In this document: in pieces, positions 1 through 64,000 of the stretch
Layout: the number at the start of each line of letters is the position of its first letter
How positions within the stretch are numbered: the stretch's first letter is position 1
DNA from: a virus
Taxonomy: Duplodnaviria > Caudoviricetes
DNA length: 64,000 nt
Strand: one strand, 5' to 3'
Virus record (IMG/VR): IMGVR_UViG_3300021440_000021
Location: 612 to 64,611 of that record
Translations under genes and position numbers: made by a program
The notes under the pieces: model-generated
What the model was told of the DNA's origin: nothing
What the model saw: only the letters and a program-made list of their open reading frames with translations
The model's database searches: none

Positions 1-24
1 TCACTAAAGGGGTGGACTTCGTTG

Positions 25-378
25 ATGACGAATACAGAGAAGCTTAATGAGTGGGATCAACCTATTCTCATTTCTGCTAAACCTAATGGTGGTCCTGCTG
101 ATTACTATGATTTTCCTTCCAATGCCAACACTTTAAATGATCTGTTGGAATATAAGGGGGATAAAGATTGGAAAGGGGATAGTTTCCACCTAGCTAATAT
201 TGTCAAAGCTGCTTGGAGGTGGGGTATTAAGTCTGGTGTAGACAAACCTTACGATGCTCGTAAGTTTATCTATTCTGGTGCCCGTCTCTTATTGAAATAT
301 GCTGGTGTCGAAGAGACTCGTCGCACCTTACAGCAAATGCTTGATGATAAACAATTCAAGGAGAAATACAATAGTTAA
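25..378 (+). CDS. conserved phage protein, DUF3310-like
   Basis: GGPADYYDF...SFHLANIVKAAWRWG pattern resembles DUF3310-type phage proteins. Confidence 0.45.
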   Translation: MTNTEKLNEWDQPILISAKPNGGPADYYDFPSNANTLNDLLEYKGDKDWKGDSFHLANIVKAAWRWGIKSGVDKPYDARKFIYSGARLLLKYAGVEETRRTLQQMLDDKQFKEKYNS

Positions 379-1144
379 AATTCTCATCTTAGACATTGAG
401 ACAGCCCCTAAACTCTCTTATGTTTGGCGTTTCTGGAAAGAAAACATTTCAGCCAAGCAAGTTAAAGAGCATGGGCATATCATGTCTTTTGCAGCTAAGT
501 GGTTAAACGAAGGGGTGATCTTCTATGAAGAAAACCGAAAAGAGAACGACAGAAAAATTATCAACAAGCTTTGTGAATTTTTAGACCAAGCTGATATTGT
601 CGTAGCTCATAACGGTGAAGCGTTTGACCTTAGACAAATCAGGGCAAGGGCTGTGGTTCATGGTATCACCCCTCCCTCTCCTGTAAAGATCGTTGACACG
701 TTAAAGATTGCTCGTAATGAATTTGGATTTCCTTCCAACTCACTTGAATACCTCTCTGATGTCTTAAAGCTTAAGACTAAGAAAGGTGGACATAAAAAGT
801 TTCCGGGATTTGAGCTTTGGCTTGAATGTCTTCGTGGTAATGACGAAGCTTGGAGAGAGATGAAAGAATACAACATTCGAGACATCTTAGCTCTTGAAGA
901 ACTCTACCTTCGTCTTCGTCCTTGGGACACTAAGCATCCTAATATTGCTATTTACGAACCTGAAGCTCAGAGTGAGGTTGTATGCCCTAAATGTGGTAGT
1001 GTCCATGTTCAGTGGCGTGGCTTTGCCCACACCAGTGTAGGTAAGTTCCACCGTTATCAATGTAACAATTGTGGTGGCTGGGGGCGCACCCGTTACAGCA
1101 TTCTCAAAAAGAATGAAAACATTCTAACGAATGTTGTAAATTAA
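371..1144 (+). CDS. RNase H-fold/DnaQ-like 3'-5' exonuclease with C-terminal zinc ribbon
   Basis: ILDIETAP, VAHNGEAFD, YNIRDI exonuclease motifs; CPKCGS...CNNCG; likely start is ATA at 371 after AAGGAG (ORF track starts at 299). Confidence 0.8.
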   Translation: MVKILILDIETAPKLSYVWRFWKENISAKQVKEHGHIMSFAAKWLNEGVIFYEENRKENDRKIINKLCEFLDQADIVVAHNGEAFDLRQIRARAVVHGITPPSPVKIVDTLKIARNEFGFPSNSLEYLSDVLKLKTKKGGHKKFPGFELWLECLRGNDEAWREMKEYNIRDILALEELYLRLRPWDTKHPNIAIYEPEAQSEVVCPKCGSVHVQWRGFAHTSVGKFHRYQCNNCGGWGRTRYSILKKNENILTNVVN

Positions 1145-1347
1145 TGGGCATCATCATTGTAATCGTATTGATTGCAATGTTGTTAAGAGGGATATTTCGT
1201 TGAAAAAATATAAGAAACTGAACAACGTATTGCAAAGATATAACGGGCTTGTGGCCCGTTATAAAGGAGAGAGAAGCAAAGAAAATCAAGCTCTGCTTGA
1301 GGAAGCTTTTCAAGATTTGAGACAAGCAGCTAATGAGGTGCTGGACA

Positions 1348-2010
1348 ATGAAAATCGAAGCTAAGTTAATTGCTCTCACTCAACCAATCATCCCTGTCCC
1401 CTCCGATAACACGGAGGGGCTTATTGCCTACTGTGCTCGTGTTAGTAACCCGGCTAATCAAGATAACGAAGATGTAGAGAAGCTCCTGTCATATTGCATT
1501 AGAAATAAACATTGGTCTATTTTTGAAATGGCTAATGCCGTAGTGGAAGTGCAAGCCCCTAGAGACATCACTCGACAGCTTCTTCGTCACAGAAGCTTCT
1601 CTTTTCAAGAGTTTAGTCAAAGGTATAGCTCTGACATTCAATTCACTGAAAGAGAGTTTAGACGCCAAGATAGAAAGAATAGACAAAATTCTGTCGATGA
1701 CCTCCCAGAGAATGTCCAAAATCTCTGTGATCATTACACAGCCTCTGTTATGAATAGTGCATCTTTTGCTTACGATGAAATGATTATCAACAATGTAGCA
1801 AAAGAATGTGCAAGAGTGGTCCTTCCCGAAGGTCTAACTATGTCTCGTCTCTATGTCAATGGCACTCTACGCTCATGGATTCACTATCTTGAAATTAGAG
1901 ATGATCCCGGAGTGACACAATGGGAACATGTCGTTATGGCCCGTAAAATTAAAGAAGTCTTGCTTCCTGCTTTTCCAATTATCTTAGGTATGCTAGATGA
2001 CAAAAACTAA
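1348..2010 (+). CDS. thyX: FAD-dependent thymidylate synthase
   Basis: HWSIFE, RQLLRHRSFSFQEFSQRY ThyX motif, KECARVVLP. Confidence 0.95.
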   Translation: MKIEAKLIALTQPIIPVPSDNTEGLIAYCARVSNPANQDNEDVEKLLSYCIRNKHWSIFEMANAVVEVQAPRDITRQLLRHRSFSFQEFSQRYSSDIQFTEREFRRQDRKNRQNSVDDLPENVQNLCDHYTASVMNSASFAYDEMIINNVAKECARVVLPEGLTMSRLYVNGTLRSWIHYLEIRDDPGVTQWEHVVMARKIKEVLLPAFPIILGMLDDKN

Positions 2011-2533
2011 TGGACAATTTGAGAAAAGGCCCAGAGATTTCTATGTAACACCAGAGAAAGCCCTCTTACCTCTTCTCCCTCATCTACCAAAAGGGTTATC
2101 TTTTTGTGAGCCTTGTGCGGGAAATGGGGAATTAGTCAACATGTTGGAAGAACATCTAGAAGCTTCTTGCTTTCTCCCTTTAGATATTGAGCCACAAGTT
2201 GATTGGGTTGTAAAGGGAGATGCAGGGGTTTTGAATGAAGAACAACTTCTATTCTGTGAATGGATCATCACCAATCCTCCGTTCACTTGGTCTGTTCTAG
2301 CCCCACTGATGAAATTGTGGATTAGCCTACGTCCTACAGCACTGTTGCTTCCAGCAGATTTTATGCACAATAAGAGGTTTGCTCCATTTTTAAATGATTG
2401 CACAGACATCATTTCTATTGGACGGGTGAAATGGATTGAAGAAAGTAAAGCCACTGGCGTAGAAAACTATTGCTGGTACATTTTTAACAAAAACAACAAA
2501 GAGGCGACAAAGTTTTATGGCAGAGATTATTAG
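1997..2533 (+). CDS. putative DNA amino-methyltransferase (N6A/N4C)
   Basis: DFYVTP, EPCAGNG SAM-binding motif, ITNPPF catalytic motif. Confidence 0.75.
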   Translation: MTKTNGQFEKRPRDFYVTPEKALLPLLPHLPKGLSFCEPCAGNGELVNMLEEHLEASCFLPLDIEPQVDWVVKGDAGVLNEEQLLFCEWIITNPPFTWSVLAPLMKLWISLRPTALLLPADFMHNKRFAPFLNDCTDIISIGRVKWIEESKATGVENYCWYIFNKNNKEATKFYGRDY

Positions 2534-2732
2534 TTTAGGTAATCTAGATGATGAAGATGAGGAATATCAGCAGTTTTTAGAAGAACTTAGAGAGGATGTT
2601 ATTCGAGCTGTCTTCATTGTAGAAAAGAAAGATGGTAATGTTTTTGTAGGCACAAACTCACGAGACAAACGGGATGTTGTCTATGATATTTTTAGGCTGC
2701 AAGAATTTTGCAGAACGTTGGTAAATCAATGA
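2517..2732 (+). CDS. hypothetical protein
   Basis: coupled ORF; weak resemblance to 40965..41186. Confidence 0.6.
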   Translation: MAEIISLGNLDDEDEEYQQFLEELREDVIRAVFIVEKKDGNVFVGTNSRDKRDVVYDIFRLQEFCRTLVNQ

Positions 2733-3151
2733 GAAATTTAACAAGAGAAGATCAAGTAAGGGAGTTTATGAATGCTATGGGGCAAGAGACAGAAGTGGCT
2801 GCCCCTTCTGCTGCATTGCTTGAGTTTAGATACACCCTTATTATTGAAGAGGTAAAAGAGCTTGGGGAAGAAATGGCTATTGCTATGGCAGAAAGCCATT
2901 TTAAAACTGGCTTATCCGCTAAGACAAAAAGTCGTTTGTTGAAAGAACTTGCTGATGTTCAATATGTTATTTCTGGACTAGCAGAAACTTTGGGACTACC
3001 TCTCCAAGAAGCTTTCAATCGTGTCCATGCTAGTAACATGAGTAAGCTTGGTGACGATGGTAAACCTGTATATCGTGCTGATGGTAAGGTTTTGAAGGGG
3101 GTTAATTATGTCCCACCTAATATGGAAGATTTATTCCCGGAGGAAGAATGA
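2729..3151 (+). CDS. MazG-like nucleoside triphosphate pyrophosphohydrolase
   Basis: LIIEEVKEL, KELADVQYV, RVHASNMSK, RADGKVLKG. Confidence 0.9.
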   Translation: MRNLTREDQVREFMNAMGQETEVAAPSAALLEFRYTLIIEEVKELGEEMAIAMAESHFKTGLSAKTKSRLLKELADVQYVISGLAETLGLPLQEAFNRVHASNMSKLGDDGKPVYRADGKVLKGVNYVPPNMEDLFPEEE

Positions 3152-3191
3152 CCAAGTTTAAAACATTAAACAAGACAAACAGGTATTTTAA

Positions 3192-4979
3192 ATGACTGAT
3201 TACGGGCCTACACTACCGATTTCACAAGAAATTCATCAAATGAAGTATAGAAGTAAAGGAGAAAGTTTTAAGGAGTCTATGATTAGGGTGGCAGATGCCC
3301 TAAAAGATGACGAAGAGCATTACAAAGCTCTTAAAGAAATTCTTCTTGATATGCGCTTTCTACCTGCTGGCCGTGTTCAGTCTGCTATTGGTTCTCCTCG
3401 TGTTGTAACAGCTTTCAACTGCTTTGTCAGCGACACTATTAAGGACTCTATGGAGTCTATTATGGCTGTAGCTACGCAAGCAGCAGAGACTATGAGACTT
3501 GGTGGTGGCATTGGTTATGACTTCTCCACCCTACGACCTCGTGGTGCCCTTATCAAGAGCCTAGACACACGTTCTAGTGGGCCTATTGCCTTCATGGACA
3601 TCTATGATGCCATCTGTAAGACTATTGCCTCTGCTGGCCATCGTAGAGGCGCTCAGATGGGTGTTCTTCGTGTTGATCACCCAGACATCGAGGAGTTTAT
3701 TAGGGCAAAGACTAACAGTGATAGACTGACACAATTCAACATCTCTGTTGGCATCACTGATGAGTTTATGGATGCTGTATTAGAAAACAAGATGTTTGAC
3801 CTTCGTTTTGAAGGGGTTGTCTATAAACGAGTGAGTGCTGTTGCTTTGTGGAATGAAATTCTTCGTTCTACATGGGATTGGGCTGAACCGGGGGTTCTCT
3901 TCTTAGACACGATTAATAAGAAGAATAACCTACATTATTGTGAGACCATTGCAGCCACGAATCCTTGTGGGGAACAGCCTCTTCCTCCTCATGGAGCCTG
4001 CCTCCTTGGTTCTATGAACCTAACCAAATACATCAATCCACATATTGTTAATAATGAAGATATTAATAGAGGATTTGATGAACAAGATGGCTGGGAATTT
4101 GACTATGGATTGTTTGTAGACGATGTTCGTCATATCGTCAGAGCAATGGATAATGTCATTGATGTTACAGTGTACCCACTAAAAGAACAAGAGAAGGAAG
4201 CTAAAAGCAAACGTCGTATGGGTCTTGGCCTCACAGGTGTGGCCAACACAGGAGAAATCCTTGGATATTCTTATGCCTCACCATCGTTTAAAAAATGGCT
4301 TGAAGAAGTTATGATGGTGTTTAGAGATGAAGTGTATTATGCCTCTATTGAACTGGCTAAAGAAAAAGGAGCTTTCCCCCTTTTTGACACTGAGTTTTTA
4401 AATTCTGGTTTTGCTAAAACCCTGCCAGAAGACCTTCGTGATGCTATTCGTGTTCATGGCATTCGTAATAGTCATCTTCTTTCTATTGCCCCCACAGGAA
4501 CTATTAGCTTATCTGCTGACAATATCTCTTCTGGTATTGAGCCTGTGTTCTCTCATGGCTACGACAGGACCATTCAAACATTTGATGGTCCTAAAGTTGA
4601 GCGTGTAGAAGATTATGCCTATCGTGTCTATGGAGTTAGGGGCAGAACTGCTGATGAAACCCCTGTGCAAGACCATGTAGCTGTCCTCACCCTTGCTAGT
4701 AAATATATTGACTCAGCTTGTTCTAAAACTTGTAATGTTGGAGCCGATGTTACATGGGAGGAGTTTAAAGATGTCTATATGCAAGCTTGGCTTGGTGGGG
4801 CCTCTGGCTGCACTACATTTAGAGCAGCAGGTAAACGTTATGGCATTCTTAACGCCTCTGCTGTAGAAGATGTGGCTGTAGAGGAAGTTAAGGAGGAAGA
4901 CACCTTCGTTGATGAAAAGGATGTCATTGGTGGTGCTTGCTATTTTGATGTTGCAACAGGAAGACGCCACTGTGAATAA
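3192..4979 (+). CDS. nrdJ: class II (adenosylcobalamin-dependent) ribonucleotide reductase
   Basis: FNCFV, RRGAQMG, ATNPCGEQPL, SIAPTGT; no NrdB gene in window. Confidence 0.9.
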   Translation: MTDYGPTLPISQEIHQMKYRSKGESFKESMIRVADALKDDEEHYKALKEILLDMRFLPAGRVQSAIGSPRVVTAFNCFVSDTIKDSMESIMAVATQAAETMRLGGGIGYDFSTLRPRGALIKSLDTRSSGPIAFMDIYDAICKTIASAGHRRGAQMGVLRVDHPDIEEFIRAKTNSDRLTQFNISVGITDEFMDAVLENKMFDLRFEGVVYKRVSAVALWNEILRSTWDWAEPGVLFLDTINKKNNLHYCETIAATNPCGEQPLPPHGACLLGSMNLTKYINPHIVNNEDINRGFDEQDGWEFDYGLFVDDVRHIVRAMDNVIDVTVYPLKEQEKEAKSKRRMGLGLTGVANTGEILGYSYASPSFKKWLEEVMMVFRDEVYYASIELAKEKGAFPLFDTEFLNSGFAKTLPEDLRDAIRVHGIRNSHLLSIAPTGTISLSADNISSGIEPVFSHGYDRTIQTFDGPKVERVEDYAYRVYGVRGRTADETPVQDHVAVLTLASKYIDSACSKTCNVGADVTWEEFKDVYMQAWLGGASGCTTFRAAGKRYGILNASAVEDVAVEEVKEEDTFVDEKDVIGGACYFDVATGRRHCE

Positions 4980-5130
4980 TTGTTGTGTGTCGTGATGTCT
5001 TGGTACACAATTCAAGTGTTTGAAGATGATAAACGAAAAGAATCTTCTGTGCTTAATGTCTACGGAGAGCCTTTCGTCATTGAACATAAAACATTATTTG
5101 GTTTTGATTTAACACCTAAGAAAGAAACAG

Positions 5131-5823
5131 ATGGAAAAACCGAGAGGAAAACGCATCACTCGTTACCGCAATTCTGAAGAAGAAGGAATTGGACGAGTTG
5201 TAAGTTTGCAAGCCCTTAATGAAAATCAAAAGGCTTATATGAAAGCATTGAAATCTGCTGAACAGATTTTAGTGTTTGGTTTCTCTGGAACTGGTAAGAC
5301 ATACATTGCAGCCACAGAAGCTGCCAACCTCTATTCACAAAAGAGAATTGATAAGATTGTAATTACCAGACCTAATGTTTCTGTAGGTAAAGACCTTGGT
5401 GCTCTTCCGGGAACGAAGGATGAGAAGTTTGCCCCTTGGGCTGCTCCTGTTCTAGATGTCTTGGAGGAGCACCTTGGTAAAGGTGTTGTAGAGACAGCTA
5501 TCAAGAACGGAAATATTGAGATGGCTCCGTTGACAATGATGCGTGGCCGTTCATTCCATGATGCCTTCATCATCCTAGATGAAGCTCAAAACTGTTCCGT
5601 AGCAGAAATCAAAATGTTTATTACCAGAATTGGAGAAAATTGCAAGACGGTTATCAATGGTGACATTAAACAATCTGACATCAAAATGGAATCAGGACTT
5701 TCAAAGCTTCTGGAACTTGTTGAGAAACACAATCTTCCAGTTCCTGTCATCGAGTTTGGTGTTGACGACATTGTTCGTGGTGACTTGTGTAAGCAATGGA
5801 TCATGGCCTTTGAAGGGCAATAG
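5131..5823 (+). CDS. phoH: PhoH family ATPase
   Basis: GFSGTGKT, MRGRSF, ILDEAQN, GDIKQSD. Confidence 0.95.
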   Translation: MEKPRGKRITRYRNSEEEGIGRVVSLQALNENQKAYMKALKSAEQILVFGFSGTGKTYIAATEAANLYSQKRIDKIVITRPNVSVGKDLGALPGTKDEKFAPWAAPVLDVLEEHLGKGVVETAIKNGNIEMAPLTMMRGRSFHDAFIILDEAQNCSVAEIKMFITRIGENCKTVINGDIKQSDIKMESGLSKLLELVEKHNLPVPVIEFGVDDIVRGDLCKQWIMAFEGQ

Positions 5824-5825
5824 AT

Positions 5826-5867
5826 AAAAAGAAAGGGGGCACAGACGTAATGTCTGGCCCCCTTTTT
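5826..5867. terminator. bidirectional rho-independent terminator where the two arms converge
   Basis: aaagggggc-a-cagac-gtaat-gtctg-gcccccttt stem with A-tract on the left and T-tract on the right, between convergent phoH and the 5870 ORF. Confidence 0.85.
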
Positions 5868-5869
5868 CA

Positions 5870-8800
5870 TTAGTTATTTTCAAATCTACCCTTCATGAGC
5901 TTTTCATTCAGCTTCACCCACTCTTGGATTTGTTGAATCTCATAAAGAGACATATCTTCTACAGGATGGTTAATCCCCAAAGACTTCTTCGCTTCAATAA
6001 TGTCATTAGGTGAAAGCACAGAGAGCTTGTTTCTCTGATATGCCAACCTATCTGCTTCGTCCCCAATCAACCCAGAATTAAGGCTGGTTTGAACCTCCGT
6101 CCTTGCATAACTGAGCATCTTATCAACCATCTTTGCCTTTTGTGTTTTAGACCCATTGATAAACATAGGGTCTGCAAGCATGGCTTTTGCTTTTCTGTCT
6201 AAGATGGGGAAGATGGCTCTATTGACAAAGTCATCATATTCAGGATCAGAAGTGAAGCTGTCCATCCTAAATGGAGGTTTATCCACCATACCTAATAGAG
6301 TGTTGATAGAAGTTCTTGTTTGTTCGTATGGGGTTCCAAGAGAAGCCATAACAGGATTACCAGATTTGATGTCCCCGTATTGAGTGGCAGACCTCTTTGG
6401 CTCACCAAACATACGTTTTCCATTTGCATCGGGTTGTCCAAGGATTAAGCTGAAGAAATTGTTTGTGTAACGAGAAGCTTGTTCGATAACAGCATCAAGA
6501 CCTTGAGCCTGTCGTTTATCAATAGCAGCCGTATTCACAACCCCTTTAGCATCCAGATAAGCCCCTGCAAGATCATTTAAAGGATCAAAAGGACGGGTTA
6601 AGCCACTGGCAATACCACCCAAACTCTCAACGACCTTACCAATCAAATCTGTAGCTACAGAACCATCTGTGTCTTCTTCAGTTTGCATATATTGGCCAAG
6701 AGCCTTTACAAACTCAAAACTACCAGCATCTTTTAGCGCAGAGGGAACAGCAAGCTGTCTCCCAAGATCAAGCCAAACTTGCTTGTCCAAGGGTTCACCC
6801 TTAAACTTGGCAGCAAGCATACGCCCCATAATATTATAAAGACCCAGAGGAAACATGTTGTCCACACGTTGGACACTACCATCTGCATCTCGTTCTTCAT
6901 ACCACTGAAGACCTTCCTCCTGCTTTTTTGCCTCACGGATAGTGGTGAGGCCAAGTGCAGTGGAGCCAATAATGGCGCGAGACAGCTTCTCCCCAATATC
7001 TAATCCACGTTCACCAGCCATAATCTTAGAGACAGATTCTACAAGTCCAAAGGGACTGTGTCTCCAAGTGAAGGCCAACATACTATTTACAAACTGACCG
7101 AAAGGCCAGATAAAGCCAACAGCAGCATTGTGAGAAAGTTCTTGAGACTGTTTTGCTAATTGAGTGATACCAAGATTTTTTCTCCAACCACCCATTTTTC
7201 CAAATGTTTCGGAGAATGTGTCTTGTTGTAGCATTTTAGTGGCATGATCCCACATATCATCTGTAATCTCATGCACCATATTTTTATTTACAACCTCATC
7301 AATACCCATACCAAGATGAAGTCTTGTTTGCTTATCAAGTTCACTTAATCCAGAGATAGCTTTTGTCATAACATCTTGAGCATGAACGAAGGAAATCTGT
7401 TGTGCTCTCTTCAGATAATGCTCTGTAGCCCTGATACCAACCCTTTCAGGGTTGACACCAAAATCTTTAGGACTTTTATTCATTTCCACCCCTTGGAAGA
7501 AGTGGTGATGAATGTCTCTCTGAATATTCTTAGGGGCATTATCAACAAGATCACTAAACCCCTTCACTGTTGTAAACGGGTCTACAGCAATCCTCGTCAT
7601 ATACTTCATGTTTTTCCAAAGGGCATTAGCCTGTCCAATAGAAAGGTCTCCACCTTCCATATTAAACATTCTTTTAGCCTTACCAAGCCCATAAAGAGAA
7701 GCCATTTGTAGAGCTTGAGAGGGCACCTTAATCGCCTGCATAACTCCCCAACCTTTGATGTTGGTAATAGATGTAGCAGGAGTGGAGATCAAAGCCCTTT
7801 TCCAAACAGTTTGCCAATACTTTAAGGTTTCTTTGTCAACAGCCTCTTTCTCAATATTACCTCCAAGACCGTCTATAAGACCTTTGGAGGCTTGTTTATT
7901 TGAGATAGTTACGTTTTGGAAGGCGTCCATAAACTTAGAGGCATCAGACAGCCCCTTAAAGTTTTGGCCTGATTGACGGGCAACATGTGCAAAAACTTCG
8001 GTGACTTGAGAGAATGTAACTCCAAAAGGCTCAAAAGCGGTGTCAATTTCTTTTCTTGCTTCATCATCCATACCTTCTGCAAATCTAACCAAACTTTCAG
8101 AGAAGCTATTGGCATCCTCTGCTCTAATATCTGCCCCATTTTTTTGAAGCATGGTGATAAAACTGTTTGGGTCATTTTTATTGGTGAACCAATTGAACAC
8201 AGCTTGACGAAGCTCTGGGTTCTTTGCCAGCTCTTCTCCATCATTGGCCATCTTAATCCAATCCACTTGATTTTGGATTAATTGTCTTTGGATGTCCTTA
8301 GCCACTTTCTTTCCAGCACTAGAAGCTCTAGCTTTTCTGGCAATGTTAATCTTCTCGCCAGCTCCTTCTAATCCAGTAGCACCCTTAATAGGTTTAAAGT
8401 GGATGGAGGAGGGAATGGAAGCCAATCCCCCACCAAGCAATGTCCCAACAATATTTTCAGCATAGCTAAAATCGTGTTGAGCACCAGCTTCCATCATAGT
8501 GTTTTGATAAAGAACATCTTGGACAGATGATAAAGCAGCACTAGAAGCGAAGTTTAGGGCAAGAGCTTTTTTTGCACTAACTTTTGCAGCAGCTTTTACC
8601 ACCTCTGCATTAGCTGTTTTAATGGCGGCTTTACTTGCCCCTTTAGCAGCAAGTTCTCCTGTAACATTTTTAACAGCTTGTTCAGCGAGAAGTTTAATCC
8701 CCTCTTTTGAAGCTGCTGTAGCAGCCCTGCTACTAAAAATCTTACCAATTCCAAAACCAATGTATGTAGTGGGGTCTGACACTAACCCAGAAACATAGTC

Positions 8801-9298
8801 TTTTGTGGCATTAAGAAAACCGCCAAAACCTTCGCTGGAAGCCGCATTACCAATCTGATCATAAAGCTTATATGCCTCTCCATATTTAACCTTATCTTCG
8901 TCTTTAGCCCCATATACGTCGATTGCTTCCTTAGCTGTATAGGCAGCATTAGAATTAAACCAACGCATATGGGTCATATAAGCATCATAAGCCTCTTCGT
9001 CTGTCTTCACATCCGTGCGTCCATATGTAGGATCGGGCTTATTTGAGTAGATAGAGTCAGCAGTTGTAGACATGAAGTCACGAATGATCTTCACTTTGTT
9101 AGGGTCAGCTAAAACTTGTTCTTTAGTAAGGTAGTCAGTGGGAGCAGCTTGTTTTTTAGCTTCCAGATCAGCCATAACGAGGTTAATAGGATTAACTAAT
9201 TTAGTTCCAGCAGTTTGAGTGGGTGCTGGGGCATTTGGTCTTTCAACCCCCAATAGTTTAAACGGGTCAGTTAAAGTTTGCCCCAATCCCATTATCAA
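5870..9298 (-). CDS. large internal virion (ejection) protein
   Basis: 1142 aa, last gene of the late arm, helical Ala/Gly-rich composition typical of podovirus ejection proteins. Confidence 0.65.
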   Translation of the reverse strand: MIMGLGQTLTDPFKLLGVERPNAPAPTQTAGTKLVNPINLVMADLEAKKQAAPTDYLTKEQVLADPNKVKIIRDFMSTTADSIYSNKPDPTYGRTDVKTDEEAYDAYMTHMRWFNSNAAYTAKEAIDVYGAKDEDKVKYGEAYKLYDQIGNAASSEGFGGFLNATKDYVSGLVSDPTTYIGFGIGKIFSSRAATAASKEGIKLLAEQAVKNVTGELAAKGASKAAIKTANAEVVKAAAKVSAKKALALNFASSAALSSVQDVLYQNTMMEAGAQHDFSYAENIVGTLLGGGLASIPSSIHFKPIKGATGLEGAGEKINIARKARASSAGKKVAKDIQRQLIQNQVDWIKMANDGEELAKNPELRQAVFNWFTNKNDPNSFITMLQKNGADIRAEDANSFSESLVRFAEGMDDEARKEIDTAFEPFGVTFSQVTEVFAHVARQSGQNFKGLSDASKFMDAFQNVTISNKQASKGLIDGLGGNIEKEAVDKETLKYWQTVWKRALISTPATSITNIKGWGVMQAIKVPSQALQMASLYGLGKAKRMFNMEGGDLSIGQANALWKNMKYMTRIAVDPFTTVKGFSDLVDNAPKNIQRDIHHHFFQGVEMNKSPKDFGVNPERVGIRATEHYLKRAQQISFVHAQDVMTKAISGLSELDKQTRLHLGMGIDEVVNKNMVHEITDDMWDHATKMLQQDTFSETFGKMGGWRKNLGITQLAKQSQELSHNAAVGFIWPFGQFVNSMLAFTWRHSPFGLVESVSKIMAGERGLDIGEKLSRAIIGSTALGLTTIREAKKQEEGLQWYEERDADGSVQRVDNMFPLGLYNIMGRMLAAKFKGEPLDKQVWLDLGRQLAVPSALKDAGSFEFVKALGQYMQTEEDTDGSVATDLIGKVVESLGGIASGLTRPFDPLNDLAGAYLDAKGVVNTAAIDKRQAQGLDAVIEQASRYTNNFFSLILGQPDANGKRMFGEPKRSATQYGDIKSGNPVMASLGTPYEQTRTSINTLLGMVDKPPFRMDSFTSDPEYDDFVNRAIFPILDRKAKAMLADPMFINGSKTQKAKMVDKMLSYARTEVQTSLNSGLIGDEADRLAYQRNKLSVLSPNDIIEAKKSLGINHPVEDMSLYEIQQIQEWVKLNEKLMKGRFENN

Positions 9299-10485
9299 TC
9301 TCCATTAATCATTTTATCTCTAGCAGCAATACTAACTTGTCTAAGTTCTTCATTAGAGGTTGTGTATTCTTGCCCGTTATAGGTGTATGTGGAAGTACCA
9401 TCCCCATTATCTTTCATATCACTAAAACCAACTTGTTCCAAGATTGACTTTACAGCCAGATCAAGTGGTTCAGTGGATGTAGGGGCATTACCCGCAGCAG
9501 GCTCAGGAGGGGCTGCTACAGGGCCTGTAGGTGTTTCGGGTGGGGGAGCACCAGTCGAAGCATCATTGCCCTCTGTAGGCTCTCCTACGCTCTCTACGGA
9601 CATACTAGATGGGTCAATGTTTAACCCCTTCGCCAAAGCAATGATGTATTTACTGTTTTCACCATACTTCTGAACCAAAACTTGGAAAGCTCTAACCTTG
9701 GCTTCTTGCTCTTGTTCAGGTGTGAGTGTAGAAACACCAGCTTCATTTTTGGTGGGGGTCATCAATTTTCTCTGCGCGTCCAACTCTTCATTAAATTGCT
9801 TAGTGATCTGATCCAACTCAGAAGGTGTCGGAGGATCATCAGGAGCAACACTCTTAAGATAGTCAATATTAGGTGTTACAGAGCCACGACCATAAGGATG
9901 ATTAGGAACAACCTGATCCCCGTATTGAATAGCTTGTTCTGCTGTAAGGCCCGGAGCAACTTCTGTCGTAGCTAATTTAGCTCTGGCCTTGTCCATTTGG
10001 TTATAACCAAACATATTGGCCCAGATAGTGCCAGACGGGTTGTCCTTAAGCCCCTGCGGATCATTTTGAGCAGCAGTGACAATAGGAGAATAGAGACGAG
10101 AGAAGAACGTAGCAAAATCTTCATCAGGGGCAGAAAAATCTTTACTGAGGTTATACGCGCTACGATAGAAATTTTCATCCATTGGGACGTTTACATCAGT
10201 AGAAAGCTTAACCACCTGATTATAGAAATCACCTAACCCAGCAGGGTCTTGATCAGCCTGTTGCATAATGATGTCTCTAGGAACACCAAGTTGTGCAAGC
10301 TTATTAGCCCATGTCACACTTTCGTTGACAGCAGCATCTACACGTCTTTTATTTTGAAGGCCTGTAGTTCTGGCCATTTCCACTTGTTTGTTGAAATAGT
10401 CTCTAGCTTCTTCGTCTCTAACATCAATTCTGTCATTCAGTGCATTAAAGAAACCTGTCGCAAAATTTGCAAACTCATTAGCCAT
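9295..10485 (-). CDS. putative internal virion protein
   Basis: MANEFANFATGF N-terminus, Pro-rich linker, position. Confidence 0.55.
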   Translation of the reverse strand: MANEFANFATGFFNALNDRIDVRDEEARDYFNKQVEMARTTGLQNKRRVDAAVNESVTWANKLAQLGVPRDIIMQQADQDPAGLGDFYNQVVKLSTDVNVPMDENFYRSAYNLSKDFSAPDEDFATFFSRLYSPIVTAAQNDPQGLKDNPSGTIWANMFGYNQMDKARAKLATTEVAPGLTAEQAIQYGDQVVPNHPYGRGSVTPNIDYLKSVAPDDPPTPSELDQITKQFNEELDAQRKLMTPTKNEAGVSTLTPEQEQEAKVRAFQVLVQKYGENSKYIIALAKGLNIDPSSMSVESVGEPTEGNDASTGAPPPETPTGPVAAPPEPAAGNAPTSTEPLDLAVKSILEQVGFSDMKDNGDGTSTYTYNGQEYTTSNEELRQVSIAARDKMINGD

Positions 10486-11015
10486 TACCCTCTCCTTTTA
10501 ATTAATGGAGAAGGGGTGGGGGCTTCGGCTGCATCTTCTTGGGGAGTTTCTTGACCTTGATCAGCCATCTCTTGTTTAGCTTCCTGAATGTCAAGTTTCT
10601 TTTTGTCAACAGGTGTAGACAGAGATTTCTTAATCAAGAATTTGATACGCTCTTTATCTCTCTTGGCAGCTTTTTCTTCTGCTGTAGGACCATCATCTTC
10701 TCTAATATCAATGCCAAGAGCTTCTGCCAATGCTTTAATGTGTTCGTGTAGAACAGGGGAGATAAGCATTTTCACATCAACTGTGTGAAAGCCGTTCATG
10801 ACACCGGCAGAAGTGAGGCTGTCAACGAGAAGGGATAGTGGAAATCCGTGTGATAGTGTGAACATCATATCATCCACAACATCAGGATTGTCCATCTTCT
10901 TGAAGTAGAACGCCAGAGCCTCTTCAGGTGTGTTGTATAGCGGGGGTTGTTGCCAAGGATTTCCACCAACCTCTTGAGTGAGAGACATTCCCGGAATAGG
11001 TGCTCTTAGTGCCAT
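10485..11015 (-). CDS. conserved virion-associated protein
   Basis: APIPGMSLT...PWQQPP pattern; C-terminal PLIKRRG. Confidence 0.55.
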   Translation of the reverse strand: MALRAPIPGMSLTQEVGGNPWQQPPLYNTPEEALAFYFKKMDNPDVVDDMMFTLSHGFPLSLLVDSLTSAGVMNGFHTVDVKMLISPVLHEHIKALAEALGIDIREDDGPTAEEKAAKRDKERIKFLIKKSLSTPVDKKKLDIQEAKQEMADQGQETPQEDAAEAPTPSPLIKRRG

Positions 11016-11018
11016 TAA

Positions 11019-11789
11019 TTACCTCACAGACGATGAATACATGTTATAATTTCTTTGGAAGCTTCTGATATATTCAGGCCCTGTGGTATAACCATCAGAA
11101 GTCCCACCAGCCCTTGAAACAGGAACCCCACTAAACCAAACAGAAACAGCATCGTCTACCGTTCCATATTTAGCCGCAGCTTTTTTCATACGATCTAAGA
11201 AAATAGCATCTTGGATTTCAGGGGAGCTTAAAAACTCTTCTTCAGATACTTCTCGTCCTAAAGCAGCCTTACTCCACGAAGGAAGATTGCCCGGCATAAT
11301 TTGATATGCACCTAAAGCACTCTCACCTTTGTATTGACCACTTGTGACGACAGGGCCACGGGCAGAATAATCACCACCAGAGCTTTCAATATCTTTAATG
11401 GCCTGAGCAACATTCTCCCAATCCCCTTTGAAATTAACTGGTGTAATAGGTTTATCAGGAGCAAACGAAGAAGGTCTATCTCCTCGTCTAGCAATCAGCG
11501 GAGCAGCTTGTTCTTCTGTTGTAGTAGGTTTGCTCTCAGGGATAATAGGCTCAGAATAAACAGGCTCTGCATCTTTATATTTAGCTCTGATTTCTTGAGC
11601 AGCTTGTTTAATCTGTCTTACCCATTCCACTGTTCTTTTAGGAGCATCTGATTTGATCAAGGCAGAAGGAGCAGCCCTTTGAGGGATGAAACCATTACTT
11701 ACAGGTTTTTCTTTTTTAACAGGCTCTGTAAATAATTGCTCTCTAAGTTGGTCTAATGCGTCTTTATAGTCCATCTTAGTTCCTATCAT
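11019..11789 (-). CDS. virion-associated lysozyme-fold/transglycosylase protein
   Basis: IESSGGDY catalytic Glu motif and ALGAYQIMP. Confidence 0.75.
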   Translation of the reverse strand: MIGTKMDYKDALDQLREQLFTEPVKKEKPVSNGFIPQRAAPSALIKSDAPKRTVEWVRQIKQAAQEIRAKYKDAEPVYSEPIIPESKPTTTEEQAAPLIARRGDRPSSFAPDKPITPVNFKGDWENVAQAIKDIESSGGDYSARGPVVTSGQYKGESALGAYQIMPGNLPSWSKAALGREVSEEEFLSSPEIQDAIFLDRMKKAAAKYGTVDDAVSVWFSGVPVSRAGGTSDGYTTGPEYIRSFQRNYNMYSSSVR

Positions 11790-13324
11790 TGATCAAAAAT
11801 GCCGTCGAAAACTCGACCTGCAAAACCACTAACAGCCTGCCAAGCAGAGGCACTAGCACTATCTTTAGCCGCAATCTTTCCAACAACAAGTTCATGATTT
11901 CTCTGTTGAGCATTCTCACCTGCTTGGAAAGCAAACGTATAAGCGTCTTGCTCTCTAAGCATTAAGTTGTTATATGCTGCTGTAGTAAAACCTGTAGCTG
12001 CTTGAGCATTTTGTCTGTTAGCTTCATTAATAGCTTCATTATTAGCTGTAGTAATTGCTCGTCTCCATGTAGCATTAGACTGATCAATAAGCAATCTATT
12101 AGCAGCATTGAATTGAGCACGAGCATCATTCATTTGCCTGTTAAACTGTCTGGTGTCATTAATCTCACCAGCATTGAACTGTCTCATTGTATTTTTCTGA
12201 GCAGCATTAAACGTAGCAACTTGAGTTTTTAAATTAGCAAAGAACTGATCTGTCTGGTTTTTACTTGTAGCATTGAACTGCTTAGTGGCATTTTCAGCAG
12301 CAGCATCAGTGAACAACCCATTAATAATGGCTTGGCTCTTAAACAAATCATTTTGTTGATCTGCATCAAGATTTTTCAAATCCATTGTCAAGAATGATTG
12401 AGCATTCTGAAGACGGGCTTGTTGTCTATTGTCAAGATTTTTCATCTCAAATTGGGCAAACGTGCTGGCGTCTTGAGCAGCAATGTTAATTGCGCTCTCC
12501 ATTGCAGCCTGCGTTACAGCAGAGCCAGCCATAGACGAAGCACCAAGACCTCTGGCAGCCATAACAGCATCAGCCATACGCATAGCACCAGCAGCCCAAG
12601 CGGGTTTATTTCCCCCTTCAAACTGCTGCATCAGCTTGTTAAGTTGACCTTGCACTGTTGCATCATCAGAAGGTTGCCCTTGAGCAGCTTCAACTAAGCT
12701 GTGATCCTGCACTGTCCCATGTGTCACACTCATGCCTGAGACAGCATCTTGAATACCGGGGGTAACGTTTGCAGTCGTAACAGTATTGGCTGCTTTAGTA
12801 GTTGGAGCAGCCGCTGTAGCTGTAGTCCCTGTAGCAGCTACAATATTGGGACGATTTCCAACCTGACCACTATTCGGATTGATCAACTCATTCTGACTAA
12901 CATGTCCTTGTTGAACATTTACATTAGTGACATAGTCTGTGGGGTTGTCCAACATATTATTTGTTGTCTGCATCCCCGTAGAGTTCATGTTAGGTGCAGC
13001 GTAGTTAGTTACAACCTTACCTTCATCATTAGTAATCTGTGCACCAACTGCGGGAGCAGAAGCAGATTGTCTCAATTCTTCAGGGGTTAGACCACTTGTT
13101 GGTTTTATACCAGATTGAACATCTCCGCCTTCAGCAAAGCCTCGCTTCTCTTGCGAAGAAGCCACCATCATCTTTGCCTTATCTTCATAAGAAGCAAACT
13201 TCTGACTGTGAGCTGGGTCAGAACGAAGGAAGTTGGAAAACTGATCCATAGGACCATTAAATCCCATCTTCCTAGCTAAAATCTCAGTTTGCTGTTGGGT
13301 AAACCCACTAAACTGCTTTGTCAT
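11786..13324 (-). CDS. internal virion/pilot-like protein
   Basis: Q/N/A-rich repeated QFNA motifs; FAEGG motif. Confidence 0.55.
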   Translation of the reverse strand: MTKQFSGFTQQQTEILARKMGFNGPMDQFSNFLRSDPAHSQKFASYEDKAKMMVASSQEKRGFAEGGDVQSGIKPTSGLTPEELRQSASAPAVGAQITNDEGKVVTNYAAPNMNSTGMQTTNNMLDNPTDYVTNVNVQQGHVSQNELINPNSGQVGNRPNIVAATGTTATAAAPTTKAANTVTTANVTPGIQDAVSGMSVTHGTVQDHSLVEAAQGQPSDDATVQGQLNKLMQQFEGGNKPAWAAGAMRMADAVMAARGLGASSMAGSAVTQAAMESAINIAAQDASTFAQFEMKNLDNRQQARLQNAQSFLTMDLKNLDADQQNDLFKSQAIINGLFTDAAAENATKQFNATSKNQTDQFFANLKTQVATFNAAQKNTMRQFNAGEINDTRQFNRQMNDARAQFNAANRLLIDQSNATWRRAITTANNEAINEANRQNAQAATGFTTAAYNNLMLREQDAYTFAFQAGENAQQRNHELVVGKIAAKDSASASAWQAVSGFAGRVFDGIFDQ

Positions 13325-13326
13325 GT

Positions 13327-13542
13327 TTACCCCTTCTTACACACTTCTAGCATAGCGACATCTAATGAATTAAGCCATTCCAAGAACATTCTTGAGGCCC
13401 CTGTTGGATCAGGCATTTGTAATCTGTATTCTTGAAACACACTACAACTTGCCCCAATCATCACTCCTGCGGCGCAGGCGGTCAACAAGATCGCTATCAG
13501 AAAGCCCGTTAACATTTCTTTTTTCTTCATGAACAGCTTCAC
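13327..13542 (-). CDS. o-spanin (Rz1-like lipoprotein)
   Basis: hydrophobic stretch plus LLTAC lipobox; overlaps the 3' end of the i-spanin; true start may be 13515-13530. Confidence 0.7.
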   Translation of the reverse strand: MKLFMKKKEMLTGFLIAILLTACAAGVMIGASCSVFQEYRLQMPDPTGASRMFLEWLNSLDVAMLEVCKKG

Positions 13543-13711
13543 GAGCTTTCTCCACTTTTTTAACGTCCTTTCGTAGAGCCTCTGTAGAGGCCTCTACAGC
13601 GCCTTCTCGTTTTTTGGCCCTACCATACATAAAAAGAGCAATCAGCCCTGCTAGGGCCATCCCAAGCCCTCCTAGGAGGTTTTTAATTAGAGATGGTAGG
13701 AAGTCCCACAT
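13442..13711 (-). CDS. i-spanin (Rz-like)
   Basis: N-terminal TM helix followed by a charged coiled coil; lysis cassette. Confidence 0.7.
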   Translation of the reverse strand: MWDFLPSLIKNLLGGLGMALAGLIALFMYGRAKKREGAVEASTEALRKDVKKVEKAREAVHEEKRNVNGLSDSDLVDRLRRRSDDWGKL

Positions 13712-13920
13712 TATGCTCTGTTCCTAGTCATATAACCAGCCGCAACCATAATAGCACCTTCAAGCCAAAACTGAAGATCGCCCATATATTGTTCCATAGG
13801 GTTATCTGGCCAATAGATACTTAAAGTGGTTTTAACTACACCAATAATACCACCAGCAATGATAACAGCCCACAATTTTCTGGTAGGGGCCTTGGTAGGT
13901 TGATTTACGAGATTAGCCAT
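13711..13920 (-). CDS. putative holin
   Basis: 69 aa, two TM segments, between endolysin and spanins. Confidence 0.65.
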   Translation of the reverse strand: MANLVNQPTKAPTRKLWAVIIAGGIIGVVKTTLSIYWPDNPMEQYMGDLQFWLEGAIMVAAGYMTRNRA

Positions 13921-13954
13921 TTGAGGCCCTCCAAAAATTTATTTTTCTTTACCC

Positions 13955-13983
13955 CTTGACAAGAGGTAAAATTTGATTATATA
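13955..13983 (+). promoter_or_regulatory. sigma70-like promoter motif CTTGACAA-N15-TATATA, antisense to the lysis genes
   Basis: TTGACA 13956-61, 16-nt spacer, TATATA 13978-83; same motif at 46577-46605 (-) and 52977-53005 (+). Confidence 0.5.
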
Positions 13984-14032
13984 TACTTAGGGGTTAAAAA
14001 ATCTTTAGCCCCGGTTAATATAATAACCTATA

Positions 14033-14644
14033 TTATAATAATGCTTGTTCAAATGTCTTAGCATAGGATGCAATGGTCTGAGCTTTGTCTGTACCATTAA
14101 CAATCCTACGAGCAGACACATAATCTGTTTTAGTAGGTGTTAGGTAATCACTAAGTTTTTTACGAGTGAACCAACCTTCAGTCATACCAAGAACAATGAT
14201 CTTTGCAGCAGAAGCGGGGATTAAAGCTCTATCAGGGTAAGTGACAAAGTCTTCACCAAGCTTATCTTTAGCTTTCTTGTAATTGGCTTTACCTGTAATC
14301 TGGACAAACCCTCTACCACGATAGAGATAACCATCTCCATCTTTTGCAGGAGTGTTCCCAAGATTTAAAGCAAGCTGACCTGTATCGTATTTATCAAAAT
14401 ACTTTACACCACCATATTCTGTAATGGGTTGCATAGTAGCTGCTGTCTCGTGATAAGCTGTAGCTAAGATGTAAGCTCTATGATTAAGAGGGAGATGAGA
14501 CGTTGCATCAAGCAGTGTTCTCACTCCCTCTTTTTGTTTTTCAGACATGTGTGGGAAAAGAGGTGATAGTTTGGAAATGACTTTATCATAATCCATTTTA
14601 GCTGCCCTTTTAAACAAACTTAAAAGTATTTCTAAGAATGTCAT
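14033..14644 (-). CDS. endolysin, GH19 (chitinase/lysozyme-like)
   Basis: YILATAYHET, GDGYLYRGRGFVQITGKANY, ARRIVNG. Confidence 0.9.
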   Translation of the reverse strand: MTFLEILLSLFKRAAKMDYDKVISKLSPLFPHMSEKQKEGVRTLLDATSHLPLNHRAYILATAYHETAATMQPITEYGGVKYFDKYDTGQLALNLGNTPAKDGDGYLYRGRGFVQITGKANYKKAKDKLGEDFVTYPDRALIPASAAKIIVLGMTEGWFTRKKLSDYLTPTKTDYVSARRIVNGTDKAQTIASYAKTFEQALL

Positions 14645-15057
14645 TTCTTTAACCATTTCTTAAGAACATAAGAAAGCCAAGTGATCTTTTTCTCTTTGTC
14701 GTAGTAAGGCTCTTTAGACCATTTACGATGATTGCAATCAATCCACCCTTTTCCCTTAACCCACAACATCATGTGTGTATGTTCAGGCCCCGGAGCTGTG
14801 TGGGTAAGCCACAATTCTGCATCACCATTCTTAATCATATTGCTCATCTCTTTTTCAGAGCCAGCAATAATCCACAGAACTGTCAGAACATAATCTTCAC
14901 AATCACCTTTAAGGGGGCCTTCAGAAGATTTTAAAATTGTCCATTTATCTGTATTTTCTCGTAAATACACATATCGTTTGTTAAAATCAGACAGCGTTAG
15001 CTTCAAGTGTTTTGACCTTTTCAGAGAGTTCTTGTACAGCTTTAACCAACATACCAA
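14641..15057 (-). CDS. transglutaminase-like cysteine proteinase (BTLCP-like)
   Basis: GDCEDY motif, His (THMML) and WID; true start probably near 14990-15010. Confidence 0.65.
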   Translation of the reverse strand: MVCWLKLYKNSLKRSKHLKLTLSDFNKRYVYLRENTDKWTILKSSEGPLKGDCEDYVLTVLWIIAGSEKEMSNMIKNGDAELWLTHTAPGPEHTHMMLWVKGKGWIDCNHRKWSKEPYYDKEKKITWLSYVLKKWLKK

Positions 15058-16777
15058 TCAGACCTAATGTATCAACCCCAAGTGTGCCATCTTCAAAAGT
15101 GATGAGAGCTTCAGGTGCCACATCTCTAATATTTTGAGCAATCACACCAAATCTAGCCCCTTTAGGACGAAGACCTTCAGGGTTTTTCCACTCGTAATTA
15201 ACAGGATTGATATTTTTAATCAACCCTAATACATCACCCATCGGTGTAATATTGTTTTTAAGTGTTTGGTCCGAAATAGGTGCAAATCTAGCATCACCTT
15301 TTTCACGAGTGATTACAGTGGTTATGCTAGAAGAAGTAGTACCACCAGCATTAATTTGAGCAACTGTTCCACCATCAAGCTGCATGAAAATTGCAGAGCT
15401 TGCTTGAGTGTTACCAGCATCAGCCGCGATAACAATATCAGCAGCTTGTGTCATATATTGGAAATTTGATCCACCCCTATGACCTATTGAAGCTGATAAA
15501 GAGCCACTGCTATTGAAGTTGATAGCATGGTTATTAACACCTCCAACAGAAGCATCTGTATCATTCAGCGTAATTGTTGGTGAAGTGTTTGCCAGAGTGT
15601 AGCTGGAATCTTGAATGTAATATCTAGCATCACCTTTTTCACGAGTAATGACGGATGTAGCGTTAGGAGAAGATGTTCCGGCAGGTTCTACACGACCAGC
15701 AGTTGCTCCATCAATTTGAAGGGTAATTACAGAGCTTGCTGCGGCATTTGCAGCATCAGCAGCAATAGTGACATTACCTTGCGCTGCATACAAGTTTAAT
15801 ACAGAACCCCCACTAAATCCAACCAATCCTTGTTGAAAACCAGAAGCATTAAAGTCCACCCTAGCTACAGAAGACAAACCGACAGAAGCATCACTATCGT
15901 TAATGGTGAAAACAGGGGCTGTATTTTCTAAAGAGTAGTTAGTAGTAAATAAGTTTGTAGCCCCAAGTCTGGCGTATCTTGCATCACCTTTTTCTTGTGT
16001 AACAACCGATGTTGTGTTGGGGAGAGACGTTCCAGCAGGTTCAATTCTTCCGGCCAGTGTTCCATCCACCTTAAACTGAACCCCAGAAGATGCAGTAAGG
16101 TTGTTAGCATCAGAAGAGATGATAACATCACTTTTATTTGCCACAACAGACATATCTATTGCGCTGTTAAATCCTACAAGGCCATTCTGAGCACCAGTCG
16201 CATTAAACTCCACTCTAGAGCTAGAAGACCCACCAACTGAGGCATCCGTATCATCAATAAGTAAAGACGGAACTGCATTAGAGATAGTCTGGTTAGCTGT
16301 AAAAGTATTAGATGTGGCAAGCTTTGGATAGTTTGTAGCTGTTTCAAGAGCCATTGTCCCAAGACCAAGATTGGTTCTGGCAGCAGATGCTGTAGAAGCA
16401 CCAGTGCCACCATCCGCAACAGCAAGATCAGTGATACCCGTGATTGTCCCACCAGTGATTGTCGCAGCACTTGTTGTCAGAGCAGCAACTGTAGCTGTGC
16501 CATCTAGCCACAAGCCTTTCCAACTAAGCAGAGCAGAACCTAAATCGTAGGTATTATCTGCTTTGGGGAACATGCCAGAGCCACTGATTGTAACTTCTTG
16601 AGCAGGGCCAAGTTTAGTAATCGGAGGACCACTAGCTGCTGTGCCATCATGAGCATGGCCTGTAGACGAATGGAAAGCCGCTACAATTGCATCAAACTCA
16701 GAGTCTAATACACCAGCATCAGCTACGTTACCATTAGCAATATTATTTCCTACGTCTTGTCTGGTGTATCCAGTCAT
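14987..16777 (-). CDS. tail fibre with internal repeats and C-terminal intramolecular chaperone (peptidase S74-like)
   Basis: N-terminal adaptor with GHAHDGT; three repeats ending T(Q/R)EKGDAR(Y/F); SDQTLKNNI...GVIAQ...LVKAVQEL. Confidence 0.85.
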   Translation of the reverse strand: MTGYTRQDVGNNIANGNVADAGVLDSEFDAIVAAFHSSTGHAHDGTAASGPPITKLGPAQEVTISGSGMFPKADNTYDLGSALLSWKGLWLDGTATVAALTTSAATITGGTITGITDLAVADGGTGASTASAARTNLGLGTMALETATNYPKLATSNTFTANQTISNAVPSLLIDDTDASVGGSSSSRVEFNATGAQNGLVGFNSAIDMSVVANKSDVIISSDANNLTASSGVQFKVDGTLAGRIEPAGTSLPNTTSVVTQEKGDARYARLGATNLFTTNYSLENTAPVFTINDSDASVGLSSVARVDFNASGFQQGLVGFSGGSVLNLYAAQGNVTIAADAANAAASSVITLQIDGATAGRVEPAGTSSPNATSVITREKGDARYYIQDSSYTLANTSPTITLNDTDASVGGVNNHAINFNSSGSLSASIGHRGGSNFQYMTQAADIVIAADAGNTQASSAIFMQLDGGTVAQINAGGTTSSSITTVITREKGDARFAPISDQTLKNNITPMGDVLGLIKNINPVNYEWKNPEGLRPKGARFGVIAQNIRDVAPEALITFEDGTLGVDTLGLIGMLVKAVQELSEKVKTLEANAV

Positions 16778-16778
16778 T

Positions 16779-18338
16779 TTATCTCCTGTCGTTTTCTCTA
16801 TATTCTAAAACAACTGTATCAAGACTAAAAGAAGGATTTAGACTATTATCTTCTATACTAAAAGATACAGTTTTACCAGCACCGATTACATGGGATTCAT
16901 AAATATTATCCAATTGATCCCCATAAGTAAATGTCCCCCACAATGTAGTTGGACTTCCCCAAGTAAATATCCCACTAGAAGCATTGCTAATTACAATCTG
17001 CGGAGGACTAATTGGGTTATAGTTGTCAATTTTGTAGTCATCATAATAAAAATTAATGTTGGCTGAAAAATCCCCAGATGTTTTTGTATACAAAGTCATC
17101 TTATATACAGTTTTTCTTTTCGTCGGATCAGTGATTGGCATGAAGGGGCTTTTATAAACAGCCTGAATAACTGCCCCATCTCTTGAGGAACCATTCTCTG
17201 CTTTATAAATATAGCCATCATCATTAGCAAAGACTACAATCTCTCTGCCACTAGCATATCTACCATCTGCACAATAGGCTTTATATCCAACCATTGTAGC
17301 CCATTGCATATCAGAACTATCTTGGTTAGAAAACTTAGTAGCTAAAAGCCCTTTTGATAAATCTGCTGTATTTGTGCTTACATATGAGAAGACACGATAT
17401 TGAGCTTTCTCTCGTAGAACCAAGCTGCAAAATTCTGTAGCAGATGCAATAAAGGTTTTCATATCTTTTGCAATAGGTGCAGAAGCAAGTTCTAAACCAA
17501 AATCATCAATACGTTGAGAGGCGCTTAAATACCTGATACCATCAGGCCCCATGAAAACAATATCACCGCCAACTTCTTGAATAGTGTCTGTGAAGGGGCA
17601 ACCTAAGTCACTTGTAATAGTGCCAAGATTAAAGTCAGAAGAAGTGTTGCCAGTAATGACCTTAATTGAGTTCTCTGTAAAGATGATTAACTGATCACGA
17701 AAAACAATAAGTCCTGTAACGATGGAAGCAACATTGATGATACCGCCACCAGAAGCCGCAGACCAATCAAGTTCATTATACAATGAACTAAAAATCACCT
17801 TATTTTGGTTGGCGACAAAGATTGTACCATTCAAAACTGCTACGTGAGAAGCCCCAATCAAATCCGCAGGGAGAGCTAGTGTAGGAACACCAGGGACAAT
17901 CCATGAAAGGGTGTTAGTGGAATCATTAAATACAGCAGGACTATTGACACCATCAACAAACATAATCTTAGGTGTGCCATTGAAATTAAAATGAGCAGCC
18001 CTAGTTTTTGTTCCTAAAAGAGCCGCTGCCCCCAATGAAGACCAAGCAGCGCCAGAATTGATATAATATTCGGACTTATTTGAGCCGTTTTTTCGTACAC
18101 AAACCACTTCATCCGCATTTGCTACATTAACCCCTAAGATAGCTCCACTTCCCGGAACTGAGCCAGCAATGTATTTTGTATAACCAAGAATTTTTTTATA
18201 CCCACCATCTTTGGCAGGTTCAAAGTTCTGAAGCATTGTGGCAGAGCCAACAGCATTCATCCCATGTTGCAAAGGACTTAAGTTGGAAATAAGCCCGCCT
18301 CTAAACTCCACTGGGAAAATTTGTAATTGATCGGGCAT
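16779..18338 (-). CDS. tail nozzle/stabilisation protein (beta-propeller)
   Basis: position after adaptor; beta-rich; GGLISN, DLGC, IQEVGGDIVF motifs. Confidence 0.7.
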   Translation of the reverse strand: MPDQLQIFPVEFRGGLISNLSPLQHGMNAVGSATMLQNFEPAKDGGYKKILGYTKYIAGSVPGSGAILGVNVANADEVVCVRKNGSNKSEYYINSGAAWSSLGAAALLGTKTRAAHFNFNGTPKIMFVDGVNSPAVFNDSTNTLSWIVPGVPTLALPADLIGASHVAVLNGTIFVANQNKVIFSSLYNELDWSAASGGGIINVASIVTGLIVFRDQLIIFTENSIKVITGNTSSDFNLGTITSDLGCPFTDTIQEVGGDIVFMGPDGIRYLSASQRIDDFGLELASAPIAKDMKTFIASATEFCSLVLREKAQYRVFSYVSTNTADLSKGLLATKFSNQDSSDMQWATMVGYKAYCADGRYASGREIVVFANDDGYIYKAENGSSRDGAVIQAVYKSPFMPITDPTKRKTVYKMTLYTKTSGDFSANINFYYDDYKIDNYNPISPPQIVISNASSGIFTWGSPTTLWGTFTYGDQLDNIYESHVIGAGKTVSFSIEDNSLNPSFSLDTVVLEYRENDRR

Positions 18339-18347
18339 ATTTATCTC

Positions 18348-19040
18348 TTATCTTTGGATAACGTGTGAACGTGCCTGTTCATAACGATTAATGAAAATGG
18401 TTCTCATATTTTTGATGCCATCTTCATATTTCTTTAACGAGAGGGCAGCAGAGTCCAAATCACCCCTAAACATATAAGCGTGATAAAGAGCACCATTTCT
18501 AATGACATGCCTGAAAGCATCTGGAACAGTGGGAATGTCTGTAGCAGCATCTAAATCAACAGGTAAACGATAATACTCGTAAGCAATATTATAAGCCTTA
18601 TCTGGTGCAGGGACAATTCCAAATTGCATATTAGGTGTTCTAAAAACTGTATCAGGCACACCTTTATACCCATTTGTTACATTGTATTCCTGATCCAGAT
18701 AAGTAGAAAGATACTCTTCGTAACTGATGATTTTGAGCTTTGCTGTATTGCTACCAAGAGTTTCATCATACTTCACCCGAAAGCTGTCTAAATCAACTGT
18801 CTTCACATCATTAGGAAGTGAATATCTGGTTTGATCTACGACTAAAACTTCTTCTTGAAGAACGTGATTGAAAGGCCATTCAAACTGTTCATAGTTAATT
18901 CCTCTAATGGATTCATTAACAGCATCTTTCACTGTTGAATAAAACCCAATAGCTGTAGCAAATGTCGATTCAGTTAGTTCCACTTCATTCAATGTTCTAT
19001 TAACATCGTTGACTAAGCCAAGAAAATTATATGTTGACAT
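18348..19040 (-). CDS. head-tail adaptor (tail tubular protein A-like)
   Basis: FLGLVNDV...WPF...PAPDKAY...IPTVPDAFRHVI pattern. Confidence 0.75.
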   Translation of the reverse strand: MSTYNFLGLVNDVNRTLNEVELTESTFATAIGFYSTVKDAVNESIRGINYEQFEWPFNHVLQEEVLVVDQTRYSLPNDVKTVDLDSFRVKYDETLGSNTAKLKIISYEEYLSTYLDQEYNVTNGYKGVPDTVFRTPNMQFGIVPAPDKAYNIAYEYYRLPVDLDAATDIPTVPDAFRHVIRNGALYHAYMFRGDLDSAALSLKKYEDGIKNMRTIFINRYEQARSHVIQR

Positions 19041-19360
19041 TAGATTTCCTTCGCACTTAATCTGACACTACGTTCTACAATATTACCATTTGAAAAAGTT
19101 GCTTGGCAAGAGATTTTATAATCTACATTCTGTGTTCCAGCCGAAAGGACAATTGTTGTCTTTGTTGCTGTAGCTGTAGTTGTAGTCACTGTCAATCCAT
19201 TCACTGTAGAAGCTGCTGTAACAGCAGTTTTGACACCATCAGCGTCATCAATAAACCACGAAGCTGCCGTCACCGTACCACCAGATGGCAGAAGTCTAGA
19301 CCAATCAATCGTATAGTCTAATGTTTCATTTGGGTCTTTATTAGGCCATCTATAGCTCAT
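19040..19360 (-). CDS. virion structural protein
   Basis: KDPNETLDYTIDW motif typical of phage fibre-adaptor proteins. Confidence 0.6.
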   Translation of the reverse strand: MSYRWPNKDPNETLDYTIDWSRLLPSGGTVTAASWFIDDADGVKTAVTAASTVNGLTVTTTTATATKTTIVLSAGTQNVDYKISCQATFSNGNIVERSVRLSAKEI

Positions 19361-20364
19361 GATACCTTCATCTCTCTATTCTGGGCTTCTGGTGTAAAAA
19401 CTCTGTTGATATTTGTAGCTTCTAACAAAACTGTCCTGTTTTGATTTTCCACCAGATATGTTCTATTATTTCTATCTTCCCAAAGGATGATTGTCCGTAA
19501 TTTACTAAAGGCAGAGGTATCCCAAAAATAAGATGAGACACCAAGGGCTGTAGATGTTCCGTAGGCTTGTCCAATATTTTCTAGAGGAGAAACCCCTAAA
19601 ACTGTTGAACTGCCAGAAGCAGAGCCAACAGCATATACCAGAGATTTACCAACACCACTTACCAGAGATGTTCCAGAAGAACTCCCCACAGCATAGACTA
19701 GAGAAATCCCCACACCATTTGCTGTTCCAACCCCAGAAGAGGCACCAACAGCAGATGCTGTAGATGCACCAACAGCAGATGCTGTAGATGTTCCAGAAGC
19801 AGAGCCAACAGAACCACCACCCCCTGTAGAACCAACACCAGAGACAGTGGATGTGCCAGTAGCATTACCTACACCAGAGGCTGTTGAGAATCCAACACCA
19901 GTAGCTACACCAGAACCACTTGCAGAGGCCACAGAAGAGGCCGTAGAGGCCCCTGTACCATTTGCACTACCTACACCAGTCGAAGAAGCTGTTGCGTTTG
20001 CTAGGGCCTTCCCAACGCCTGTAGCAGCCCCTGCCCCAGAAGAGCTTCCTGTGGAAGAGGCTGTAGAGAAACCTACACCTGTCGCAACACCAGAACCAGA
20101 AGAGCTTCCAACACCAGCAACAGCAGCAAGGCCCACAGCAGAAGCTGAACCAGAACCACTAGCAGAGCCAACAGCCGAAACTGTTGAAAAGCCTACACCA
20201 GAAGCATTACCAACACCTGATGCAGAAGCTGTAGACGAAGCTGTAGAACTACCAACACCTGTTGCTGTTCCTACACCAGAAGCAGAGGCTACACCAGAAG
20301 CAGAAGCGGTGACAACAGCATCATCAGCAATAGGAGCAGAGGCAAGTGGGGAAAAACCTAACAT
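19357..20364 (-). CDS. Gly/Ser/Ala repeat fibre-like protein
   Basis: MLGFSPLASAPIADD N-terminus; ~20-aa periodic ASG-G-A-GVG repeats. Confidence 0.65.
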   Translation of the reverse strand: MLGFSPLASAPIADDAVVTASASGVASASGVGTATGVGSSTASSTASASGVGNASGVGFSTVSAVGSASGSGSASAVGLAAVAGVGSSSGSGVATGVGFSTASSTGSSSGAGAATGVGKALANATASSTGVGSANGTGASTASSVASASGSGVATGVGFSTASGVGNATGTSTVSGVGSTGGGGSVGSASGTSTASAVGASTASAVGASSGVGTANGVGISLVYAVGSSSGTSLVSGVGKSLVYAVGSASGSSTVLGVSPLENIGQAYGTSTALGVSSYFWDTSAFSKLRTIILWEDRNNRTYLVENQNRTVLLEATNINRVFTPEAQNREMKVS

Positions 20365-20375
20365 GTAAAACCTCT

Positions 20376-21254
20376 TTAGAAAATAGCTGTGATCATAACA
20401 AAGCCATCACCACCTCGACCACCACGGCCACCAGAGACACCAACACCTCCTCCGCCACCACCACAGCCACGTCCGCCAGCACCACCAACACCACCAGCAC
20501 CGCTGTTATTCGATCCACCACCAGAGCCGCCCGAAAATGTCATAGGCGTCCATAATGTAAAGCCATCAGCACCATTACCAAGTGTAGGTCCACCAGCAAT
20601 AGTTGGACAAAGCCCAGCACCAGTGATGGCACCACCAAGGTTATCCGATGCTGTAGCTCCACCACCACCTGCACCACCAGAGACAAATGTAGCCGTTGCG
20701 CCCCATGTCACCGTCGCACCAACCGCAGACGAGCCACCTGCTGCTCCTGCTGCACCAATCAGCCCCATATACGAGCCAAGAGGCCCATAGATATTAGCTG
20801 TATATGCACCAGAAGCCGAACCTGCTGCACCACCTGTGCCAGAACTTGCCGCTGCACCACCGTTGCCACCTGTGGCCCCGATCAGTTGGTAAGATGTGCT
20901 GATGATGTCCCCAGTGATCTGGACAAGCGAAGTCGTCCCTGCAACCGCCGAACCACCACCAGAAACGTTACCATCCCCACCTCGACCCGCCATAACAAAA
21001 AGCACTTTTGGAAGATAGGCTGTAGCAATCAGAAGACGGGAAACAGCTCCCCCACCTCCACCACCGCCCCCGCCACCTGCCAAACCTGCTGTGCGGTTAA
21101 ATCCACCGCCTCCACCACCACCCCCACCTACAGCGAGAATATCTAATGCTACAGCGCCTTCAGGAATTGCGTAATGCTGCCATTGCAGCGTGTTACCGGG
21201 AGGATCAAACCTAACGGTGTTTCCTGCCATCTGGGGGAATGCAAAAGGAATCAT
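20376..21254 (-). CDS. glycine-rich virion/fibre-tip protein (paralog 1)
   Basis: VGGGGGGG...GGRGGDGFVMITAIF. Confidence 0.7.
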   Translation of the reverse strand: MIPFAFPQMAGNTVRFDPPGNTLQWQHYAIPEGAVALDILAVGGGGGGGGGFNRTAGLAGGGGGGGGGGAVSRLLIATAYLPKVLFVMAGRGGDGNVSGGGSAVAGTTSLVQITGDIISTSYQLIGATGGNGGAAASSGTGGAAGSASGAYTANIYGPLGSYMGLIGAAGAAGGSSAVGATVTWGATATFVSGGAGGGGATASDNLGGAITGAGLCPTIAGGPTLGNGADGFTLWTPMTFSGGSGGGSNNSGAGGVGGAGGRGCGGGGGGVGVSGGRGGRGGDGFVMITAIF

Positions 21255-22114
21255 TAGTAGATCACCGTTATCATAACAAAGCCATCACCACCGCGTCCGC
21301 CAGCACCACCTGTTGTGCCAGCACCGCCTCCACCCCCGCCACAACCACGAGCACCATTTCCGCCCGCACCGCCGACGCCCGCGTTAGACGAGCCGCCGCC
21401 AGACCCACCGCAAAACGTCGGAGGAGTCCACAATTCATAGCCCGCACCGCCGGGGTTTGAGCCTGCCGCACCACCATTGATCGTGGCGCAGATGCCTGAT
21501 CCGGTAACGGTGCCGCCAGCAAAGTCAGCCGCGCTTGTGCCAGCTCCACCGCCACCGCCTGTTACGAACAGTGCCGATGCACCAAAAACCACACCAGTAC
21601 CAGCACCGCCCGCTACAGCACCACCAGCTCCTCCGGCAACACCCGCAAAGGCGATGAAATTACCAAGCGCGGTATATGCCCCACCAGATGCAATAGCCCC
21701 AGCCGCTCCGGCTGCCCCAACAGCAGCAAGTGCACCTGTACCACCTGCACCACCACCGTTGGTCGTCAGTAGTTGCAAAGCCGCAGCAACTGCACCTCCG
21801 GCAAGCTGCACAACGGATGCACCACCCGCTGTGCCTGCCGCACCGCCAACACCGGGAGAAATATAAAGCACCCGGCCCAATCGGGCGGTCGGCACCCACA
21901 TGCGTGTGATGCTACCTGATCCGCCTCCACCTCCGCCACCACCATTACCAGAGGCCCGCGTGAAGCCTGCTCCACCACCGCCTCCACCACCGACGGCAAG
22001 GATGGCAAGAGCAACAGCACCATCAGGAATGACGAAAGTTTGCCAGACGTTTGTCCCGACCGGATCAAAACGTCGTGTTTGGCCAGTTTCTTTTGGTAAG
22101 AAAAAAGGAAACAT
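21254..22114 (-). CDS. glycine-rich virion/fibre-tip protein (paralog 2)
   Basis: colinear with 20376..21254; ends GGRGGDGFVMITVIY. Confidence 0.7.
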   Translation of the reverse strand: MFPFFLPKETGQTRRFDPVGTNVWQTFVIPDGAVALAILAVGGGGGGGAGFTRASGNGGGGGGGGSGSITRMWVPTARLGRVLYISPGVGGAAGTAGGASVVQLAGGAVAAALQLLTTNGGGAGGTGALAAVGAAGAAGAIASGGAYTALGNFIAFAGVAGGAGGAVAGGAGTGVVFGASALFVTGGGGGAGTSAADFAGGTVTGSGICATINGGAAGSNPGGAGYELWTPPTFCGGSGGGSSNAGVGGAGGNGARGCGGGGGGAGTTGGAGGRGGDGFVMITVIY

Positions 22115-22317
22115 TAAATCAACCCCGGAACTAGGTATTCAACTCCCGTCAAAACCTCCATTTCATAAGGTTCCGGCAGTTCCATTGGATTTCCATCTGC
22201 ATCGACATAGGAAATTACCTGTGCCGTTACAATCTCAGTTGACGCCAACTCAATTTTTTGCCAGACGGTACTTTCAACACCATCGAGCCGCAACGTCATA
22301 GCAATATAAGTGGCCAT
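22114..22317 (-). CDS. hypothetical protein
   Basis: coupled ORF in the fibre module. Confidence 0.55.
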   Translation of the reverse strand: MATYIAMTLRLDGVESTVWQKIELASTEIVTAQVISYVDADGNPMELPEPYEMEVLTGVEYLVPGLI

Positions 22318-22730
22318 TAGTATTTCCCTCCGATACCAGCAACGGTGTAGCCGCCTGCAACTGCCGTCCCAAGGACGACATAAATTCGATAACCAGCGGC
22401 AAGCGCAATGTTCATCGGGATTTCAAAACCAGCAATAGCTGCGACTTCTGTGTTAGTCGTCGCTGGTAATGATAATTCGGCAATCAATGCGTTATTAGAC
22501 GCCGTAGTGTTTGTTGCGCCGTTATTCAAGAAAACTCTCAAGACCGACGCAACGTTGGTGCCAAGAGGACGAACAATCAGTTTTTGCAAATAACTACCAT
22601 CTGTAGCATCTGCCGTAAAAACAAGGTTAACGGTGCCCGTGCCGTCCTTGGCGGTGTTTGCCGCCGTGATGCCCGCCGCCCATTCGTTCTGCGGGATTTG
22701 GGCGAAAATCGGGGTTGTATTTTGAACCAT
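22317..22730 (-). CDS. putative virion structural protein
   Basis: NTTPIF...ANTAKDGTG...VLRVFLNNG...GGKY pattern. Confidence 0.6.
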   Translation of the reverse strand: MVQNTTPIFAQIPQNEWAAGITAANTAKDGTGTVNLVFTADATDGSYLQKLIVRPLGTNVASVLRVFLNNGATNTTASNNALIAELSLPATTNTEVAAIAGFEIPMNIALAAGYRIYVVLGTAVAGGYTVAGIGGKY

Positions 22731-22739
22731 TGTCCTACC

Positions 22740-23093
22740 TCAAAACAGGAATGAGTTGGTATTCAGCGCGATGTCCGTGCCGAAGATGTTCTGCGGCTGG
22801 ATGTCCGCTGCCGCCGCCGTGACATAGACGGTCGCCGACCCTGACAGGCTGATTAGCGATCCAGTGCTGGATTGTTCCAGTGCCCGCGTCATGGTCGTGC
22901 CGGATGCGGTATAAACGCCCGTGCCGATCTCCCATGCCGTGCCGTCCTCGATCACATAGCGCACCTCGTCCTGATCAATCAGGCCCGCCGCCGCGAAGGT
23001 TTGGAAACCGGATGAGGCCGACCCAAGCGTGATTGTGCCAGTGCCCGTGGTTGCCGTGGTCATTTTTGCCCGGTTCACAAAAACCTTTGCCAT
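22740..23093 (-). CDS. putative fibre protein N-terminal-like domain
   Basis: [18 protein letters not shown]...WEIGTG motif; high-GC codons. Confidence 0.65.
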
Positions 23094-23098
23094 ATAAA

Positions 23099-23527
23099 TT
23101 AATCCTCAGTAACGGTTGACGCAGTAGTAAGTTGAGGTGCAACACCGTTAGAAACGGAAATATTAGGTGTAACCGTGCCACTATAAAGCAGCTTACCAGC
23201 ACCACTCGACAACGTCCCCACAGCAAAGTGAGTGATTGTGGATGTACCAGCCGTACAAGTGGGGAAGACAATTGTAGCCGCAGGCGAAACGCTTGCAGCG
23301 GTCACTGTCCAACCACCAGAAGTGCGAGCAACAGCTACACGAGCATAACTTGTATAAGCTGTTTCGTTAGTCGTTTGAGAGCCAGCCTCCCCCGGATCGG
23401 CTGTGTGTAAGGAGACATACAAGTTGGTCAGTGGGGAAGTGGCAGCGTTATCAGCAATGTTAGCAATTGCTGTCGCGTTGAAGATTAACTTCAAGAAATC
23501 ATTTTCAAATGTGTCGCCCTTAGACAT
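23099..23527 (-). CDS. virion structural protein
   Basis: [14 protein letters not shown]...YTSYARVAV...ITHFAV family. Confidence 0.7.
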
Positions 23528-23545
23528 CTATTTTCCTTTGAGATA

Positions 23546-23579
23546 AAAAGAAGGGGCCACCACTGAAGGTGGCAGCCCC
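23546..23579 (-). terminator. rho-independent terminator after the capsid genes
   Basis: ggggctgccacc-ttcag-tggtggcccc-ttctttt on the minus strand. Confidence 0.75.
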
Positions 23580-23587
23580 AACTAAAA

Positions 23588-24046
23588 TTACGAAGCGTCT
23601 TTGTTCACAACAATGGGTGTACGGGGCGTCTTATCGCCTTCCACCACAACCAGAACCACTCTCACTTTGCCATCAACACGGGTGGCAGTAGCACCAAGCA
23701 GGGTAACTTCACCACCACCAGCAGGCACAACAACCGGAATTGTAGCCGGAGTTGTAGCAGCCAGTGTCAGAGCCGCTGCTGTCGAGGCAAGTGTGCCTGT
23801 AACAGTTGTACCAGCAACTTGACCAACAACAGTGCCTGTACCTGTACCAGCAGTGATTTGCTGGACAGTCATAGCCAGAACCACTGTCCCAGCAGCCAAC
23901 GTCATCAGGTTAATGGTGTCGGTAGCTGTGGTCATAGTACCATCAGTGGAAAAGTCAAAAGTAGTTTCAATTACACGGGCGAAAAGTTTATCGCCAGCGT
24001 CCAGAACTTGCGTAGTATTACGCTTTGCGCTGTTAATAGTAGCCAT
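23588..24046 (-). CDS. capsid decoration/cement protein (putative)
   Basis: immediately downstream of MCP, beta-rich, followed by a terminator. Confidence 0.55.
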   Translation of the reverse strand: MATINSAKRNTTQVLDAGDKLFARVIETTFDFSTDGTMTTATDTINLMTLAAGTVVLAMTVQQITAGTGTGTVVGQVAGTTVTGTLASTAAALTLAATTPATIPVVVPAGGGEVTLLGATATRVDGKVRVVLVVVEGDKTPRTPIVVNKDAS

Positions 24047-24066
24047 ATTCTATGTCCTTTCCTAGA

Positions 24067-25134
24067 TCAAGCCACGTTATACTTAGCAGTGATAAGAGCT
24101 TCAGGACGAAGAATCTTATGACCGTAAACGTGCATACCACGGACAACATCGGCAAAAGCTTCTTGCGAACGGAAAGTCTCAGTTTTAGTGATATTTTCCG
24201 CAGCAGCAACAGCCGAAGAATGGCCAGCGACGATCACGCCATAGTTCGAGTTTTGGCTGGTTGTACCCGTAGTAGTCGGGCCAGTGCCAACACGCGGCAG
24301 CGAGTTCGATTGGTAAATGGTGAAGCCATGAATTTGCTTACCAATATTACCATTACGCAGAGCACCTTTTTCAGAAAAATCCGAATTGATGAGACGCGAG
24401 TCTTCATCTTTCAGCATTTCAATGAACACCGGGTCCAGAACCAGCCAACGACCATTTTGGTCAACGTTTTGCACGTCGAGGTTACGAGCCATACGAGCAA
24501 TGATGCCCAGAGGCGAAACCAGCGTTGTCGGTTTGGTTTGTTGACCGGGCATACGAGGAGCAACCGGGATCGAGTTATCACCACCACCAGACAGGAACGA
24601 ACCGCTATTCAGTTTGTTGGAAGTCAGAAGTTCGTCGTTACCAGTTGTAGACAGGGCTTTAGTACCCGGAATATCGGTAGAGGCACGAACAGTGTCAGCC
24701 GGGCTACCAACTGTGGATTGTTTAAAGCCACACATGTAACCAAGCGTTTCCGCATCAAACTGGTCTTTCAGACGGAAGCCAGCACGATCAGTGGCCATCG
24801 ACATCCAGTTCACATGCGAGTGAGCCTGTTCAACGTCTTCAAGCATGAACGCAAATTCGTTGGCTTGGTCAATAACCAGAGTGAAGTCTTCATCGACCAA
24901 ATCTTGCGGGGTGATAATTTTACCACGCGAATACGGACGAATGCTGATTTCCGGCTCTTTGATAATTTTAACGGTATCACCGAAAGAGGCAATTTCACCA
25001 AAGTAGTCCGTGTTCACAATAGCCTGAACCACCGAAGCCCGACGGAAGGCCAGTTGTGCTTTTTTAGAATAGACAATAGGCGAAAAAACGCCATTAGGAA
25101 GGCTGGTATGCCCAGCCGCAGAACGAAAAGCCAT
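24067..25134 (-). CDS. major capsid protein
   Basis: FSPIVYSKK, YFGEIASFGDTVKI, LVIDQ, FADVVRGMHVYGHKILRPEAL. Confidence 0.9.
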   Translation of the reverse strand: MAFRSAAGHTSLPNGVFSPIVYSKKAQLAFRRASVVQAIVNTDYFGEIASFGDTVKIIKEPEISIRPYSRGKIITPQDLVDEDFTLVIDQANEFAFMLEDVEQAHSHVNWMSMATDRAGFRLKDQFDAETLGYMCGFKQSTVGSPADTVRASTDIPGTKALSTTGNDELLTSNKLNSGSFLSGGGDNSIPVAPRMPGQQTKPTTLVSPLGIIARMARNLDVQNVDQNGRWLVLDPVFIEMLKDEDSRLINSDFSEKGALRNGNIGKQIHGFTIYQSNSLPRVGTGPTTTGTTSQNSNYGVIVAGHSSAVAAAENITKTETFRSQEAFADVVRGMHVYGHKILRPEALITAKYNVA

Positions 25135-25322
25135 TAGTAGTTTCCTTTTGTTAATGGAGGATGTCTAGCATCCGATTAAAAAACGACCATCAACACTTAA
25201 GGGCCTACGTTTTCTGGGGTGGTAAATGTTTGCAGCATCTACGGCCCATACTCTTTAGGGTAACTTAGTTGTTTATTTGTCTTTTAGGGGAGGAGGGGGC
25301 TTGCAACACCCCCTCGGCCTAA

Positions 25323-26102
25323 TTAACGTGCCGCGCCAGAGAGGTCGTAAACGAATGTGCCATCACGCTGCGATTGAGCGATTGCGGCTTCATTCTTTTC
25401 ATACTCTGCCATCGACATTTTTTGCACTTGCGACTCAGTGAAAGTTTTCTTTCCACTTCCATCAGCAGGTGCAGACGAGAGTTTATTTACAACGGATTTA
25501 GCAGCTTCTTTAGTTGGGTTAATCTGATTTGCAACCATTTCTTTTTTGTAGGCACTCAATGCCCAAATAACATCTTCTGCTTCACCATCATAAATAAGTT
25601 TTTGCATGGTTTGAGGCTGACTTTCAGCCCAATCATGAAACTCATCAGAAGCCGTAATATCTTCAAAATCGGGATGAGCCTTTTTGATACGAGCTTCTTG
25701 TTTATTCTTTTCCAGTTCAAGACGGATTGCTTTCACGTCATCTTCTTTGGAACCAACCTGTTCATTTGCCAAAGCACGGATAATAGAAGCAGCTTGAGGG
25801 TTTTCTCTCGCCCATTTAGTGGCTTCCTCAACAGAGGAAATATTTAGTGTGGGCTTAGTTTTTGTCGATTTAAGGTCTTCAACCTCTTTCGTCAATCTCT
25901 TGAGATCATCCATCTGCTTTTGAGAAGTTCTACGAAGATCAGAGTAACGCTTTTTCCACGTCTCTTCATCTTTTGTTAAAACTTCTTCTCTAACAGGAAC
26001 TTCTGTAGTTTCTGTTTCTAATTCCTCTGCTTGTTTACCCTCTAGAGCAGCAATTTCTTCTTCTAATCTAGAGACTGAACGAGGTGCAATATAGTCGGTC
26101 AT
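25323..26102 (-). CDS. scaffolding protein
   Basis: acidic N-terminus, WKKRYSDLRR coiled coil, HPDF, MSMAEYEK; upstream of MCP. Confidence 0.8.
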   Translation of the reverse strand: MTDYIAPRSVSRLEEEIAALEGKQAEELETETTEVPVREEVLTKDEETWKKRYSDLRRTSQKQMDDLKRLTKEVEDLKSTKTKPTLNISSVEEATKWARENPQAASIIRALANEQVGSKEDDVKAIRLELEKNKQEARIKKAHPDFEDITASDEFHDWAESQPQTMQKLIYDGEAEDVIWALSAYKKEMVANQINPTKEAAKSVVNKLSSAPADGSGKKTFTESQVQKMSMAEYEKNEAAIAQSQRDGTFVYDLSGAAR

Positions 26103-26141
26103 ATGTTATCCTTTGGGGCCGCTTCTAGCGGGTGGCCATTG

Positions 26142-29100
26142 CTAATGTTTACGTCTTGTTACATAACCACCGTGAGCGAAGTTCTTTTTATCGTTATCGC
26201 CTACAGCAGTTTTAGTTCCTTGAGAAAGAGATGAAGAAACAGATTGCGTTTTATTCGCATTCTCTCCGCCACCCGTGCTCACTGTGGGACTTACTGTTGA
26301 ATGGAACATACCATTAAATGCGTCCCTAATGCCTCCAAACAACCCAGAATGTTGTGTTGTATTAGTTGTGGACATTTTATCTTTTAAAGCTTGCAAGTCA
26401 GCTCTTTGTTGAGCTGAGAGAGGTGTACCATCTTTATTTGTTCCCCTAGAAAGCATTTCATCAAGAGCTTTAGGAACATTTCTGTTCAGGTAGTTTTGTC
26501 TTGCTTTTACAGCCAAACCACCGAATGGTACAAAAGCTCCAACAGCAGATTCAACACCCTTTTCTATACCACTGTCTTTACTTCTTGCATAGTTTAAGAA
26601 GTCATCAGGCCCCCATTGATCCACTGAACCAGCAAGCCCTGTGGGGGTTTGAAATGTGCTTTTCTCGTGTAAAGGTTGATCAAAACCATTAGGCCAAGGA
26701 TTGGCTTTGGGTTGTTCCTCTTTTTTAGGTTGGTTTTGCTTACTCATCCAATAAGGCAATCCCGTTGCAGGATCAATATCATTGTCTGAGTGAACTTGCC
26801 ACCCACCTTGACTGATTGTCCAAGGGGTTTGTGAATTAACACTACCACCCTTAGCCATTTTCACTGGGGCCTGAACTTGATCAGGAGCTTGAACCTGAGC
26901 ATCGTGAGCTTGCAGCTCTTCAGGAGAAAAAGGTAAATCATCAGGGCCTTGTCCACCAATACGCCCTTGAGCGTTTAGTTTAGCCAGCCCTTCCTTTGCC
27001 TTGTTCACCATTTTTTCTACGTAATCTAGTCCAAGATAACGAACAACATCAGCAGGGAGAACGTATTCACCCTCTGAAAGCTTTGCATCTACATTATCTG
27101 CCACTTCGTTCGGTAAAGCACCCGGAGGAACTGGATTTGTATTTTGTGTGTTTTCCACGGAGCCTCCTTCGGCAAATCTTGGTTTAGTCAGGTCATATTT
27201 AGAACCTAGTTTAGAAATGTCCACCTCTATCCCATAGACAGGGAGATTTTCTGGGGGGTTAATTTTATTGAAGTAATCTGCTTTTAACTTACTAACAAAG
27301 TCAGCCCACGTACCCCCTTGTTCTACAAGAGTTCTTGCAGCCCCGACATCATAACCAGCCGAATAAAGAGCAGACATAACTCCTCTCTCTTCATCTGTAA
27401 TAAAAGATGAATCAGACCACGGCCTCAAGGCTGCGTTTCTAAAAGCTCTATAAAGAAACTTCAACTCATATTTTGGGTTAGCCATTCCAAGACCAGCATC
27501 TTCTAACCCCGGAACTGTCCTAATATGATCCCAAAATTGCTGAGAATCTCTTGCACTACTTGGTGAGCTTTCTGTGTAGTTCATCTTTTTTTGAGAAATC
27601 TGAACATCATCACCAAATTCTTGCTTAAGCTCATCTAGATATTTCTTCAGAGATGTAACATAAGTTTGATAAAAACCAGATTTTGGGTTAAGAGCTTTAG
27701 CAATTTCAGAGGGACTATTTTTAAATCTTGCTTCTACGATTTTTTCAATCGGAGGAAACACCACCTTGTTGATACCAAGATCAGAAGCTTTTGCTAGAAT
27801 AGCGTCTCCTAAGAGACGAACAGATTCTGAGATTTTAGTGATTGGTGGATTATTAAATGTTTTGTTTGGGGCTTTGTAAAGCGCAATCTGAACGCTTTCA
27901 TCCAAACTTTTATAATAATTTGTCCAACTTAATTCTACCTCTGAATCATCCCATATTTCAGGAACATTTTCTTCATAAGCTTTTTTTAATTTAAGTTTTA
28001 ACTTATAAAAATTTTCCCAAACTTCTAGTGTAGAATTGGCTATATACTCTTTTAATGCAGCTAAATACTCATCTCTAAGAACTAAATTTTCAGGGGTGTT
28101 TTCAAATCTTTTATCACAAGTATAAATCACCCTTTCATATAAGCTCTTTTTAAGAGCTTTATCATAATCTATTTTTTTAGATGGTTTTTGCCATCCTTTT
28201 TGGACAAGATCAGATTGAAGTTCTTCTGGAAGAAGATAGGTTTCACCAGTAATAGCATCTTTTCTCACACTATAACGAGTATGAGCGAGTGTTCCGTTGT
28301 GATAGTGTTGATAATTAGCTTTAAATCTCGGATCACCTGTGTTATAGTCATTAGGAGAATTGATTGTAAGCTCTTGATAACTGATTTCTGGGTCTCGTAA
28401 TCCAACCTCTTGTTGCCTTTGATATCGCTGATAACCTTGGCCAGAGGGGAGAATTTCATAACTAGAAGGATGGTCATTTAATTGATCAATTATATCTTTT
28501 CTAGTGTATCTTTTAGCAGGATCAATTTCAATCCCTGTTGCATTCCATTCAGAAGTTCTAATTGTTGGATTATCATTCAATTCTTTTAAAAATTGACTAC
28601 CCTTAATCCCATCTTTAGGAAACTCTAAACTATCAATAAATGGACGAAGAGGGGATTGAAAACTTAGATCAGGATGTGCCCATTCATTATCTTCAAGGGG
28701 AGGACCACCATTATCTTCAAATTTCTTCTTTTTATAACGAGGAATTGGATCAGTTTTAGCTGATAACCCCAAATCATAAGGAAGATTCATAAGTTGTGTT
28801 TTATAATCTTCAACACCATTTGCTTTATCAATTTGAGATTGAACATCTGCTAAAGCACCATCTAACTCTCTAGCTGTCCATGTATCATCAGAGAATGCGG
28901 GGAGATTTAAAGAACGTTCACTAGCTGTAAGGTTAGCTCTATCTGCTGTTAAATTAGCAAGAGCCTCTCCCTCATTTCTAGTATAGAGATCGTAGTATCC
29001 CATCTCAGACGGTTTGTCAAATTTGGTAATAGCAAAAAGGTTTTCTAACGAAGATGCAAACTCTGGATATTGCTCTCTGAGTTGTAAAACACTGTCTTCT

Positions 29101-30218
29101 ACATTACTCTTATGATCTGCAATCCTACTAACCTCTGAGCGTAACTGCCCAAGAGTTTCACCATCCACTGTTGTAAAATTGTCGGGTTTACCCTTAAACT
29201 CTTCAACTTGTTTCACAACATAATTGTAAGCTTTTTCGGCAGTGGACAAGTCATCTAAAGCTGTAAGGTAAGCTTTGCCATATAAATTAAGTTGACCATA
29301 AACTTTACCAACCTTTACAGAAAGATAATTTGGGCTTGTCCCACCCTCTCTTCCTTCAATCTTGTCGGCACCATGCTGCAATTCGTGCAACACTGTTGCA
29401 TCATCAGAAAGAGTTCTTGTGAAGATAGTTTCTGTGCTGGGGTCAAATGCTGCTTTATGACCTCTAGAGATTTGTAAATCGGCGGTAAGGTCTGTAGCAA
29501 CATTAGCTTTCATCTCACCAAGGCCAGCCACTTTTTCATAAAGCTCTTTGTGTTTAAAAGCATCTTTAACAGGCCCAATAGCTACACCTGTAGGAGAAAC
29601 ATTTTCAGCAAAATGAATATAATCGGGGGAAGTTGTAAACTTACTGTCGTCAGTTTCCATAAGCCATCCAGATTTTGGATGCTCACTAGCCCCTGTTCGA
29701 CGAAGAACTTCTTCTGGGGTAAACCCACTTCTTTTTAAATAATCTGCCTCTTTAGCCACTTTAGAGGGGGCAGAGAAGAAAACTCCAAGAGCATCTTCGT
29801 CTGCCTTAAACCCAGTTGTAGCTTTGGGGGCTACTGTAGCACCAGCAACATTAGCTACTGTTGTATTCAAATCACCAATAGTGCCTTTCCCCGTAACCAT
29901 ACGCTCAATAGGGTCATAGACACCATGAGCAAGAGCAGAGCCAGTTTTAGTGATAAAATTACCAACATCACTATTAATCCCACTCAAAGATTGAGGTGTG
30001 GTAAACCAACTGCCAAAATCTTTAAGTTTTTCACCTGCGGCCTTGACGTAAGAGCCACGTTGTTCTGTTTTTTCTGGATAGATAGTATAAGTGGAGCCGT
30101 CAATAATTGACTTATAGGAACTACCACCATCATCTGTGAGACCAACAAAAGGGTCATTAGGCCCTGCATTAAGCGGGATGTTATTAGGGGAAATATCACT
30201 TAATGCTGTTACAGCCAT
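26142..30218 (-). CDS. large polyvalent virion protein with zincin-like HELQH motif
   Basis: GWLMETDDSK, VLHELQHG, GEALA; LSEGEYVLPADVV domain; three xA(E/K/H)GG motifs. Confidence 0.6.
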   Translation of the reverse strand: MAVTALSDISPNNIPLNAGPNDPFVGLTDDGGSSYKSIIDGSTYTIYPEKTEQRGSYVKAAGEKLKDFGSWFTTPQSLSGINSDVGNFITKTGSALAHGVYDPIERMVTGKGTIGDLNTTVANVAGATVAPKATTGFKADEDALGVFFSAPSKVAKEADYLKRSGFTPEEVLRRTGASEHPKSGWLMETDDSKFTTSPDYIHFAENVSPTGVAIGPVKDAFKHKELYEKVAGLGEMKANVATDLTADLQISRGHKAAFDPSTETIFTRTLSDDATVLHELQHGADKIEGREGGTSPNYLSVKVGKVYGQLNLYGKAYLTALDDLSTAEKAYNYVVKQVEEFKGKPDNFTTVDGETLGQLRSEVSRIADHKSNVEDSVLQLREQYPEFASSLENLFAITKFDKPSEMGYYDLYTRNEGEALANLTADRANLTASERSLNLPAFSDDTWTARELDGALADVQSQIDKANGVEDYKTQLMNLPYDLGLSAKTDPIPRYKKKKFEDNGGPPLEDNEWAHPDLSFQSPLRPFIDSLEFPKDGIKGSQFLKELNDNPTIRTSEWNATGIEIDPAKRYTRKDIIDQLNDHPSSYEILPSGQGYQRYQRQQEVGLRDPEISYQELTINSPNDYNTGDPRFKANYQHYHNGTLAHTRYSVRKDAITGETYLLPEELQSDLVQKGWQKPSKKIDYDKALKKSLYERVIYTCDKRFENTPENLVLRDEYLAALKEYIANSTLEVWENFYKLKLKLKKAYEENVPEIWDDSEVELSWTNYYKSLDESVQIALYKAPNKTFNNPPITKISESVRLLGDAILAKASDLGINKVVFPPIEKIVEARFKNSPSEIAKALNPKSGFYQTYVTSLKKYLDELKQEFGDDVQISQKKMNYTESSPSSARDSQQFWDHIRTVPGLEDAGLGMANPKYELKFLYRAFRNAALRPWSDSSFITDEERGVMSALYSAGYDVGAARTLVEQGGTWADFVSKLKADYFNKINPPENLPVYGIEVDISKLGSKYDLTKPRFAEGGSVENTQNTNPVPPGALPNEVADNVDAKLSEGEYVLPADVVRYLGLDYVEKMVNKAKEGLAKLNAQGRIGGQGPDDLPFSPEELQAHDAQVQAPDQVQAPVKMAKGGSVNSQTPWTISQGGWQVHSDNDIDPATGLPYWMSKQNQPKKEEQPKANPWPNGFDQPLHEKSTFQTPTGLAGSVDQWGPDDFLNYARSKDSGIEKGVESAVGAFVPFGGLAVKARQNYLNRNVPKALDEMLSRGTNKDGTPLSAQQRADLQALKDKMSTTNTTQHSGLFGGIRDAFNGMFHSTVSPTVSTGGGENANKTQSVSSSLSQGTKTAVGDNDKKNFAHGGYVTRRKH

Positions 30219-30419
30219 TTATTTTTCCAATGCGTTTATATCGTCCTTAAGTGTGAGGAGTTTACGAAGGGCTGTAATTTGCCCCTGAGCGCGATAAATC
30301 TCTTCCACTCGCATACTTTGCTCTAAAAGTCGTTGAACCTGAGAAATGCGTCCATTGATCATCTCAATGAACGCCTCATTAAAGCCCGGACTGTTGACGA
30401 AACCTTTTAAACCGTTCAT
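30219..30419 (-). CDS. small conserved protein downstream of portal
   Basis: IYRAQGQITALRKL motif. Confidence 0.65.
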   Translation of the reverse strand: MNGLKGFVNSPGFNEAFIEMINGRISQVQRLLEQSMRVEEIYRAQGQITALRKLLTLKDDINALEK

Positions 30420-32479
30420 TGAACACCATTTGCGCTAAAACCGGGGGTGGAAGGAGCAGGGACAGAACCTGTGCCCATCATTCCACCACCAGAGCCTTGT
30501 GTATCACCCACTTGGACCCCTGCCGGAGCCGGAGGACCACCTTGAGGGGACATTCCCGGAGGCATTTGAGTTTGTGGGCCAGTGGGAGGTTGGAAAGCTT
30601 TAAGCAATTCAGCTTGAATAGCAGCATCAGATAGAGAATTGGTCACTTTATCCTCATCAAGATCAAGCGATTTAGCAATTTCTCTTACAATGATGTCCAA
30701 TTTAGCAAACGGAGCAAGGATTGGATTAGAAACAATTCCAAGGAATTGCATCAAACGCTGACTTCTCACTTCATTCGCCATTAAACTCTCAGTTCCACGA
30801 GCACTAACTTCCAAATCCCCTTTAATTTCAGGGTCGAAGTCAAATTGCATGTTGAAAGCAAAGAAAGCTCTTCCTAACGGACCTAAAAGATAGTCATCGA
30901 GGTTCTTTACAACTGTTCTGATTGAGCCATTAGCCGCATTCATCAGCATTGAGATGCCAGAAGCAGTTCTGCCCACCCCTTGAATGCCTGTTTGGCCATA
31001 AGAATACGAAGGTAATCCTGTGCTTTCGTCAGCCAAAACTCTAGCTTTGTCAAAAAGCATCAAATTCTGATTTGCCACATTTGGAAACTCTGTCCCAAAA
31101 ATAGCTTGACCCGGAGCACCCGCTTGACGACGAAAAACTTTGCCCGGATGAATGTCTAACTCTTGACCCGGAACCAAATTTGTCTCATCAATTTCAAAAA
31201 CAAGGTTGCCAGATAGTGCAGCATTATCTACAGCCATACGCATGAAGCCATTCATGAGTAATTGTGTATCTTCCATATTCTCTGCCACACCAATTCCAAA
31301 GAAACTGTATGGGTTCATCTCATATGGAGCCGCGTAATAAGGGATACGAGCAGGTTGGAAGGGATTAATTACAAAACGAAGGATTTGATTATTGCAAGTC
31401 CAAATGTTTGCACTAATCATATCATCGTCTTTGATACTCTTATCAACTACAATACCTTTATTACGAAGGTGTTCAGCCTCAATATACCCCCAATATTCCA
31501 GAACTTCCCACCTTTCCACATCAGGATTGGTGTTCCCATCCTCCATTTCAAATTCCCAATATTCTTTTACATACGAAGAGCCACTATCAATGGCATCTTC
31601 AATAGCTTTGGGCTTGAAGAAAGGACGTTTATTCAAATCTTTGAGGTCTTTAAGAGACATCTTGTGTCTCTCCACCACATATTCCGCCTGATCCATATTC
31701 GCTGCGTCAGGGTCAGGATAGAAATTCCAAATGGAGACATGAGAAATAGTTGGAACAAGTTTTGTGACTGGTGTATAGACACCTTTATCATCCCACTTGG
31801 GGTATTCTTTGTCTAAGGCCATAGGCCCTTTTAAAACACCTGTTCCAAATAGTGCACACTCAAAAGCTGAAGCTCTCAAATGTTTAGATGCACCACTTTC
31901 CTCCAATTGATCTTGGATTTTCTTTTCCATCTTCTTCGCTGCAACATGTGCAGGATTGAATGTGACGGATGTGGCAGTTGTCCCCGGACCAACTTGAAGC
32001 TTGCCTTGAATGGGAGCAAGCTTCTCGGCCATAGCGCCGAGGTTAAATTCTGTAGCTCCCGGAGGAAGCGGGGGGCCATCTTTCGTCCCAAAAGGAGACT
32101 TAAGAGGAGCTGCACCATCAGGAGTTTGAGGGTCAAAACTTACACTGTCGGATACACCTTCAGGAAGTTTCGTCTGATCAACCGAAATAGGAAAATCACC
32201 ATTACCAAATAAAACCTCTACGATTTGACCATAGGCAGCCAACACTTTAGTTTTCGTAACTTTAACAAAAACCTTACTTTTCTCTTTATCGCTAAACTGT
32301 GTAGTTGAGCTGTAGAGACCACGAAAGTTTCTGTAAGCATTTAGAAAACGCTCTTCATCAAGAAGTTTTTTTGTTCTAGCTCTTTCAAATCTTTCACGAA
32401 CGAATGCAACAGCTTCATCCATTGGCACTGTTTGAGTAGCATCAATGCCTTCATTTTCATAAGAAAGCTGATCGTCCAT
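30416..32479 (-). CDS. portal protein
   Basis: follows TerL; SKVFVKVTKTK, ALFGTGVLK, FYPDP, RTASGISMLM. Confidence 0.9.
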   Translation of the reverse strand: MDDQLSYENEGIDATQTVPMDEAVAFVRERFERARTKKLLDEERFLNAYRNFRGLYSSTTQFSDKEKSKVFVKVTKTKVLAAYGQIVEVLFGNGDFPISVDQTKLPEGVSDSVSFDPQTPDGAAPLKSPFGTKDGPPLPPGATEFNLGAMAEKLAPIQGKLQVGPGTTATSVTFNPAHVAAKKMEKKIQDQLEESGASKHLRASAFECALFGTGVLKGPMALDKEYPKWDDKGVYTPVTKLVPTISHVSIWNFYPDPDAANMDQAEYVVERHKMSLKDLKDLNKRPFFKPKAIEDAIDSGSSYVKEYWEFEMEDGNTNPDVERWEVLEYWGYIEAEHLRNKGIVVDKSIKDDDMISANIWTCNNQILRFVINPFQPARIPYYAAPYEMNPYSFFGIGVAENMEDTQLLMNGFMRMAVDNAALSGNLVFEIDETNLVPGQELDIHPGKVFRRQAGAPGQAIFGTEFPNVANQNLMLFDKARVLADESTGLPSYSYGQTGIQGVGRTASGISMLMNAANGSIRTVVKNLDDYLLGPLGRAFFAFNMQFDFDPEIKGDLEVSARGTESLMANEVRSQRLMQFLGIVSNPILAPFAKLDIIVREIAKSLDLDEDKVTNSLSDAAIQAELLKAFQPPTGPQTQMPPGMSPQGGPPAPAGVQVGDTQGSGGGMMGTGSVPAPSTPGFSANGVQ

Positions 32480-32490
32480 TCATTATTCCT

Positions 32491-34038
32491 TTAATATCCA
32501 AAAACCAAATCTGCTGGTCTGTAATGTCTAGCTGTATCTGGATTTACATCCCAAGCTGTCGATCTAGGTCTTGACATAACACCATAACGAAGAGCATCGT
32601 AAATGTGGTCTTCACCCTTTGTGTTTACATCTTCTACGTTATTCACATCCAATTGTAAAACTGGGATTTGTGCAATTGTGTTAATGCAATTAGAGAAGAC
32701 AACCAATCTAGGCTCTTCTGTGTATTCATCTACTTGAAGGCGTCTGTGAACTTCGTTCTTACCCGCCACTCTAGCTCCACGACTACGATCAGAAGGTCTC
32801 CAACGACATCCACGAGCAATCATCGTTTCCGCAATAGATGGACCTGTTTGCCCTCTTTGGTGCCAACAAGAACTATCAAGTACGCCATAAGTAATCGGGC
32901 CATCATCTTGTTCCATGTAAAGGATTGTGTCTGCGAGGTCTGTTGCCAACATTTTTGAAACGTAAAGCTCTCGGTAGACGACCAGTTGTTCCTCTGGTGT
33001 CACCGCAAACCATAAAACGGCTGAGTAAGAACTGTACCCAAAATCACAAGCCCTAAACCGTCTCCAAGAAACAGGAATCTCGTAAGGCTCAACAACATGA
33101 ATTTGTCTGTTCCACTCTGGAAATGCAGACCCCTCAATAACATCCCAATCACCCTCTAAAAGTCTTTTTCTCTCTGCTTCCGGTAGGGAGAGCAGGTTAG
33201 CTTCGTATTCACCATTCTCGTAGAGATAGGGATTGTCCGAAAGACGAGAAGGGATGAAGCGTCTTTTAAACAGTGGTTCTCCCTCTCGTGTGTGGCCTTT
33301 TGGCCAACGAAGAGTTTCACCACTTTCAATATCTGTTGCCCAAAAAGCTTTATTCCAAGCTGAAGGGTCGATAAACATTTTCTTCACCCAATTATGACCA
33401 ACGTTTCCGGGGTTGGTCGTAGCTCTCATATAGAGCTTTAAATCAGGTGCTGTAGTTCTAAGACGAGAACGCATGTAGTTCCATGCGTAAGGTGTGGGCC
33501 ATTGTGTAAGTTCATCAAAAGCAATATAGTTAAAACTCTGCCCTTGGTATCTTGTAACGTCTTGGTCTCTTTCCAGATAAGACATCCACAATGTGCCCCC
33601 AGAAGGGGTTTTCCACTCCATCTTCCGTTCAGACCACTTAATTCCGGGAATGGCTTTGGGGTAGAGTTCTTGGCTTTTCTGAACAAGTTCTCTAAGTTCT
33701 TCCGTTGTTCTACGAAGGATCAAACCACGAAACTGAGGATGATTAAGATCACGTAAAGCATCGGCCAAAATAGCGTATGACTTCCCACCACCAGCACTCC
33801 CACCAAATAACACCTCTCTTTCAGAGGCTGCAAGAAAATCTGTTTGTGGACCTTTGTTGGGTTTGAAGATGATTTCTCTATCTTCTTCTATTTCATTCAC
33901 GAATTGATAATCGGGCACTTCCACAATTTGTGGTGCTTCTTTAACAACAGGTTTCTTTGTAGCCACAGGGGTGCGAACACGTTTGGTTCGTGGCCCTTTG
34001 GGGAAAGAGGCAAGTTTTGCCCGTTCTTCTTCGTTCAT
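32491..34038 (-). CDS. terL: terminase large subunit
   Basis: GGSAGGGKS Walker A, FDELT Walker B, ATTNPG, DFGY, EDHIYDALRY. Confidence 0.95.
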   Translation of the reverse strand: MNEEERAKLASFPKGPRTKRVRTPVATKKPVVKEAPQIVEVPDYQFVNEIEEDREIIFKPNKGPQTDFLAASEREVLFGGSAGGGKSYAILADALRDLNHPQFRGLILRRTTEELRELVQKSQELYPKAIPGIKWSERKMEWKTPSGGTLWMSYLERDQDVTRYQGQSFNYIAFDELTQWPTPYAWNYMRSRLRTTAPDLKLYMRATTNPGNVGHNWVKKMFIDPSAWNKAFWATDIESGETLRWPKGHTREGEPLFKRRFIPSRLSDNPYLYENGEYEANLLSLPEAERKRLLEGDWDVIEGSAFPEWNRQIHVVEPYEIPVSWRRFRACDFGYSSYSAVLWFAVTPEEQLVVYRELYVSKMLATDLADTILYMEQDDGPITYGVLDSSCWHQRGQTGPSIAETMIARGCRWRPSDRSRGARVAGKNEVHRRLQVDEYTEEPRLVVFSNCINTIAQIPVLQLDVNNVEDVNTKGEDHIYDALRYGVMSRPRSTAWDVNPDTARHYRPADLVFGY

Positions 34039-34421
34039 TATTTAGCCCCTAAAGTCTCCGTATAATATTCTAGAGCTTTACGTGTTTTTTCTGCTCTGGC
34101 TGTCCAATTCTTCAAAGCATTTGCAGAGGTTCTACGCATACGTTCAACCTCCACCCTTTTCTTCAATCCAACATGAGAGATGTATCTCCCCGTAACTTCA
34201 GAAAGCCATTCAGCTACATAACGATAGCTATAATGTTTTAAATGCTTCTTGGCGACAGCCAAAGCTTCCAGCTCAAACTCTACAGGAATGAGCATTGAGT
34301 TATCTTCTGGATCAATCTGATAGCCAAACGGAATTGTTCTTGCTAAACGAGGAATTGCTCTCCAATTCTTTTTGTCTGCAAAGAGCAAATTATCCTGTTC
34401 ACTTATCGGGTGCTGTTCCAT
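34038..34421 (-). CDS. putative DNA-binding protein (recombinase-like HTH)
   Basis: RTIPFGY...YSYRYVAEWL...ISHVGLKKR. Confidence 0.55.
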   Translation of the reverse strand: MEQHPISEQDNLLFADKKNWRAIPRLARTIPFGYQIDPEDNSMLIPVEFELEALAVAKKHLKHYSYRYVAEWLSEVTGRYISHVGLKKRVEVERMRRTSANALKNWTARAEKTRKALEYYTETLGAK

Positions 34422-34654
34422 CAGCTTCTCTTAGGTTGTTTTTTTCTATTCGTTTCTCTAGAAACAACCCTTAAATTAGAGGGAGAATTATCTCTGGGTG
34501 AAAAATTTTTATGATCCACTTCTTTACCATCTCCTTTTCTAACCCTACCTGCTTTTTCCATAATAGCTCTAGCTTTATTACGAGCAGCTCTATCTTTTTT
34601 CCCTTTGGCCGTCCCTTGAGTGGCCAAATACTCTTTTCTATAATCTCTGGCCAT
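34421..34654 (-). CDS. small HNH endonuclease-like protein
   Basis: EVDHK...DNSPSNLRVVSRETNR. Confidence 0.7.
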   Translation of the reverse strand: MARDYRKEYLATQGTAKGKKDRAARNKARAIMEKAGRVRKGDGKEVDHKNFSPRDNSPSNLRVVSRETNRKKQPKRS

Positions 34655-35010
34655 TACTCATCCTTAGCTGGGAGAATGAACAACCCATTGCTGTTAATGT
34701 CAATCTTCTCTGTCTTGGAGACACCAATACGGTCAAGAATGTCTTTAGCAGCAGCAAGCTTTTCTTTCACTCCCCATTGAGTGGGATCGTCTAGAACACC
34801 AACCAAACCTACAGCAGCTTTGGGACCAGAACGAGAAAGAAACTGTTTCGTTGCGTTAATAATCTCATCTTCGAGAGTTTTAACGATGGAAGAGGTGGGG
34901 TAGGTAGGGTGATAACCAGCAAGCTTTTTAGCAGCTACAAAGTCCCCATTAGCCTCTTCAAAAAGCACTTCGAGAAATAGTTTTTGTTGATCTGTTAGAG
35001 GACGAGCCAT
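34654..35010 (-). CDS. terminase small subunit (putative)
   Basis: LTDQQKLFL HTH, AKKLAGY, AAKDILDR; upstream of TerL. Confidence 0.7.
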   Translation of the reverse strand: MARPLTDQQKLFLEVLFEEANGDFVAAKKLAGYHPTYPTSSIVKTLEDEIINATKQFLSRSGPKAAVGLVGVLDDPTQWGVKEKLAAAKDILDRIGVSKTEKIDINSNGLFILPAKDE

Positions 35011-35019
35011 TTTATTTCC

Positions 35020-35085
35020 TTAGCACTTGCAATTGGCTTTGCCACAGGTTTTGCAAACCTTGGCTTTTTTAACGGGCTTTTTCAT
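35020..35085 (-). CDS. 21-aa basic Cys-rich peptide MKKPVKKAKVCKTCGKANCKC
   Basis: ATG overlaps the upstream stop; fills the gap exactly; below the ORF-track cutoff. Confidence 0.5.
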   Translation of the reverse strand: MKKPVKKAKVCKTCGKANCKC

Positions 35086-35282
35086 TATGCACCAACTTTC
35101 CTTTTCCCAGTTTTCCGATCTTGTTTCAGCTTAAAAAGACCTTCAGGAGAAAATACTCTTCCAGCAGTTCTAGGATCAGGCCCTCGCATGGGCATTTTAT
35201 CCCCATCCCCAGAAGCTTTTCTTTTATCGTAAGCGTTTAAGGCAGGGCGTCTCTTAGGTTGTGATTTAGAAGCCATTAACAC
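35085..35282 (-). CDS. small basic protein
   Basis: Lys/Arg-rich coupled ORF. Confidence 0.55.
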   Translation of the reverse strand: MLMASKSQPKRRPALNAYDKRKASGDGDKMPMRGPDPRTAGRVFSPEGLFKLKQDRKTGKRKVGA

Positions 35283-35671
35283 TTCTTCCCTTTAACCATA
35301 CCACCTTTGGCATATTGTTTGATTTTACCAACAACGGCCTTACCTTCCGTCACAGTTTTACCATCCATACCAGTGACGGAGCGTTTAGTTGCAGTGCCTG
35401 TGCCAACATTCCAATCAGCCTTGGCTCCAACACCAATCACATCACCTTTTCTATATCCCTTCATTGCGTCTTTAGCAACAGGAGATTTGGTGCTTTTTGT
35501 AGTCTTAACAGGGGCAGGACGAGTTTTAGGCTTCGGAGATGTTTTAGGAGCACCCCCATACGAAACACCAAGACTATATGTCGAACCATCTTTACGCTTC
35601 ATCGTCTTAGCGGCTTGAGGGCGACGAGCAGCAATCTCAGCGGCTGTCAATTGTTTTTCTTTTTGTGCCAT
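35276..35671 (-). CDS. basic protein with C-terminal YAKGG motif
   Basis: Lys-rich; SPKPKTRP; YAKGGMV. Confidence 0.6.
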   Translation of the reverse strand: MAQKEKQLTAAEIAARRPQAAKTMKRKDGSTYSLGVSYGGAPKTSPKPKTRPAPVKTTKSTKSPVAKDAMKGYRKGDVIGVGAKADWNVGTGTATKRSVTGMDGKTVTEGKAVVGKIKQYAKGGMVKGKKC

Positions 35672-35871
35672 TAGTGTGTTCCAAATAAATCAATTTTGAG
35701 TTGTTGTGCTGTGGCAGCAATGGCCCCAAGCGTGATGATTGCATAGATAATCCATCTACCAATTGAACCAAGAGATTGAGTGATACGTAAGAAGTCTTTC
35801 ACTGCCTTGACTTCCTGTTCCGTCAACTCCTTTGGATCAATCAGAACAAGGTCTGGTTCGTGATCACTCAT
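35671..35871 (-). CDS. small membrane protein
   Basis: single TM helix. Confidence 0.55.
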   Translation of the reverse strand: MSDHEPDLVLIDPKELTEQEVKAVKDFLRITQSLGSIGRWIIYAIITLGAIAATAQQLKIDLFGTH

Positions 35872-35890
35872 TGTTTTCCCCGAAAGATAG

Positions 35891-35964
35891 TGGTGCTGAT
35901 TGTAGGAGTCGAACCCACGTCAGAGGACTACAAAACCACTGTTCTACCATTGAACTAAATCAGC
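35891..35964 (-). tRNA. tRNA-Thr(UGU)
   Basis: GCUGAUU acceptor, GGUUCGACUCC T-arm, loop UU-UGU-AG, encoded CCA; anticodon stem has two U-U mismatches. Confidence 0.8.
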
Positions 35965-37207
35965 AATATTGGTCAAGCTTTTACATGATGTCACGAAACG
36001 AGCAAAAGCTCATCGACTTTTAATCGACTAGAAGAAAGCCGCTACGCAGCTCTCTTATGACACCATGTAAAAACCTGACCATTTGGTCAATAAATAATGT
36101 TAACATGTTTAACATTATAAAGCGCCTTCGGCGCTCCCTTCCTGTTACGTCGCTACATATTACATATACTAGATTATTCCTAATATATTAATTATGTTCG
36201 CTTCGCCTCCGTCTCCGCTCAGATAATATATTATATATATCAACCAAGGAAGGAAAGAGAAGAGATAAAATTCTTATCTCTCACTATATATACGTAAAAA
36301 AGGGCCTAAAAAAGACATCGGTTTTTAAACTATTTTACAAACCATTGATTTTAAACAAAACTATTTTCAGAAATTTTGTCCCCTCGTTTAAAATATCTAT
36401 TGATCGGAGATCGTCGGAGCAAAGCTTTGCTCCTTCTCTTACGTAGAGCGCAACAAGTTGCGACGAAAAAAGAGGGGAATTGACATTTATCAATTGTGTA
36501 ACCTATGCCCTTGATTTATCAGAGGAAATGGCGGCTTATGGTTAACAGCTAAATAGCCTATTTTTTGGAAAAGGTGATATATATCAACACCATAACCCCC
36601 CGTGGCCCATGCCCGGCCCCTTCCCGTCTGTCATGTTGGACAAAATTCCGTCATAACGGATGCAATGAGTTGAATACAACCCCCGCCCCCCATCATTCAA
36701 CACTAAATCACCGGAAAATCAATCGTTCAATCATTCAACTAATATGCTACTAGGTAGTTTAATATTAAACCATACCCCCTATCCCCCTATGGCTGATTGT
36801 TTAACGATTAAACAATCTTCCATGTCACACACGCGCATAATGCGCGCGCGTGTTCCTTCTCACGAACGCGGGTTAATACACGACTCAATGAATAGATATT
36901 CAATAACGCAAAGTGATTCTTATAAGCAATTCAATGGGTTAGCTGGTGATTCGTTCCATTGTCTAATCACGAGTTGTTTTGTCGTCTTGTATCCCTTTGA
37001 TTTTATTGACGAATCTTTTTGCTTGCATTGTCCGAAAATTTGGCGCTATCTGGCTTCACCGAAACGGAAGGCCAGCGGGTGATGCCGCTAGGAACCGGAA
37101 GGCAAACAAGCAATCTCTTTCCTTTGATGCATGGCCTAGCTATGCAATGGGGTAACAAAAGAGATAAGGAGTCTGGACTAGGCCAGACATTGAAAGGAGA
37201 AAGCGCA

Positions 37208-37366
37208 ATGCGCTACACTGTTTTTGAGTATCATTCCGGTGGTGTAGAGCAAGTCTTGAAAACGGATTGCCTTGATGAAGCAAAGGCGCGTTATAGCAAG
37301 TGCTATGCGAGTCAACGTGGGCAAGGTGGTGTTTGGTGCAACGTTGAAAAAAGATGGGTGGTCTAA
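37208..37366 (+). CDS. early hypothetical protein
   Basis: AAGGAG SD before ATG 37208. Confidence 0.55.
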   Translation: MRYTVFEYHSGGVEQVLKTDCLDEAKARYSKCYASQRGQGGVWCNVEKRWVV

Positions 37367-37743
37367 TGGCTGTTCTATCCACTAAGGATAAGATCAAGTT
37401 GCGTGTTTCTGCCGCTAAGGTGGAGCGTTGGAAAACGGAACGGTTGAAAGACCATGCTGACAATGCCATTCGGGGCACTACGTTCACGGCTTGGTCTTTC
37501 GGGCAGGAAAAGCCTGCTATGTCCTATCCTGACAAGGACACCATCGAGTCTGACAATGCCCATATGCGTTCAAGCTCTGACAAGCTTGCGCGGGATTTCA
37601 AAAGGTATAACGACACATTCGCGGATTATGCGAATGATCCTGCCCCATTGCCCAAGCCCAAGCCTATTTTTGTCACGCCTAGGGCAGACTCTCCTTTCAA
37701 GGTCAATGGCCGCCGTCGCGTTGTGGTCATTGAACGGAAATAA
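37366..37743 (+). CDS. early hypothetical protein
   Basis: coupled (TAATG). Confidence 0.6.
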   Translation: MAVLSTKDKIKLRVSAAKVERWKTERLKDHADNAIRGTTFTAWSFGQEKPAMSYPDKDTIESDNAHMRSSSDKLARDFKRYNDTFADYANDPAPLPKPKPIFVTPRADSPFKVNGRRRVVVIERK

Positions 37744-37759
37744 TCAAGCCCGAAAGGGC

Positions 37760-37788
37760 TTGACATTCAAGCCGAATCACCTTAGATT
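37760..37788 (+). promoter_or_regulatory. sigma70-type early promoter
   Basis: TTGACA-17 nt-TAGATT; the -35 lies in the 3' arm of the tcaagcccgaaagggcttga hairpin. Confidence 0.6.
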
Positions 37789-38748
37789 CGGTTTCAGTGT
37801 CAAGCTTAGGTTTGGCGGCTCTTATACAAGCGCCCTATTGTCAAAGGGCTGTTACTTTACCGTTGCCTGTTGTCGTGGCATGGCGCAAGCTATGTCGGGC
37901 ATAGATGGAACGGTGGGGAGAATAACAGTCTGACGGATAGGCCACACGCAAGCGGTGTTGACGCTTGCCTATGCTATCAAGCCCTTTCGGGCTTGTAAAA
38001 CCGATAGCATGTGATTGACTGACAATCAATCTATGTGAAAGGGTTTGGCATAAGACGGGAGCCTGTCCCAAGAATCAGGCAAACAATCCGCATGTGTGAA
38101 TGGCCAATGATTAGCCCGCACCATATGGTGAAGGGATTATTCCCGATAGTAATGGGCAATGCAATAGGCATTGTCTGGCGCAAAGGTTTGCAGCATATGG
38201 AACATTAGACAACAAGGCGCTAGGGATAGCGTCTCTAAGTCTTTTGTGGATTGAAGAAAGCTTAACGAGTCACCTAGCCTGATACCAAGACACGAAAGCT
38301 AGGTGATTTGATTAATCTTTCTTGAAAGGAAAAGAAATGTTCTATAAAGAAATCACGGGCGGGGTGCGAGTCCGCGTCACCGAAGATCAATGGGCTATTG
38401 ACAGACATGACAAGGGTTATGTCCAGATCATTGCCCAGCCCGGCCTAACCATCTACAGGTTGATCTAACCACATCGAATCATGACAGGAAAAAAGATATG
38501 AAATGGTGCGTTGTCGTCGTATATAGGGACGGACGGGGGGAATCTTTACCTTTCCGTAGTGAAAAGGCTGCAATGAAAGTGGCTTTGATTAAGCTCAATG
38601 TTGAGCTTAAAATGGCTTATGCTGGAATTGCTGAAATTGACTCTGTTGTCGTAAGACCCATGACTACTTGGTAAAACATAGCGGGCAGGACATTAGCAAT
38701 AGTGTCCTGTTAGATGTGTTTTTGCATCAATCAACAAGAGGAAATATC

Positions 38749-39303
38749 ATGGCTGTTAAAGCAGAAAAAAGCCTGTTTGTGCAGGCTGGTGACTTCTGGA
38801 ATAAGCACGTCAAACTGGATAAAGAAGGGCTTGTCCTTTTGGACAAGACCATCCAACGTGTTGTCGAATATCGGGATTGGGACGCCTTGTCGCGTTTCAT
38901 TTCCCGTGCTGGCATGGACAAACCCAAGGTAGCCCGTATTGTTCGCGCCGCTTTTGGTGACTCGCTCACCTATAAGACTGACACCAGCCATAGCTCCGGC
39001 GGTGTCATCAAGATGAAATGGCCTGCTGACCAGAAATTTGTCCTTCTGAATAGCTATGCCCATGTGATGAAGGCTGTTGCAGAGGGCAAGGCTTTCAATG
39101 ATGCGGGTTTGCAGAAGGCCATTAAACCCATCAAGAAGGAACCGAACAAAGACAAGGCCGAATTGCTTGCGGCATACAAAACCCGCGCCGAAAAATGGGC
39201 CAAGGAAAATGGCATCACCATTGGTGCCATGATTGCCGCATTGCAAGCCAAGCCCACGAATGAAGCGGGCAGCAATGGCATTGTCGTTCATAAGGCTGCC
39301 TAA
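38749..39303 (+). CDS. early hypothetical protein
   Basis: GAGG SD, C-ending codon bias. Confidence 0.7.
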   Translation: MAVKAEKSLFVQAGDFWNKHVKLDKEGLVLLDKTIQRVVEYRDWDALSRFISRAGMDKPKVARIVRAAFGDSLTYKTDTSHSSGGVIKMKWPADQKFVLLNSYAHVMKAVAEGKAFNDAGLQKAIKPIKKEPNKDKAELLAAYKTRAEKWAKENGITIGAMIAALQAKPTNEAGSNGIVVHKAA

Positions 39304-39407
39304 TCCGCAGTCTTTTCTGGAATTAAGGGACATGTCCAGCGCAGAAATGCGGGTTAACCCCCTACAATACCACAACAAAGGATAGTGGATATTGGGTAAA
39401 ATCCGGC

Positions 39408-39463
39408 GGCCCTCTTTCTTAGGTTTGGTGCACCCTTGTTGCCGAAAGAAAGAGGGCTTTTTA
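39408..39463 (+). terminator. long hairpin/terminator
   Basis: gccctctttct...agaaagagggc followed by ttttt. Confidence 0.55.
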
Positions 39464-39669
39464 TTTTAGGGTGTATTTATTAGAGGGTGGACAGAAGGAA
39501 TAGGCATTGCATAAAACCGATTTATAACAGATTGGCAATCCAATGTCTAGCCCCCAGTGTAAAAGCTGGGGGCTATCTCACACCAAATTATGACAGGGAA
39601 ACACAAGAGGGAAGATTATGTCTATTCGTTATGAAATTGTTGCTCGCCTTGTTATGATTGGATTGTATA

Positions 39670-39864
39670 ATGCTTAGAGGGAAGAAACAAAAAACTGTTA
39701 GGTCTAGGTCTAGGTCTAAGGCTTGGTCTAGGTCTTGGTCTGGGTCTGGGTCTTGGTCTTGGTCTGGGTCTGGGTCTTGGTCTAGGTCTGGGTTTGGGTT
39801 TGGGTCTTGGTCTGGGGCTAGGTTTTGGTCTTGGTCTGGGTCTTGGTCTGAGTCTGAGTCTTGA
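39670..39864 (+). CDS. Ser-X dipeptide-repeat peptide 1
   Basis: MLRGKKQKTV leader then (S-R/W/G)n built from TCT-NGG hexamers. Confidence 0.6.
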   Translation: MLRGKKQKTVRSRSRSKAWSRSWSGSGSWSWSGSGSWSRSGFGFGSWSGARFWSWSGSWSESES

Positions 39865-39938
39865 TCTTGGTCTAGGTAAAACATAACAGAAACAAACATC
39901 AACAAACACAATAACGTGTCAAACAATGGAGAAACGGA

Positions 39939-40202
39939 ATGAAAATCCTGCAAACTGTAATTGAAGAAGAGAAAGAAGGCTTTCTGGCTTTGATGGGCCA
40001 AACCATCACTGTCTATTGCATGAATTACATTTACACTGGCAAACTTGTCGGTGTAAATTCTGATCAAATCAAATTGGAAAATGCAAAGATTGTGTATGAA
40101 ACGGGTTCATTCAATTCCAAAGAGTGGAAAACTACTGAGGCTTTCCCTAATGACATTTACCTGCGCCACAGTGCAATTGAGATGTACACCATTCTGAAAT
40201 AA
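39939..40202 (+). CDS. Sm/LSm-like fold protein (putative)
   Basis: LMGQTITVYC..YIYTGKLVGV..QIKLENA...IYLRHSAI resembles Sm1/Sm2 motifs. Confidence 0.55.
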   Translation: MKILQTVIEEEKEGFLALMGQTITVYCMNYIYTGKLVGVNSDQIKLENAKIVYETGSFNSKEWKTTEAFPNDIYLRHSAIEMYTILK

Positions 40203-40305
40203 AACTTGGGGTCAAATCTGCGGTAAGGGCCGTTTGTGTAAAAGCATTCTTCACAAACAAACTTGTTTGTGAATGTGACGGCCACCTTTTTATAAGGATA
40301 AAACA

Positions 40306-40497
40306 ATGCCTAGAGGAAAGAGACAAAAAATTGTTAGGTCTAGGTCTGGGTCTAAATCTAGGTCTTGGTCTAGGTCTGGGTCTGGGGCTTGGTCTAAATC
40401 TAGGTCTTGGTCTTGGTCTAGGCCTTGGTCTAAGTCTGAGTCTAGGTCTTGGTCTTGGTCTAGGTCTGAGTCTTGGTCTTGGTCTAGGTCTTGGTGA
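40306..40497 (+). CDS. Ser-X dipeptide-repeat peptide 2
   Basis: AAGGA SD; MPRGKRQKIV leader then (S-R/W/K/E)n. Confidence 0.65.
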   Translation: MPRGKRQKIVRSRSGSKSRSWSRSGSGAWSKSRSWSWSRPWSKSESRSWSWSRSESWSWSRSW

Positions 40498-40512
40498 GAA
40501 GGAAAAGAAATT

Positions 40513-40857
40513 ATGAAACATCTAATCAAATTGTTGGCCTGTTGCTTGCCTTTGCAAGCACAAGCTGAAACATGCAAATGGAGTGGGATGTATGTTGACA
40601 TTTCACCTACGCAAGAGGGGAATGTATCGGTTCATTTTCATAATGAGCTAACCTCTTCGTGGGGAGATTCCCCCTTCTATTGCATTGTCACGATTGATGG
40701 AGAAATCTTTCGTGCTGTAATCACAGCGGGAAATGGTGAAATTCCCGACAACATTCTCATTGAACACCCTGTTGGATGGCAAGCTATGCCGGAACAAATT
40801 GACGTGAAAGAGGGGGATGATGGCTATTTGCTTGTCACCCCCATTCTCCTTGGATGA
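40513..40857 (+). CDS. secreted/periplasmic hypothetical protein
   Basis: signal peptide ending AQA. Confidence 0.6.
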   Translation: MKHLIKLLACCLPLQAQAETCKWSGMYVDISPTQEGNVSVHFHNELTSSWGDSPFYCIVTIDGEIFRAVITAGNGEIPDNILIEHPVGWQAMPEQIDVKEGDDGYLLVTPILLG

Positions 40858-40964
40858 CAGGAACAAAATGATGACCGACACCAACAAAGACGCCATCGCC
40901 GGGCTGATCGGCAAATGGGGGCATCCGAAATGAGCAAAGTGCAAGAAATGCACATTGGTGTCGC

Positions 40965-41186
40965 ATGACAGCCGAGGTCGTTAATCTCGAAACTGTCACG
41001 CGGCTTGACCTGCCCGCCGAAAGAATTTTGCAAGCGGCGCTGGCTGCTGGCTTAGAAAGCGCAATCGTCATTGGATACGACGCGGACGGCGATGAATACT
41101 TTGCATCGTCCTTGGCTGATGGCGGCGCTGTTATTTGGCTGCTTGAGCGCAGCAAGCTGCGGCTTTTGCGGATGGCAGACGAATGA
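40965..41186 (+). CDS. hypothetical protein in a high-GC patch
   Basis: VIGYDADGDEYFASS...WLLE family; GC-rich codons. Confidence 0.65.
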   Translation: MTAEVVNLETVTRLDLPAERILQAALAAGLESAIVIGYDADGDEYFASSLADGGAVIWLLERSKLRLLRMADE

Positions 41187-41220
41187 TCAGAACCACCGAA
41201 CAGATGCGCGAGGCCGGGGA

Positions 41221-41604
41221 ATGATGATTTTCGACCCGCCCCTGAACTCGCCGGAATACCGCGCAGCCCTACGAAAGCTGACCGGTGAACCGACAGAACC
41301 GCGTCAGGATTGGCCCGTTGATCGGGGCGAACTGATTGCCCGGCACCGCGAGATTGCCAGCATGGCGAGAAAATGGGCCATCGAGAACGAAAACAAGGCG
41401 CGGGAACTGGAAATCCGCGACAACCTCGACGCTTCCAAGAAGCACGACGCTGCGGACGACTGGCTGATCGAGAACCGCAAGGAAATGGCGGCTGCGATCA
41501 TCAAGCTGGTGGAGGCACTAGAATGGTATGATGACCCGTCAAGTCAAGGGGATGTTGCCCGCGCCGCCCTAGCTGCCGCAAAGGAGAAAATCAATGACCG
41601 TTGA
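41221..41604 (+). CDS. hypothetical protein in a high-GC patch
   Basis: LVEALEWY...ARAALAA motif typical of temperate-phage small ORFs. Confidence 0.55.
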   Translation: MMIFDPPLNSPEYRAALRKLTGEPTEPRQDWPVDRGELIARHREIASMARKWAIENENKARELEIRDNLDASKKHDAADDWLIENRKEMAAAIIKLVEALEWYDDPSSQGDVARAALAAAKEKINDR

Positions 41605-41995
41605 TTGCACTAACCCCAACAAACTATGTCTTCGCGACATGACTGATGCCCAAATTGCCACTATTGTACGATATTTTATCCACAATAAGGTGGAGGAGTA
41701 TATCGAGAATAAATGGTATACAGGTGATGAGATTTTGCCTGATAATATTTATCGTATAGCCCCAACCAAGCTTTCAGTCAATTGGGATCATCTGGCCGAT
41801 TGGGTAGTGTGTATTGCTTTAGATAGTAACGGGGCTGCATGGTGTTATGATTCTGTCCCCACTCTTAGTAAGACTAATTGGATTGGAGATTGTATGGGGA
41901 TGGGTTATAAGATTAATTTCCTGTCATCGTATCAGCGTGGTACATGCGATTGGAGAGAAAGTTTAGTCTTTCGCCCCGGAAAGGAACCAAAATGA
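41594..41995 (+). CDS. hypothetical protein
   Basis: AAGGAG SD; DWRESLVFRP C-terminal motif. Confidence 0.65.
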   Translation: MTVDCTNPNKLCLRDMTDAQIATIVRYFIHNKVEEYIENKWYTGDEILPDNIYRIAPTKLSVNWDHLADWVVCIALDSNGAAWCYDSVPTLSKTNWIGDCMGMGYKINFLSSYQRGTCDWRESLVFRPGKEPK

Positions 41996-42854
41996 AGAAA
42001 GTTAAGGAGGTAAGTGATGCGTGACTTTCTTACTAGCGGTCGGTTTGGATTTTTAGCCGGTTTTGTGTTGGGCTTGATCCCTATGTTTATAGCAGGGATG
42101 TACCTAGAAAACGACCATTGGCATCTAGAACTCATTCAGCGGGGCCTAGCACAATACTGCCCTCTGACGGGTGAATGGGCTTGGAAGGGAGAATGCAAAT
42201 GAAAGATCAAAAGAAATGGGAATGGGATTTGTCCCGTTATGTTACAACTCTTGCCAAGCTTCGTATGCTGGAAGAGCGTTGGCCTCAACATAAAGTGATC
42301 TTCAAACACTTGAAAGAGGAAAGTGAAGCAGATGCTTAAAAAACCTCTTCCCCCCATCTTCTCTGTAAGACCGGGAACCAATTGCACATTCATCACTATC
42401 TATGATGAAGACGAAGATAGAGTTGCAACCATCACCTTGAACGAAGACCAAGCATTGCAATTGATTGGTCAAATCTCCCAATCCATCTTGAAGGAATATA
42501 CAAATGTTCGTTAAATGGGCCGATGCACAAAAAGCTGGTCGTTCTCCCCTTTGCCTTGGTCGCTCTGCTGAACGTAACAAACGTAAGCAAGAACGCACCA
42601 ACACCAATCGTATCTATCGTGCTGAACTCCATCGTGAGAAAGTGAACAGCCGAGGTGATGCAAATGTGGTGCAAGAGAAGATTGCAGAGATTAGCAAACG
42701 TAAATAGGCCCGTAGACTTCATAGGAGGGCCGCTAGAGGGCCTTCTCTTGTTTTTAGCTACATGGGTAGCCTAAACACAATACAACGCTGTAGGGGGCCT
42801 TTTTAGGCCCCTTCCTGTCATTGCCCCCTTGGTGGAATTGGTAGACACAACAGA

Positions 42855-43286
42855 TCAACTATTTTTCCTCCTCCTCCAAGTTGGAGTTTGTGAGTGACAA
42901 TTTGGGCAAAGCAATAGTAAATTAGTTTTAGAATTATTATTTCTATTACCATCTATGTGTTCGAGTTCTAAGACTAATGGTCGATGTAGCCATAAAGATA
43001 ACCCACAAACTTCACAGCTATTTCCACGGTCTTTTATAAGTCTCTTTTTAATTGAGGACGGCTTCGTTAGTTCTTCGTAAGAAACAAGTTCTTTACCCCT
43101 ATTATGAGACTGACCTAAAAAATGAGAGGTGTCTATATTGAACTTATCTAAGTTCTTAATCAAGTTGTTGTAATTTCCTCCTGCGGCAACTAATCCCATT
43201 TGTCGCAAACAATCAGCATAACTATTACTATTTTCGACTATAATTTTTAAAATTTCTCTGGTCCATCTTGTATATTTACGTTTCAT
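42855..43286 (-). CDS. HNH homing endonuclease
   Basis: CEVC...LELEHIDGNRNNNSKTNLLLLCPNCHSQT; stop codon overlaps U32 of the split tRNA. Confidence 0.9.
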   Translation of the reverse strand: MKRKYTRWTREILKIIVENSNSYADCLRQMGLVAAGGNYNNLIKNLDKFNIDTSHFLGQSHNRGKELVSYEELTKPSSIKKRLIKDRGNSCEVCGLSLWLHRPLVLELEHIDGNRNNNSKTNLLLLCPNCHSQTPTWRRRKNS

Positions 43287-43311
43287 AATATAACCTTGCG
43301 TATATAATAGT

Positions 43312-43388
43312 GGAGGCATAGCCCAATTGGCAGAGGCATCCGGTTTAAACCCGGTAAAGTTAGGGTTCGAATCCCTATGCCTCTACCA
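43312..43388 (+). tRNA. tRNA-Leu(UAA), short variable loop, nested inside the split tRNA-Leu
   Basis: GGAGGCA/UGCCUCU acceptor, loop UU-UAA-AC, GGUUCGAAUCC T-arm, A73, CCA. Confidence 0.85.
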
Positions 43389-43511
43389 TTATATACGTAG
43401 AAACAAGGTTAAAAAAGACAAACAATTAAAAATAAAATCTGTCGATTAATTCATGCCGGTTCGAGTCCGGCAGGGGGCACCAAGTTAGATGTGTAGACAG
43501 AAATTGAGATT

Positions 43512-43584
43512 CGTGGGGTAGCTCAGTTGGTAGAGCAGACGACCGATAATCGTCAGGTCTCAGGTTCAACACCTAACTCCACGA
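43512..43584 (+). tRNA. tRNA-Ile(GAU), atypical or degenerate
   Basis: canonical D-arm, GACGA/UCGUC stem with loop CC-GAU-AA (C33), T-stem mismatch, no encoded CCA. Confidence 0.65.
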
Positions 43585-43822
43585 GCGATGCAGGCCCGGT
43601 GAGGGGTAGAAAAGGCAGGGGGTGTGATGGTCACAACAACCAAAGCATGGACCCAATGCGCTCCGGGTGTAGAAAGACCCCCTCACACCAAGTTAGATGT
43701 GAAGCGGTGAATGCTAAAGGTCATACCCGGCCTGAGTAACCGTAATTGAGGTCTCCACGGCAAGGAGTCTGGTGTGTCGAGTCGCACCCACATCTAAATC
43801 ATTAAGTAGAGAGGAAATAAAC

Positions 43823-44053
43823 ATGCCTTGTTATGAGCCACCAATGAGTTATGAAGAGCGTAGACGCTATAGCCCGGAAGGTTTAAATGAAAAAGAGTTA
43901 GAGGCTGTTCTTTGTGGTGTGCTCACCACTGTTGGTGCTGAAGTTTTTGATTATGTAAACTGGAAAGAAGTTGGTGTTCCTAAAGACTTTGCAGAAAACT
44001 GGTGGAAAGCCCATCAAAAGAAAGATGCAAAACGTAGAAAGAAAGAGAAGTGA
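43823..44053 (+). CDS. hypothetical protein
   Basis: GAGGA SD; MPCY...LC...WWKAHQKKD family. Confidence 0.65.
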   Translation: MPCYEPPMSYEERRRYSPEGLNEKELEAVLCGVLTTVGAEVFDYVNWKEVGVPKDFAENWWKAHQKKDAKRRKKEK

Positions 44054-44152
44054 AATGTGGGAAATGTTTCAAATGTTTTGTGTTGGTTGGTTTATTGGTG
44101 ATGTAGGGTTTCATCTAGCTAGATGGACTGGGTTTTAAGGGGAAGTTAATAT

Positions 44153-44229
44153 GCACCCGTAGCTCAACTGGAAAGAGCAAGAGATTTCTAATCTCTGGGT
44201 TGGGGGTTCGAGTCCCTCCGGGTGCTCCA
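44153..44229 (+). tRNA. tRNA-Arg(UCU)
   Basis: GCACCCG/CGGGUGC acceptor, AGAGA-UUUCUAA-UCUCU, GGUUCGAGUCC, CCA. Confidence 0.92.
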
Positions 44230-44245
44230 TCCATAGGAGAGTAAA

Positions 44246-44653
44246 ATGTATCTGCATGATTGGTCTTCTAAAGAAGACATGATGAAAGATTTTGTAATTG
44301 AGAATTGGTGGGATAACAACCGAGATTTAACAGAAAAAGAAAAAGAAGAATTTAAAAATGTAAATGTTCTTTTGGCCAGTTATTCTTCTCAAAACTACTT
44401 AGGTGATGCTTTTGTATTATTCATAGATAAAGAAAATGGAAAACTATATGAGGTAAATGCTAGTCATTGTTCTTGCTATGGATTAGAAGAGAAATGGGAG
44501 CCAGAAGAAACAGATATTGAATCTCTTAAGCATCGTCTTGAGAAAGGTTCTCTTGGAGAAGAGGAATATTCAGGGAATATTTTTAAGAAAGAGCTTAGAG
44601 AAGTTCTGGAAAGACTTCAGACAAATGGTAAGTCTTTGGGGGATTATCTGTAA
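44246..44653 (+). CDS. hypothetical protein with tag-like C-terminus KSLGDYL
   Basis: YEVNASHCSCYGLE family motif. Confidence 0.7.
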   Translation: MYLHDWSSKEDMMKDFVIENWWDNNRDLTEKEKEEFKNVNVLLASYSSQNYLGDAFVLFIDKENGKLYEVNASHCSCYGLEEKWEPEETDIESLKHRLEKGSLGEEEYSGNIFKKELREVLERLQTNGKSLGDYL

Positions 44654-45152
44654 TATTTAGATAAGCAAAGGGGTGTAAAATGTTTTGGGTAATCTTTGTA
44701 ATTCTTCTTCTTTTGGTTTTTATTCCATTTTTCTATCTTCCGTTTTTGACTGTTCTTATTATTTTGATGCTAATTACTGTTTGTGCTTTTTTCGCACTTC
44801 TTATCTCGATGATTATCAAAGATGAAGACTTTTTTTGATACGGTTAGGTATTCAGGAAAATATAAGAGGGTAGAATGAGTGCAGATTGGTTTGACTACGT
44901 AAACAAGGCGAGGGAAAACAATGGGCCAATGGAAAGCAAAAAGCCTGAAAACGTACGGAGCTATTCAACTCCTGTGCGATCTGGATCAAAACCTCCATGT
45001 GGGGACGTGGATTAATCATCCACATTATGGGAATGTTTGGCAATTGAATACAGGGCAGTTTATGCACGACAATCAAATTGCCTTCTACAATGAAATTACA
45101 ATACCTCCTGTGGTGGAGGTGATTGAACACATCATGTATTCAGGAGAAGAAA

Positions 45153-45419
45153 ATGCGTAAATTATTTTTATCTGCGTCCCTGTCATTGTTTGCTCTTCCT
45201 CTCTATGCGGAAGGAGAAAATTGTGGCCCAACCCAAGCTGTAAAACAATTCTTTGAACAGCAGTTTGGAGAGAGGGTAGTCAATACTGGGGCTACCCCTG
45301 ATGGTGTTTATGTATTTAGTTGGATTGAAAACCCTCAAACCAAAACCTTTACATTGCTTGTAACCAAAGGGGAAACCACTTGTGTTATTGGCGGGGGAAA
45401 ACTTTTGGAGATGGGTTGA
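45153..45419 (+). CDS. small secreted protein
   Basis: signal peptide, NCGP...TCVI. Confidence 0.6.
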   Translation: MRKLFLSASLSLFALPLYAEGENCGPTQAVKQFFEQQFGERVVNTGATPDGVYVFSWIENPQTKTFTLLVTKGETTCVIGGGKLLEMG

Positions 45420-45685
45420 TGAGCAATTTTAAAGTTGGGGATAGAGTGAGACGTAAACCTGAATACCAAAACGCCTTTGCTTGGACTTTTGTTTCTGAAA
45501 ATTCGCGTAATGAGCCTTTTTCTGTTATTGGAGTCATTCAACGAAACCCGGCTGATAAGCCTCTTATAAAGTTAGTTATACCGGGGTTTATTAGTTTTTT
45601 AGGGGGAGGCCTATCTTCATGGGACGAAGACTATTTTGAATTAGTCGAGGTAAAAGAGCTTACATCTCTAGAGGAGTATATGTGA
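45419..45685 (+). CDS. tagged small protein, FKVGD family (ends LTSLEEYM)
   Basis: shared N- and C-terminal motifs. Confidence 0.75.
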   Translation: MSNFKVGDRVRRKPEYQNAFAWTFVSENSRNEPFSVIGVIQRNPADKPLIKLVIPGFISFLGGGLSSWDEDYFELVEVKELTSLEEYM

Positions 45686-45915
45686 TGGTCAGATTTAACC
45701 CCGGTGATGTTGTTAGACGGAAAAAACAACATCAAACCTCTTCTTTTTGGGTTCATAATAGGCACATTGGAAGAGAAAGAGCAGGAGCAAATTTTGTAGT
45801 TTTAGGTCTTACAGATCAAGGCTTAATTCTACAAGGTGTTAATGGGGGATTTGAATCATCTTATTTTGAACTTGTTGATGAAAGAAAGATCACTTCACTA
45901 GAGGATTATATGTAA
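45685..45915 (+). CDS. tagged small protein, FKVGD family (ends ITSLEDYM)
   Basis: shared N- and C-terminal motifs. Confidence 0.75.
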   Translation: MVRFNPGDVVRRKKQHQTSSFWVHNRHIGRERAGANFVVLGLTDQGLILQGVNGGFESSYFELVDERKITSLEDYM

Positions 45916-46307
45916 TGACTAAACGTCTTTTTGTCTATGGCACACTGAAACAAGGCTACAGCAACAATGTCCTTCTTCGTGGAGCTAAATTTCTTGGTCC
46001 TGCAATCACCAAGAAAAATTATGTTCTTTTTAATTGTGGCTTCCCCAAGGCCGTGACCTTGTCTTTGGATAAGGAAGCTTACCCTATGCTTCCTGTCATT
46101 GGTGAGTTGTATGAAGTGGAAGACAATCACATTCGTTCTTGTGATCAGCTTGAAGGACATCCTGATTGGTATCGTCGTGATGTGATTGAAGCAACTTTGC
46201 TTGCCACGAATGAAACCTTTGACACCAATATTTATGAGATGAATGAGTGGGTGGGAAATCGTCTCACTTGTAAGGTTGTTAATGGGGCTTATGAATGGGA
46301 TCGCTAA
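45915..46307 (+). CDS. gamma-glutamylcyclotransferase (AIG2-like)
   Basis: LFVYGTLKQG, GELYEV, DQLEGHPDWYRR. Confidence 0.9.
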   Translation: MTKRLFVYGTLKQGYSNNVLLRGAKFLGPAITKKNYVLFNCGFPKAVTLSLDKEAYPMLPVIGELYEVEDNHIRSCDQLEGHPDWYRRDVIEATLLATNETFDTNIYEMNEWVGNRLTCKVVNGAYEWDR

Positions 46308-46549
46308 TTGGGCAGAAGTTTATTCTTGATCACGAAAGTATAAACAAAACAGAGTTTAACCCAGAAGCATTTGTAGCTTTTGAAACAGCTATGGCATTAC
46401 AATTAGGTGTTAAACTCCCTGTTGTCTTTACTGTTAAACACTATTGGCCAGATAGCGAATATCCAATTCATAGTGATCTTCACTCATACAAACTTTCTTG
46501 GTGTAAATTCTTATATAAAGATATAACATCTTTAGAAGAGTATTTATAA
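46295..46549 (+). CDS. tagged small protein (ends ITSLEEYL)
   Basis: C-terminal tag. Confidence 0.7.
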   Translation: MGSLIGQKFILDHESINKTEFNPEAFVAFETAMALQLGVKLPVVFTVKHYWPDSEYPIHSDLHSYKLSWCKFLYKDITSLEEYL

Positions 46550-46637
46550 TATATTATATATAAGAGTCCTTAAGAGTATATAGGTAGATTTTTGACCTTG
46601 TCAAGAGGGACATTGAAAATAAATTTATGAGGGTAAG

Positions 46638-46856
46638 ATGTTTAAGGTTGGAGATGTTGTCTTAAGAAGGCCTCAACACCAAGATTATTGGTGGGTACGT
46701 GCAAATGGACTATCTGAGTCTTCCCCAGAAAAACCAAAAATAATTAGTCGCGTAGTTGCTAATACTATATGTCTAATAGGTGTAAGAGAGAGTTGGGACA
46801 GTGTCAAATTTACCCTTGTTGAAAGAATTGTCACTTCACTAGATCAATACATGTAA
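46638..46856 (+). CDS. tagged small protein, FKVGD family (ends VTSLDQYM)
   Basis: shared motifs. Confidence 0.75.
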   Translation: MFKVGDVVLRRPQHQDYWWVRANGLSESSPEKPKIISRVVANTICLIGVRESWDSVKFTLVERIVTSLDQYM

Positions 46857-46865
46857 GGAGAAATC

Positions 46866-47741
46866 ATGTCTGTATATATGCTTCGTCGTCGTAAACTTGG
46901 GCGCACCTCTTGCCGAGAGATTGCCCGTCTATCTGATAAGATTGATGGTGTTGTTCGTAATGATCAACAATTTCCTGCTGACCTTTCCATGATTATTCGT
47001 TGGGGGACCACGAGTAATGTCCCTACGAATAATATTGTAAATACAGCAGAGGCTATTCATCGTGTTGGTGATAAGGCTGGATTTAGAAATCTGCTGATGG
47101 ATAATTTCTTTGAAGTTCAAGGTGGTCTTGGTTCTCCACTTTGTCCCATGACTTATTTAGAAATGCACAAACCACAACTTCTTTTGTGGATGAGGGATGG
47201 AAAACAAATGGTTGTTCGACCTCGTGTCCACGCACAAGGCCGTCATGTTTACCTTGTCAACAATGAAGCAGAACTTAATGCAGCCATTGCTCGTTGTGGA
47301 GAGGGTTGGTATGCCTCTGAATATATCAACAAAGTGGCTGAATATCGTGTCACCTTCGTTCAAGGACGTGTTGCTTGGGTGGCCAAGAAAACTCCCGGTA
47401 ATCCTCAAGATGTAGCTTGGAACGTAGCTCGTGGGGGACGCTTTGATAATGTTCGATTTGATAATTGGCCTTTGAAAGCAATTAAGATTAGCCGTGAAGC
47501 TTTCATGCTTTCTGGCTTAGATTTTGGTGCTGTTGATGTCATGGTTGATGCAGATGATCAGGCTTATGTACTTGAGATTAACTCAGCCCCATCTCAAACT
47601 TCCCCATATCGTCAAGAATGTATGGCCAAATGTTTTGACTATCTTATTGAGAATGGGAAAGAAACTATTCCTGTCATCCAACAACGTGGAAATTGGAAAA
47701 AGTTTATCCATCCGGCTTTGTCTAACGAAGCTTTAATGTAA
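46866..47741 (+). CDS. ATP-grasp ligase (RimK/phiEco32-like)
   Basis: IRWG, EYRV, GLDFGAVDV, YVLEINSAP. Confidence 0.9.
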   Translation: MSVYMLRRRKLGRTSCREIARLSDKIDGVVRNDQQFPADLSMIIRWGTTSNVPTNNIVNTAEAIHRVGDKAGFRNLLMDNFFEVQGGLGSPLCPMTYLEMHKPQLLLWMRDGKQMVVRPRVHAQGRHVYLVNNEAELNAAIARCGEGWYASEYINKVAEYRVTFVQGRVAWVAKKTPGNPQDVAWNVARGGRFDNVRFDNWPLKAIKISREAFMLSGLDFGAVDVMVDADDQAYVLEINSAPSQTSPYRQECMAKCFDYLIENGKETIPVIQQRGNWKKFIHPALSNEALM

Positions 47742-47751
47742 GGAGAATTTT

Positions 47752-48618
47752 ATGCAACTCGCTGAAGTGGTGCCTTATTTTGGTGCTTTTGAAAAAGAGG
47801 CTAATGGTAGTAGAAGTGCGAATGCTTACATTGGTTTTTTGGCAAAAAAATCCGATAAAATCTTTTATAAAATGGTTGGTCCCGGCCCTTGTCATGGGGC
47901 TATACAGAAAGGCAATTATGTTTTTAATGATTTTAACCCGACAGACTTTGCCATTCTTTCTAAAATTCAAAACTTACGTGTCGAAAAACCTGTAGCAGAG
48001 GGATACTTTGACTATCTGGTAAACAGAAGCCCTTTTAAAGAAGCTTTCCTAAATAAAGATACCAAAAATGGGAATGTTTGGGCTGTTCGCACTGACCTTC
48101 CTGCAAACCTTGTTGGGGCAGCTTTAATGGCCTCTCGCACTCCAACTGAAAACTATTTGGATTACATCCACAAACGTTTAGCGGTTTTCGAGGAGATTAA
48201 GTCCCTTGGGTTTAGTGAAAACTTTGCCTACATCTTCTCGTTTGTATATCAAAAAACAGATGGAAAGAAATATCAGTTTTCGTATGCTCCCTTGGCTTGT
48301 GGGCATTGCGTGTTCTCTTTTAACAAGCGTGGGGAAGACTATTTCCGTAATTTCATTAACAACACTCCCCCCAATCTCTCAAAAGAAACCTTCTATGAGA
48401 ATATGGGGTATTCACCCAACACGATTAACAATATTTGGGGAGGCTTTCCCGGAGATGCCTTCATGAATTGGTTGCAATGTGTTAAACCAATTAAGGAAGT
48501 TGGCAAAAAAGACTTGAACATCTTTGCAAAAACAAAGAGTGTTACTTATTACTACGAGTCCAAAGAGGACTTTAAGAATGTCCTACAGCAAGTGGAGCGG
48601 AGAATTTTTGATGTCTAA
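47752..48618 (+). CDS. hypothetical protein in the ligase cluster
   Basis: SD, coupled to the GATase gene. Confidence 0.7.
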   Translation: MQLAEVVPYFGAFEKEANGSRSANAYIGFLAKKSDKIFYKMVGPGPCHGAIQKGNYVFNDFNPTDFAILSKIQNLRVEKPVAEGYFDYLVNRSPFKEAFLNKDTKNGNVWAVRTDLPANLVGAALMASRTPTENYLDYIHKRLAVFEEIKSLGFSENFAYIFSFVYQKTDGKKYQFSYAPLACGHCVFSFNKRGEDYFRNFINNTPPNLSKETFYENMGYSPNTINNIWGGFPGDAFMNWLQCVKPIKEVGKKDLNIFAKTKSVTYYYESKEDFKNVLQQVERRIFDV

Positions 48619-49231
48619 GAAAGTTTTGATCGTAGGACTTCAAGACCACAATATGACCCGTATGTTTTTTGCAAACGGGTGGGAAGTTACTTATGACACA
48701 CTTGATCCTGATATTAGCCTCATTCAGTTCACTGGTGGGTCTGATGTTGACCCTTCTTACTATTAACAACAGAAGCATCCAGCCACACAATCTAACCCAG
48801 AGAGAGACGCAAGAGAGGCTCAAATCTATCTTGAATATGTCAACAAGCTACCTATGGCTGGTATTTGTCGTGGTGGCCAATTTTTAAATGTCATGAATGG
48901 TGGTTCTATGTGGCAACATGTCAATAACCACATTGGCAATCATATGGCTTTTGAAGTTCTCACCCAGAAAGAAATTATTGTCACATCTACACACCATCAA
49001 ATGATGGTTCCTACAGATGAGGCATTAGTTCTTATGACTGCTAGTAGGGCTACAGTGAGGCAAGGTGGGGGTAAGGCAGAACTTCTTGGGGAACGAGATG
49101 ATGATGTTGAAGCTATCTATTACCCAAAGACAGAATGCCTTTGCTTCCAACCACATCCAGAATACTTTCAACCTAATCACCCATGTCAAACGACATATTT
49201 TGATTATCTAAACACTTTCTTTGGTCTATAA
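48611..49231 (+). pseudogene. class I glutamine amidotransferase/peptidase C26, interrupted by in-frame TAA at 48764-48766
   Basis: FTGGSDVDPSYY*QQKHP...GICRGGQFLN...STHHQ...FQPHPE in one reading frame. Confidence 0.8.
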
Positions 49232-49242
49232 GGAGAACTAAT

Positions 49243-50625
49243 TTGTGCGGACTTGTTGGTGTAATGTCTAGACTTGTCTCGGAAGATGCTAAGAAAGCCT
49301 TCCATGACATGCTCTACCTTGATGTTCTTCGTGGAGAGGATAGCACTGGTGTAGCAGCTATCTCTAATTTACAATCTGATAAAATGGAAGTGGAGATGTT
49401 CAAATCTGTTGGCTCTACCACAGATTTGTTTGACAAGCATTCTAAGAACAAGAAATTTCGATCCCTTACCTATAAACCCGTGAGTATCTACATCGGGCAT
49501 AATAGGTTTGCTACACAAGGGGCAATCAACGAGGAAAGTGCTCATCCTTTTGAGTTTGAGAATGTTGTTGGAGCACACAATGGGACAGTCAATCAACATT
49601 CTATGAAAGATTTCAATGGGTATAAAGAACATAACATTGACTCCAAGATCATCTTTTCTCATCTATCTCACACCAGAGATATTAACACTATTTGGAAAGA
49701 TGCTGATGGTGCAATGGCTCTTGTTTATTTTGATAAGAACAACCATACACTAAATTTAATTCGTAATAAAGAACGTCCTCTTCACTTTGTCTACTCTAAA
49801 GATGATAAAACCTTGATGTGGGCATCTGAGTCTTGGATGTTGTGGGTTGCTGCTGGTCGTCAGAACATTGATCTTAATGATATTGTGGCTGTCAAACCCA
49901 ACACTCTTTATACCTTTGAACTTACGAAAGAGGGGAAGGTTCAACATACTGAAACTGATGTAGCCCCTTTTACCCCAAAGCCCGTTCAGCATTTCCTCCC
50001 AAATTATTCTCAGCGTTCATCAAATTACTACGATGACTGGATGGAAGATTATGGTGGGGCAACTTACAATAAGCCTGCTGAAAAGAAAGAAAAGAACCAC
50101 AGTAATTGTGCTGTAATTGTTACAGAGTTTCATGACAATCCCCGTGCCCCTCTGGCTATGGGTTTCTTGTCTGATGGCTCGCCAGTGAAAATTAACATTA
50201 GTTTGGCTAAATATTTAGAAGCCAAGCAAAGGGTTGAAGCAAAAGATGGGCAATGGTATTTCATTGTTCCAAAAGTCTATCGAACCTCAATCATCCACAC
50301 CAACAATGATGCCCCATATTGGTGTCATTGGGCTGATTGTCGTGTAGCTAAACTCAAACCTCATATGCAGATTGTCCGTCTTCCTAATAAGGGGTTTGTG
50401 TTTAAGTCCAAACAAGGGGTTAAAACAGCTTTTGCCCCTTGGTATGACGAAAAACTTTGCCTGACTGAAAATCGTTATAATGCCATCACAGATTGTGGTT
50501 GTTATAATTGTAAAGAACGTCCGGTTTGGGCAGATAGAGAATCCCTACACTGGATTGATGCAGAGACATTCTTCTGCGATAGTTGTTTTGAACTTAACGA
50601 TGTAAAAGCTGCGATTGCAAAATAA
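49243..50625 (+). CDS. class II (Ntn) glutamine amidotransferase
   Basis: N-terminal MCGLVG, RGEDSTG, GHNRFAT, AHPF, HNGT, RNKERPL; C-terminal Cys motifs. Confidence 0.9.
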   Translation: MCGLVGVMSRLVSEDAKKAFHDMLYLDVLRGEDSTGVAAISNLQSDKMEVEMFKSVGSTTDLFDKHSKNKKFRSLTYKPVSIYIGHNRFATQGAINEESAHPFEFENVVGAHNGTVNQHSMKDFNGYKEHNIDSKIIFSHLSHTRDINTIWKDADGAMALVYFDKNNHTLNLIRNKERPLHFVYSKDDKTLMWASESWMLWVAAGRQNIDLNDIVAVKPNTLYTFELTKEGKVQHTETDVAPFTPKPVQHFLPNYSQRSSNYYDDWMEDYGGATYNKPAEKKEKNHSNCAVIVTEFHDNPRAPLAMGFLSDGSPVKINISLAKYLEAKQRVEAKDGQWYFIVPKVYRTSIIHTNNDAPYWCHWADCRVAKLKPHMQIVRLPNKGFVFKSKQGVKTAFAPWYDEKLCLTENRYNAITDCGCYNCKERPVWADRESLHWIDAETFFCDSCFELNDVKAAIAK

Positions 50626-50635
50626 GGAGAGAATT

Positions 50636-51571
50636 ATGAAAATCAATGGTTATGACTTTAAAATTGGTGCTGATCCTGAGTTCTTTGTTAAACGCTTTGG
50701 GAAACTTCAAAGTGCATACAATCTTATCCCCGGAACAAAAGAGGCCCCTTACAAAGTGAGGGGTGGGGCAGTTCAGGTTGATGGCATGGCTCTGGAATTT
50801 AACATTGATCCTGCCGAGAATTACACCCAGTTTGAAGATAATATGAGTGTTGTCCTCGCTCAAATCACTTCAATGATCCCCGGCTATGAATTGTTTGTTG
50901 AGCCTGTTGCCGATTTTGGTTTGGACTACATTCGCAAGCAACCGAAGGAAGCCTCTGAACTTGGATGTTCTCCTGATTTCAATGCTTATACCAAAGAAGC
51001 TAACCCACGTCCTGATGCTGACACCCCCTTCCGTACGGCATCTGGACACATTCACATTGGTTGGACCAATGGTGTAGATATTAATGATCCGGGTCACTTG
51101 GAAGCTTGCCGCACACTTACCAAAATGCTTGATCTTTATGTTGGTGCCCCCTCTCTTGTGTGGGATAATGATGATCGTCGTCGTTCTCTTTATGGTGCGG
51201 CAGGTGCCTTCCGTCCCAAGCACTATGGTATGGAATATCGTGTGCTTTCTAACAAGTGGATTAACAATCCGCTTCTTCGTAAGACGGTGTATTACAACAC
51301 CATTGATGCAATCAAAAAGGCTTTTGACAATCCCGCAGCTTCTGAGGAACTTTTCTATGGGGCCTCTGTTCGTGACATCGTAAATAAAAAGGCAGATAAT
51401 TGGATGTCTGCTCTTGCTTATATCTTTGATTATGCTGGTGTTACTAGCCCTAAGAAACGCCGCGAACAAACCGAGATTAAAATTGACCCCAACACCCTTG
51501 TCTATGCTGTGGGTGGTGGTGGCGGAGGAGGTGGCATCCGAGCCGCTGCTGGTGGGGCAGGGGCTGCTTAA
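50636..51571 (+). CDS. COOH-NH2 ligase type 2 (phiEco32-like)
   Basis: IGADPEFF, LEFNIDPA, LGCSPDFNAY, RTASGHIHIG, YGAAGAFRPKHYGMEYRVLSN. Confidence 0.9.
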   Translation: MKINGYDFKIGADPEFFVKRFGKLQSAYNLIPGTKEAPYKVRGGAVQVDGMALEFNIDPAENYTQFEDNMSVVLAQITSMIPGYELFVEPVADFGLDYIRKQPKEASELGCSPDFNAYTKEANPRPDADTPFRTASGHIHIGWTNGVDINDPGHLEACRTLTKMLDLYVGAPSLVWDNDDRRRSLYGAAGAFRPKHYGMEYRVLSNKWINNPLLRKTVYYNTIDAIKKAFDNPAASEELFYGASVRDIVNKKADNWMSALAYIFDYAGVTSPKKRREQTEIKIDPNTLVYAVGGGGGGGGIRAAAGGAGAA

Positions 51572-51573
51572 TC

Positions 51574-52137
51574 ATGTATTTTGATGATATTGATTACGCA
51601 AATAAACGGTTGGGGGGAACTCTCGTTAGGACTAAAACGGGTGCCCCTTATATGGTAGCCAGTGTCTCTCAGATTGGAAGAGATATTGTTTGCATTGGCA
51701 ACTTTCTAGGCAACCCAAAAGCAGAAGGAATTAACCTCTCTGAGATCGACCTCACTCCTGTTTCTTTGGGGTTTTTTAATGTTGGCGAGAAAATGTTTTT
51801 TGCTTGTCGTCGTCCTATGCGGAAAGATTGGAAGCAAGGGTTGTCTCCGCAAAATCTTCTGATCTATGGTGGGAGACTTGGAGAAATTGGATTTGAGCCT
51901 CTTATCCAACCTATTACGAACAACTATCCGAGGGTGGGAGAAGCCCTCAGTTTCCTTAGTAAAAAAGATAAAGCCTCTAGAGCTTTTTCTAGAGATTTTG
52001 GATTAAGTAAACGAGATGGTAGACTTATTATCTGCTATCGTAAATACGATGTTGGAGAAGTTAAAAGTGGAGAGTTTGTTCTCTCCCCTGACAAATTCTT
52101 CCTCCAACAACATCTGTCTGAAGCAGTAGGAACCTGA
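51574..52137 (+). CDS. hypothetical protein in the ligase cluster
   Basis: LGFFN...RRPMRKDWKQGL...AFSRDF. Confidence 0.7.
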   Translation: MYFDDIDYANKRLGGTLVRTKTGAPYMVASVSQIGRDIVCIGNFLGNPKAEGINLSEIDLTPVSLGFFNVGEKMFFACRRPMRKDWKQGLSPQNLLIYGGRLGEIGFEPLIQPITNNYPRVGEALSFLSKKDKASRAFSRDFGLSKRDGRLIICYRKYDVGEVKSGEFVLSPDKFFLQQHLSEAVGT

Positions 52138-52138
52138 T

Positions 52139-52981
52139 ATGGAAATTAGAGACATTATCCCTTGTAAGAAAGAGACGGGCAACATTGGTGTTGAGATTGA
52201 GGTGGAAGCTGATAATCTTCCTCCGCGTGATCTTGTTGCCCGTTATTGGAAGGTGGATGCTGATGCCTCTCTTCGTGGTGAAAGCTGCGAGTTTGTATTG
52301 AAGAAGCCTCTGAATACTAGAGATTTGGATTTGGCTTTTGAAGAGCTGCAAGGAGCAATCAATTCTAGTGGGACACGTCTTCGCCCCACTTATCGTGCTG
52401 GCATCCACGTACACATTAATGTGCAAGACCTTTCCCCTAAACAACTAATCACTTTCATCTCTTCATATTTTATGTTGGAAGAAGTGCTCCTGTCATATTG
52501 CGACAAATCTCGTATTGGGAATCACTTCTGTCTTCGTATGACTGATGCAAGCTATACATTGGACATGATTACACAAGCTGTCTTGGATTCAAACCTCAAA
52601 CTTCTGGACACTGAAGACCTGCGCTATGCCAGCTTGAATATCACGAGCTTGTTCAAGTATGGTTCTATTGAGTTCCGTGCTTTAGAGTCCATGCTTGATT
52701 TCAAGAAGATTAAAATCTGGGCTGGTGTCTTGCAACATCTTAAAGAGTTTAGCAAGAAAATTACAAATCCCACAGATTTGTTGAATGAAGCCAGTGCCAG
52801 AGGCTTTGAGACCTTTGCTCGTGATCTCCTTGGCCCTTATTATGAGTTCTTTGGTCGTTATGCTACCGAGGAAAAAATTCGTGTTGGTATTAGAAATATT
52901 CAATATGCTGTTTATTCCCGTAATTGGAGCGAGGTTAATAGAAATATCTTTGATAAAAATATTAACCTTTTCACCTCTTGA
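52139..52981 (+). CDS. amidoligase (glutamine synthetase/GCS-fold)
   Basis: GVEIEVE, DASLRG..EFV, GIHVHIN, RYASLN, GSIEFR. Confidence 0.88.
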   Translation: MEIRDIIPCKKETGNIGVEIEVEADNLPPRDLVARYWKVDADASLRGESCEFVLKKPLNTRDLDLAFEELQGAINSSGTRLRPTYRAGIHVHINVQDLSPKQLITFISSYFMLEEVLLSYCDKSRIGNHFCLRMTDASYTLDMITQAVLDSNLKLLDTEDLRYASLNITSLFKYGSIEFRALESMLDFKKIKIWAGVLQHLKEFSKKITNPTDLLNEASARGFETFARDLLGPYYEFFGRYATEEKIRVGIRNIQYAVYSRNWSEVNRNIFDKNINLFTS

Positions 52982-53005
52982 CAAAGAGGATAATCCCACT
53001 ATATA
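52977..53005 (+). promoter_or_regulatory. promoter motif CTTGACAA-N15-TATATA upstream of the tagged-gene array
   Basis: TTGACA 52978-83, 16-nt spacer, TATATA. Confidence 0.6.
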
Positions 53006-53015
53006 GGAGATAAGG

Positions 53016-55443
53016 ATGTTTAAAGTTGGAGATAGAGTTTTACGGAAAAAAGAGCATCAAACAGATAGTTATTGGATAGATAATAAGTGGCGTATTGAGC
53101 TAGATTTGTGCGATTCAGCACAAGTTGTCGGTCTAAAAGATGAGTTAATTATGCTTAAACCAGCATTGGGGTGTTTCGAGAGAGGGTTTTCTGGGGAGAA
53201 GTTTGAGCTGTTTTACCACAAAAGTGTTACCTCTTTAGAAGAATATTTGTGAGGGGCTATGCTAGTAAGATTTAAACAACACCCAGAAAAATATATAAAT
53301 GACATCTACCTTGGTTGGTTTAAGAGGTTTAAGGTTAAGATTGATACAATCTTTGAAGTGGTTACAGATAATGGACATAGTTATTATTTAACCGCAATAA
53401 GGGGTGCGCCCCCTTTACCTAATGGTGGTTGTGTTACATTTGATAAAGATGTGTGTGAAGAATTACCGATGAAAAACATCACAAGTTTAGATGAATATAT
53501 GTAGGGGGTAAAATGGATCACAGAAAAGCAGCAGAGATTATTAAGTCTGAATGGTTTGACCATGAATGCTTTGAAAGTGCAAGGGAGGTGTTTGCAAATC
53601 CAGAGGATTTTGCTATTGAATGCCTTTCAAGCAGAGAAAATATTGACTATTTGACATGGGGAGATACTGAAGACTTACTAAATAGTGAAGGACTTTCTTA
53701 TCACTTTGAGGAGTATTACGTGGAAGTACCTAGTGACCTTCAAGAAGAAAAAAAGGTCAGAGATTTGTTACAACATCTACTCTTTGACAACAAGGTAACT
53801 AACTTGGAGAGATATATGTGATGAAAGCTGGAACTATTGTAGAAGTTATTGATAATCCTAGGTGGCGGCGAAACAAACCTTTTTTACAGTTTAAAAAGGG
53901 GGAAAAAGTGCAATACTATCTCGTTTATGTTGGAATGGGGAGGTATTTTGGAGTGGAATTAACCCCAGACGGACGTAAAAAATCTTACCAGTATAATTTT
54001 TGGTCTGATGAGATCATGGGTGTGGGACATAAGGAGGTTGATCTTGCAAGTTATCTTTAAAGATGGAAATAACCCCTATACAAATAAGATTTATCGTGAC
54101 TGGTTTTCAAGAATGGGATTAAGCCTTGATATGATTTGGGATGTTGAAAGAGGTGTTGGAAGCTATTACATAGTAAAACCTTCAGACAAAAACATTCTTT
54201 TAGGGACAACTTCAGGTACAGCAGAAGTTAAAAAAGAGCTTTTCCAAATTTATATGCCAATCACCTCTTTAGAACAATATTTGTGAGGAAAATGGACCAC
54301 AAAAAGATTGCAGATATTCTTAAGGCTAATTGGGCAAGTCATGATGCATTTAGGTTAACAAGGGGGTATTATAGATACCCCACAATTGAAAAATTTGCTC
54401 AAGATTGTCTTTCATGTCCGAAAAAACTTGATTACATGACTTGGGTAAAAGTACAATCTCTTGTAGAGGAAATTGCACCCAGTTTTTCTTCTTGGTGTCA
54501 TATTTATTATGGTGGGGGTGTGGGCACACAAGCAGACATAACTAAAATCTTAGTTTTGCTTTCTTCCAAAAAAGAAGTGACTAGCCTAGAGGAGTATATG
54601 TGATGGTTGATTTTCTTAAAGATGCTGCAAAGTTAAAAAATTATTGGAAGGATATTGGTTGTTATCGTAATACTAAAGATAACACACTTGAAGAATTTGC
54701 AATTAAATGTCTTAGAGATCATAGGTATGTGATAGAGGTCTTATGGTCCGATCTTTATTTTTATATAGATAATGAAGAGAGGAATTATAATTTTAATGCC
54801 TTCTATAACGGTGTTTTAGGTAGACAGGGAGCAACTAATGTTCAAAAACTTTTTGAGGCAGCTTTAGCTCGACCTGACATCACATCTCTTGAGGAATATA
54901 TGTAATGTTAAACTTCTTTGAAGACGCTAAAAGACTCATTGCAAATTGGGATAAGGTTAGTCCTTATAAAAGGTTTGGGTGTGAACAAGAAGCTGAAGAT
55001 AAAAATATAGCGATTTTTGCAAAAAAAGTTTTAGAAAACCCCAGAAAAATTATGGATGTTACGTGGGCTGATCTGAGAAATTCTCTTGATTACACTGATG
55101 ATGAGAATTATGACTTCAGCAATTTTTATAGAGAGTGTGATAAGACAAATAATGTTTTACATCTATTTCAGACAATTGCCAAATTAACTTCTAAAGAAGT
55201 TGTCAACTTAGAGGAATATATGTAATGTTTAAATTTTCTCCGGGAATGGTTGTTATAAGACAAAAACCTCATCGGATAGGCTTTTGGAAAGTGTCTGTGG
55301 GAGGAGACAATGTGGACAAACCTTTTGTCGTTAAAAGTTGTAACTATCAAAACTTATATCTTGAAGGGTCTTCTAGATGTTTTACCACAGACCTCTTTGA
55401 CTTAGTCCCTCCTAAAATCACCTCATTAGAAGGTTATATGTAA
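53016..55443 (+). other. tandem array of 9 small genes (53016, 53259, 53513, 53821, ~54044, 54292, 54603, 54905, 55225) sharing a C-terminal xxSLEEY(M/L)-like tag
   Basis: C-termini: VTSLEEYL, ITSLDEYM, VTNLERYM, EVDLASYL, ITSLEQYL, VTSLEEYM, ITSLEEYM, VVNLEEYM, ITSLEGYM. Confidence 0.85.
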
Positions 55444-55448
55444 AATAT

Positions 55449-57152
55449 ATGGGAATACAAATAGACGCACTACCACACAATTGTGGTACAAGACAAGGAC
55501 TTAAAGTCTTTGCACAAGAAGATGGCACAGTGGATGGGTATTGTTTTGCTTGTGCCACAAAAGTTAAACACCCTTATGGTGACGAAAGGAAGGTGGTAGA
55601 CCTACCTAAACCAAAAGAAAAATCTCAACGAGAGATTGATGCTGAAATTGCAGAGGTTGATGGTTTTCCTGTTGTTGATGTGGCCTCTCGAAAGCTTAGA
55701 GCAGAGCTTTTAGATAAGTTTCACGCAAAGGTTTCAATGTCAGAAGCTGATGGTGTTACACCTACAGCCATCTATTGGCCAGTAACAAAAGCTGGAAAGC
55801 TCTCTGGCTACCACGTAAAAGTTTTAGACAAAAGTTGCCCACCATTTAACATTGGAGATACCAGAGATGCTGATCTTCTCAATTGGAAAGAAGCACGAGA
55901 AAGTGGCGCATATAAACTCATCGTAACAGAAGGTCCAGAAGATATGGCCTCTGTCTCTCGTATCTATGAGATGTATGGAGATGAGGCATATAGACCTGCT
56001 GTTGTATCTCTTCCTCATGGGGCTGCCTCTGCAAAAAAGGTGTTGGGTAAACACGCAGAAGATATTAGACGTTTATTTAAAGAGGTTGTTCTTTGTTTTG
56101 ATAATGATGAAGCTGGTCAAACGGCTGTGAAGAAAGCAATGATTTCTCTTCCGTTTGCTAAGTCCGTCATTCTCCCGACTAAAGATGCTAACCAAGCTTT
56201 AATTGAGGGAAAAGCTAAGGCTGCCTATAACGCTCTCTCGTATCATGCTGAGACACCTAAGAATACAAGTTTGGTATTTGGAGAGTCTATTCATGAACGA
56301 GCGAGAGAGCCTGCTAAGTTTGGTCAACTGTCTTGGCCCTTCCCCAAAATGAACCGAGCCACTCGTGGTATTAGATTGGGAGAAACTGTTTATATTGGTA
56401 GCGGTGTGAAGATGGGAAAGAGTGAGCTTAGAAATTCTCTAGCTGCCCATTTCATGAAAGATCATGGGATTAAAATTTTCATGGCTTCTCCTGAAGAAGC
56501 CAACGCCAAAACTTATAAACTCCTTGCAGGAAAATTAGAAGGTAAAATCTTCCATGATCCAGAGCAAGAGTTTGATTACGAAGCTTACGACCGTGCCGGA
56601 GAGGTTCTAAAGTCTCAACTTGCCATGATCAATCTCTATCAACATATTGGTTGGGAATCTCTTCGTAAAGATATGGTGGCTGCTGCTGAATGGGGCGCAC
56701 AAGCTATGTTTATTGACCCCATTACCAACTTAACCAACGGCATTAATTCGGCAGAAGCTAACACAATGCTACAAGGTATTGCTCAAGATGTTTCTGCTCT
56801 TGCCCTTGATCTTAATATTGTTGTGTTTATGTTCTGCCATTTGAAAGCTCCTGAAGGTGGAATTAGTGCAGATCAACGAGCAGCTAAGTATAAACAAGGT
56901 AAGTATATTGGTTTAGGAAATTGCCCCCATGAAATGGGTGGTGATGTCAATTCCTCTCAATTTGCAGGGTCTAGAGCTATGATGAGATCAGCCAATCTTA
57001 TGATTGGCCTTGAAGGAAATAAAGACCCCGATCTTCCTGAAGATATTCGTAACATGCGAGTTCTTCGTATTCTTGAAGATAGAGAGTTTGGACTTAGTGA
57101 GAAATTTCCTTTATATTGGAATAGAACAAATGGACAATTTACAGAAATTTAA
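55449..57152 (+). CDS. primase-helicase (T7 gp4-like)
   Basis: zinc finger (PHNCG...YCFAC), TOPRIM (TEGPED, FDNDEAG, KDAN), GSGVKMGKS, FIDPIT. Confidence 0.92.
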   Translation: MGIQIDALPHNCGTRQGLKVFAQEDGTVDGYCFACATKVKHPYGDERKVVDLPKPKEKSQREIDAEIAEVDGFPVVDVASRKLRAELLDKFHAKVSMSEADGVTPTAIYWPVTKAGKLSGYHVKVLDKSCPPFNIGDTRDADLLNWKEARESGAYKLIVTEGPEDMASVSRIYEMYGDEAYRPAVVSLPHGAASAKKVLGKHAEDIRRLFKEVVLCFDNDEAGQTAVKKAMISLPFAKSVILPTKDANQALIEGKAKAAYNALSYHAETPKNTSLVFGESIHERAREPAKFGQLSWPFPKMNRATRGIRLGETVYIGSGVKMGKSELRNSLAAHFMKDHGIKIFMASPEEANAKTYKLLAGKLEGKIFHDPEQEFDYEAYDRAGEVLKSQLAMINLYQHIGWESLRKDMVAAAEWGAQAMFIDPITNLTNGINSAEANTMLQGIAQDVSALALDLNIVVFMFCHLKAPEGGISADQRAAKYKQGKYIGLGNCPHEMGGDVNSSQFAGSRAMMRSANLMIGLEGNKDPDLPEDIRNMRVLRILEDREFGLSEKFPLYWNRTNGQFTEI

Positions 57153-57606
57153 TAGAGAGCTTGAAGAATTTTTTGTTTGCAATCGACGACACTTGATCAA
57201 TAAAATCTACCCCTATATCAAAAGTTATGATGTAGCAGAAGAAATTGTTCAAGATGCTTTTTTGAAAGCAATCACCAATCCAGAAGCTCTTAATCTTAAA
57301 AGAGGAACCTTGAAAACATGGCTAAACTCTATTTTATTCTCTACTTTATGGGATTACAAACGAAAAGCACGAAAAGAACACGTCCTCTTCTCTAACGAAG
57401 AGCCGTTAGACATTGGGGAGCACATAGAAGAGAAGATGTCTAGCCTTCTGTGTGAAGTTGTAAATGTTTTTCATCGTCGCATCCTATCTCTTAAATTTGA
57501 ATACGGTTATTCGTATAAAGAGATTGCTGATCTGTTGAAAATCAACATTCATAACGTCAAGAAGATTGTGCAGAGATTTAAGAAAAGTTTTGTGTTGGAG
57601 GGATAG
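57130..57606 (+). CDS. ECF-type RNA polymerase sigma factor
   Basis: DVAEEIVQDAFLKA region 2, KTWL, GYSYKEIADLL region 4 HTH. Confidence 0.85.
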   Translation: MDNLQKFNRELEEFFVCNRRHLINKIYPYIKSYDVAEEIVQDAFLKAITNPEALNLKRGTLKTWLNSILFSTLWDYKRKARKEHVLFSNEEPLDIGEHIEEKMSSLLCEVVNVFHRRILSLKFEYGYSYKEIADLLKINIHNVKKIVQRFKKSFVLEG

Positions 57607-58211
57607 GTCGAAAATGAAGCATATTTATCACCAAGATGGATATAACCCAATGGAATCTTATATCCTTGAGTCTATGTCAATGGAGATAGTAGGAGAGCTT
57701 GATGCATATTACGCAGAATATGTACTAAAAGTTTTCAGTTTAAAAACTGGAAGGCATACCATCTTGTTAGCCACTTATGTTTCTGTTGAAAACGGAAAAC
57801 TTTACTTTAGTTGCCCGGAGAATTATTAAAAATGTCTGACTATTGGTATGAAAATAAAAACTCTCTTCGCCCTGAAATGATGTTCATTACAGATAGCAAC
57901 GAGGTTGTTAAATTAGATCGCAGTGTCCCCGGAGATGCAACAAAATGGTATGTTGCAGATATTACTTCTAGGGGATGGTCTTACTTTGATTCCACAATTG
58001 AAGCATCTGAATTAGCTTATAGGATTGAGTGATGAGAACGACGAAAGATTCTAGGGAATTAACTTGCTTATTTGTTGATGATTTGCCTGATGGTGGTTGT
58101 TTAGTTAGCACCCCTGATGGGGAAATGTCCACAAAAGATATGAATGGTGATAAACCATTTTACCTTAAGAATGGAAAAGAAATCTTTTATCCGGGATGGG
58201 CTGAGTGGTAA

Positions 58212-60080
58212 ATGCCAGTATTTGATTGTGAAGGAGATAGCTTAACCCCAACTAAAATCCACTGCCTATCCTACGAAAATGAAGATGGTTCTGTTTCTTC
58301 CCTCACGTCATATGCTGATATGTCTGAATGGCTCCTCTCTCAATCAGAGTTAATCGGGCACAATATCATCCTCTTTGACATCCCTGTTTTAGAACGTATC
58401 CTAAATATCAAGATTAAAGCTAAGTTAATTGACACCTTAGCCCTTTCTTGGTATCTCTTCCCGGAGAGACAAAGGCATGGATTAGAATGGTGGGGAGTTG
58501 ATCTTGGAATCCCTAAACCCCCAATTGCAGATTGGGAAAACCTTACAATAGAAGAATATATACATAGGTGTGAAGAAGATGTTAAAATTAATGGGTTGCT
58601 ATGGAGAAAGCAACGGAGTTATCTGGATCAACTCTACCCGGATGTTTCTGGTAAACTTGATTCTAACTCTCTCCCTGATTGGAGACGTATTGTCTCTTAT
58701 CTCTCGTTTAAGCTAGATTGTGCGAGAGAGCAAGAGAGAAGTCGTTGGAAACTTGACAAAGATTGGTGTAAGGCTGTTTTAGAAAAGCTCTCATCAGAGC
58801 AACAGCCTCGCATTGACGCATTGAAAAGGGTTATGCCAAATGTCGTAAAGAAAACTATTAAACAATACCCTGCCAAACCTTTTAAGAAGGATGGCACATT
58901 GTCTGTTGAAGGAGTTAAGTGGCAAAAATATTTATCTGAGCAGGGCTTGACAAAAGACCATAAAGACCCTATATATATCTTAGATAAAGAAGAACCACCT
59001 AATCCAAATAGTCCAGAACAATTAAAAGATTGGTTGTTCTCATTAGGTTGGAAGCCAGAAACCTTTAAGTTTGTTAAGGAGGATGATGGATCAGAACGTA
59101 AAATCCCTCAAATCAAAATACCTAATTCCCCTGATATTTGCCCTAGTGTTCTTGAACTTGCAGAGAAAGAGCCAGCGGTTAAAGAATTGGAGGAACTATC
59201 CATTGTTAGACACCGACTTGGTATTTTACAAGGATTTCTAGATAATGCTGATGAAGAAGGTTTTTTAAAAGCCCGCATTCAAGGCTTTACCAACACCCTT
59301 CGTTTCAAACATACAGAGATTGTCAATCTTCCCGGTGTTGACAAACCTTATGGTAAAGAAGTGAGGGGATGTTTGGTCGCTCGTGATGGTTTTGAGGTGG
59401 TTGGGACTGATATGGTGTCACTAGAAAGCACCACTAAGAAACACTATATGTGGCCTCATGATCCAGAATATGTAGAAGAAATGTCTGTTCCGGGTTTTGA
59501 CGAACATCTTGATCTTGCTGTTAAGGCGAAGGCTCTAACTAAAGATCAGATGGAAGCTCACAAAGCAAAGAAAGAAGATCATAGTAGGATTAGAAAACAG
59601 TTTAAAGCTGTGAACTACTCCGGGATTTATGGGGTTGGTCCCCCTAAACTTGCCAGAGAATTGAAATCCACAGTTGCATTTGCCAAACAACTGCTAAAGG
59701 CTTATTGGGACAGAAATTGGTCTGTTAAGAAAGTGGCTGAAGATTGTATTGTCAAAACTGTAAATGGTCAGAAATGGCTCTTCAATCCTGTATCTAAATT
59801 TTGGTATTCTCTTCGTAACGAAAAAGATAGATTTAGTACATTAAATCAAGGAACAGGTGTTTATTGCTTTGACAGTTTTGTTGGGGAATGCAGAAAACGT
59901 AGACCACAAATCACTGCACAATTCCATGATGAGACAATTTCAGAGGTTAAGAAAGGGTTTGCAGATAAGTTGATTGCTCTTCAACGAGAAGCAATTAATG
60001 CTGTAAACGATAGACTTAAGTTAAACGTCAAGCTAGACATTGATAGTCATGTTGGCTATCGTTATTCGGACATTCACTAA
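58212..60080 (+). CDS. DNA polymerase family A with 3'-5' exonuclease
   Basis: FDCE, GHNIILFDIP, CEEDV; motif A DMVSLE, motif B KAVNYSGIYG, motif C QFHDE. Confidence 0.95.
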   Translation: MPVFDCEGDSLTPTKIHCLSYENEDGSVSSLTSYADMSEWLLSQSELIGHNIILFDIPVLERILNIKIKAKLIDTLALSWYLFPERQRHGLEWWGVDLGIPKPPIADWENLTIEEYIHRCEEDVKINGLLWRKQRSYLDQLYPDVSGKLDSNSLPDWRRIVSYLSFKLDCAREQERSRWKLDKDWCKAVLEKLSSEQQPRIDALKRVMPNVVKKTIKQYPAKPFKKDGTLSVEGVKWQKYLSEQGLTKDHKDPIYILDKEEPPNPNSPEQLKDWLFSLGWKPETFKFVKEDDGSERKIPQIKIPNSPDICPSVLELAEKEPAVKELEELSIVRHRLGILQGFLDNADEEGFLKARIQGFTNTLRFKHTEIVNLPGVDKPYGKEVRGCLVARDGFEVVGTDMVSLESTTKKHYMWPHDPEYVEEMSVPGFDEHLDLAVKAKALTKDQMEAHKAKKEDHSRIRKQFKAVNYSGIYGVGPPKLARELKSTVAFAKQLLKAYWDRNWSVKKVAEDCIVKTVNGQKWLFNPVSKFWYSLRNEKDRFSTLNQGTGVYCFDSFVGECRKRRPQITAQFHDETISEVKKGFADKLIALQREAINAVNDRLKLNVKLDIDSHVGYRYSDIH

Positions 60081-60178
60081 TGGAATTTTTACTTGGAACT
60101 TTAGCACTCGTAGTAGTGCTTGGACTTATCTACACCGACTGGTTAGATGAAAATGATGATGTATAAAAAGGAAAACAA

Positions 60179-60907
60179 ATGTCATTAAATGCAAGAACTT
60201 TACCCGTTGCACAAAGCAACAATTTTAAACGTCCTGATCCGCTTGAGGCAGGCACCTACCCGGCACGTCTTGTGCAAGTGGTTCTTATGGGGGTTCAGAA
60301 AGAACGCCCTTATATGGGAGAAGAGAAAGCTCCCCGTCTTCGTATTCGTCTCACTTATGAATTTCTTGACGAATTTCTTAAAGATGAAGATGGCAATGAT
60401 TTGGAAGACAAACCTCGCTGGCTTTCGGAAGAGCTTCCTTTCCTGTCATTGAAGGCTGATTTGGCCAAGAGCACTAAACGATATTATGCTCTCGACCCGG
60501 AAAGTCGCTCTGAAGGTGATTGGCTTCAGCTTCTTGGTGCCCCTTGTATGGTCACTGTAGTCACTGAGGCTTCTAAAAAGCCGGGAAGTGATGTTGTATA
60601 TAACAATGTGGCCTCTGTCTCGTCTATGCGCCCTAAAGAGGCAGCTAAAGCACCTGACCTGAAAAACCCCTCTGTGGCATTTGATTTCTATGCTCCCACG
60701 AAAGAGGCTTGGGAAGTTTTGCCTGAGTGGCTGCAAGAGAAGATTAAAGAGGCCGTAGACTTCGTAGGAAGCCCGCTAGAGGCCTTTCTCAATGGCAAGG
60801 CTAGTGGGGGTGCCAAAAAACCTAAAGCCCCTGTAGAGGCCCCTGTAGGCTCTCCTATGGATCATGAACGGAGTAAGCATCTAGAAGATGACGAAATTCC
60901 TTGGTAA
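60179..60907 (+). CDS. single-stranded DNA-binding protein (putative)
   Basis: GTYPARL...LLGAPCMVTV; acidic tail EDDEIPW. Confidence 0.75.
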   Translation: MSLNARTLPVAQSNNFKRPDPLEAGTYPARLVQVVLMGVQKERPYMGEEKAPRLRIRLTYEFLDEFLKDEDGNDLEDKPRWLSEELPFLSLKADLAKSTKRYYALDPESRSEGDWLQLLGAPCMVTVVTEASKKPGSDVVYNNVASVSSMRPKEAAKAPDLKNPSVAFDFYAPTKEAWEVLPEWLQEKIKEAVDFVGSPLEAFLNGKASGGAKKPKAPVEAPVGSPMDHERSKHLEDDEIPW

Positions 60908-60974
60908 TCTGCCAGATGCTATAAATGAAGCAATCAGACTTACTTTTGAAGTAAGAGAAAGGTAGGAATACATC

Positions 60975-62360
60975 ATGCGACCGTTAATCGACGCTGATGT
61001 GCTTTAGCTTTTATACGAAATTGGCTTCTCGTCAGAACGTATGGAACCTAATGAGGAGGGCGAGCTTGTGCTCGTCCCTGCCTCTTGGGAATTTGCACAA
61101 GAACTATTTGATCAAAAGATCAAATTAATTTGCGATGAGGTGAGAGCAACAGAAAGCCCGTTGCTCTTCCTCACTAATACACCGCGTATTAACAAACTAA
61201 GAAACAAAGAACGAAAAAGAAATGACGAACCTGAAAAGATTTATGTCGAAAATTTTAGGCATGAGGTGGCGAAAGAGAAAGAATACAAAGGCACACGTAA
61301 AGCAACCAAGCCTTTCCACTTCTACAACCTCCTCAACTATGTTCTTGCCAATTATGATGTTCATGTTGACGAGCAGGGGCTAGAAGCCGATGATGCAATG
61401 TGTATATATCAAATTCAGATTGCTAAAGAGTATGGGGTAAAAGTCCCTTTTCATGGGGGGTATTTTCTTCTTGATTATGAAGACTGGCTAAAATACAATA
61501 AGACTACCTTTATCCAAGATAATAAAGGGTATCTAGTTAATGACACAGGGAAAGACCTTACAAGAAAAGTTTGGCTTCTCCACAGAGAGATTATGGGCAA
61601 TCCTGAAGGCTTTGTTGTAGATCATATAAATGGGAACACTTTAGACAATCGTAAATACAATCTGCGCATTTGTACTACCAAAGAGAACGTTCGAAACTCT
61701 AAACCACAAGAGGGTTCTTCTGCATATAAGGGGGTCTCTTGGGATGAGTCAAGAGGTAAATGGCTTGCGGGTATAAAAGTAGATCGTGAGCACATTTTCT
61801 TGGGAAGATACGATTTAGAACTAGATGCTGCCAAAGCATATGATGATGCCGCAGAAACTCATTTTGGGGTATATGCAAGGTTAAATCTAAAACCCCCTTA
61901 TACCAAACCTTATAAAGAGACTATTATTTGTTCTAGAGACAAAGATGTTAGACAGTGTCCTCTTTGGCATTATAGTTGGGAATGTGGAAAACAAGCATCT
62001 GTTGGTCCTATTTTAGTAGAACCTCTTGGAGAATTAGTTCAAATTAATCCTAAGAAAATCTTTGGCACAGGTGCTAAGTTCTTTTACTATCAACTTCTCG
62101 TTGGTGACACCGTAGATAATATTGGTGGTATCAAGGGGAAAGGACCAGCTTTTGCATTCAATCTCCTTAAAGACTGTGTATCAGAGAGACAGTGTTATGA
62201 GTTTATCGCCCATGTCTATCTGCAACATCATGGAGATGAATGGAAGACTAAATTTAGAGAGCAGGCAGACCTGCTTTATATGATTAGAGAATTAGATGAG
62301 AAAGGAGAGAAAATTAAATGGAAGCCCCCGCAATTGGCAAAATCAGAGATATCTGGTTAA
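60975..62360 (+). CDS. 5'-3' exonuclease with an in-frame HNH-AP2 insertion; TAG at 61005 in the N-terminus
   Basis: LIDADVL, YKGTR, EADD, SRDKD, GDTVDNIGGIKGKG motifs. Confidence 0.85.
61430..61915 (+). mobile_element. HNH-AP2 homing endonuclease domain embedded in the exonuclease
   Basis: LHREIM...VVDHINGNTLDNRKYNLR...N; SSAYKGVSW...KW...LGRY...AAKAYDDAA...FGVYARLN; boundaries approximate. Confidence 0.85.
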
Positions 62361-62836
62361 TTTCAGACACACATTTTTTCCACAATAATATTATTAAATA
62401 TTGCGACCGTCCATTTCACGATATTTATGAGATGAATGAGTATATGGTAGAAAAATGGAATTCTGTTGTAAAACCGGGAGATAAAGTTTATCATCTTGGA
62501 GATGTCTATATGGGGGCTACAGAAGAACAGTTTAAGTCTTTTTGGCCCCGTCTAAATGGCCGTAAAAGATTAATTGTTGGAAACCATGACGACATTAAGT
62601 TTCTGTCCAAAGGAAACTTCTTTGAAAAAATTATGATGTGGAGAGTTTTTCGTGATCATAATCTTCTCCTCACTCATGTTCCTATTCATGAGAGTTCAAT
62701 TCATGAGCGTATGGTCATAAATGGTGGTAAAAATGTTCATGGACACACGCATGATGGAGGTTCACCTAAAGGGCCTTATAAATCCGTTTGTGTAGAATTG
62801 ATTAACTACACCCCAATTCATATCGAAGAGGTATAA
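62318..62836 (+). CDS. calcineurin-like metallophosphoesterase
   Basis: SDTHF, LGDV, GNHD, THVP, HGHTH. Confidence 0.9.
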   Translation: MEAPAIGKIRDIWLISDTHFFHNNIIKYCDRPFHDIYEMNEYMVEKWNSVVKPGDKVYHLGDVYMGATEEQFKSFWPRLNGRKRLIVGNHDDIKFLSKGNFFEKIMMWRVFRDHNLLLTHVPIHESSIHERMVINGGKNVHGHTHDGGSPKGPYKSVCVELINYTPIHIEEV

Positions 62837-63486
62837 TGAACGAAAGAGTAAACAGATTTATTGGGGATATCCACGGAGATTTCCATTATTATAAGCAAGT
62901 GTTGTTATCTGGTGTAGAATCCTCCGTTCAAGTGGGGGATTATGGCTTGGGTTTTAACAAATCTGTGGATGCAGAAATGTTGAAGTGGGCAGACGAGAAT
63001 AGACAACATAAGTTCATTCGTGGAAATCATGATAATAAAACTGTGTGTCAAACTTTCCCTAATTACATTCCTGATGGATATTTTGATCATCAAAATAAAA
63101 TTCTGTATATTGGGGGTGCTTGGTCTATTGACTATTGGGCAAGGAAAGAGGGGATTAATTATTGGGCTGATGAAGAGTGTAGCACACAAACCCTTTCTCA
63201 GATTATCTTGAATGCTGTTGATTTTAAGCCTCGTATTATCGTCTCTCATGATGCACCAGACTCCATTCCAACCGAGTTACAACTACATAATCCCGCTTTT
63301 GGTGGACCTGTGAGGACGAGAACAGGGGCTTATCTAGAATTTCTTTTTTCTCGTTGGAAGCCTGAATTATGGATTTTTGGGCATTGGCATAAATCTTCAC
63401 GAAAGGAAATTGGAGGAACAAAATTTATTTGCTTAGGTATCAATGAGTTTGTAGATATTAATCTTGATACGTTGGAGATGATGTGA
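62836..63486 (+). CDS. calcineurin-like metallophosphoesterase
   Basis: GDIHG, VGDYG, GNHD, SHDAP, FGHWH. Confidence 0.9.
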   Translation: MNERVNRFIGDIHGDFHYYKQVLLSGVESSVQVGDYGLGFNKSVDAEMLKWADENRQHKFIRGNHDNKTVCQTFPNYIPDGYFDHQNKILYIGGAWSIDYWARKEGINYWADEECSTQTLSQIILNAVDFKPRIIVSHDAPDSIPTELQLHNPAFGGPVRTRTGAYLEFLFSRWKPELWIFGHWHKSSRKEIGGTKFICLGINEFVDINLDTLEMM

Positions 63487-63866
63487 GAATTTTAGTTTGT
63501 GGTGGAAGAGAATTTGATGACTGGAAACTATTTACGGATAAAATGTGGGAGGTGATGAGAACTGAAAATTTAGATAACCAAGACTATTTTGAAGGAGATA
63601 ATTCAAAAAAGATCACAATTATTCATGGAGATGCTAAAGGAGCAGATTTTTGTGCCAGACTTTGGGCAATTTTGTGGAGCACATCTGAGGAGAGATTTCC
63701 TGCTAATTGGGATAAATATGGAAAATCCGCAGGGTCTGTCCGTAATAAACAGATGTTAGAAGAAGGAAAACCTGACTTAGTTGTAGCATTCCCCGGTGGA
63801 AATGGAACTGCTAACATGATTAAAATTGCTAGGGAAAAAGGAGTGAGAGTTCTAGTCATTGATTAA
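63483..63866 (+). CDS. SLOG-family (YspA/DUF2493-like) protein
   Basis: RILVCGGR, IIHGDAKGAD, AGSVRNKQML, VAFPGGNGT. Confidence 0.85.
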   Translation: MRILVCGGREFDDWKLFTDKMWEVMRTENLDNQDYFEGDNSKKITIIHGDAKGADFCARLWAILWSTSEERFPANWDKYGKSAGSVRNKQMLEEGKPDLVVAFPGGNGTANMIKIAREKGVRVLVID

Positions 63867-64000
63867 AGAAAAGCCTCGTGCCTCTGGCACTATGACTGAA
63901 GCTGCTTTTGTGTCCTTCGTCAAAGGACATTTAAGACGAGCTTCTCGTTGGTGGAAGCCTATCTCAGACACACTAAAGAACGCAAGGTTACAACGAGGAT
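63859..64000 (+). CDS. truncated ORF at the window edge, possibly an HNH-type endonuclease
   Basis: MTEAAFVSFVKGHLRRASRWWKP N-terminus; incomplete. Confidence 0.45.
   Translation, partial: MIKEKPRASGTMTEAAFVSFVKGHLRRASRWWKPISDTLKNARLQRG

Follow-up and report, generated by a model that had tools for sequence, protein, structure and literature searches.

An Sm-like protein gene paired with Ser-X dipeptide-repeat genes in uncultured tailed phages

The locus described here raises the question of why a tailed phage should carry, on either side of a small gene, two hexanucleotide arrays that can be read as an alternation of serine with a variable residue X, and whether arrays and gene belong together. 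The window, meaning the whole stretch of 64,000 nucleotides that was analysed, is nearly the whole of a 64.6-kb IMG/VR virus record. It codes for an SU10-type portal, a large terminase and a Peptidase_S74 tail-fibre tip, and for a replication set that comprises a family A DNA polymerase, a Toprim/DnaB-type primase-helicase and a ribonucleotide reductase. The minus strand carries structural genes up to approximately 35.7 kb, and the plus strand carries small early genes and replication genes from approximately 36.7 kb. The Ser-X/Sm-like module sits amid these small plus-strand genes. Sequencing runs containing the stretch are labelled freshwater metagenomes, with no RNA run among those listed, and a blastn comparison of positions 39400–41000 with 50,697 GenBank phage records gave no match.

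All features of the module lie on the plus strand. Upstream of it is a terminator-like hairpin followed by a U-run (39408..39465), for which RNA folding of positions 39400–39480 gives a 13-bp stem and then UUUUUAUUUU (−26.3 kcal/mol, z −1.95); this hairpin may mark the module boundary. A mini-ORF of 19 codons, read from the sequence (39618..39677) and preceded by a Shine-Dalgarno-like GAGGGAAG, overlaps with its end the ATG of the first Ser-X gene by 8 nt, an arrangement that would allow translational coupling. This first gene, copy 1 (39670..39864; ATG at 39670, TGA at 39862–39864), encodes 64 residues with a net charge of +9, 9 Trp and 22 Ser, and its leader fits the family consensus described below. 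Two extra repeat units, TCT TGG TCT AGG, and a TAA follow directly 3′ of the TGA (39865..39879) and are probably the former end of the copy 1 ORF. Since the repeat resumes past the stop, the simplest reading is a mutation of TGG to TGA that cut off the last units, and the sequence fits the suggestion to this effect made when the locus was first noticed. The same TGA is present in contigs from two runs, which may be the source sample.

The central gene (39939..40202) encodes the Sm-like protein of 87 residues (net charge −2, pI 5.3). Between it and the second Ser-X gene lies another hairpin, followed by CCUUUUUA (40228..40292), which may be terminator-like or regulatory; folding of positions 40200–40310 gives −27.8 kcal/mol with a z of −1.95. 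An Rfam search of positions 39300–40700 returned nothing near any gathering score. Copy 2 (40306..40497) encodes 63 residues with a net charge of +14, 10 Trp and 24 Ser, and has an AAGGA 9 nt 5′ of its ATG. The two peptides start with MLRGKKQKTVRSRS and MPRGKRQKIVRSRS, respectively, and then continue as Ser-X alternation. Tandem Repeats Finder reports both arrays with a period of 6 and the unit GGTCTN, at 39701–39877 (29.5 copies, 81% matches) and 40335–40495 (26.8 copies, 77% matches); all other period-6 rows in the window have at most 3.8 copies. Together with the ORF list, these arrays confirm the original prediction that two Ser-X repeat ORFs flank a central ORF. The likeness between the copies starts exactly at the ATG, with none upstream. 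These local signals, including the 101-nt gap with its hairpin before copy 2, point to copy 1 and the Sm-like gene as a putative single unit, with copy 2 at the head of the following one.

Reading frame and unit structure of the arrays

The base N of the GGTCTN unit is the wobble base of two other open frames, so the reading frame needed testing. At this locus, a Gly-Leu frame on the plus strand (GGT-CTN) and a Pro-Arg frame on the minus strand (CCN-AGA) are both open, and judged by the window without its relatives, purifying selection on a Pro-Arg or Gly-Leu product would look more orthodox than a Ser-X product with a hypervariable X. An IMG/VR scan with the central protein yielded 79 loci at 39–59% identity, many of which are close relatives, so that counts over them are not counts of independent events. 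Nearly all of these loci have a period-6 array just 3′ of the central-gene homologue. The array unit varies by phage and consists of GGTCT, GGTCG, GGTCA, GGAGC or GGAGT, each followed by N. In the Ser-X frame, these units read as TCT, TCG, TCA, AGC or AGT, all of which are serine codons, and then NGG.

Codon counts over 71 distinct ORFs in the Ser-X frame revealed Ser at the first position in 1568 of 1681 units, encoded by TCG (43%), TCT (30%), AGC (11%) and TCA (8%), with AGT also used. The second position is NGG in 1465 of the 1681 units and is shared among GGG (34%), TGG (28%), AGG (13%) and CGG (12%). Glycine is GGG in 576 of 602 cases, and arginine is AGG or CGG in 418 of 436. An upstream start in the Ser-X frame was found for 54 of 78 arrays, which is every array with that frame fully open. 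The non-repetitive leader supports translation in this frame: at the DNA level, the identical peptide RGLKQKYR comes in five versions with synonymous differences at 6 of its 8 codons, for example CGC or AGG for Arg and any of TTA, CTT and CTG for Leu. Because the leader is kept through synonymous changes and the serine codons switch between the TCN and AGY families, with start codons in frame, Ser-X is on these comparisons the conserved, selected frame, as the original prediction had assumed.

The two other frames were rejected. On the plus strand, the units of different phages would give Gly-Leu, Gly-Arg, Gly-His/Gln, Gly-Ala and Gly-Val, and just 8 of 73 arrays have a start codon before the array in this frame. 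On the minus strand, GGTCA arrays become Pro-stop, the stop being TGA. A fusion of the Sm-like protein with the Ser-X peptide by frameshift or readthrough was rejected as well, as the intergenic gaps fall in all three frames; no fused form was present among the 9 longer homologues inspected.

Variation within the arrays is unevenly distributed over the unit. Bases differing from the array's main base occur at N in 843 of 1522 units (55%), at the serine wobble position in 45 of 1364 (3.3%) and at the glycine wobble position in 25 of 598 (4.2%). The variable base is therefore approximately 15 times more mixed than the adjacent synonymous sites. Homogenisation thus covers every part of the unit except N, which stays mixed. 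The unit of one Ser codon plus NGG allows a single base to toggle X among Gly, Trp and Arg, and thus represents a clean natural case in which one nucleotide per repeat carries all amino-acid diversity. The share of Trp remains at approximately 0.2–0.4 over a locus GC of 0.32–0.68, and the Arg codon of each array is either AGG or CGG, almost never both. The likeness of adjacent X residues is slightly below that in shuffled arrays (0.306 versus 0.339, z −2.8), WW being the rarest pair, so the order of X is no trace of single-unit slippage. The near-exclusive use of NGG would follow from a homogenised unit that must keep Trp, encoded by TGG only, within reach; it could also reflect a constraint at the RNA or DNA level, such as a GG every 6 nt.

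The number of units changes as well. Several pairs of contigs with flanks that are 99.9–100% identical differ only in array length, with peptides of 77 versus 61 residues (L003/L004), 81 versus 65 (L040/L041), 63 versus 61 (L030/L031) and 72 versus 42 (L069/L071). These differences are consistent with slippage generating variants, as had been proposed, and collapse of repeats in short-read assembly could contribute to them.

Linkage of Ser-X genes to Sm-like genes in other phages

A Ser-X array on the same strand accompanies the Sm-like gene in 66 of the 69 loci that have at least 150 nt of downstream flank, and in none of 344 control windows of 1.5 kb taken elsewhere in the same loci. Arrays were counted if at least 10 of 12 consecutive dipeptide units had Ser first and if they lay at most 700 nt downstream or 800 nt upstream of the Sm-like gene. 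The other three loci have weaker runs of 7–9 of 12 units. The expectation that homologues of the central gene have Ser-X neighbours is thus borne out. Among the 66 array-bearing loci, the array is downstream only in 62, upstream only in 2 and on both sides in 2. The “sandwich” described originally is real at this locus but atypical: an Sm-like gene followed by one coupled Ser-X gene is the usual form, and an array on each side is a rare one. With near-identical loci included in the counts, the start of the peptide gene overlaps the Sm-like stop codon (ATGA type) in approximately 25 loci, abuts it in 9 and lies 1–30 nt from it in 26.

Other genes do not share this association. Clustering of all plus-strand ORFs of 80 loci (BLASTP 1e-5, coverage of at least 50%) recovered the central gene in 80 of 80, and every other cluster in at most 4. 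Since there is no other common neighbour, the Sm-like/Ser-X pair travels alone through very different phage backgrounds.

A scan in the reverse direction, for IMG/VR sequences with five GGTCTN units, returned at least 120 stretches. A match to the profile HMM of the central protein lies directly upstream on the same strand in 29 of the 80 loci listed. Many of the remaining loci are at contig ends or have short arrays, and some are in giant-virus bins and probably unrelated. Several long arrays are preceded instead by a second Sm-like family of 87–121 residues, which aligns with the first in hhalign over 60 columns (81% probability, E 1.2e-5). Its AlphaFold2 model has a pLDDT of 87 and matches Lsm, Sm and SmAP structures best (Z 8.8–8.0). 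A 110-kb record rated complete contains a gene of this second type followed by a Ser-X ORF of 51 residues with a 4-nt overlap.

Ser-X genes are also found in other arrangements. In one record, Ser-X genes bearing a different leader stand in tandem close to a UvsX-like gene; approximately 29 kb away, the record has an Sm-like gene of the first type followed by three further tandem Ser-X genes. Some Ser-X genes lack an Sm-like gene in their vicinity, such as those of L127 and L155, which are fragment records, between a primase-helicase and a DNA polymerase gene. Such genes, whether apart from Sm-like genes or in tandem families, suggest that the peptide may act alone. The pairing of Sm-like and Ser-X genes itself is widespread and extends over hundreds of uncultured phages, which makes it a common, portable phage module coupling an ancient RNA-chaperone fold to a dipeptide-repeat microprotein.

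Fold, charge and possible functions of the two products

The central protein had been called Sm-like on the basis of Sm1/Sm2-like motifs. Its AlphaFold2 model, built from an alignment of 34 sequences, has a pLDDT of 92.6 and a pTM of 0.79 and consists of a short N-terminal helix and a strongly bent five-stranded antiparallel beta-sheet, with strands at residues 22–27, 31–39, 43–54, 65–68/73–76 and 80–84. The top 50 Foldseek matches are Lsm and Sm chains and the Sm-fold subunit of NatC, with a probability of 1.00 to Lsm/Sm chains. VIA-align, which is independent of Foldseek, places Lsm1-7, SmF and SmAP/SmAP1 at Z 10.5–9.5 (best 10.5) and Hfq structures lower in its list (Z 7.2–7.6). The modelled structure thus supports an Sm/LSm fold. 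At the sequence level, a Pfam search up to an E-value of 1 gave no match to LSM (PF01423), Hfq (PF17209), Phage_Hfq (PF23874) or SM-ATX, and a sequence profile of the family found no relative in the PDB, Sm chains included. The Sm1/Sm2 likeness therefore stands at the level of the fold and does not extend to family membership. A weak match to PHROG phrog_18022 (E 0.018, 16.2 bits) contains no stretch that passes alone, and a Phage_Hfq cluster in the ESM Atlas, at a score of 0.80, is a lead only.

The Sm-like family is large. A word-seeded protein search found at least 1033 homologues, labelled only “hypothetical”, and the family forms 542 clusters at 50% identity among 1.84 billion representatives; its clusters in the ESM Atlas are 100% viral. 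The sole tblastn match in the 50,697 GenBank phage records is MW202825, which is itself uncultured. Homologues with two Sm-like domains in tandem exist, which is compatible with assembly into a ring. Of 66 distinct Sm-like proteins, 65 are net negative (median charge −3, median pI 4.9), and ten sequences of the second family have net charges of −2 to −7. The central protein has Y-E-T-G where the canonical Sm2 motif has the uridine-contacting R-G. Given this substitution and the acidic charge, the protein may lack the canonical RNA pocket. Some Sm folds, moreover, act solely in protein binding, and the VIA-align matches include the NatC subunit, Gemin6/7 and the LSm domain of EDC3.

The Ser-X peptides share a short, basic leader with the consensus M-(I)-R-G/S-x-K-Q-K-Y/W-R, ahead of the variable Ser-X core. 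The median peptide has 61 residues, a net charge of +10 and 7 Trp, and the overall composition is 40% Ser, 16% Gly, 14% Arg and 12% Trp. The peptides are 40–90 residues long, strongly basic and probably disordered. Co-folding of the Sm-like protein with a Ser-X peptide gave a score of 0.00, which speaks neither for nor against binding, and a peptide pLDDT below 50, a value that is compatible with disorder in the model without being evidence for it. Compared with 5.8 billion proteins, the Ser-X peptide shared words with 318 candidates, of which none had an E-value of 0.001 or lower, and the ESM Atlas held no usable match. Neither the Sm-like gene nor the Ser-X gene matches a curated family, and the openly accessible literature surveyed contains no account of Ser-X peptides or of this Sm-like family.

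Sm-like proteins are acidic and Ser-X peptides strongly basic. We tentatively propose that the two products form a two-part unit that binds or condenses nucleic acid, most likely RNA, a possibility that we favour while holding it with some reserve. The module described here is one instance of a widespread, self-contained two-gene cassette of uncultured tailed phages, in which one gene encodes a small, acidic Sm/LSm-fold protein and the other, usually translationally coupled, encodes the basic Ser-X peptide. A ring of Sm-like subunits would act as an oligomeric scaffold, and the Ser-X peptides would contribute multivalent Arg/Trp contact points on Ser/Gly spacers, as the separate-gene counterpart of the basic low-complexity tails that are fused to eukaryotic Sm/LSm proteins. 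The arrays gain and lose units in frame, and in this phage the peptide gene is duplicated and flanks the Sm-like gene on both sides. The interpretation first offered for the locus is partly supported, as its account of fold, frame, linkage and variability holds; the physical partnership and the amyloid-like strands that it also suggested are conjectural.

An extension of this proposal, which we regard as rather unlikely, treats the array as an evolvability device. Concerted evolution would hold all positions but N uniform and keep N at near-maximal diversity, so that single changes switch X between Trp, Arg and Gly, and the acidic ring with its varying peptide would form an RNA-rich condensate or a trap for a fast-evolving host target. 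The transcript, with GG every 6 nt, may also be bound by the ring, which would make the locus both message and ligand.

The main rival explanation, unlikely in our view yet the most serious, is that the pair consists of an effector and its chaperone. The cationic Trp/Arg peptide would attack host nucleic acids, ribosomes or membranes, and the Sm-like protein would neutralise, stabilise or deliver it. The complementary charges (peptide median +10, Sm-like median −3) agree with this idea, as does the position of the Sm-like gene, upstream and coupled as in chaperone-cargo or antidote-toxin gene pairs; the tandem families of Ser-X genes away from Sm-like genes can be read in the same way. Arg/Trp-rich composition is typical of membrane-active peptides, but half of the residues in the Ser-X peptides being Ser is not, and the peptide has neither a signal peptide nor a hydrophobic segment. 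Furthermore, the module sits amid early and replication genes and not among lysis genes.

The binding partner could alternatively be the transcript itself, which we consider distinctly improbable. A (NGG-N3)n RNA would then be the ligand of the Sm-like ring in a TRAP-like manner, serving autoregulation or RNA sequestration, with translation into Ser-X as a secondary effect or a second layer. In favour of this reading, X codons are NGG in 87% of units independently of genomic GC, with GGG accounting for almost all Gly and AGG or CGG for almost all Arg, so that GG recurs every 6 nt; the array also always shares the transcript side of the Sm-like gene. However, the 3-nt spacers are limited to Ser codons and include the switch from TCN to AGY, which an RNA-only model does not predict; NGG is also expected from homogenisation that keeps Trp reachable; and the non-repetitive leader has a start codon and is conserved at the protein level. 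The acidity of the Sm-like protein likewise speaks against RNA as its direct ligand here. TRAP binds (G/U)AG-N2-3 triplet-repeat RNA and is not an Sm fold. The likeness lies in a small ring-type protein, the phage ring being putative, next to RNA with a triplet every 5–6 nt; in the phages, by contrast, the spacers are held to Ser codons and the array forms an ORF.

The original prediction had also offered precursors of modified peptides, that is, ribosomally made products with a conserved leader and a hypervariable core that phage or host enzymes would process. The peptides do consist of a conserved leader and a variable Ser-X core, and genes for ATP-grasp, amidoligase and COOH-NH2 ligase proteins lie 6–12 kb downstream of the module in this phage. 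No modifying enzyme is a conserved neighbour of the array in the 80 loci, though, where clusters other than the Sm-like gene reach at most 4; the partner is an 87-residue Sm fold and not a known leader-recognition domain, and there is no Cys, Thr or other usual modification pattern. We therefore judge this explanation very unlikely. Least probable of all is a non-coding DNA repeat with incidental ORFs, for example one that acts in recombination or replication, or a simple repeat of an assembly-prone kind: every frame of such hexamers tends to be open, the arrays break short-read assemblies and unit number varies. Against it stand the switching of Ser codon families, the synonymous variation in a leader that is itself conserved, the coupling of start codons to the stop of the gene before them and a strand that is fixed relative to the Sm-like gene.

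Comparison with known systems and abundance in freshwater

The proposed unit of Sm-like scaffold and Ser-X peptides resembles several known systems in part. Eukaryotic Sm/LSm proteins carry basic low-complexity tails, such as the RG repeats of SmB, SmD1 and SmD3 and the tail of LSm4. The phage pair likewise combines an Sm-fold core with an Arg/Gly-rich, repetitive, basic and probably disordered segment. In contrast to the eukaryotic proteins, the phage tail is a separate gene, has the Ser-X pattern and is rich in Trp, and the phage core is acidic and lacks an LSM Pfam match, its ring formation and RNA binding being putative. Hfq and Phage_Hfq (PF23874) are similar as small, phage-encoded Sm-fold proteins, whereas the Sm-like protein described here has no Pfam match and an extra loop between its last strands; we know of no Ser-X partner of Hfq.

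On the side of the peptide, the SR-rich regions of viral capsid and nucleocapsid proteins and the RS domains of splicing factors are basic, disordered stretches of Ser-Arg alternation that function in RNA handling. Ser-X peptides share the Ser-Arg alternation and the basic, probably disordered character, but they have no attached folded RNA-binding domain and no linked kinase, and Trp and Gly are as frequent in them as Arg. As far as the portion of the literature surveyed describes them, the poly-GR and poly-PR products of C9orf72 also arise from a hexamer DNA repeat that yields Arg-containing dipeptide repeats with several open frames. These are pathological and derive from a non-coding expansion, whereas the phage arrays come with a start, a leader and a stop that are conserved, a single frame under selection and mixed X residues. 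The module belongs to none of these systems, neither Sm/LSm proteins with RG tails nor Hfq/Phage_Hfq, SR-rich regions or C9orf72-type repeats: the profile comparisons gave no match, and nothing in the literature covered by our survey describes a Ser-X partner encoded by a gene of its own. We rate it as a real, widespread and undescribed module. Should the two products bind or condense RNA, they would give bacterial viruses an equivalent of the basic-tailed Sm core and would offer a natural minimal system for studies of Arg/Trp-driven condensation.

The arrays also leave a mark in sequence data. They break assemblies, and gene callers are likely to miss or mis-frame them. Across four freshwater runs, contigs lie 20–200 times deeper over the arrays than over the flanks, and assemblies end at the arrays; the raised depth points to many other such arrays in the same samples. 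GGTCTN arrays are accordingly abundant in freshwater metagenomes, where hundreds of contigs pile up on them.

Serial arrays in other viral contigs

Among the matches listed, some viral contigs carry one gene for the Sm-like protein followed downstream by 7-11 separate arrays of the GGTCTN hexamer in a row, as in L082 (5948-9662) and L104 (1164-3983). Such serial arrays represent extensive families of tandemly placed Ser-X genes, which encode serine-alternating dipeptide repeats. Another IMG/VR locus, L077, has a different period-6 array upstream of its Sm-like gene (3455-3749), which comprises 49 units containing GGCTA, GGCGA, and GGCTC; these units are not of the Ser-NGG type. Finally, a 189-kb viral contig (L085) contains a pure GGTCTT array at 4611-5103, which encodes an unbroken Ser-Trp run. 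This run has neither a basic leader nor an Sm-like neighbor, and the array may be unrelated.

Possible aids to translation of the Ser-X copies

A mini-ORF of 19 codons (39618-39677, plus strand), preceded by GAGGGAAG, runs 8 nt into the beginning of Ser-X copy 1 before it reaches its stop. It may act as a coupling device. The window contains four tRNA genes: Thr-TGT (35891-35964), Leu-TAA (43312-43388), Ile-GAT (43511-43586), and Arg-TCT (44153-44229). In the Ser-X arrays of the window, arginine is encoded by AGG (3 and 8 codons in the two copies, respectively) and never by CGG, and the Arg-TCT tRNA could aid reading of AGG in these arrays.

Other genes of the window

A cluster of peptide-ligase-type genes is located on the plus strand at 46866-52981. 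It includes genes for a RimK/TTL-like ATP-grasp protein (46866-47741), a class-II glutamine amidotransferase (49243-50625), a phiEco32-type COOH-NH2 ligase (50615-51571), and an Amidoligase_2 protein (52139-52981). On the minus strand lies a tandem gene pair (20376-22114), each member of which has a Gly_rich_2 domain. CCA-type triplet repeats occur at this location; GC content of the 20001-22000 bin is 0.579, compared with about 0.36-0.51 in the rest of the window. In a single plus-strand ORF (61041-62360), the C-terminal fold of a 5'-3' exonuclease is joined to domains of the HNH_3 and AP2 types; the ORF resembles an inserted or fused homing endonuclease.

What the first reader, a model, noticed from the sequence alone, without database searches (positions are those of the whole stretch)
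42823..43482. HNH endonuclease plus replacement tRNA-Leu(UAA) inserted into the anticodon loop of a resident tRNA-Leu(UAA)
Seen: the resident tRNA-Leu stops at ...ACAGA-U (42855) and resumes at UAAAA-UCUGU (43433), about 577 bp later; the two halves pair perfectly in the acceptor and anticodon stems. The insert holds an antisense HNH gene, whose TGA stop uses the tRNA's U32 position, and a complete tRNA of different sequence with the same UAA anticodon (43312-43388). Direct joining gives a 6-nt loop, one base short. The insert has no terminal G and no recognisable group I core, so it does not look like the known tRNA-Leu(UAA) intron. Inference: this is a non-splicing homing cassette that destroys its target tRNA and supplies a functional, cleavage-resistant substitute.
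Basis: partly seen in the sequence, partly recalled or inferred. Interest (0 to 1): 0.85.

Follow-up and report, generated by a model that had tools for sequence, protein, structure and literature searches.

The report
Nuclease-plus-spare-tRNA cassette splitting phage tRNA-Leu
A selfish DNA-cutting-enzyme gene that carries its own small leucine tRNA sits inside this phage's original leucine tRNA gene and has broken it, at the spot where related phages carry a self-splicing intron with the same enzyme.

Summary
A class II tRNA-Leu(UAA) gene is split into a 5' half (42823-42855) and a 3' half (43433-43482). The 577-nt insert holds an intact antisense HNH gene (42855-43286) and a complete 77-nt tRNA(UAA) (43312-43388).

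No ribozyme is present. Rfam found none at E<=10, and HMMs built from homologous phage tRNA-Leu introns gave no hit in the 64-kb window. Joining the halves leaves a 6-nt anticodon loop.

The HNH belongs to a large phage family (phrog_10822) that lives in tRNA arrays. Among the 80 loci kept from 587 relatives, 13 have it inside a true group I intron at U34|A35 of tRNA-Leu. Others have it free beside tRNA-Leu(UAA). L028, L007 and L025 show a nested short tRNA with outer tRNA remnants and no ribozyme; L031 and L006 keep a 5' remnant beside a full-length replacement tRNA-Leu.

The nested tRNA belongs to a covarying short-arm tRNA(UAA) family with E. coli-type leucine identity marks. A related phage (G001) has such a tRNA as its only tRNA-Leu(UAA) found. 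Another relative (L290) has an intact class II gene and no HNH in its 8.3-kb locus.

Verdict: a non-splicing homing cassette with a replacement tRNA. Cleavage, resistance and charging are untested. This scan has noted the same layout in other genomes. I found no paper describing it.

The parts
42823..42855 (+). 5' half of the resident (outer) class II tRNA-Leu(UAA) gene: acceptor 5' strand, D arm, anticodon-stem 5' strand and one loop base (T42855)
   Evidence: Half-tRNA HMM hit at 42823-42854, E 6e-7. 31 of 32 positions identical to the intact tRNA of L159.
42855..43286 (-). HNH homing-endonuclease gene, 143 aa, antisense to the tRNA array. Its TGA stop overlaps T42855.
   Evidence: ORF. phrog_10822 E 2e-40. 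Pfam HNH 18.7 bits, below the 21.4 cut-off. C91, C94, H110, N122, C127, C130 and H131 are invariant in 12 homologues.
43291..43311 (.). Left arm of the inverted repeat that encloses the nested tRNA. It contains the HNH ribosome-binding site (AAGG on the minus strand).
   Evidence: pair I1: 23-nt arms 43299-43321 and 43375-43397, 91% complementary. Fold of 43286-43415: -48.6 kcal/mol, z -6.3.
43312..43388 (+). Nested 77-nt short-variable-arm tRNA(UAA) with A73 and encoded CCA. It is the presumed working replacement and the only UAA-anticodon tRNA found in the window.
   Evidence: ARAGORN. Rfam tRNA 57.3 bits. Family alignment A2: 17 of 20 pairs have compensatory changes, and TAA is invariant.
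43389..43432 (.). 44-nt spacer holding the right arm of the inverted repeat (43389-43410) and an A-rich tail. It ends in A, with no terminal G.
43433..43482 (+). 3' half of the outer tRNA-Leu(UAA): TAAAA of the loop, anticodon-stem 3' strand, long variable arm, T arm, acceptor 3' strand, A73 and CCA
   Evidence: Half-tRNA HMM hit at 43439-43482, E 2.3e-7. 88% identical over 50 nt to the intact tRNAs of L159, L291 and L292.

Best explanation
This is an intron-less homing cassette. It consists of a free-standing HNH endonuclease gene and a divergently oriented short-arm tRNA-Leu(UAA) gene. [quoted passage not shown]

Shown by sequence: the cassette has no ribozyme, so the outer gene cannot be restored at the RNA level and is a recent pseudogene. 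Its two halves are the remains of the target.

Inferred: in a mixed infection the HNH cuts or nicks intact class II tRNA-Leu(UAA) genes near the anticodon. The break is repaired from the cassette-bearing genome, using the tRNA halves and flanking DNA as homology. The HNH gene and its tRNA are thereby copied in.

Also inferred: the disrupted outer gene and the divergent nested gene are not cut. The nested tRNA is processed from the tRNA-array transcript, charged by the host LeuRS, and supplies UUA/UUG decoding.

The inverted repeat around the nested tRNA would sequester the HNH ribosome-binding site in long antisense transcripts. This may keep HNH translation low.
For: 1. The anatomy is confirmed.

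2. No ribozyme.
- The Rfam gathering scan of the window found only 4 tRNAs.
- The Rfam scan of 42500-44500 at E<=10 listed 14 matches, none an intron family.
- nhmmer HMMs of the two core blocks of the homologous phage tRNA-Leu introns hit both blocks in 13 of the 80 loci (E 1.4e-11 to 7e-24). They hit nothing in the window at E<=10 with filters off.

3. The family's home site.
- 587 relatives of the HNH were confirmed in viral contigs, and 80 were kept.
- In 13 loci the HNH lies inside a group I intron cut exactly at gaCTT|AAAAt and ending in G. It is sense in L014, L047 and L049, and antisense in L029 and L046.
- Of 89 HNH copies in the 80 loci, 83 were classed with a tRNA gene (within 150 nt), a group I core or a tRNA-half remnant (within 400 nt).

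4. The same architecture elsewhere, without a ribozyme.
- L028 has an outer class II tRNA-Leu split at CTT|AAAA, an antisense HNH whose TAA stop overlaps U33-U34, and a nested 76-nt tRNA(UAA).
- L007 and L025 have a nested short tRNA and HNH with one canonical junction each.
- L031 and L006 have a 5' tRNA-Leu remnant abutting the antisense HNH stop, plus a complete, different tRNA-Leu(UAA).
- L003, L004, L005, L006 and L031 form a clade with the window's HNH (SH-aLRT 98, quick tree).

5. The HNH ORF is intact and all catalytic and zinc-binding residues are present.

6. The nested tRNA looks functional.
- 17 of 20 stem pairs covary across 10 family members; TAA is invariant, and A73 and the AGT ending at U48 are read from the printed rows.
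- The D loop AATTGGCAG matches the outer tRNA's AATTGGTAG.
- For E. coli LeuRS, A73, A15-U48, G18G19 and A20a matter, and the long arm does not (passages of PMC9976931).
- The relative G001 (terminase 77% identical) has a free 79-nt short tRNA-Leu(UAA) as the only tRNA-Leu(UAA) ARAGORN found in it, and no HNH.

7. An intact class II tRNA-Leu(UAA) with the same variable-arm type sits about 900 nt upstream of the syntenic ligase cluster in the more distant relative L290. No HNH was found in that 8.3-kb locus.

8. Logan contigs of X1 bridge both junctions.
Against: - No enzyme activity, RNA or homing data exist for this HNH or for any close relative that I could find.
- No insert-free allele of this same phage was recovered. 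G001 and L290 are relatives, not the same phage with an empty site.
- The left junction is not the exact intron site. One loop base is missing, and the base next to ACAGA is T, not C.
- The HNH scores below Pfam's curated cut-off (18.7 against 21.4 bits).
- No convincing promoter for the antisense HNH was found: 6 promoter-like sites against 3.4 +/- 1.7 in shuffles.
- Several family members sit directly beside intact class II tRNA-Leu(UAA) genes (15 copies). So not every such gene is a substrate, and the true recognition site is unknown.
- The 80 loci are the best-scoring of 587, not a random sample.
- The tree is the quick version; the careful search did not finish.
Confidence: 0.75

Rival explanations
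1. The cassette is a decayed intron. It descends in place from an HNH-bearing group I intron of tRNA-Leu(UAA) of the L029/L046 type with an antisense HNH. The ribozyme was lost after a tRNA(UAA) gene was captured inside the intron. On this reading it was not a free-standing HNH+tRNA module that invaded an intact gene. The present state is the same; only the history differs.
For: - The insert lies within 1-2 nt of the canonical intron site.
- L028 has both junctions exactly at CTT|AAAA, L025 has the left junction there and L007 the right.
- Antisense-HNH group I introns exist in the family: L029 and L046.
- On the tree, group I and non-intron states are intermixed; the starred branches force at least 4 changes.
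Against: - The window's HNH clusters (SH-aLRT 98) with L003, L004, L005, L006 and L031. None of these has a group I core, and the clade does not include L029 or L046.
- No remnant of either core block is in the window at E<=10.
- The HNH stop abuts the 5' half directly, so the whole 5' core would have had to be deleted to the base.
Confidence: 0.15
2. The insert is removed at the RNA level, and the outer tRNA-Leu is functional. Removal would be by a highly degenerate or novel self-splicing element, or by protein enzymes that cut at the nested tRNA and religate.
For: - The exon halves are still perfectly complementary.
- A U precedes the insert, as at group I 5' splice sites.
- The nested tRNA would attract RNase P/Z cuts inside the insert.
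Against: - No intron model hit.
- The insert ends in A, not G.
- After subtracting the HNH gene and the tRNA, about 69 nt remain (43287-43311 and 43389-43432), too little for a ribozyme.
- Joining gives a 6-nt loop lacking one of C32/U33.
- RNase P/Z cuts would not fall at the exon borders.
Confidence: 0.03
3. The nested element is not a leucine-decoding replacement. It could serve as an RNA-level decoy or resistant substitute against host tRNA-cleaving defences, or mainly as a structural or regulatory element for HNH expression. On this reading the phage simply tolerates loss of its tRNA-Leu.
For: - The short arm departs from the class II form expected for bacterial-type tRNA-Leu.
- The gene is enclosed in a long inverted repeat that contains the HNH ribosome-binding site.
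- Phage tRNAs that counter tRNA-cleaving defences are reported (abstract starts of PMC13096335 and bioRxiv 10.1101/2023.03.15.532788, seen in the listings only).
Against: - The family keeps a full cloverleaf with compensatory changes, an invariant UAA anticodon in a 7-nt loop, A73 and U48.
- G001 carries one as the only tRNA-Leu(UAA) found in it, with no HNH.
- A decoy role and a decoding role do not exclude each other.
Confidence: 0.07

Closest known systems
Group I (IC3-type) intron in the anticodon loop of tRNA-Leu(UAA) of cyanobacteria and plastids (recalled), and its phage versions carrying this HNH family (seen here in 13 loci)
   Same: It interrupts the same gene at the same place in the anticodon loop, within 1-2 nt. 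The same HNH family is the passenger, and in L029 and L046 it is also antisense.
   Different: There is no ribozyme, no terminal G and no exon restoration. The function of the broken gene is replaced by a second gene inside the insert, not by splicing.
T4 SegB, a free-standing GIY-YIG homing endonuclease in the T4 tRNA gene cluster (PMC2330249, abstract read)
   Same: It is a free-standing nuclease gene inside a phage tRNA array. It recognises tRNA-gene sequence and spreads itself together with neighbouring tRNA genes in mixed infections.
   Different: SegB belongs to a different nuclease family and recognises the T-stem-loop motif. It lies between tRNA genes and does not split one. No dedicated replacement tRNA nested in a broken target is described in that abstract.
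Intron-less homing by free-standing phage endonucleases such as T4 MobE (PMC2790892, listing and abstract start only). SegF and SegG are recalled, not read.
   Same: An HNH-type free-standing nuclease with co-conversion of flanking DNA, needing no intron or intein.
   Different: Those elements sit between genes or beside their target. Here the element sits inside the target RNA gene and compensates for the damage with its own copy.
Integrase-driven elements that integrate into tRNA genes and carry a copy of the displaced tRNA 3' segment (recalled; PMC3706429 passages show a tRNA-Leu attB)
   Same: The logic is the same: the element uses a conserved tRNA gene as a landing site and brings sequence that keeps tRNA function.
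   Different: The mechanism differs (site-specific recombinase). That mechanism restores the same gene by a partial duplicate. Here the old gene stays broken and a complete, differently shaped tRNA is supplied.

Membership tests
Group I intron (tRNA-Leu(UAA) type) | Conserved catalytic core (P3-P9) | tested here: not met
   The Rfam gathering scan and the E<=10 scan gave no intron hit. Family-specific core HMMs hit 13 loci but nothing in the window at E<=10.
Group I intron (tRNA-Leu(UAA) type) | Terminal G at the intron 3' end, and exon joining that restores a 7-nt CUUAAAA loop at U34|A35 | tested here: not met
   The insert ends in A. Joining gives 6 nt, whereas 144 of 149 intact genes have CTTAAAA. 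True introns in L029, L046, L047 and L049 read gactt|...G|aaaat.
Free-standing homing endonuclease element (intron-less homing) | Intact nuclease ORF with catalytic residues | tested here: met
   143-aa ORF. The HNH His/Asn/His residues and four Cys are invariant among 12 homologues. phrog_10822 E 2e-40.
Free-standing homing endonuclease element (intron-less homing) | Sporadic presence or absence among related genomes at a conserved target gene | tested here: met
   G001 and L290 are syntenic relatives with a tRNA-Leu(UAA) and no HNH found. The family occurs in unrelated phage contigs, always in tRNA arrays.
Free-standing homing endonuclease element (intron-less homing) | Site-specific cleavage of the nuclease-less allele, immunity of the carrier allele, and biased inheritance | not testable with these tools
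   This needs enzyme assays and phage crosses.
HNH endonuclease (Pfam PF01844) | Score at or above the curated cut-off | tested here: not met
   18.7 bits against a cut-off of 21.4, E 0.0019. The motif residues are nevertheless present, and PHROG HNH families match strongly.
tRNA (nested gene) | Cloverleaf scoring above the Rfam RF00005 threshold, with covariation in relatives | tested here: met
   57.3 bits against 29. 17 of 20 pairs have compensatory changes in 10 sequences.
Bacterial-type tRNA-Leu (nested gene) | Long variable arm (class II) | tested here: not met
   The variable region is 5 nt. The gene works like, but is not shaped like, canonical bacterial tRNA-Leu.
Bacterial-type tRNA-Leu (nested gene) | E. 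coli LeuRS identity set: A73, A15-U48, G18G19 and A20a | tested here: met
   These are read from the sequence and alignment A2. The rule is taken from passages of PMC9976931. Charging itself was not tested.
Class II tRNA-Leu(UAA) (outer gene) | Complete cloverleaf once the insert is ignored, and similarity to intact genes | tested here: met
   ARAGORN intron mode. Half HMMs. L159 matches at 31 of 32 and 39 of 45 positions.

The most novel reading that the evidence does not exclude
HNH plus short-arm tRNA-Leu(UAA) is a distinct, widespread class of 'cut-and-replace' mobile element. It invades the conserved anticodon region of phage class II tRNA-Leu genes without any splicing, because it brings a minimal, nuclease-immune, LeuRS-competent tRNA. 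Over time the outer halves and then the HNH decay, so the element drives turnover of canonical long-arm tRNA-Leu into a short-arm form in phage lineages. G001 would be an end state. That would make these tRNAs a natural class-I-shaped leucine tRNA working with a bacterial LeuRS.
Probability: 0.35. Interest if true: 0.8.

Novelty: new variant of a known kind. Interest (0 to 1): 0.62.

Why it matters
Homing endonuclease genes are thought to survive inside essential or useful genes only when hidden in a self-splicing intron or intein. This locus and its relatives suggest a third solution: break the target and carry a replacement.

It also marks the probable DNA target of a very large, uncharacterised phage HNH family, namely the anticodon region of tRNA-Leu genes.

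One enzyme family is seen here in three states: intron-borne, free-standing and nested-cassette. That makes the evolutionary traffic between mobile introns and free-standing nucleases directly testable.

The short-arm tRNA(UAA) family is also of interest in its own right. It is a candidate natural leucine tRNA without the long variable arm, used with bacterial translation machinery.

Tried and rejected
Empty-site allele of the same phage: not found.
- The viral contigs pattern across the joined loop plus the variable arm gave 0 hits.
- The exact 32-nt 3'-half pattern in metagenome contigs gave 0 hits. The tools warn that records very near the window may be left out.
- The neighbour proteins 44246-44653 and 41594-41995 gave no tblastn-confirmed relatives.
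- DNA of 41000-45200 found nothing in five relatives reached through the terminase.

Read laying, hints only.
- In X2, X3 and X4 flanking sequence is covered at low depth, and no contig covers 42984-43382.
- One X2 contig starts exactly at 43433, and one X4 contig ends at 42822.
- These fit an insert-free variant but equally fit low coverage and graph breaks at shared tRNA sequence. I do not count them as evidence.
- The joints listed in X4 come from other organisms' tRNA-Leu genes.
- No RNA holder was listed.

Rfam.
- The general Intron_gpI model missed the true introns that carry the ORF: 0 hits at gathering in 20 loci.
- It gave one weak hit (L029, 30.2 bits) at E<=1 in 11 loci. I therefore built family-specific HMMs.

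ARAGORN intron mode gave 22 predictions enclosing an HNH in 21 loci. Several are spurious; L003, for example, pairs halves of two separate intact tRNAs. I kept only those backed by core or half HMMs or by reading the junctions.

The PDB profile search with the HNH alignment gave only marginal hits (best E 0.009), so it is not used.

The promoter scan was not above chance.

Literature. Searches found no paper describing an HNH plus replacement tRNA nested in a split tRNA gene, or an HNH-bearing group I intron in a phage tRNA-Leu. These were full-text searches of the held library only. Supplements are closed and were not seen, and subscription journals are largely missing. So 'not in print' is provisional.

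I considered and rejected assembly chimera, because the junctions are bridged in X1 and the architecture repeats in L028. I also rejected chance complementarity of two unrelated fragments, because 12 of 12 stem pairs match and both pieces match tRNA-Leu half models.
Full report
WHAT IS THERE

The window is positions 612-64611 of a 64,611-nt IMG/VR virus record rated 100% complete. Pfam places it among podovirus-like phages: it has a SU10-type portal, a T4-type terminase, a family A polymerase and a ribonucleotide reductase.

At 42823-43482 lies a tRNA-Leu(UAA) gene in two pieces.
- The 5' piece (42823-42855) carries the acceptor 5' strand, a typical tRNA-Leu D arm, the anticodon-stem strand ACAGA and one T.
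- The 3' piece (43433-43482) starts with TAAAA, followed by TCTGT, a long variable arm, a T arm, the complementary acceptor strand, A73 and CCA.
- The acceptor stem pairs 7/7 and the anticodon stem 5/5.

ARAGORN with introns allowed reports one 84-nt class II tRNA spanning exactly these coordinates, with a 576-nt insert. HMMs of class II tRNA-Leu halves hit these two places and nowhere else in the 64 kb (E 6e-7 and 2.3e-7).

The closest intact gene in my loci is in L159. It matches 31 of 32 positions of the 5' half and 39 of 45 of the 3' half, and includes a compensatory change in the acceptor stem. In 144 of 149 intact class II tRNA-Leu(UAA) genes the loop is CTTAAAA. The window therefore lacks one loop base and reads T where C is usual.

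THE INSERT

On the minus strand there is an HNH gene at 42855-43286. Its TGA stop shares T42855 with the tRNA half. Its likely start, MKRKY, is preceded by AAGG.
- It matches PHROG HNH family phrog_10822 at E 2e-40.
- It matches Pfam HNH only below the cut-off, 18.7 against 21.4 bits.
- In an alignment with 11 homologues the two CxxC pairs and the His, Asn and His of the HNH motif are invariant.

On the plus strand at 43312-43388 there is a complete 77-nt tRNA with anticodon UAA, a 5-nt variable region, A73 and encoded CCA. It is enclosed by an inverted repeat that extends the acceptor stem. The fold of 43286-43415 is -48.6 kcal/mol with z -6.3. The repeat includes the HNH ribosome-binding site.

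ARAGORN finds no other UAA-anticodon tRNA in the window.

NOT AN INTRON

Rfam at gathering thresholds finds only four tRNAs in the window. A permissive scan of 42500-44500 at E<=10 lists no intron family.

The general group I model also missed genuine ORF-bearing introns in related loci. I therefore built two nhmmer profiles from the core blocks of those introns.
- They hit both blocks in 13 of the 80 loci, with E from 1.4e-11 to 7e-24.
- They hit nothing in the window at E<=10 with filters off.

The insert ends in A. After the HNH gene and the tRNA are subtracted, about 69 nt remain.

THE HNH FAMILY AND ITS HOME

There are 587 tblastn-confirmed relatives in viral contigs, of which the best 80 loci were kept. 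These 80 are a biased sample. They lie in phage tRNA arrays (60 of the 80 scanned). I classified the 89 HNH copies in the 80 loci:

| Class | Copies |
|---|---|
| With a group I core nearby | 16 |
| Beside an intact class II tRNA-Leu(UAA) | 15 |
| Beside an intact class II tRNA-Leu(UAA), with an orphan half | 1 |
| Beside a short tRNA(UAA) | 7 |
| Short tRNA plus an orphan tRNA-Leu half | 4 |
| Only an orphan half | 8 |
| Beside another tRNA-Leu | 5 |
| Beside another tRNA | 27 |
| No tRNA within 150 nt | 6 |

In L014, L047, L049 (HNH sense) and in L029 and L046 (HNH antisense), the tRNA-Leu(UAA) is interrupted exactly at gaCTT|AAAAt by an intron ending in G with recognisable core motifs. By the established logic of intron-encoded endonucleases, this family's ancestral target is the intron-less tRNA-Leu gene around the anticodon. 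That is inference, not assay.

THE SAME ARCHITECTURE ELSEWHERE

- L028 (HNH 42% identical in alignment A1) has an outer class II tRNA-Leu split at CTT|AAAA. Its antisense HNH has a TAA stop overlapping U33-U34. A nested 76-nt tRNA(UAA) shares long identical stretches with the window's nested tRNA. The 603-nt insert has no room for a ribozyme.
- L007 has a 5' fragment, a short tRNA(UAA) and a sense HNH that reads into a 3' half beginning AAAATCCGT.
- L025 has a 5' half ending CTT, followed by the HNH and a short tRNA(UAA).
- L031 and L006 have a 5' tRNA-Leu remnant abutting the antisense HNH stop, and a complete, different class II tRNA-Leu(UAA) diverging from the HNH start.

On a quick maximum-likelihood tree of 79 distinct sequences, the window's HNH sits in a clade (SH-aLRT 98) with L003, L004, L005, L006 and L031. 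The careful search did not finish. The nested state needs at least four origins on well-supported branches. The window is the most complete example I saw, because both halves of the victim survive.

IS THE NESTED tRNA A WORKING tRNA-Leu?

Ten short tRNA(UAA) genes from these loci align to one cloverleaf.
- 17 of 20 pairs have compensatory changes.
- The TAA anticodon is invariant; A73 and the AGT ending at U48 are read from the printed rows.
- The D stem has 3 bp.
- The D loop (AATTGGCAG in the window) is nearly that of the outer class II gene (AATTGGTAG).

A review states that for E. coli LeuRS A73, A15-U48, G18G19 and A20a matter. It also states that the anticodon and long arm do not, and that truncated tRNA-Leu lacking the long arm stays active (PMC9976931, passages of the leucine-identity section). 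The nested tRNA has all of these marks. Charging is still untested.

RELATIVES OF THE PHAGE

G001 is a 64,448-nt record whose terminase is 77% identical. It is syntenic on both sides of the variable region. Between the homologues of 38668-39303 and 45915-46307 it has a single free 79-nt short tRNA-Leu(UAA), and no HNH.

L290 is a metagenome contig that shares the downstream ligase cluster at 27-50% protein identity. It has an intact class II tRNA-Leu(UAA) with the same variable-arm type about 900 nt upstream of that cluster. No HNH was found in the 8.3-kb locus.

So a tRNA-Leu(UAA) at this place is old in the group. It occurs intact, as the short form alone, and, in the window, as a broken long form with the short form inside. 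I did not find the same phage with an empty site.

ASSEMBLY

Logan contigs of run X1 (labelled freshwater metagenome, holding 0.77 of the sampled words) bridge the left junction (42657-42918, 1 mismatch) and the right junction (43295-43702, 0 mismatches). X1 may be the source sample, so this supports the join but is not independent.

HOW IT MOST LIKELY WORKS

Shown:
- the anatomy;
- the absence of a ribozyme;
- the intact nuclease ORF;
- a conserved tRNA family;
- the recurrence of the layout;
- the family's link to the tRNA-Leu intron site.

Inferred:
- The HNH cuts intact class II tRNA-Leu(UAA) genes of co-infecting phages near the anticodon.
- Repair copies the cassette in, using the tRNA halves and flanks as homology.
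- The carrier is immune because its target is split and its spare tRNA differs in the stem sequences around a shared TTTAAA.
- The spare tRNA keeps UUA/UUG decoding.

The one-base deficit and the T-for-C at the left junction fit either imprecise repair or later decay of a dead gene.

Origin is open. A free-standing HNH+tRNA module may have invaded, which the tree favours. Alternatively an intron may have lost its ribozyme after capturing a tRNA, which the precise junctions in L028, L025 and L007 favour.

COMPARISON AND NOVELTY

The locus works like a homing endonuclease element. It fails the tests for a group I intron.

The nearest characterised system is T4 SegB, a nuclease in a tRNA cluster that recognises tRNA-gene sequence and drags tRNA genes along (abstract). 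SegB does not split a tRNA gene or nest a replacement.

My literature searches found no description of this layout. Supplements and most subscription journals were not searchable.

Earlier notes of this scan describe the same kind of cassette in other phages, and HNH-bearing introns in phage tRNA-Leu. I re-derived both points from my own loci and do not count those notes as evidence.

I rate it a new variant of a known kind, with interest 0.62.

Noticed in passing
window 43478-43496 and 43686-43704; 43599-43798: There is a 19-nt direct repeat (CACCAAGTTAGATGTG.AG). It starts at the CACCA end of the split tRNA and occurs again after a tRNA-like element that has a GGTGAGGGG/CCCCTCAC stem followed by ACCA. 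The element could be a degenerate tRNA duplicate with the same trailer.
   Followed up: no
L014 and L015, about 3031-3468: In these two large phage contigs the codon at the family's invariant Trp (W99 of the window's HNH) reads TGA in the intron-borne HNH (...T E tga Q G...). I read this by eye against alignment A1. It suggests that these phages read TGA as Trp.
   Followed up: partly
L283 (G001) 7582-7660, minus strand: A relative of this phage carries a free 79-nt short-variable-arm tRNA-Leu(UAA) with A73 and CCA and no HNH nearby. It is the only tRNA-Leu that ARAGORN found in that 64-kb record.
   Followed up: partly
L009 3001-3706: The HNH gene is immediately followed by a tRNA-Leu whose halves (3426-3456 and 3659-3706) are separated by an ORF-less stretch of about 200 nt that hits the group I core HMMs. 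The nuclease sits beside the intron, not inside it.
   Followed up: no
L007 19-3477: There are three copies of the HNH family within one 6.4-kb array made almost entirely of tRNA-Leu genes with five different anticodons. Two of the copies are paired with short tRNA(UAA) genes.
   Followed up: partly
window 61041-62360: A 5'-3' exonuclease ORF also carries HNH_3 and AP2 domains in the same frame. This is a second, unrelated nuclease insertion in the same phage.
   Followed up: no
L023 1806-2343; L078 4812-5217: tmRNA genes lie inside phage tRNA arrays next to HNH-bearing tRNA-Leu introns (Rfam 66 and 110 bits).
   Followed up: no
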